The translations under genes and the position numbers were made by a program. This document shows positions 1 through 6,460 of a stretch of 6,460 bases of DNA, piece by piece. The notes beneath the pieces are model-generated. The model made no database searches and had not been told where the DNA came from. It was given only the letters and a program-made list of their open reading frames with translations. The first letter of the stretch is position 1; the number at the start of each line of letters is the position of its first letter. Origin of the DNA: Ascoidea asiatica JCM 7603 (taxonomy: Eukaryota > Fungi > Ascomycota); the NCBI GenBank assembly GCA_001600695.1, contig BCKQ01000056.1:1-6460 (forward strand), written 5' to 3'.

Positions 1-776
1 AAAAAATTTTTTAATTTTATTAATTTATTAAATTCAATATAATTTAAATTTGAAATTTCTGAGATTGAATTATTTGATAATTTTATTTTATATTTATTTT
101 GTTCAAAATAACCTTCTGGACCATCTAAGAATAAGATTTTATTTTCAATTGAATTTGAATAAGTAAATTTATTTTTATTATTACTGGCGGTAGTAATTTT
201 ATTATTATTTATATTGGCGGTAATGTTTTTATTGTTATTATTTTTATAAAAATTTGAAGATATTAAATTATTAAAGAATTTATTATAAAATTCTTCTTCT
301 TCAATAGTTTTTGGTAATGGAGTTTTTGTAAAATTATTAATTTGAATTTCATCATTATTATTATTATTATTATTATTGTTTCTAGTTATATTATTTGAAT
401 ATTTAATTTCAAATTTTTCAGGAGATGCATAACCTGCAATTTTTAATTTTTCATAAAATGAATTTTTATTTTTTAAAAATTTATAATTATTATTATTTTC
501 ATAATCATTAAAATCTTCATCATCATCAGATTGATCAAGTACTCTTTTTAAAGGTATAATTGAATTTGTAAATTGATTTATTTGAGATTTTAATGGAGAT
601 TTTAATGGACTTTTAATTTGATTTTTATATGGAGATTTTATTGGAGATATTATACCTCTTTTTAGACTTGAGATTGAATTTAATTTATTATTATTTATTT
701 TATTAATTGAAGGTAATATTATTTCATCTTTTGATATTCTTTTATTTGGAGATTTCAAAGATGGAATATTCTGCAT
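1..776 (-). CDS. ORC2: Origin recognition complex subunit 2, N-terminal part (about 258 codons, runs off the left edge)
   Basis: Manual translation from ATG (774-776) is open to the window edge: MQNIPSLKSPNK...NFTKTPLPK...LFLDGPEGYFEQNKYKIKLSNNSISEISNLNYIEFNKL. NFTKTPLPK (309-335) and FLDGPEGYFEQ (99-131) match recalled S. cerevisiae Orc2 segments NFTPTPVPK and FLDTFEGYFDQ that precede the conserved domain. The low-complexity N-terminus has six S-P-x-K CDK sites. Probably missed by the ORF track because there is no stop in the window. Confidence 0.85.
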   Translation of the reverse strand, partial: MQNIPSLKSPNKRISKDEIILPSINKINNNKLNSISSLKRGIISPIKSPYKNQIKSPLKSPLKSQINQFTNSIIPLKRVLDQSDDDEDFNDYENNNNYKFLKNKNSFYEKLKIAGYASPEKFEIKYSNNITRNNNNNNNNNDEIQINNFTKTPLPKTIEEEEFYNKFFNNLISSNFYKNNNNKNITANINNNKITTASNNKNKFTYSNSIENKILFLDGPEGYFEQNKYKIKLSNNSISEISNLNYIEFNKLIKLKNF

Positions 777-919
777 TATAATTGTAGTTTATAATGATTA
801 TTTTAGAATTAGTATCAATTCTGTTCTTGTTACTTGGTTACTTTGTTACTTTGTTTATATCACCCATTTTACTTCTTTGTTTATACACTTTTGAAGTGTG
901 AAGAGTAAACAAAGTTGTT

Positions 920-984
920 GCAGACCCCTGAAGTAGACCCCTGAAGTAGACCCCTGAAGTAGACCTCTGCTGTAGACCCCTGTG
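920..984 (+). repeat. 13-bp minisatellite, consensus GTAGACCCCTGAA, 5 copies (3 imperfect)
   Basis: gcagacccctgaa / gtagacccctgaa / gtagacccctgaa / gtagacctctgct / gtagacccctgtg, starting at 920, 933, 946, 959 and 972. Confidence 0.95.
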
Positions 985-1024
985 TACTCTCTGAGACCAT
1001 ATTCCTGGGTCTTCTTTATTTTAG

Positions 1025-1192
1025 AGCCCTGGAAGAAAACAAAAACAAAAAAACACGTTTGAAAAAGCCCTGAAAAAGCCCTGAAACAAAGAAAGAACGA
1101 GAGATTTGGCTGTTACCCGGAGCAGTCACCCATTTTCAGTGTGTGAATTAAAACTTTTCAATTGAGGCAGTATCAAAGAATGAATATAAAAG
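1025..1192 (+). promoter_or_regulatory. snoRNA-type Pol II promoter, shared divergently with ORC2
   Basis: Tbf1-like AGCCCTG(A) at 1025, 1066 and 1077; perfect Reb1 site TTACCCGG at 1113-1120; CAGTCAC (Homol-D-like) at 1123-1129; RRPE-like AAAACTTTTCA at 1150-1160; TATAAAAG at 1185-1192; A-rich tract at 1036-1053. Tbf1/Reb1/poly(dA)/TATA is the architecture described for yeast snoRNA promoters. Confidence 0.65.
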
Positions 1193-1283
1193 AGACTCAA
1201 ATTCACTTTGTTTTATTATGTTAGTTTATTCATTTATATTATTATTATCATTAAAAGTATTTAACCAATACCATGAATAAAGA

Positions 1284-1561
1284 GTAAGTTTACAATGATT
1301 TAAATATCAATATTTATATCTATATATATATAAGTTAATTATAAATTTCATGATGACCCAAATGCACAAGTTGAATTTCTTCGACCGATTTCTAAATTAT
1401 GAGGATTAAACATTACCGAGCTTTTTAAATCTGATAAATTTATAAAAAAAAATAAAATATGTATATGTATATATTAATTATTAATTATTAATGGATATTG
1501 ATATAAATATGAATAATGTTGTAAATTATTAAAGGATTATTACTAACAAGTTTTATTATAG
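1284..1561 (+). other. Spliceosomal intron (278 nt) of a non-coding snoRNA host transcript
   Basis: 5' splice site GTAAGT at 1284-1289, canonical branch point TACTAAC at 1541-1547, T-rich tract, 3' splice site TAG at 1559-1561. The joined exons give only a 9-codon ORF (MNKDYKLSF*, ATG 1273, TAA 1578-1580). Confidence 0.8.
1346..1438 (+). ncRNA. SNR47: Box C/D snoRNA snR47 (SNORD36/U36 family), guiding 18S Am619 and 25S Am2220 (S. cerevisiae numbering); ends approximate
   Basis: Box C ATGATGA 1350-1356. D' guide GTTGAATTTCTTC 1370-1382 is complementary to 25S GAAGAAAUUCAAC. Box D' CCGA 1385-1388, box C' ATGAGGA 1399-1405. D guide CGAGCTTTTTAA 1417-1428 is complementary to 18S UUAAAAAGCUCG. 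Box D CTGA 1431-1434. The D+5 rule lands on an A in both targets. A 10-bp closing stem forms between TTATAAATTT 1339-1348 and AAATTTATAA 1436-1445. Confidence 0.92.
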
Positions 1562-1920
1562 TTATAAATTGTCATTTTAATTACTTATTTTTATAGTTTT
1601 TATTTAATATATTTTATTTTTTAAATTAATTCTTATCTTTAAATTGTAGTTATAATATTGTATTTATTTTGATATTGTCTTTAAGATTAAATAAAAATTG
1701 ATTAAGACTTAATTACTTTTATTCATTTACTCTTGAGTGTTAATTTTATTACTTAATCATTTGATTGGATAATATATTAGAGTCAATTAAAGAATATTTT
1801 AAAAGTTGTAAATCATTATCATATTAAGTTTGTAAATGGTAATTATGTAAGAAGAGTAAATAATAATTAATATATAGTAAATAAGTGAATAAATAAATAA
1901 TTACTTAATTAATTACTTAA

Positions 1921-2670
1921 TTAATTTCTTGAATTTATAATATCAATAAATTCAGGTTTTAAAGATGCACCACCAACTAAGAAACCATCAACATCAACTT
2001 TATCTTTAAATTGATTTGCATTTTTACCATTAACAGAACCACCATAAAGAATTCTAATTTTTGAAGCTTGTTCATCACCAATTAATTTAATTAAAAATTC
2101 TCTAATTGATTTATGAGTTTCTTGAGCATCATCTGGAGTTGCAGCTAATCCAGTACCAATAGCCCAAACAGGTTCATAAGCAATAACAATATTTTTCCAA
2201 TCTTTAACTAATTTAGAAACTGCAGTTAATTGTCTTGAACAAATTTTTAAAGTTATACCAATTTTTCTTTCATCTAAAGTTTCTCCAATACATAAAATTA
2301 CTTTTAAATTATTATCTAAAGCAAATTTTGTCTTTGAAGCAATAAATTCATCAGATTCTTTAATTATTGTTCTTCTTTCAGAATGTCCAAGAATTACCCA
2401 AGTTGCACCAATATCTTTAATTTGTTCAACAGAAATTTCTCCAGTATATGCACCTGATTTTTTATCAAATGAATTTTGTGCAGCAATTTGAACAATTGGA
2501 AATTTTAAATTTTTTGAAACTGAAAAATCTAAATAAATTGAAGGTGGAGAAATTACAATTTCTGTATTTTTAGGTAATTCACTTTCATTTAATCTTTTAA
2601 TAATTGTTTCAATTGAATTTTTTGAACCATTCATTTTAAAATTACCACCAACGAAAAAAGTACGAGACAT
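1921..2670 (-). CDS. TPI1: Triosephosphate isomerase (249 aa)
   Basis: [15 protein letters not shown] start, ILGHSERR (catalytic His), [11 protein letters not shown] (catalytic Glu, loop 6), [14 protein letters not shown]. The true start is the ATG at 2668-2670 in an AAAA-ATG context. The ORF track's 2721 start is a TTG extension. Confidence 0.99.
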
Positions 2671-2737
2671 TTTTAAAAAAGATTTATAATATAATTTAGT
2701 TAATAATGAAATTTTATTCAATATTTGTTATTGTTAT

Positions 2738-2770
2738 TGTATTTGTATTTGTATTTGTATTTGTATTTGT
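2738..2770 (+). repeat. (TTGTAT)n hexanucleotide microsatellite in the TPI1 leader
   Basis: About 5.5 tandem copies visible. Confidence 0.9.
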
Positions 2771-2797
2771 TATTAGATAACTTATAATTGACAATTG

Positions 2798-2835
2798 ATA
2801 ATATAATATAATATAATATAATATAATATAATATA
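2798..2835 (+). repeat. (ATAAT)n pentanucleotide microsatellite
   Basis: About 7.5 perfect copies. Confidence 0.95.
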
Positions 2836-2866
2836 CAAAAGCTATTAATGAGAAGAAATGCAAAGG

Positions 2867-2874
2867 CTTTTATA
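2867..2874 (-). promoter_or_regulatory. Probable TPI1 TATA box (TATAAAAG)
   Basis: CTTTTATA on + reads TATAAAAG on -, about 200 bp upstream of the TPI1 ATG. It is part of the palindrome CTTTTATAAAAG (2867-2878). Confidence 0.55.
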
Positions 2875-2939
2875 AAAGAAAGAAAGTGAGAAATTGAGAA
2901 AGTGAAGAGATAATGCAGTAATAAAGAGAAGACATCATC

Positions 2940-3257
2940 TGGTGGTGGGTGGTAGGTAGTGTTACTGTTAGTGTTACTGTTAGTGTTACTGTTAGTGTTA
3001 CTGTTAGTGTTATCATCCGCTGCCATGCACCAGGCAATCACTCCGGGGTAGTCTCAGCAGTACCATGGCACTGGTGGTGGATCGTCAGATGGCACCGGGA
3101 CGCAAATCACACGCCACAGTGGAAATAGAGACCACTTCGATGGGTGTTCTCGGTCTGTCCTTGACTTCTTTGTGCTGTGTCCGTGATATTTGACTGGGGA
3201 TATATTTAACTGCGCCGGTCATGTGATCTTAGTTAGCTGCCATCAGGTAGTACCCGT
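2940..3257. promoter_or_regulatory. GC-rich core of the divergent TPI1/DET1 promoter
   Basis: Abrupt GC-rich island between two divergent ATGs. Contains the bHLH (Cbf1/Tye7-type) site ATCACATG on minus at 3220-3227, CATCC at 3014-3018, and a near-palindrome CAGTACCATGGCACTG at 3058-3073. Confidence 0.65.
2957..3012 (+). repeat. 12-bp minisatellite TAGTGTTACTGT, about 4.7 copies
   Basis: Perfect units at 2957, 2969, 2981 and 2993, plus a partial unit at 3005. Confidence 0.95.
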
Positions 3258-3302
3258 ATTATATTTTATTTATACTTTATTTATACTTTATTTATATTAT
3301 TT

Positions 3303-3338
3303 TATTATATTATATTATATTATATTATATTATATTAT
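3303..3338 (+). repeat. (TATTA)n pentanucleotide microsatellite in the DET1 leader
   Basis: About 7 perfect copies, preceded by an 11-bp repeat TTTATTTATAC at about 3265-3295. Confidence 0.95.
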
Positions 3339-3462
3339 TATATTTATTTATTCTCATTCAATTTGTATTATATATATTATACTCCTTCTCCTTTATCAAT
3401 CATTCAGTTTATTCTTATTTCAAATTCTTATCTCAACTTCATCAATTACAATATAAATTAAA

Positions 3463-4467
3463 ATGACAAGACCAAGATTAATAATTTTAGTACGTCATGG
3501 AGAATCTGAAGGTAATTGTGATAAAAGTGTAAATAGATATATACCAAATCATAAAGTACCTTTAACTAAAAAAGGTCAAGAACAAGCTATTTTAGCTGGT
3601 AAAAAATTAAGAAAATTTTTAAATAAAAATGATTCAATTTTATTTTATACTTCTCCATATATTAGAACAAGACAAACTTTAGATGGTATAATTAAAGGTC
3701 TTGAATTCAATTCTGAAAGTAATAACAATAATAACAATAATAATAATAAAATACCATATAGAGTTCATGAAGAACCAAGAATGAGAGAACAAGATTTTGG
3801 TAATTTTCAATCAAATTCTATAGAAATGGAAAAAATTTGGAAAGAAAGATCAAATTATGGTCATTTTTTTTATAGAATTCCACATGGTGAAAGTGCTGCT
3901 GATGTTTATGATAGAGTTGCAGGTTTTAATGAAACTATTTTTAGACAATTTAATAGTAATAAATTCCCAACAATTTTAGTATTAATAACTCATGGAATTT
4001 GGGCAAGAGTATTTTTAATGAAATGGTTTAGATGGAATGTTGAAAAATTTGAAAATTTAAGAAATATATCTCATTGTAAATTTCTTATTATGCAAAAAAA
4101 TATATCCTTAAATAATAATAATAAAAAATATAAATTATTAACAAAATTAAAAACTTGGGATGAAACAAATGATAAAGAAATTGATAATTATAATCATGAT
4201 ACTGAAAGATCTTTAATGTTAAATGCAACTTCTAATCTAGTTGATAATAATAATCTCGATAATAATCTCGATAATAATCTCGATAATAGTTCTAATAGTA
4301 ATTTAAATAATAATTTAAATAATTCTATTTTAAATGATACTAATAATAAAGAAATTGATGAAATTTTAAATAAAGAAAAAGAAACTATAAAAGATCAAAA
4401 ATTAAAAGAAGATAAAATAAAATTTGCTTTTGAAAAAAGAAGAAATTCAAGAAAATTATCTTTAAAA

Positions 4468-4498
<31 letters not shown>

Positions 4499-4692
4499 GT
4501 GGTGAAATAAAAGTTATAGAAAATAATTTAAAACATAAATTATCTTTAAATAATTTTAGTGATGATGAAAATAATAATGATGGTGAATCAAAACATTATA
4601 GTAAATCAAATTTAAAAGATTTAAATGATTTTTTAGATCTAGATCAAAATTATAATATCCCAACAGATTCTATATTATCTGATGTTCAATAA
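3463..4692 (+). CDS. DET1: Broad-range acid phosphatase, histidine phosphatase (phosphoglycerate mutase-like) family, Det1 orthologue (409 aa)
   Basis: PRLIILVRHGESEGN (RHG motif), YTSPYIRTRQT, EEPRMREQDFGNFQ, YGHFFYRIPHGESAADVYDRVA, LITHGIWARVFLMKWFRW. Adjacent to TPI1, as S. cerevisiae YDR050C and YDR051C are. Asn-rich C-terminal tail. Confidence 0.92.
4249..4288 (+). repeat. Coding 12-bp repeat AATAATCTCGAT x3 (NNLD repeats) in the DET1 tail
   Basis: Three perfect units plus a partial one, translating as NNLDNNLDNNLDN. Confidence 0.9.
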
Positions 4693-4849
4693 TATTATAA
4701 TTTTCATCCATAACTTTTTAAATGAATATACGGTAATAAATAATAAATAATAAATAATAAATATAAAGTATATGAAATAATAGTAAATCCATATAAATGG
4801 TCTCAACCTCATTTATTCTTCTAATCATGGGTCAAGAAATAACATTTTT

Positions 4850-5080
4850 TGGGACTGTCATAATATAGAATTTCAGTGGGACACTGCACTCACAAAACCT
4901 TAACTCCTTCAAACCAACCATCATGTGCATTAGTGTACCTATATGCACCCACAAAACGTTAATTTTTTTGAATCCATGTCTGCGGTACTGCGGCAGCCGT
5001 CGAATTTTTAAAATTCCCCAAAAAGGCACGGGAAAAAACCACAAAACAAAACAAAACAAATATAAAAAAAGTGCCCCTTT
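4850..5080 (+). promoter_or_regulatory. GC-rich promoter-like island with TATA box; no downstream ORF in the window
   Basis: Local GC rise after the DET1 3' region. TGCACCC at 4944-4950, CGG/CCG triplets at 4983-4999, A-rich tract at 5033-5060, TATAAAAA at 5061-5068, CCCCT at 5074-5078. Confidence 0.5.
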
Positions 5081-5159
5081 GAAATAAACAACTCAATTCA
5101 ATCAAATCAAGTTAATTCTTTTGAGTATTTTAACTCTCAGAGAAATAATGTAAGAAACA

Positions 5160-5189
5160 AAGAAAGTAAGAAAGTAAGAAAGTAAGAAA
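5160..5189 (+). repeat. (AAGAAAGT)n 8-bp repeat, about 3.7 copies
   Basis: aagaaagt aagaaagt aagaaagt aagaaa. Confidence 0.9.
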
Positions 5190-6365
5190 TTAATAAAGTA
5201 ATGAAATAACTTTCCTTTTACTCATTAAGAATAATTTCCTCTTTCAACTACCTTCTTTTCATAATAAAATAATAACATGAAGCTGGTTAACTAATCAAAT
5301 TAAAAATATGAATAATGTTATTTGAAATATTATGACTGATACTATGGTATTTTACCGATAATGAATAAACAAACTATTAATTTTGTATTCATAACTTCTT
5401 AAAACTGAAAATTACTTATTTTAATTTCAGGTAAATTTAAAAATTCCTTTAAACAATAACAATATTACATAACATTTTATTACTAATAATATTTACTTCC
5501 ACTCAATTAAAATAAACAAATCATTTTTGATTTAAAAAAAATCTTAAGGAAATTTTAATTTTCATAATTCTCAATCTTATCAATTATTAATGGTTAATGA
5601 TATTTAAAATTTTATAAACAGTATTTAATGAAAAAAATAAAAAATTTACCTCCTTTATTTATTTATCCTCCTTGAAATATCCTTGATTCCATGTAAATAA
5701 TGTAAATTAACTTACAATCATTTCATTTATCTCTATTCAATTTCATTCATTTAAATTAGCAATTATTAGATATCCAATACCAAGTATCAAATCAAATTAA
5801 ATCAATTCAATTCAATTCAAACTAATTTATAAATTAAATCATTTGGTAAATTAAATCAATTTACCCTTAATTTTTAGATCAATAAATTTAGTTAAATTAA
5901 TTCCTTAATTCATTAAATCAAACTATATTTTAATAATCTAAATCAATTAATTTCTGTCATATAAATTTTATAATTTATTTAATCATTCAATTATATAAAT
6001 TTAAAATTTATTCCATCTCATTCACTTTCATTCATTTTCATTCACTTTAATTCTTCAATAACTCATTTAATTCAATAAAATTCAAATATATGCAGTCATT
6101 TTCAAAAGGAGAAATTATTGAACTTTAACTACAAATTCAATTCTTTTATTTGTTTATTTATTTATTTAGTTATTTATTTATTCTTTTTGTTTGTTTATTT
6201 TTTTTTAAAATTTCTAGTTTCTAATATCTAGTTTACTTGTTTATTTATTTATTTACTTCTTTTTTTCACCTACTCATTTATTCATTTAACTGACCTATTT
6301 TTTAACTATTTACTTACAATACTCATATATTCAATCCTAGTTTATCCCAAACTAATAACTTGCCT

Positions 6366-6460
6366 TTTTATTTTATTTTATTTTATTTTATTTTATTTTA
6401 TTTTATTTTATTTTATTTTATTTTATTTTATTTTATTTTATTTTATTTTATTTTATTTTA
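6366..6460 (+). repeat. (TTTTA)19+ microsatellite running off the window end
   Basis: 19 perfect copies up to the last base. It may mark a contig end. Confidence 0.98.

Follow-up and report, generated by a model that had tools for sequence, protein, structure and literature searches.

A predicted spliced non-coding gene with snR47 in its intron, between ORC2 and TPI1 of Ascoidea asiatica

The window (the whole 6,460-nt stretch of contig BCKQ01000056.1 that was analysed) contains a box C/D snoRNA of the snR47 family, set between consensus splice signals on the plus strand in the interval that separates ORC2 from TPI1. The interval is best read, with a probability of about 0.9, as a spliced non-coding host gene whose intron releases snR47. 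Features are given by position in the window:

1..776, minus strand: 5' part of ORC2, divergent neighbour (BLASTP to Saccharomycopsis crataegensis ORC2, E 8e-16); the ORF runs off the left end
1067..1084, plus strand: two weak Tbf1-like words (GCCCTGA), by pattern match alone
1113..1119, plus strand: Reb1-type site TTACCCG (predicted binding) in the promoter common to ORC2 and the snR47 host
1185..1191, plus strand: TATA box (TATAAAA) of the predicted host transcript
1192..1283, plus strand: span holding predicted exon 1, placed by the TATA box and 5' splice site
1284..1561, plus strand: predicted spliceosomal intron, 278 nt (GTAAGT 1284-1289, TACTAAC 1541-1547, TAG 1559-1561)
1339..1445, plus strand: 10-bp terminal stem (1339-1348 with 1436-1445) closing boxes C and D
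1350..1434, plus strand: snR47 box C/D snoRNA (C 1350-1356, D' CCGA 1385-1388, C'-like ATGAGGA 1399-1405, D 1431-1434)
1370..1383, plus strand: D' guide, T1380 (D'-5) opposite 25S A2220 in a 14-bp duplex including one G-U pair
1417..1428, plus strand: D guide, T1426 (D-5) opposite 18S A619 in a 12-bp duplex
1562..1580, plus strand: predicted exon 2, from its start to the micro-ORF stop; its 3' end is bounded by convergent TPI1
1921..2670, minus strand: TPI1, convergent neighbour (Pfam TIM, E 1.6e-86; best match Ascoidea rubescens, 77%)

The snR47 snoRNA, its guides and the predicted intron

The window gave a single Rfam match to snR47 (RF01203), at 1346-1436 (full model, 52.8 bits, E 4e-4), and within clan CL00051 it scored best as snR47, not as SNORD36. 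Its identity as snR47, proposed in the initial annotation, was borne out by this match and by two intact guides that pair with 18S A619 and 25S A2220. The match was full length and the best of the clan but fell 8 bits short of the gathering score (61), which counts against the best explanation; syntenic homologues scored 59-68 bits with the same model. Boxes C, D', C' and D occur in order, starting at 1350, 1385, 1399 and 1431. In an alignment of the window with six homologues, boxes C and D and both guides were nearly invariant and boxes D' and C' varied slightly. The 10-bp terminal stem was present in both MFE and centroid folds and was matched by 1 of 1000 flank shuffles. An extra rRNA base-pairing segment 5' of the D' guide has been described for snR47 (PMC3116282). 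The corresponding segment of the window (1363-1369) reads TGCACAA, versus TGCAACA in four relatives, and formed only 4 straight pairs with the common 18S flank of A619, taken from the 18S of other species. This alteration may account for part of the lower Rfam score.

Eukaryotic rDNA contigs were retrieved with a pattern made from a guide and the relatives' extra-pairing segment. By the D+5 rule both guides selected A619 and A2220 on one rDNA contig (L051), which stood in for the species' own rRNA; its small subunit (1800-nt SSU) lies at 2050-3849, its large subunit at 4601-7996, and the lengths of its parts fit S. cerevisiae. In S. cerevisiae snR47 is assigned to 18S Am619 and 25S Am2220, and its loss has little effect (10.1101/2024.08.07.607065). 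L051 is a near-complete yeast-type rDNA unit within a bacterial genome record, and at least 92 stretches of eukaryotic 18S-like sequence were present in bacterial genome records among L042-L121, a contamination of public assemblies.

The annotated TATA box, ATG, GTAAGT, C/D boxes, TACTAAC and TAG were all read in place from the sequence. TACTAAC 1541-1547 is the sole [TG]ACTAAC on the plus strand of the scanned part, and TAG 1559-1561 is the first YAG past it. The ATG at 1273 opens a 9-codon ORF: joining 1273-1283 to 1562-1580 reproduced MNKDYKLSF* as all that the spliced exons would encode. Another upstream ATG (1218) opens 20 codons that stop ahead of the intron. Chance occurrence of the signals was estimated with order-1 and order-2 Markov nulls of local or all AT-rich non-coding DNA. 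In the 150 nt upstream, a consensus 5' splice site was expected with a probability of 7-14%; in the 150 nt downstream, a branch point with YAG was expected with one of 0.08-0.6%; and the two together with about 1-5e-4. The branch point supplies nearly all of the significance. The distance from box D to the branch point (106 nt, versus about 72 nt in two relatives) counts against the best explanation.

Because the host runs away from ORC2 and towards the 3' end of TPI1, it cannot serve as the leader of any protein gene downstream. The view that ORF-based annotation would miss this gene was upheld; ORF-based gene callers and a scan at the Rfam gathering score would alike pass over the locus, the latter missing snR47 itself.

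Upstream, a Reb1-type site was also found within 330 nt of box C in A. rubescens (L001), S. crataegensis (L002) and two further loci (L036 and L037), and further up in L026. TATA words likewise precede snR47 in L002, L036 and L037; in L037 the TATA and Reb1 words lie 116-130 nt upstream. PMC5416754 cites the presence of Tbf1 at snoRNA promoters in yeast. A 13-bp unit that includes CCCCT also occurs five times in the ORC2/snR47 promoter region (922-986).

Synteny and splice signals in relatives

Homologues of snR47 were found downstream of TPI1 and on the opposite strand to it in A. rubescens (L001), S. crataegensis (L002), the Saccharomycopsis-like loci L026 and L033-35, L036 and L037. ORC2 came next after snR47 in all of these loci except L001, and was divergent in L002, L026/L033, L036 and L037. 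The TPI1 sequences of the window and A. rubescens were joined with moderate support (93/87) in a single-gene tree. The snR47 pattern had no match within 10 kb of TPI1 in Pachysolen, Wickerhamomyces, Debaryomyces or K. lactis. Splice signals are given below in the order 5' splice site, branch point and 3' splice site, with distances in nt before box C (minus) or after box D (plus):

Window: GTAAGT, -66; TACTAAC, +106; TAG
A. rubescens (L001): GTATGT, -51; ATCTAAC or AACTAAT, +71 to +75; CAG
S. crataegensis (L002): GTATGT, -39; GACTAAC, +72; CAG
Saccharomycopsis-like L036: GTAAGT, -30; TTCTAAC, +30; TAG
L022 (unplaced): GTAAGT, -88; TGCTAAC, +95; TAG
L026, with L033-35 as three further independent assemblies of its species: GTATGT, -159; only TGCTGAT, then AAG, +71
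L037: only GTGTGT, -43; branch point absent

Conservation of splice signals around snR47 in relatives agreed with the intronic position first proposed for it. Convincing DNA similarity to the relatives was confined to the snoRNA. An ORF resembling the nine codons of the window was absent from L001, L002, L036 and L022, and the last 100 nt of exon 1 contained no ATG in L001, L002 or L033. Since the splice signals are kept in relatives but the 9-codon ORF is not, the host is taken to be non-coding, as had been suggested.

The two remaining species differ from this pattern; their syntenic snR47 loci lie at 5300-6300 in L026, 4680-4763 in L033 and 4330-4670 in L037. No TACTAAC with fewer than 2 mismatches was present within 260 nt in L037, and L026/L033 retains the weak signals listed above. 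In a TPI1 one-gene tree both fell outside Saccharomycetaceae, in a clade that is well supported and includes S. crataegensis, which bears the intron. TACTAAC was found upstream of the called TPI1 start in both L033 and L037, with a matching GTATGT in L033, which indicates that those genomes retain the canonical branch point. The signals of L026/L033 and L037 fit independent degeneration, in two species placed by a one-gene tree and with weak signals that may still be spliced. We tentatively suggest, at somewhat less than even odds, that the window holds the intact and probably ancestral state of a locus whose intron was lost again outside Saccharomycetaceae. If so, the splice-site degeneration model could be tested at a single locus in close relatives. 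The snR47 host of the window changes no model, and this graded decay of splice signals among relatives is the only lead with some reach.

Maturation and alternative readings

Under the preferred reading, a short RNA polymerase II gene, with a promoter divergent from and common with that of ORC2, would give a two-exon transcript encoding no conserved protein. The spliceosome would excise the intron (1284-1561), box C/D proteins would assemble on the snoRNA with the aid of the 10-bp terminal stem, and the lariat would be debranched and trimmed to an snR47 of about 90 nt. Intronic snoRNAs have been described as being freed by exonucleases once the lariat is debranched (PMC5033589, PMC8162545). 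Through its D guide the mature snR47 would direct 2'-O-methylation in this species at the equivalent of 18S A619, and through its D' guide at that of 25S A2220. The exons, once joined, would be a by-product, and would probably be degraded because only a 9-codon ORF is encoded.

It is also conceivable, if rather unlikely, that the intron is spliced and yet snR47 matures mostly without splicing, by Rnt1-type cleavage of a flanking stem followed by exonuclease trimming. PMC5033589 cites splicing-independent maturation of one snoRNA that is intronic in yeast, and pairing between the flanks of the window snoRNA was somewhat above that of shuffles (duplex -25 versus -17.6 kcal/mol; 1.9% of shuffles). 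L033 and L037 also retain the snoRNA despite degenerate signals. That snR47 persists in two relatives whose splice signals are weak or missing also counts against the best explanation, since it means that not every species requires the intron. Against maturation without splicing, the whole intron folded no better than shuffles (z +1.05), an outer 11-bp helix was equalled by 21% of shuffles, and the branch point and 5' splice site have both stayed perfect. An extended intronic stem was rejected as a special structure on these same values (whole-intron z +1.05, outer helix P 0.21), the terminal stem alone being significant.

Release of snR47 by splicing is likewise to be weighed against a free-standing exonic gene of the S. 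cerevisiae style, in which the splice signals would be vestigial or due to chance. GTA[A/T]GT alone is frequent enough in AT-rich DNA (7-14% per 150 nt) to arise in this way, but the joint chance estimate given above, together with perfect consensus signals whose order is conserved in four other loci, makes this very improbable. From box D to position 1590, moreover, the Nab3 word (TCTT) is absent and a single Nrd1 word occurs. A functional micropeptide (MNKDYKLSF) encoded by the spliced host, or a role of the host as the 5' leader of a protein gene, is scarcely credible: there is an A at -3 of the ATG at 1273, whose frame spans the junction, but a conserved micropeptide was rejected for lack of a like ORF in L001, L002, L036 or L022, and the next gene, TPI1, is convergent, with no plus-strand ORF of at least 60 codons before it in the window.

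Known systems and neighbouring sequence

The snR47 host of the window is a new instance of a published arrangement and is not novel. The initial annotation had described the arrangement as known as a class, in agreement with Donovan et al. (2016), who list four Candida-clade species in which snR47 occupies a 'non-genic intron' (PMC5033589, S1 Table), the same snoRNA in the same kind of intron. In Candida, roughly half of the snoRNAs lie in introns, most of them in transcripts without coding potential (PMC5033589). The class of non-coding intronic hosts is traced to Mitrovich et al. (2010) by the citing papers PMC5033589 and PMC3596301. Loss of snoRNA introns by splice-site degeneration, which the initial annotation had given as background, is likewise a published model and is credited to Mitrovich et al. 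(2010) in PMC3596301. Like the window, the Candida-clade loci carry one C/D snoRNA in the intron of a non-coding transcript with TACTAAC and YAG. The window differs in its Ascoidea-like lineage, in having GTAAGT and not GTATGT, in a longer AT-rich spacer to the branch point and in a 9-codon ORF that spans the junction; the Candida study was based on RNA-seq, whereas the window intron is predicted from sequence alone. Intronic snR47 is thereby extended from Candida to the Ascoidea/Saccharomycopsis branch, for which a literature search on snoRNA introns in Ascoidea or Saccharomycopsis returned one general review and no paper.

S. cerevisiae SNR47 (RF01203, CL00051) has two guides for 18S Am619 and 25S Am2220, as in the window. 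It is free-standing, as had been noted: it is described as monocistronic (10.1101/2024.08.07.607065) and with an NNS terminator (PMC7449698), whereas the window snR47 lies between splice signals. SNORD36/U36 (RF00049, same clan) has both guide sequences the same as the window; metagenome matches to the common pattern scored as SNORD36, some of them apparently in introns of protein genes. On three metagenome contigs that are not yeast-like (L013, L015 and L018), a same-strand match to RNase MRP RNA was observed, followed about 170-210 nt downstream by an snR47/SNORD36 homologue. L011 has a similar arrangement, and L027 probably does too. The RNase MRP RNA and the snR47/SNORD36 homologue on these contigs are possibly one transcript.

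TPI1 has no intron in the window or in A. rubescens, and Saccharomycopsis-like relatives have intron signals near the TPI1 start. The plus-strand ORF at 3463-4692 is a histidine-phosphatase-family gene, which we take to be DET1 from its place beside TPI1. CTG codons were absent from three ORFs of the window (1921-2670, 3463-4692 and 3-776; 918 codons). Avoidance of CUG in Ascoidea would fit this absence, and extreme AT bias alone could explain it.

At 4800-6460, a promoter-like block of higher GC content gives way to about 1.4 kb of AT-rich sequence that lacks an ORF and has a strongly negative GC skew. This interval gave no credible Rfam match and no DNA or protein similarity to the relatives' loci. 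Within it, ATGACTGA is followed by CTGA (5331-5408) with spacing as in a C/D snoRNA; it has no Rfam match and no box C consensus, and the resemblance is probably due to chance. In A. rubescens the same gene is followed by a gap of comparable length (about 1.75 kb), so that the interval may simply be intergenic or leader sequence.
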